IMG/VR virus record: IMGVR_UViG_3300015182_000011
Reading direction: 5' to 3' (one strand)
Length of the DNA stretch: 5,158 nucleotides
DNA from: a virus
Lineage: Duplodnaviria > Heunggongvirae > Uroviricota > Caudoviricetes
Positions 1 to 5,158 of the stretch are shown here, piece by piece. A program made the position numbers and the translations under genes. How positions within the stretch are numbered: the stretch's first letter is position 1; each line of letters starts with the position of its first letter. A model generated the notes under the pieces. That model was not told the origin of the DNA, searched no databases, and saw only the letters and a list, made by a program, of their open reading frames with translations.

Positions 1-1323
1 ATCCGTCAGGATGAGCTTATCCATCTCCGCCCACTTCCGGTAAAGTTCTGCCTGCTGCCGCGAGCATCGCTCCAGCCGTCCTTCCGGAAGCCAGAATTTA
101 AAATCAGCATGAACATGTCCGTTATCGGTTCGCCAGAGTTTTGCCGCCGCACAGATATCAATCTTATGAGCAAGGTCGACGCCGACCCACATGGGATATG
201 TTTTCAGCTCATGTTGTGGAGCAATGTATTCGCACTTCTCCCACTTAATCATATCCATCCAGGCAGATTCGGCAGTGACCCACACATTCATGTGTTTGGT
301 AAAAAAATTCACCCGCGCAGAGACCTGCTCCTTCGCTTTTTTCGCCAGACGACGCAGATCATCCCAGCGTTTACAGATGCCCAGGCCAGGATTCGCTTTC
401 TGCCAGACCGTTTCATCAAACGGATCATCTCCCTCATCGAGCGTGTAAATGATCGCAAAGTAGGAGTCGTCTTTTACCGCGCCCTCCACGTCGCTGTTAT
501 AGCCTCGCAATACCTTAATGGCGTAATCGCGCTGCTCGTAGCAAATCCCTTCCTTGTTAAAGCCAGCCGTGGTGATGCCAAATAACAGAGACTGCAGACG
601 GGCACCGGTTGCCGTTTCCAGAACGTCCCACACGTCACGGGTTTTATGAGCATGCAGCTCATCAATAATGGCGCAGTGGATGTTCAGACCGTCCAGGTTG
701 TTTGCATCCGAGGAAAGCGGTTCAAATTTTGATGCGCTCTGCTCCTGGTAAATCGCCAGCTTGTTGAAATCAAACAACCGCCCGAGTGTCGACCGGGCTT
801 TTCTGACCATATTTTTGGCGTCTTCAAACACAATTCTGGCCTGGTCACGCGTGGTTGCGGCTGAATACACCTCAGCCCCGCCTTCACCATCTGCCCCCGT
901 CATATACAGACCGATACCCGATGACAGGGTTGATTTTGCGTTTTTACGGGCAACTTCGTTGTATGCTGTCCGGAACCGGCGCACCATCACCGGGCGTCCA
1001 CTGCCATCGCTGCGCATGACAACTTCCCCGGTTTCTTCATTCACCAGCGGAATGACAAAACCAAAAATATTAATGAGGATAAACACATGCCAGTCCATCA
1101 ACTCAATGGGCTGACCTGCCAGCGCCCCTTTCACATGGGGTACAAATTTGTAGAAATTAAGGATGTGCTGTGCACGGGGTTCACTGAAATAAATCCCCCG
1201 CTCTTCGCCGTACTTCAGATCATCAAGAAAACGCTGGCAGGCCAGACGGACAAATTCGCCAGCAACAATTTCTCCTGCAACAACACGTTCGGCGTAGCGG
1301 ATCCCGTCAGCCACTTTTGCCAT
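1..1323 (-). CDS. terL: Phage terminase large subunit (HK97/Terminase_1-like), N-terminal 441 codons; 3' partial, C-terminus lies beyond position 1
   Basis: Checked codon by codon: no stop in the minus frame from ATG 1323..1321 to the window edge. Translation starts MAKVADGIRYAERVVAGEIVAGEFVRLACQRFLDDLKYGEE and contains a P-loop-like segment EVARKNAKST, matching large-terminase ATPase domains as I recall them. The ATG overlaps the upstream TerS stop (ATGA at 1320..1323), the usual terS-terL coupling. It is absent from the ORF track only because it has no in-window stop. Confidence 0.9.
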   Translation of the reverse strand, partial: MAKVADGIRYAERVVAGEIVAGEFVRLACQRFLDDLKYGEERGIYFSEPRAQHILNFYKFVPHVKGALAGQPIELMDWHVFILINIFGFVIPLVNEETGEVVMRSDGSGRPVMVRRFRTAYNEVARKNAKSTLSSGIGLYMTGADGEGGAEVYSAATTRDQARIVFEDAKNMVRKARSTLGRLFDFNKLAIYQEQSASKFEPLSSDANNLDGLNIHCAIIDELHAHKTRDVWDVLETATGARLQSLLFGITTAGFNKEGICYEQRDYAIKVLRGYNSDVEGAVKDDSYFAIIYTLDEGDDPFDETVWQKANPGLGICKRWDDLRRLAKKAKEQVSARVNFFTKHMNVWVTAESAWMDMIKWEKCEYIAPQHELKTYPMWVGVDLAHKIDICAAAKLWRTDNGHVHADFKFWLPEGRLERCSRQQAELYRKWAEMDKLILTD

Positions 1324-1805
1324 CAGTCTCTCGCTTTTAAAAGCTCTGCCAGCGGATCAACATCATCCGGTCCGGCGGTATTTACTTTCGCCCGGCTTGC
1401 CGGTGACATACCAAACTCTGCAAGCATCGCCCGAATCCGCTTCCAGGCATCAGCCTTCATCGCAGCAGCCGGGTGTGCCTTGATCAGCACATCGCCATTC
1501 TGCGTTTCCGTGCGGTAGGTATAACCCTCAACATCGAGTATTTCGCAGTGATGCCGGTATTCGGTGTAGGCTTCCACCAGTAACTCGAGCGCACGTGCAT
1601 CGAGCTGAGAAATGATCCCTTCCGCATTCAGCTCTTCCGCCATTCGCCTGAACCAGTACTTCCCCTGCGCCCCTAAATGTTGCGGAATTTTAGGGAGACC
1701 TTTTTCATCCTTTTTAGCGGTTTTTTTGGAGTCTTTAACTGGCCGCTTTGAGGGGTTACCTCGTATCAAATGCAGGCGTGGCGGGGTTTTCGGGGGTCCA
1801 GACAT
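1323..1805 (-). CDS. terS: Phage terminase small subunit (P27 family-like), 160 aa
   Basis: ORF-track ORF with ATG at 1805..1803 and TGA at 1325..1323. Basic N-terminus (MSGPPKTPPRLHLIRGNPSKRPVKDSKKTAKKDEKG) and the core GKYWFRRMAEELNAEGIISQLDARALELLVEAY resemble P27-family small terminases. It sits directly upstream of, and overlaps, the large terminase. Confidence 0.88.
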   Translation of the reverse strand: MSGPPKTPPRLHLIRGNPSKRPVKDSKKTAKKDEKGLPKIPQHLGAQGKYWFRRMAEELNAEGIISQLDARALELLVEAYTEYRHHCEILDVEGYTYRTETQNGDVLIKAHPAAAMKADAWKRIRAMLAEFGMSPASRAKVNTAGPDDVDPLAELLKARD

Positions 1806-1952
1806 AATCGATTTTACCTATCAATCATTTAATCACATTCCAAAAAAAAGTTTTCGAACCTGCGGCGATGCGAGGAAAGGTCAGGCGGCGGTACTGAGCA
1901 GCCAGGGTTGCAGAGATTTGACCTGCCCCTCCCCTACAGATGGGAACTGTTA
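1806..1952. other. Intergenic gap between HNH endonuclease and terS; candidate cos (packaging/cohesive-end) region
   Basis: 147-bp non-coding gap at the position where HK97-type phages carry cos (HNH - cos - terS - terL). It has an A8 tract (1852..1859) beside a GC-rich block that includes GGCGGCG at 1886..1892 (within caggcggcggtactg, 1883..1897), reminiscent of the GGGCGGCG core of the lambda cohesive end. The exact nick sites cannot be determined from sequence alone. Confidence 0.3.
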
Positions 1953-2303
1953 TCAATTGAGGCGTTCGCGCGCTGTTTTTGCTTTATGACAGGGCCAGCA
2001 CAGACTCTGCAGGTTACTGTCTGCATCCGTGCCACCATGAGCTTTCGGAATGATGTGGTCCACAGTTCTGGCTTCAACGGCTCTCCCATTGCGCAGGCAG
2101 TTCTGACACAGATGATTATCACGCTTCAGTATGCGCGCACGTATGGCATCCCATTTCGAGCCATAGCCACGCTGGTGGCGGCTCAGTCCGCGTTGATGCT
2201 GTACCCATCCTTCGCCACGATGTTTATCGCAGTAACCAGAACTGTCTGTGGTTGTACCTGCACATCCACGCTTACGGCAGGCGCGTGGGATTCGTGGGGG
2301 CAT
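1953..2303 (-). CDS. Phage HNH homing-type endonuclease (terminase-associated), about 116 aa
   Basis: The translation has the HNH/zinc-finger signature CQNC...VDHIIPKAHGGTDADSNLQSLCWPCH plus an N-terminal Cys cluster CRKRGCAGTTTDSSGYCDKH. I place the start at ATG 2303..2301, which has GGAG five nt upstream. The ORF-track start at 2402 is a TTG with no RBS, and ATG 2348 also lacks an RBS. The gene lies immediately upstream of cos/terS, as in HK97-like phages. Confidence 0.82.
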   Translation of the reverse strand: MPPRIPRACRKRGCAGTTTDSSGYCDKHRGEGWVQHQRGLSRHQRGYGSKWDAIRARILKRDNHLCQNCLRNGRAVEARTVDHIIPKAHGGTDADSNLQSLCWPCHKAKTARERLN

Positions 2304-2423
2304 ATGTACTCCAATGAAGAAGCCACCGACATAGCCTCCTCCATTCATAGTGAAACTATTTTCATCTACCCAGTAATGAATTCTTTGTAGAGTTGTGATC
2401 AATACAACTCACTAATGGAGAGG

Positions 2424-2445
2424 CTTGTCCAACACGTTGGACAAG
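2424..2445. repeat. 22-bp inverted repeat CTTGTCCAAC-AC-GTTGGACAAG (perfect 10-bp arms) followed by a T-rich tract on the + strand
   Basis: Read directly from the sequence: arms 2424..2433 and 2436..2445 are exact reverse complements, followed by tttcctgtttgattt at 2446..2460. It lies in the intergenic region between the HNH start and a small plus-strand ORF. It could be a plus-strand intrinsic terminator-like hairpin or an operator for a dimeric DNA-binding protein. Confidence 0.45.
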
Positions 2446-2525
2446 TTTCCTGTTTGATTTACTGGACACTATAGAAGGACAGAATGCCTTCATCACTCGA
2501 ATAACATCAATTAAGGAGGTTCAAC

Positions 2526-2648
2526 ATGTTTCATTCCACAAATCATCAGGCTGTAATTATGGCTGCATCAGCTTGTGCCACAGACCTTTTCCGCTTCACT
2601 TTGAGCCTGATTCATTTCTACCTGACCGGCTCGCCTCTATCTTTTTAA
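2526..2648 (+). CDS. Hypothetical small protein (40 aa) with a consensus Shine-Dalgarno
   Basis: ATG at 2526 is preceded by TAAGGAGGT (2512..2520) at a 5-nt spacing, a near-perfect RBS. The ORF runs to TAA at 2646..2648 and translates MFHSTNHQAVIMAASACATDLFRFTLSLIHFYLTGSPLSF. It sits in otherwise non-coding DNA between HNH and bor. I recognise no homology; the call rests on the RBS alone. Confidence 0.3.
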   Translation: MFHSTNHQAVIMAASACATDLFRFTLSLIHFYLTGSPLSF

Positions 2649-2828
2649 TCCCCGCTTTATCCAAATTGCATTGCCAGAATGCCGACAACAGACTGACATT
2701 CAAATCCTGACTACCTCCAATAGGCTGAGCATCCACCTATATAGTTTTAATTTTCATCAATCCATTTAACTATCGTTTAATTGTTGTCACATAGGATTCT
2801 GCCGTTTTTAACAATGCAGGATAATAAG

Positions 2829-3122
2829 ATGAAAAAAATGTTGTTTTCTGCCGCTCTGGCAATGCTTATTACAGGATGTGCTCAACAGACGTTTACTGTT
2901 GGAAACAAACCGACAGCAGTAACACCAAAGGAAACCATCACCCATCATTTCTTCGTTTCGGGAATTGGACAGGAGAAAACTGTTGATGCAGCCAAAATTT
3001 GTGGCGGCGCAGAAAATGTTGTTAAAACAGAAACCCAGCAAACATTCGTAAATGGATTTCTCGGTTTTATTACTTTAGGCATTTATACTCCACTGGAAGC
3101 GCGTGTGTATTGCTCACAATAA
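2829..3122 (+). CDS. bor: Bor-family outer-membrane lipoprotein (lambda Bor-like serum-resistance protein), 97 aa
   Basis: From ATG 2829 the translation is MKKMLFSAALAMLITGCAQQTFTVGNKPTAVTPKETITHHFFVSGIGQEKTVDAAKICGGAENVVKTETQQTFVNGFLGFITLGIYTPLEARVYCSQ, with a lipobox LITGC and near-identity along its length to lambda Bor as I recall it. It is on the strand opposite the late genes and convergent with Rz, as in lambda. The ORF-track N-terminal extension (2781..2828) is rejected. Confidence 0.9.
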   Translation: MKKMLFSAALAMLITGCAQQTFTVGNKPTAVTPKETITHHFFVSGIGQEKTVDAAKICGGAENVVKTETQQTFVNGFLGFITLGIYTPLEARVYCSQ

Positions 3123-3132
3123 TTGCATGAGT

Positions 3133-3150
3133 TGCCCATCGATATGGGCA
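3133..3150. terminator. Hairpin (7-bp stem TGCCCAT/ATGGGCA, 4-nt loop) between the convergent bor and Rz genes; possible bidirectional terminator or transcript-stabilising element
   Basis: Read directly from the sequence at 3133..3150, inside the 31-bp gap between the bor stop (3122) and the Rz stop (3154). It has no flanking U-tract on either strand, so intrinsic-terminator function is uncertain. Confidence 0.3.
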
Positions 3151-3153
3151 GCT

Positions 3154-3615
3154 CTATCTGCACTGCTCATTAATATACTTCTGGGTTCCTTCCAGTTGTT
3201 TTTGCATTGTGATCAGCCTCTCTCTGAGGGTGAAATAATCCCGTTCAGCGGTGTCTGCCAGTCGGGGGCTGGTTGCATTATCCACGCCGGAGGCGGTGGT
3301 GGCTTCACGCACTGACTGACAGACTGCTTTGATGTGCAACCGACGACGACCAGCGGCAACATCAGCGCGCAGAGTTTCATTTTCAGCTTTCGCATTGGCT
3401 AATTCTCTCGAGTACTTTGCATCGAGTGCAGCAACATCACGCTGACGCTGCTGCATGTCAGCGATAGTGGCGATCGCCTGCTTCAGCTCACTGACTTTTT
3501 TATCACGCTGTTCTTTGTAGGCGATGGCGTTATCACGGTAATGATTGACCGCCCACGACAGGCAGACGATGATGCAGATAACCAAAGCATAAATAATCGC
3601 GGCGACTCTGCTCAC
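3154..3615 (-). CDS. Rz: Rz i-spanin (inner-membrane spanin subunit), 153 aa
   Basis: From GTG 3615..3613 the translation is [39 protein letters not shown]...[20 protein letters not shown]: an N-terminal TM helix followed by coiled coil, close to lambda Rz. The GTG start overlaps the endolysin stop (GTGA). The ORF-track TTG start at 3630 is rejected. Confidence 0.9.
3213..3395 (-). CDS. Rz1: Rz1 o-spanin (outer-membrane lipoprotein spanin subunit), 60 aa, fully embedded in Rz in another frame
   Basis: ATG at 3395..3393. Translation [60 protein letters not shown] has a lipobox (VVVGC) and a proline-rich segment, matching lambda Rz1. It is nested inside Rz in a different frame, the classic embedded spanin architecture. 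Confidence 0.85.
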
Positions 3616-4145
3616 TGCTCTATCCCCCAACAGGCTAATGCGCTTTCCTGGTCACGACGAATAACCTGTCCATAGCAGTTATTTGAACGTATGCGGCAAT
3701 CGCGCCCACCATCTTTTATCCACCAGCGAATCGCCTCGCATGCGCCCTTACGATCACCGGCATTCAGCCGCTTATAAAACGTCGACGGGAAACACTTACC
3801 GGGGCCAATGTTATAGGGACAGAATGACGCTATACCCGCTTTTTGTGGTTCGGTCAGTAGTACTTTAATATTGCGCTCCACCCATGCCAGCGCCTTATCA
3901 CGCTCAATGGCGTTGACCTGGTCGCATTTTTCCTTCGACAGTTTCATACCGGGAAAAACGGGTTTTCCATCCACCATCGTGGCACCCCGACAGATGGTCC
4001 AGATGCCGGACCCATCGCGGTATGCCGTTGTGTGGTTACCTTCTTTTTCATCCAGAAACTGGTCGAGAATATCAGGCGCGGGCGCACCGACGGCAATCAG
4101 TGCCAGAACGGCAGCCGACAGGCCGTATCTGATTTTTGCGTTCAT
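3612..4145 (-). CDS. R: SAR endolysin (phage lysozyme, T4-lysozyme/P21 R-like muramidase), 177 aa
   Basis: ATG at 4145..4143. The N-terminus has a weakly hydrophobic Ala/Gly-rich signal-anchor-release segment ([16 protein letters not shown]), followed by the catalytic E-x8-D-x5-T arrangement ([16 protein letters not shown]) typical of phage lysozymes. It is followed directly by Rz/Rz1. Confidence 0.9.
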
Positions 4146-4208
4146 GGATATTTATCAGGATTTATCGGTTTCTGCCCACGGACAGGTTTATCTGTTCCGG
4201 TCAGTGAC

Positions 4209-4559
4209 TTAAGGTTGTGATTCCGGAGGAGTCTTCAGAGAACCAGTAATTCTTCCCGGTAGCTTTCCTTTGTAGGTTATCCATACATTCTGCGCCTCTA
4301 AAATTACGGGGCGCTTTTCCGGCGACTGCTCATCCCCTTCACATAACCCGGCAGCAACATCCAGGAAGACCTGTCTGATACTCATTCTGGCTGCTGCCTC
4401 ATAAAACTCCGGCGCGGCACCTTCAACACGGTCCAGCGAGATGTCCAGGTCAAAAATTTCACCGTCAAAGCGTTTTTTGTCCCGTAACGCTAAAGTTACC
4501 GTAACTTTATTCTCAAAATTGCGGATCCCTTTCACAATCAGTTCATAGTTTTGAGTCAT
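4209..4559 (-). CDS. ydfR: Unknown-function protein, YdfR-like (DUF1327-like), 116 aa, inserted between holin and endolysin
   Basis: ATG at 4559..4557 with GGAG 9 nt upstream, lying inside the holin 3' end; only 4 nt separate the holin stop from this start. The translation MTQNYELIVKGIRNFENKVTVTLALRDKKRFDGEIFDLDISLDRVEGAAPEFYEAAARMSIRQVFLDVAAGL... is soluble and acidic, with no TM segment or signal peptide. The same holin - ydfR - lysozyme position occurs in the E. coli K-12 Qin prophage (essQ-ydfR-rrrQ). The symbol is assigned by position and recalled family resemblance, not by a search. Confidence 0.78.
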   Translation of the reverse strand: MTQNYELIVKGIRNFENKVTVTLALRDKKRFDGEIFDLDISLDRVEGAAPEFYEAAARMSIRQVFLDVAAGLCEGDEQSPEKRPVILEAQNVWITYKGKLPGRITGSLKTPPESQP

Positions 4560-4563
4560 TGAA

Positions 4564-4779
4564 TTACTCTCCCCGTGCCGCCTTACGACGGTCCTCTCTG
4601 ATTTTGAAATACAGGTTAGTCAGATATGTCAGCAGCCCAAACAGCAGACTCCCCAGCACGCCTATTGCCGCCCACTGAGACGGGGAAACCCTGTCCAGCA
4701 ACTGCAGGAACCAGTAGCCCGTTCCCACCGCTGACGTGGTGTATGACACACCTGTTGTGATTTTTTCCATCTGGTCCAT
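4564..4779 (-). CDS. S: Class II holin / pinholin (phage 21 S-like), 71 aa, with dual-start motif (Met1 and Met4)
   Basis: From ATG 4779..4777 the translation is [71 protein letters not shown]: two TM segments and a C-terminus near-identical to S21 as I recall it. A second in-frame ATG at 4770..4768 forms the dual-start pair. A GGGAGA RBS lies upstream. The ORF-track GTG extension to 4884 would read through the terminator hairpin and is rejected. Confidence 0.85.
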
Positions 4780-4811
4780 ACCCCGTCTCCCGTTATCCGG
4801 AAGCTGACAAC

Positions 4812-4843
4812 AATAAAAAAGCCACCAGTTAACTACTGATGGC
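4812..4843 (-). terminator. Rho-independent terminator on the minus strand (tR'-like, between the late promoter and the holin)
   Basis: The minus-strand RNA would form an 8-bp stem (GCCAUCAG / CUGGUGGC, with one G-U wobble), a 7-nt loop and a UUUUUUAUU tail (plus 4812..4820 is aataaaaaa). The stem is better paired on the minus transcript than on the plus. It lies 33 nt upstream of the holin start, matching the lambdoid PR'-qut-tR'-S layout. Confidence 0.6.
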
Positions 4844-5124
4844 TCTGATAACTCATGCAAGCGTCTCAGACGATCCACTGACACTACCGGTGAGTTTAAC
4901 GATACCTTCCATTTGACTGGCTCACTTTTTATGATGATGCCGGTGTATTTATCTCCAGCACCAGACTTTCTATCTCAACGCCATACGTTGCATTTTTGGT
5001 AATATCCGTCAGCGTCAGTGCATTTAGTCCCACTGCCAGACCGTCTTTTATGGTCTGGAATGCCGGGCCAGTACGATGACGTAGTATCACTCCGGCTCAG
5101 TTGCACCACTGACCACCACATCAC
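4844..5124 (-). promoter_or_regulatory. Late-gene leader region expected to hold the Q-dependent late promoter (PR'-like) and qut site; exact elements not resolved
   Basis: Non-coding region upstream of the tR'-like terminator and holin. The best sigma70-like candidate on the minus strand is TTGAGA (4978..4973), a 17-nt spacer, then GAGATA (4955..4950), a weak -10. Position and lambdoid synteny support the call; the motif match does not. Confidence 0.3.
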
Positions 5125-5158
5125 AGATCGGAAGAGCGTCGTGTAGGGAAAGAGTGTA
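5125..5158 (+). other. Illumina TruSeq adapter sequence (non-biological, untrimmed contig end)
   Basis: 5125..5158 is AGATCGGAAGAGCGTCGTGTAGGGAAAGAGTGTA, an exact match to the first 34 nt of the reverse complement of the TruSeq universal adapter, recalled from memory. Confidence 0.92.

What the first reader, a model, noticed from the sequence alone, without database searches (positions are those of the whole stretch)
4209..4559. Unknown-function YdfR-like gene translationally wedged between pinholin and SAR endolysin
Canonical phage-21-type lysis cassettes run S-R-Rz/Rz1 with nothing between holin and endolysin. Here a 116-aa soluble, acidic protein with no TM segment or signal peptide sits there, starting 4 nt after the holin stop with its RBS inside the holin coding sequence. 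That forces co-transcription and probably translational coupling with the holin. The family (DUF1327, as in Qin ydfR) has no assigned function to my knowledge. Candidate roles are a lysis-timing modulator, an endolysin or holin partner, or a moron such as an anti-defence or superinfection-exclusion factor riding on late expression.
Basis: partly seen in the sequence, partly recalled or inferred. Interest (0 to 1): 0.65.

Follow-up and report, generated by a model that had tools for sequence, protein, structure and literature searches.

The report
YdfR gene inside phage lysis cassette
The small gene wedged between the holin and endolysin is a real, conserved YdfR/DUF1327 gene, but this layout is common and already annotated in E. 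coli prophages, including K-12, and only its function is still open.

Summary
A 116-aa soluble, acidic ORF lies on the minus strand at 4209-4559. Its ATG is 4 nt after the stop of an S21-type class II holin, its Shine-Dalgarno sequence is inside the holin's last codons, and a SAR endolysin starts 63 nt downstream. It matches Pfam DUF1327 at E=1e-40.

The premise that this is unusual does not hold. The window is identical, apart from one SNP, to GenBank phages that annotate the gene as "putative YdfR family protein". K-12 Qin has the same essQ-ydfR-rrrQ order. YdfR-like DNA is in 4349 of 5426 complete E. coli genomes. In 228 of 228 related viral contigs it sits directly behind the holin.

Phage 933W places R in the same 4-nt coupled slot, so ydfR is dispensable for lysis. 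The shared core is a 70-aa beta-beta-beta-alpha domain under purifying selection, followed by variable C-terminal modules. Distant stand-alone relatives sit among tail genes.

No fold or profile match assigns a function. The only experimental lead is a 2026 paper in which K-12 YdfR residues 1-72 bind the catalytic half of RNase E; the window protein is 77% identical over that region.

Best guess, at low confidence: a late-expressed cytoplasmic accessory factor that targets host RNase E, not a core lysis protein. Already known; modest interest.

The parts
4818..4846 (-). Terminator-like hairpin (12-bp stem followed by a T run) about 40 nt upstream of the holin start. Late transcription would have to read through it. 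Context only.
4564..4779 (-). Class II, S21-type (pinholin-type) holin of 71 aa. It has a second in-frame Met at codon 4 (MDQM...).
   Evidence: PF04971 E=9e-33; phrog_9876/phrog_20 'holin'; sequence
4567..4574 (-). Shine-Dalgarno-like GGGGAGAG inside the last holin codons, serving the ydfR start. The same motif serves R in phage 933W.
4560..4563 (-). 4-nt spacer (TTCA) between the holin TAA and the ydfR ATG.
   Evidence: The same 4-nt gap is found in 222 of 228 related loci.
4335..4559 (-). ydfR codons 1-75. This is the conserved DUF1327 core domain: three antiparallel strands plus one long helix, with a conserved (F/Y)YE motif. It is the only part shared by all family members.
   Evidence: AF2 model m05cbde116ed2, pLDDT 88.4, pTM 0.74; alignment A3; dN/dS 0.19-0.28; 77% identity to K-12-type YdfR residues 1-74
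4209..4334 (-). ydfR codons 76-116 plus the stop. This linker/tail module is predicted with low confidence. Homology to the long family members ends at about codon 112.
   Evidence: pLDDT below 50 for residues 72-116; breakpoints; dN/dS 0.43-0.56
4411..4411 (-). The single nucleotide difference from the GenBank phage records. It changes the nearly invariant Leu50 to Pro at the N-terminus of the helix.
   Evidence: None of 70 related loci has Pro here. L50 is nearly invariant in alignments A1/A2.
4146..4208 (-). 63-nt spacer between ydfR and R. It shows no significant RNA structure, and there is no Shine-Dalgarno motif in front of the R ATG. In some relatives this position holds an extra opposite-strand ORF or further ydfR modules.
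   Evidence: fold z-score -0.19
3612..4145 (-). SAR-type endolysin R, 177 aa.
   Evidence: PF00959 E=1.5e-23; phrog_7 'endolysin'; N-terminal Gly/Ala-rich segment and E-X8-D-X5-T triad read
3154..3615 (-). Rz i-spanin. Its start overlaps the R stop.
   Evidence: PF03245 E=1e-49; annotation of the identical phage record
3213..3395 (-). Rz1 o-spanin lipoprotein, embedded in Rz.
   Evidence: PF06085 E=2.8e-20
2829..3122 (+). bor lipoprotein gene, on the opposite strand. It marks the end of the lysis cassette.
   Evidence: PF06291 E=3.8e-30

Best explanation
**What it is (near certain).** This is a YdfR/DUF1327-family gene in its usual place, the translationally coupled slot directly 3' of a class II holin gene in the late operon of an Escherichia lambdoid phage or prophage. 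It is an accessory gene and not part of the core lysis machinery.

**How it most likely works (inferred, low confidence).**
1. It has no promoter of its own, and its start site sits 4 nt after the holin stop. The protein is therefore made only late in lytic growth, together with and roughly in proportion to the holin.
2. The product stays in the cytoplasm.
3. Its conserved, acidic, 70-residue beta-beta-beta-alpha N-domain acts as a binding module for a host factor. The best candidate target is the catalytic N-terminal half of RNase E (and RNase G).
4. Through that contact it would adjust RNA decay at the end of the infection cycle.
5. The variable C-terminal modules, which are truncated in this allele, would add further functions or are being lost.

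**Side effect of its presence.** The endolysin gene loses the coupled, SD-bearing start that it has in ydfR-less cassettes such as 933W.
For: **Identity and placement**
- PF07041 match at 138 bits.
- 100% DNA identity, apart from one SNP, to phage records annotated 'YdfR family protein'.
- Same order in K-12 Qin, O157:H7 and UTI89.
- 228/228 loci have a holin immediately upstream, and 212/213 have the SAR lysozyme downstream.
- The gene also sits behind an unrelated holin family, PF16080.

**Dispensable for lysis**
- 933W has S followed directly by R at the identical junction.
- Only 101 phage records encode YdfR, whereas 550 match the cassette region.

**Late expression only**
- No promoter or terminator on the gene strand within the cassette.

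**Cytoplasmic**
- No TM segment or signal peptide; pI 5.2.

**Protein-level function**
- dN/dS of 0.19-0.28 on the N-domain.
- Confident fold, pLDDT 88.

**Not tied to lysis over deeper evolution**
- Stand-alone 72-76-aa relatives lie between tail genes M/L and I/J, or after the spanin gene.

**RNase E link (literature only)**
- PMC13232886 recovered K-12 YdfR(1-72) three times in a genomic two-hybrid screen.
- Full-length YdfR gave two-hybrid signal with Rne(1-597).
- Strep-YdfR co-purified Rne(1-598)-FLAG and RNA.
- The window protein is 77% identical and 92% similar to that region.
Against: **Weaknesses in the RNase E link**
- It rests on one paper and on the K-12 cryptic-prophage allele.
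- The co-purification came from crude lysate without nuclease treatment, so it may be bridged by RNA.
- Full-length YdfR gave signal with only one Rne construct.
- Overexpression caused no growth defect and changed very few transcripts. This argues against strong modulation of an essential enzyme.

**No structural support**

**Placement is also what a lysis-linked role predicts**
- In Escherichia the gene is always placed between holin and endolysin, even with two different holin families.

**This allele may be impaired**
- It carries a Pro at the nearly invariant Leu50.
Confidence: 0.35

Rival explanations
1. YdfR is a cytoplasmic lysis-timing factor. It binds the cytoplasmic C-terminal tail of the holin, or the cytoplasmic or N-terminal part of the SAR endolysin before export. 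In this way it delays or sharpens triggering. The analogy is functional: T4 RIII (a cytoplasmic antiholin cofactor) or mycobacteriophage Ms6 Gp1 (an endolysin chaperone). Both comparisons are from my own knowledge.
For: - In Escherichia the gene always sits between holin and endolysin: 228/228 and 212/213 loci.
- The same slot is used behind an unrelated holin family, PF16080.
- The 4-nt coupling would give a fixed stoichiometry with the holin.
- The holin C-terminal tail (LYFKIxEDxRKAARGE) is nearly invariant across all the holin types it pairs with.
- The K-12 ydfR deletion appears in the hit lists of an envelope-integrity screen (supplement of PMC3879167).
Against: - Cassettes with the same holin and endolysin work without it (933W).
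- YdfR N-domain types and holin types are freely shuffled.
- Distant relatives sit among tail genes, far from any holin.
- It has no TM segment and no similarity to any known lysis regulator family.
- The Keio phenotype could be a polar effect of the cassette on the downstream lysozyme gene rrrQ. This is my inference and was not tested.
Confidence: 0.25
2. YdfR is an anti-defence or inter-phage competition factor that rides on late expression. Its small acidic domain would inhibit a host or rival-phage enzyme other than RNase E.
For: - Small, acidic, fast-diverging N-domain with deep allelic types (dS saturated between types).
- Modular C-terminal swapping.
- Restriction to one genus.
- Placement in accessory slots in distant relatives.
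Against: - Late expression is an odd time for anti-defence.
- No PADLOC hit, although that library covers defence systems and not anti-defence proteins.
- There is no experimental hint.
Confidence: 0.12
3. The gene mainly acts in cis as an expression spacer. By occupying the holin-coupled start site, it uncouples the endolysin from the holin and lowers or retimes R translation. On this view the protein itself matters little.
For: - In 933W, R uses the SD inside S.
- In the window, R is 63 nt downstream of ydfR, with no SD and no RNA structure.
- The sequence just upstream of the R ATG is shared by ydfR-containing cassettes.
Against: - Purifying selection acts on the protein sequence (dN/dS 0.19-0.28).
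- The fold is conserved and confidently predicted.
- Homologues persist outside lysis cassettes.

All three points indicate a protein-level function.
Confidence: 0.08

Closest known systems
E. coli K-12 Qin prophage YdfR (P76160, 103 aa; essQ-ydfR-rrrQ)
   Same: - Same Pfam family.
- 77% identity over residues 1-74.
- Same 4-nt junction after a 71-aa class II holin, and the same position upstream of the lysozyme gene.
   Different: - The K-12 allele diverges after about residue 70 into an unrelated C-terminus.
- Its stop overlaps the rrrQ start (ATGA), so it is coupled on both sides.
- The window allele carries the 'EGDEQSPEKRP...KTPP' linker module and a 63-nt spacer before R.
YdfR-family genes of phages vB_EcoS-640R1/733R4/716R1/813R8, H-19B, BP-4795, mEp460 and Stx2 phage 86
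   Same: - The vB_EcoS records match the window at 100% over 2 kb, apart from one SNP, and already annotate the gene.
- The other phages carry 62-93% identical proteins by tblastn. Gene order was confirmed in the 640R1 record, and the record features listed for Stx2 phage 86 also include ant and r.
   Different: The window has L50P. Stx2 phage 86 also has an ant gene in the cassette.
Phage 21 and 933W S-R-Rz/Rz1 cassette (pinholin plus SAR endolysin)
   Same: The holin family, the endolysin type, the spanins and bor are the same. The SD-TAA-N4-ATG junction downstream of S is identical.
   Different: In 933W the gene in the coupled slot is R itself, and there is no ydfR.
Phage-encoded RNase E modulators (T7 gp0.7, T4 Srd, phiKZ Dip; own knowledge)
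   Same: There is a possible functional analogy: a small phage protein that contacts RNase E. This has been reported only for K-12 YdfR (PMC13232886).
   Different: - Those proteins act early or throughout infection, and most of them target the C-terminal scaffold.
- YdfR is a late gene and was reported to bind the catalytic half.
dsRBD and HicB-like beta-beta-beta-alpha folds
   Different: It lacks the N-terminal helix of a dsRBD, it is acidic and not basic, and the scores are in the generic range.

Membership tests
DUF1327 / YdfR family (PF07041) | Profile match above Pfam's gathering score | tested here: met
   138.1 bits against a cut-off of 25, E=1.2e-40, residues 1-112. Also phrog_406 and phrog_2091 at E about 1e-67.
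DUF1327 / YdfR family (PF07041) | Conserved N-terminal core with the (F/Y)YE motif at the start of the helix | tested here: met
   Y53 and E54 are invariant across 29 diverse members. The beta-beta-beta-alpha model has pLDDT 88.
DUF1327 / YdfR family (PF07041) | Usual genomic position in Escherichia: directly after a class II holin and before the lysozyme gene | tested here: met
   Window; 228/228 and 212/213 related loci; K-12, O157 and UTI89.
Antiholins and membrane lysis regulators (S21-71, T4 RI, P1 LydB, P2 LysA) | A transmembrane or signal segment, or homology to such a family | tested here: not met
   The maximum 19-residue hydropathy is 1.03. DUF1327 is the only Pfam hit.
Cytoplasmic holin or endolysin partners (T4 RIII, Ms6 Gp1) | Physical binding to the holin's cytoplasmic domain or to the endolysin | not testable with these tools
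   No complex prediction or binding assay was available. Allele types of YdfR and holin are shuffled, which neither proves nor excludes binding to the invariant holin tail.
Moron (Hendrix definition: autonomous unit with its own promoter and terminator, expressed from the prophage) | Own promoter and terminator flanking the gene | tested here: not met
   No promoter-like or terminator-like site lies on the gene strand between 4146 and 4779. The start is coupled to the holin. This was a simple consensus scan only.
Phage RNase E-binding proteins | Direct binding to RNase E | not testable with these tools
   Reported for K-12 YdfR residues 1-72 by two-hybrid and lysate co-purification (PMC13232886). 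The window protein is 77% identical in that region.
Phage RNase E-binding proteins | Sequence or fold homology to Dip, Srd or gp0.7 | tested here: not met
   [not shown]
Known anti-phage defence proteins (PADLOC) | Profile match | tested here: not met
   No hits at E up to 1.
dsRBD | alpha-beta-beta-beta-alpha topology with a basic RNA-binding surface | tested here: not met
   [not shown]

The most novel reading that the evidence does not exclude
The conserved YdfR N-domain is a phage-encoded ligand of the catalytic core of host RNase E/G. It is delivered in holin-linked amounts at the very end of the lytic cycle, to stabilise the long late transcript or to reshape RNA decay just before lysis. 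If so, this would be an RNA-decay modulator in a temperate lambdoid coliphage, carried by about 80% of E. coli genomes and hidden inside the lysis cassette.
Probability: 0.2. Interest if true: 0.6.

Novelty: already known. Interest (0 to 1): 0.28.

Why it matters
A gene present in most E. coli genomes, often in several copies, still has no established function, even though it sits in the middle of a very well-studied gene cassette. Working out its role would matter in three ways. It could add a fourth player to the control of pinholin/SAR-endolysin lysis. It could reveal a lambdoid-phage handle on RNase E. It could also bear on toxin release from Stx1a and Stx2c phages, which mostly carry the gene, whereas Stx2a phages mostly do not. 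The window adds no new biology to that question. It is one more copy of a known, annotated arrangement.

Tried and rejected
**Function from sequence profiles.** Nothing beyond DUF1327.
- NCBIfam and PADLOC gave no hit, and all PHROGs hits are 'unknown function'.
- PDB sequence searches with the single protein and with a 29-member profile found nothing credible.

**Function from fold.**
- The full-length AF2 model was poor (pLDDT 62).
- The N-domain model was good (pLDDT 88).
- Foldseek against viral structures gave no hit at E <= 0.001.
- The afdb50 library was not available.

**Remote homologues.** An exhaustive profile search of 1.84 billion representatives found only 92 proteins. All are DUF1327-like and none is annotated.

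**C-terminal domain of the long variants (296-329 aa).** No Pfam or PDB match.

**RNA element in the 63-nt spacer.** Rejected, z-score -0.19.

**Convergent small ORFs next to DUF1327 in relatives.** They fall into at least five families with no detectable mutual homology by BLASTP or thin-profile hhalign. A conserved two-gene module is therefore not established, and the window has no such ORF.

**Literature.** 'DUF1327' occurs in one comparative-genomics paper only. A survey of Stx-phage lysis cassettes does not mention the gene.

Full report

Yes. On the minus strand, an ATG at 4559 opens a 116-codon ORF that ends with TAA at 4211-4209. The ORF immediately upstream ends with TAA at 4566-4564. 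It encodes a 71-aa protein that matches PF04971, 'Bacteriophage P21 holin S', at E=9e-33.

The junction reads GGCACGGGGAGAG-TAA-TTCA-ATG. That is a 4-nt gap, with a purine-rich Shine-Dalgarno-like run inside the last holin codons.

Sixty-three nucleotides downstream of the ydfR stop begins a 177-aa PF00959 lysozyme. It has a Gly/Ala-rich N-terminal segment and an E35-X8-D44-X5-T50 triad, both read. These are the hallmarks of a SAR endolysin. After it come Rz, with Rz1 embedded, and then an opposite-strand bor gene.

The 116-aa protein matches PF07041 (DUF1327) at 138 bits against a cut-off of 25. Its pI is 5.2, and no 19-residue window is hydrophobic enough for a membrane segment.

A consensus scan finds no promoter-like or terminator-like site on the gene strand between the holin start and the endolysin. 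The only terminator-like hairpin lies upstream of the holin, at 4846-4818.

The one omission is the strand.

**2. Is it unusual?**

No.

- **GenBank phages.** Window positions 3100-5120 are 100% identical to four deposited Escherichia phages (vB_EcoS-733R4, 640R1, 716R1, 813R8). These already annotate the gene as 'putative YdfR family protein', between 'holin/antiholin component S' and 'lysozyme R'.
- **Well-known strains.** The same order is found in E. coli K-12 Qin: holin, ydfR 4 nt later, and rrrQ overlapping the ydfR stop. It is also found in O157:H7 and UTI89.
- **Named phages.** tblastn finds the protein in 101 phage records, including H-19B, BP-4795, mEp460, YYZ-2008 and Stx2 phage 86.
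- **Viral contigs.** I fetched 240 IMG/VR loci representing three allele groups and scored the neighbours. All 228 loci with enough upstream sequence have a class II holin ending just before ydfR. The gap is 4 nt in 222, 3 nt in 5 and 102 nt in 1. Of 213 loci with enough downstream sequence, 212 have the SAR-type lysozyme.
- **Complete genomes.** In 5426 complete E. coli genomes, ydfR-like DNA occurs at 8617 places in 4349 genomes. Holin-like DNA occurs at 13417 places in 4296 genomes. By this rough blastn count, more than half of such cassettes carry ydfR.
- **Taxonomic range.** Among one genome per species for 185,579 species, the close family appears only in Escherichia and Shigella. Two MAG contigs also match and are probably mis-binned.

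**3. Anatomy of the slot**

Phage 933W lacks ydfR. There the S gene ends ...GGCACGGGGAGAG-TAA-GCTG-ATG, and that ATG is the start of R. So ydfR occupies exactly the coupled start site that R uses in ydfR-less cassettes.

In the window, R sits 63 nt further on. It is preceded by ...GATAAATATCC-ATG with no Shine-Dalgarno motif, and this spacer has no significant RNA structure (z=-0.19). The stretch just upstream of the R ATG is shared with K-12, UTI89 and the long-form loci.

Two things follow:

- ydfR is dispensable for lysis by this type of cassette.
- Its presence changes how R is translated.

**4. Anatomy of the protein family**

Alignment of diverse members shows a modular family.

- **Core.** Residues 1 to about 72 are shared by every member. 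Y53 and E54 are invariant.
- **Linker.** A module covering about residues 73-112 (EGDEQSPEKRP...KTPP) is present in most Escherichia members but not in the K-12 type.
- **Optional C-terminal modules.** Some forms add a coiled-coil segment and a further C-terminal domain of about 130 aa, giving proteins of 176, 211, 268, 296 and 329 aa. These C-terminal parts match no Pfam or PDB entry.

The window allele is a short form. DNA homology to the long forms stops at about codon 112 and resumes about 6-27 nt before the R start.

With a diverse alignment, AlphaFold2 predicts the core confidently (pLDDT 88.4, pTM 0.74). It has three antiparallel strands (5-14, 18-27, 34-43) and one long helix (50-74). 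The tail from residue 76 to 116 is predicted poorly.

The core is under purifying selection, with dN/dS of 0.19-0.28. Synonymous divergence between allele types is saturated (dS 1.6-2.9). The adjacent linker has dS of about 0.15. There is therefore a recombination joint near codon 70.

YdfR core types and holin types occur in several combinations.

The window differs from the deposited phages by a single base. It changes the nearly invariant Leu50 to Pro at the N-terminal end of the helix. None of 70 related loci has this change. It may be a sequencing error or an impaired allele.

**5. Relatives outside the slot**

An exhaustive profile search of 1.84 billion cluster representatives returned only 92 proteins. 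They include stand-alone 72-76-aa versions that are 25-35% identical to the window core. Their contexts differ from the window:

- between lambda-like tail genes M and L (L082, L087, L088);
- between tail genes I and J (L266);
- after the endolysin and spanin genes and before the terminase gene (L263);
- about 550 nt upstream of two unrelated holin genes (L085).

A closer 72-aa relative lies between a PF16080-family holin and the lysozyme gene (L269-L271).

So the domain is not bound to S21-type holins. At greater evolutionary distance it is not bound to the lysis cassette at all.

**6. What does it do?**

The databases give nothing:

- Pfam lists a DUF and the PHROGs hits are 'unknown function'.
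- NCBIfam and PADLOC give no hit.
- There is no PDB relative by sequence.
- Foldseek against viral models finds nothing at E <= 0.001.

The literature holds one substantive lead, Gopel et al., RNA Biol 2026 (PMC13232886).

- They recovered K-12 YdfR residues 1-72 three times in a genomic two-hybrid screen with RNase G as bait.
- They found stronger signals with RNase E constructs that contain the catalytic half.
- They co-purified FLAG-Rne(1-598) and DNase-resistant nucleic acid with Strep-YdfR from lysates.
- They also report that overexpression caused no growth defect and changed very few transcripts.
- The YdfR co-purification was not repeated with nuclease-treated pure proteins.

The window protein is 77% identical and 92% similar to the K-12-type protein over residues 1-74. 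This is the region that paper maps as sufficient for binding.

Two weaker literature signals exist:

- The Keio ydfR mutant appears in the hit lists of an envelope-integrity screen (supplement of PMC3879167). I suspect this is a polar effect on the downstream lysozyme gene. That is an inference and was not tested.
- Overexpression gave a 3-fold rise in streptomycin MIC in a plasmid-library screen (PMC12924614).

**7. Best explanation and rivals**

The parts that are shown:

- It is a YdfR-family gene.
- It is expressed only as part of the late lysis transcript and is probably coupled to holin translation.
- It encodes a cytoplasmic protein with a selected, folded 70-aa core.
- It is not required for lysis by this cassette type.

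The inferred part is the target. I favour a host-factor-binding accessory protein with RNase E as the best candidate (confidence about 0.35 for the whole statement). This is the only hypothesis with any experimental support, and that support maps to the one domain all members share.

The main rival is a cytoplasmic lysis-timing factor that acts on the holin tail or on the endolysin before export (about 0.25). It is supported by the strict placement in Escherichia, including behind a second holin family. It is weakened by ydfR-less cassettes, by shuffled allele pairings and by tail-region relatives.

An anti-defence or competition role (about 0.12) and a mainly cis-acting expression-spacer role (about 0.08) are less likely. 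Purifying selection on the protein argues against the spacer role.

**8. Comparison with what is known, and novelty**

The gene is a member of DUF1327/YdfR by every test I could apply. It is not a classical moron, because it has no promoter or terminator of its own. It is not a membrane antiholin. It has no detectable relationship to known RNase E modulators or defence proteins.

The arrangement has been in GenBank since the K-12 genome and is annotated in records identical to this window. The finding is therefore already known.

What remains open is the function of a very widespread gene. That question is of moderate interest, but this window does not bring it closer to an answer.

Noticed in passing
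window 5125-5158: The last 34 bases (AGATCGGAAGAGCGTCGTGTAGGGAAAGAGTGTA) are an Illumina TruSeq adapter sequence, recognised from my own knowledge. The contig end is therefore an untrimmed-adapter artefact and not phage DNA. Homology to the deposited phages was confirmed as far as 5120, the end of the query.
   Followed up: partly
window 4411 (ydfR codon 50): This is the only base that differs from the otherwise identical GenBank phages. It turns the nearly invariant Leu50 into Pro at the start of the long helix. It was not seen in any of 70 related loci. It could be a sequencing error or a damaged allele.
   Followed up: yes
L082-L086, L261-L268; also L090 2811-3083, L269 3465-3725 and L270 1768-2028: In most loci of distant DUF1327 relatives, and in some E. 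coli loci such as UTI89, a gene on the opposite strand (70-100 aa in most; 186 aa in L268) converges on the 3' end of the DUF1327 gene. The partners tested fall into at least five families of unknown function (PHROGs 2411, 10490, 25324, 6806 and one with no hit), with no detectable mutual homology. The window lacks such an ORF.
   Followed up: partly
L109, L135-L165 and others (IMG/VR loci): Long YdfR variants of 268-329 aa carry a coiled-coil segment and an extra C-terminal domain of about 130 aa. This extra region matches nothing in Pfam or the PDB; PHROGs gives phrog_1085, unknown function. The 116-aa window form looks like a truncated version that ends at about codon 112.
   Followed up: partly
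window 4143-4160, compared with L089 3030-3055: In ydfR-containing cassettes the endolysin start has no Shine-Dalgarno motif (...AAATATCC-ATG). In 933W, R starts 4 nt after S and uses the GGGGAGAG inside S. The presence of ydfR should therefore change the S:R translation ratio.
   Followed up: partly
phage collection: YdfR is encoded in 41 Stx1a-converting and 15 Stx2c-converting phage records but in only 2 Stx2a-converting records. The lysis region as a whole matched 47, 17 and 124 records of those groups. This probably reflects phage lineage, but it could bear on toxin release.
   Followed up: no
window 4818-4846 (minus strand): A strong terminator-like hairpin (12-bp stem plus a T run) lies about 40 nt upstream of the holin start, so late transcription must read through it.
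   Followed up: no
window 4768-4779: The holin starts MDQMEK. The second Met matches the dual-start layout of S21, but residue 2 is Asp and not the Lys of the S21-type MKSM motif seen in the other holin types paired with YdfR. The longer product may therefore not behave as a charge-based antiholin. This is my inference.
   Followed up: no
L257 and L259: Contigs assigned to a Veillonella parvula MAG and a Bacillota MAG carry Escherichia-type ydfR at 73-78% identity. These are most likely mis-binned enterobacterial phage contigs.
   Followed up: no
window 1323-2402 (minus strand): An HNH endonuclease gene (1953-2402) lies just upstream of a Terminase_4-type small terminase subunit gene (1323-1805). 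This is the common HNH-terminase pairing of cos-type phages. It is ordinary.
   Followed up: no

What the first reader, a model, noticed from the sequence alone, without database searches (positions are those of the whole stretch)
5125..5158. Window ends in an Illumina TruSeq adapter: contig-end artefact, not biology
The terminal 34 nt match the adapter read-through sequence exactly. The assembly contig therefore stops inside the late-gene leader, upstream of the holin, and the Q antiterminator gene and any upstream genes are simply not assembled here. Motifs or ORFs that touch 5125..5158 should not be interpreted, and the true genomic neighbour of 5124 is unknown.
Basis: seen in the sequence. 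Interest (0 to 1): 0.55.

Follow-up and report, generated by a model that had tools for sequence, protein, structure and literature searches.

The report
Illumina adapter stuck on contig end
The last 34 bases of this window are a synthetic Illumina sequencing adapter attached to an otherwise ordinary E. coli prophage fragment, so they are a laboratory artefact to trim away, not biology.

Summary
Window 5125..5158 is an exact copy of the first 34 nt of the reverse complement of the Illumina TruSeq-type universal adapter. It starts at the adapter's ligation end and points outward at the end of the window.

Window 1..5124 is identical, with 0 mismatches, to a lambdoid prophage in the E. coli MRSN346595 chromosome. 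Similarity to every phage record and every complete E. coli genome stops exactly at 5124. Seven relatives read directly all continue with CTTCTGCTGCAATCGCC..., and 724 complete genomes span the junction without a break.

The adapter 34-mer is essentially absent from natural E. coli. In public viral contigs it sits almost always at the contig end it points to, which is a documented artefact.

- The break is not in a non-coding leader. It lies 11 codons before the stop of a small DUF1737 ORF, 345 nt upstream of the P21-type holin. Q lies 2.0-3.1 kb further on in relatives.
- The missing neighbour of 5124 is not observed in this sample, but it is highly predictable from relatives.

Verdict: an ordinary, well-known artefact. 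Mask 5125..5158. Interest is low.

The parts
5125..5158 (+). Synthetic sequence: the first 34 nt of the reverse complement of the Illumina TruSeq-type universal (P5-side) adapter, which is the read-2 read-through sequence. The ligation end (A of the A-tail, then GATCGG) abuts the genomic DNA.
   Evidence: Exact 34/34 match. Listed as 'adapter 2' in PMC7303419. No homology to any relative. Only 7/34 identity to the natural continuation.
1..5124 (.). Genuine E. coli lambdoid prophage DNA. All genes are on the minus strand except bor/iss: terminase large subunit (5' part, 1..1323), small subunit (1323..1805), HNH (1953..2303), Bor/Iss (2829..3122, +), Rz (3154..3615) with embedded Rz1 (3213..3395), lysozyme (3612..4145), YdfR/DUF1327 (4209..4559), class II holin (4564..4779), orf3 (4929..5090).
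   Evidence: 0 mismatches to the E. coli MRSN346595 chromosome and 1-2 mismatches to phages vB_EcoS-716R1 and vB_EcoS-813R8. Pfam assignments; record annotation.
5124..5125 (.). Junction between genomic DNA and adapter. Every database alignment ends at 5124.
   Evidence: (query_to = 5124 or 525 of 559), plus the alignment.
5087..5124 (-). Truncated 3' end of a 67-aa DUF1737 ORF: the last 11 complete codons plus the stop. In relatives the ORF spans window-equivalent 5087..5290. The junction codon is changed from GGT (Gly) to TGT (Cys) by the adapter's first base.
   Evidence: Translation of L002 and L004 against the window. PF08410 E=4e-17 for the full-length relative. Annotation.
5018..5146 (+). 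Spurious mechanical ORF (42 aa) whose TAG stop (5144..5146) lies inside the adapter. Not to be interpreted.
4564..4779 (-). Class II (P21 S-type) holin, the first lysis gene. Its ATG is 345 nt from the junction.
   Evidence: PF04971 E=9e-33. Annotation. Distance.

Best explanation
The last 34 bases are Illumina adapter, not genome.

Shown:
- The tail is an exact copy of the P5-side universal adapter in read-2 read-through orientation.
- It is fused at 5124|5125 to DNA that is otherwise identical to a known E. coli prophage.
- That prophage continues differently in every relative examined.

Inferred mechanism:
- A library fragment had one end at 5124 and an insert shorter than the read length, so read 2 ran through the insert into the adapter.
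- The reads were assembled without complete adapter trimming.
- The assembler extended the contig tip along the adapter-bearing read(s) and then stopped. Either no reads carried the genomic path further (low coverage), or the adapter k-mers, which are shared with many other fragments, broke the assembly graph there.

The consequence is a contig that ends 11 codons before the stop of a DUF1737 ORF in the Q-to-holin interval of the late operon, with 34 non-biological bases attached.
For: 1. Exact 34/34 match starting at the adapter's ligation end, with chance about 3e-21 per position. The string is given as 'adapter 2' in PMC7303419.
2. Window 1..5124 has 0 mismatches to the E. coli MRSN346595 chromosome. 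Alignments to 563 phage records and thousands of E. coli records never pass 5124.
3. Seven independent loci continue CTTCTGCTGCAATCGCC... after 5124, and the tail shares only 7/34 bases with that. 724 complete genomes hold a contiguous stretch covering at least 80% of a 1001-nt query centred on the junction, which necessarily spans it.
4. The 34-mer is absent from 5,425 of 5,426 complete E. coli genomes. The single 28-nt hit sits in a fliI gene annotated as frameshifted, so it is itself an evident artefact. Only 7 of 50,697 phage records hold it, from unrelated hosts.
5. In IMG/VR viral contigs the same 34-mer occurs in at least 120 contigs. 115 of 123 occurrences lie within 200 nt of the end they point to, 80 of them within 58 nt, and 102 of 123 tails match the full adapter exactly. 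The orientation and position are the same as here.
6. PMC11536531 documents that forward adapters concentrate at contig ends and their reverse complements at contig beginnings in microbial genome databases. It also argues that they can break contigs.
Against: - No reads are available, so soft-clipping, coverage and trimming history are not observed.
- The source contig was not found in the viral, metagenome or genome collections, nor among the places shown by an exact-protein look-up. That the window end is a contig end therefore rests on the window stopping inside the adapter.
- Only 34 of the adapter's 58 nt are present.
- The same adapter sequence is used by many TruSeq-compatible kits, so the brand cannot be assigned.
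Confidence: 0.97

Rival explanations
1. The adapter marks a genuine physical DNA end. Under this reading 5124 is a fixed terminus of a DNA molecule in the sample, such as a packaged phage genome end or a specific nuclease cut. Many fragments would then start there, adapters would be ligated to it repeatedly, and the contig would end there for a biological reason. The 34 nt themselves would still be synthetic.
For: - Adapters are ligated to whatever ends exist, and fixed phage termini do give pile-ups of fragment ends (established knowledge, the PhageTerm principle).
- The window is phage DNA carrying a terminase and HNH module.
- In the identical MRSN346595 genome the whole window matches only one place, so no intra-genome repeat boundary was seen that would explain a break at 5124.
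Against: - 5124 lies inside a small ORF 3.3 kb from the small-terminase start.
- By analogy with lambda and HK97-type cos phages (my knowledge, not tested), the packaging site is expected next to the HNH and small-terminase genes, about 1806..2828, not upstream of the lysis genes.
- One random sheared fragment end suffices to explain the data, and such adapter tips are common at arbitrary contig ends.
Confidence: 0.03
2. The window was cut from a longer contig in which the adapter is internal, giving an adapter-mediated chimeric join with unrelated DNA beyond 5158. Alternatively, the 34-mer was appended after assembly, for example through concatenation or a deliberate spike-in. It would still be an artefact, but not a read-through contig tip.
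For: - Internal adapter joins exist in public contigs. One IMG/VR contig has two copies facing each other at L050 1142..1175 (+) and 1182..1215 (-), and 8 of 123 occurrences lie more than 200 nt from the end they point to.
- The tail is exactly the 34-mer commonly listed as 'adapter 2', a length that only 4 of 123 public tips share.
Against: - A window boundary falling by accident inside a 58-nt adapter is improbable, and the odd window length (5158) fits a whole or terminal contig.
- 115 of 123 public occurrences are terminal and outward-pointing, like this one.
- Nothing in the window distinguishes these sub-cases.
Confidence: 0.05
3. The 34 nt are natural DNA of this phage or strain, either a chance match or a real insertion or recombination junction.
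For: None found. This reading stays open only because the sample's reads cannot be inspected.
Against: - The chance of an exact 34-mer is about 3e-21 per position.
- Relatives identical up to 5124 carry other sequence after it.
- The 34-mer is absent from natural E. coli genomes except one artefactual 28-nt piece.
- Its scattered occurrence at contig ends across unrelated phages and metagenomes is the signature of contamination.
Confidence: 0.003

Closest known systems
Illumina TruSeq-type universal adapter, read-2 read-through sequence (AGATCGGAAGAGCGTCGTGTAGGGAAAGAGTGT...)
   Same: Identical over all 34 nt. It starts at the ligation end directly after the insert and is oriented insert to adapter.
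   Different: Only the first 34 of 58 nt are present because the window ends. The kit or brand cannot be told, since many kits use the same sequence.
Adapter contamination at contig extremities in public microbial and viral assemblies (PMC11536531; IMG/VR contigs found here)
   Same: The same sequence, terminal position and outward orientation. The reverse-read-specific part CGTCGTGTAGGGAAAGAGTGT follows the 12-13 nt common part.
   Different: Nothing material. This is one more instance. The tip here is 34 nt, against a median of 50 nt from the adapter start to the locus end in the IMG/VR sample.
Q-to-S interval of lambdoid E. coli prophages with a P21-type lysis cassette (class II holin, YdfR/DUF1327, lysozyme, Rz/Rz1, Bor/Iss)
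   Same: The gene content and order of the genuine part of the window are identical to annotated prophages in hundreds of E. coli genomes and to phages vB_EcoS-716R1 and vB_EcoS-813R8.
   Different: The window lacks everything beyond the last 11 codons of the DUF1737 ORF. Missing are the rest of DUF1737, iraM, small ORFs, a tRNA and Q, at window-equivalent 5125 to about 7945 in relatives.

Membership tests
Illumina TruSeq-type universal adapter (read-through artefact) | Exact or near-exact match to the reverse complement of the universal adapter, beginning at its ligation end (AGATCGGAAGAGCGTCGTG...) | tested here: met
   34/34 identical from the adapter's first base. The same 34-mer is listed as 'adapter 2' in PMC7303419.
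Illumina TruSeq-type universal adapter (read-through artefact) | Located at a sequence terminus and pointing outward (genome, then adapter, then end) | tested here: met
   It occupies the last 34 bases of the window on the + strand. The geometry is the same as 115 of 123 occurrences in IMG/VR contigs and as described in PMC11536531. That the window end is the contig end is assumed, not shown.
Illumina TruSeq-type universal adapter (read-through artefact) | Homology to natural relatives stops exactly at the junction, and the relatives continue with other sequence | tested here: met
   All alignments end at 5124. Seven loci continue CTTCTGCTGC.... 724 genomes span the junction.
Illumina TruSeq-type universal adapter (read-through artefact) | The sequence is not part of the natural gene pool of the organism | tested here: met
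   There is one 28-nt hit in 5,426 complete E. coli genomes, inside a fliI gene annotated as frameshifted. Only 7 of 50,697 phage records hold it.
Illumina TruSeq-type universal adapter (read-through artefact) | The remainder of the adapter (GATCTCGGTGGTCGCCGTATCATT) follows | not testable with these tools
   The window ends after adapter base 34. In IMG/VR, 102 of 123 tails match the full adapter as far as they extend.
Illumina TruSeq-type universal adapter (read-through artefact) | Reads soft-clip, or coverage collapses, at the junction | not testable with these tools
   No reads are available, and the source contig was not found.
   PF04971 holin, PF00959 lysozyme and PF03245 Rz. Rz1 (PF06085) was called on the identical locus L006. 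All are on the minus strand.
   This is seen only in relatives with 0-2 mismatches. The gene is annotated as an antitermination protein at window-equivalent 7124..7945 (L001, L002) or 8196..9017 (L004, which has an ISApl1 insertion). It is not observable in the window itself.
   5124 lies inside a 67-aa DUF1737 ORF (window-equivalent 5087..5290, minus strand), 11 codons before its stop.

The most novel reading that the evidence does not exclude
Position 5124 could be a genuine, recurrent physical DNA end in the sample, such as the terminus of a packaged or excised prophage-derived molecule or a site-specific cut. The adapter tip would then accidentally record a real terminus inside the Q-to-holin interval, and not a random shearing point.
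Probability: 0.03. Interest if true: 0.25.

Novelty: not a real feature. Interest (0 to 1): 0.04.

Why it matters
The value is for quality control only.

- The 34 bases should be masked or trimmed. Otherwise they produce a spurious ORF (5018..5146, +) and a chimeric partial protein ending ...YTLSLHDALPI-C-DVVVSGATEPE. They also add false motifs and a false 'novel' junction, and they can seed spurious matches to other contaminated records.
- The tail shows that the assembly was made from reads that were not fully adapter-trimmed, so other contig ends from the same data set deserve the same check.
- The missing Q side does not need new data to be predicted. It is the same in hundreds of complete E. 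coli genomes.

Tried and rejected
- I looked for the source contig with a 35-nt pattern across the junction in viral, metagenome and genome collections. There were 0 hits in each.
- An exact-protein look-up with the window's YdfR variant returned only long NCBI records that read through the junction normally. So the origin of the window, and proof that the contig ends here, were not obtained.
- I considered inferring the assembler's k-mer size from the 34-nt tip length. I dropped this because read length minus insert length explains any value, and public tips range widely.
- I considered a repeat boundary or IS insertion as the cause of the break. The whole window matches only one place in the identical genome MRSN346595, and its nearby ISApl1 lies about 0.7 kb beyond 5124, not at it. 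An IS at 5124 would also have left IS bases at the tip, not adapter.
- A literature search for the adapter-encoded peptide TLSLHDALPI found nothing.
- No sigma-70-like promoter was found in 4500..5158, so nothing supports a regulatory reading of the tail.

Full report
**Observation.** The window ends ...CACCACATCAC|AGATCGGAAGAGCGTCGTGTAGGGAAAGAGTGTA. A direct comparison shows that 5125..5158 equals the first 34 nt of the reverse complement of the 58-nt TruSeq universal adapter, 34 of 34. The match starts at the adapter's ligation end. Adapter 12-mers occur nowhere else in the window, and the left end has none. An exact 34-mer at a fixed place has probability 3.4e-21. The same 34-mer is printed as 'adapter 2' of an Illumina library in PMC7303419, and the 33-mer appears in 688 papers of the held library.

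**What the rest of the window is.** Window 1..5124 matches the chromosome of E. coli MRSN346595 with 0 mismatches. It matches phages vB_EcoS-716R1 and vB_EcoS-813R8 with 1 and 2 mismatches. Pfam and the records' own annotation agree on the genes listed below. All are on the minus strand except Bor/Iss.

| Gene | Window coordinates |
|---|---|
| Terminase large subunit (5' part only) | 1..1323 |
| P27-family small terminase | 1323..1805 |
| HNH endonuclease | 1953..2303 |
| Bor/Iss lipoprotein (+ strand) | 2829..3122 |
| Rz | 3154..3615 |
| Rz1, embedded in Rz | 3213..3395 |
| Lysozyme | 3612..4145 |
| YdfR/DUF1327 | 4209..4559 |
| P21-type class II holin | 4564..4779 |
| Unassigned 53-aa ORF (orf3) | 4929..5090 |

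This is an ordinary lambdoid prophage late region.

**The junction.** Every alignment ends at 5124. This holds for 563 phage records, for 2,558 E. coli records queried with the last 559 nt, and for 6,132 records queried with the whole window. Seven loci read directly all continue CTTCTGCTGCAATCGCCTGCATCAGGGTATAAGG. They comprise four E. coli chromosomes, one draft contig and two phage records. The window's tail shares only 7 of 34 bases with that continuation. The natural base at 5125 is C, against A in the adapter, so the boundary is unambiguous. A 1001-nt query centred on the junction is covered at 80% or more by one contiguous place in 724 complete genomes, and such a place must span the junction.

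In relatives, 5124 falls inside a 67-aa DUF1737 ORF at window-equivalent 5087..5290 on the minus strand (PF08410, E=4e-17). The window keeps only its last 11 codons and the stop. The junction codon is altered from Gly to Cys, and the frame runs on into adapter-encoded YTLSLHDALPI. Beyond the junction the relatives carry the following features:
- the rest of the DUF1737 ORF
- iraM on the + strand
- small ORFs
- a tRNA
- the Q antiterminator gene, 2.0 kb away, or 3.1 kb where ISApl1 has inserted into iraM

**Is the 34-mer ever natural?** Among 5,426 complete E. coli genomes there is one hit, of 28 nt. It lies inside a fliI gene that the record annotates as frameshifted. The sequence there reads ...GTGCTCACC-AGATCGGAAGAGCGTCGTGTAGGGAAAG-CAGGACCCC..., so it is itself an assembly or polishing artefact. 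Seven of 50,697 phage records have the 34-mer, from unrelated hosts. In IMG/VR viral contigs the scan hit its limit at 120 contigs. Of 123 occurrences, 115 lie within 200 nt of the locus end they point to and 80 within 58 nt. In 102 of 123 the tail matches the full adapter as far as it extends. Plus-strand copies sit at right ends and minus-strand copies at left ends. PMC11536531 reports this pattern for microbial genome databases. It names CGTCGTGTAGGGAAAGAGTGT as the reverse-read-specific part and argues that adapter contamination can itself break contigs.

**Mechanism.** Three things are shown. The tail is synthetic adapter in read-2 read-through orientation, it is fused to genuine prophage DNA at 5124|5125, and the natural continuation differs. 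The rest is inferred:
- A fragment with one end at 5124 had an insert shorter than the read, so read 2 ran into the P5-side adapter.
- The reads were not fully trimmed.
- The assembler extended the tip along such reads and then stopped, for lack of further genomic coverage or because adapter k-mers shared by many fragments broke the graph.

In the identical genome the whole window matches only one place, and the nearest IS element is about 0.7 kb away. Neither a repeat nor an IS therefore explains a break at exactly this base.

**Rivals.**
- **Natural origin.** This is effectively excluded by the arguments above.
- **A genuine physical DNA end at 5124.** This is not excluded without reads, but it is unlikely. 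The site is inside a small ORF 3.3 kb from the small-terminase start. For an HNH and P27-terminase phage the packaging site is expected next to those genes (established knowledge, not tested here).
- **An internal adapter-mediated chimera, or a tail appended after assembly.** This cannot be separated from a read-through tip with the window alone. Internal joins do exist, for example L050. Either way the 34 nt are non-biological.

**What failed.** The source contig was not found by a junction-spanning pattern in the three collections, nor by exact-protein look-up. A search for the adapter-encoded peptide in the literature gave nothing.

**Verdict.** There are two refinements: the break is inside a DUF1737 ORF and not in a non-coding leader, and the missing neighbour is predictable from relatives. 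This is a well-known artefact of no biological interest. Mask 5125..5158.

Noticed in passing
window 4818..4846 (minus strand), T-run to about 4808: A strong intrinsic-terminator-like hairpin on the late-gene strand, with a 12-bp stem, a 5-nt loop and then UUUUUUAUUG. It lies between orf3 and the holin ATG, about 39 nt upstream of the ATG. Folding gives -19.4 kcal/mol, z = -3.5, and 0 of 200 shuffles fold as well. It could be a terminator that Q-modified polymerase reads through just before the lysis genes.
   Followed up: partly
window 3213..3395 (minus strand), inside Rz 3154..3615: A 60-aa ORF in another frame within Rz, with a lipoprotein-like N-terminus (..LVVVGC..) and a Pro-rich stretch. 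It was called as PF06085 Rz1 on the identical locus L006. This is the classic embedded Rz/Rz1 spanin arrangement.
   Followed up: partly
window 3612..4145 and 4564..4779 (minus strand): The 177-aa lysozyme starts with a weakly hydrophobic stretch ([16 protein letters not shown]) that looks like a signal-anchor-release domain. It is paired with a P21-type class II holin whose N-terminus, MDQMEK, has two Met codons three codons apart, a possible dual start. This pinholin/SAR-endolysin reading rests on my knowledge of phage 21 and was not tested.
   Followed up: no
window 2829..3122 (+ strand): A Bor-family lipoprotein (PF06291, E=4e-30), annotated in RefSeq as the increased serum survival lipoprotein Iss. 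It lies on the opposite strand between the lysis and packaging modules, as a virulence-associated moron gene.
   Followed up: partly
window 2304..2828: About 525 nt between the HNH gene and bor with no consistently annotated gene. One phage record calls a 46-aa 'DUF4347 fragment' at window-equivalent 2596..2736. By analogy with other HNH and terminase phages, this or the 1806..1952 gap is where a cos site might lie. Not examined.
   Followed up: no
L128 151..178 (NZ_CP123349.1 702311..702338): A RefSeq 'complete' E. coli chromosome carries 28 nt of the same adapter inside fliI, which is consequently annotated as a frameshifted pseudogene. This is probably a false pseudogene created by adapter contamination.
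   Followed up: partly
L050 1142..1175 (+) and 1182..1215 (-): An IMG/VR contig (IMGVR_UViG_3300045988_159093, 38.8 kb) has two copies of the adapter facing each other 6 nt apart in its interior. This is the signature of an adapter-mediated chimeric join.
   Followed up: no
L004 9846..10820 (window-equivalent 5846..6820): In MRSN346595, the genome identical to the window, an ISApl1 transposase gene interrupts iraM about 0.7 kb beyond the point where the window breaks off. If the source strain is of this type, a short-read assembly would also be expected to break there.
   Followed up: no
window-equivalent 5087..5290 (L004 9087..9290, minus strand): RefSeq annotates the DUF1737 gene as an incomplete pseudogene ('missing C-terminus'). 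The same DNA holds an intact 67-aa ORF with a stop that overlaps the start of orf3 by 4 nt, and the phage records annotate it as a normal CDS.
   Followed up: partly
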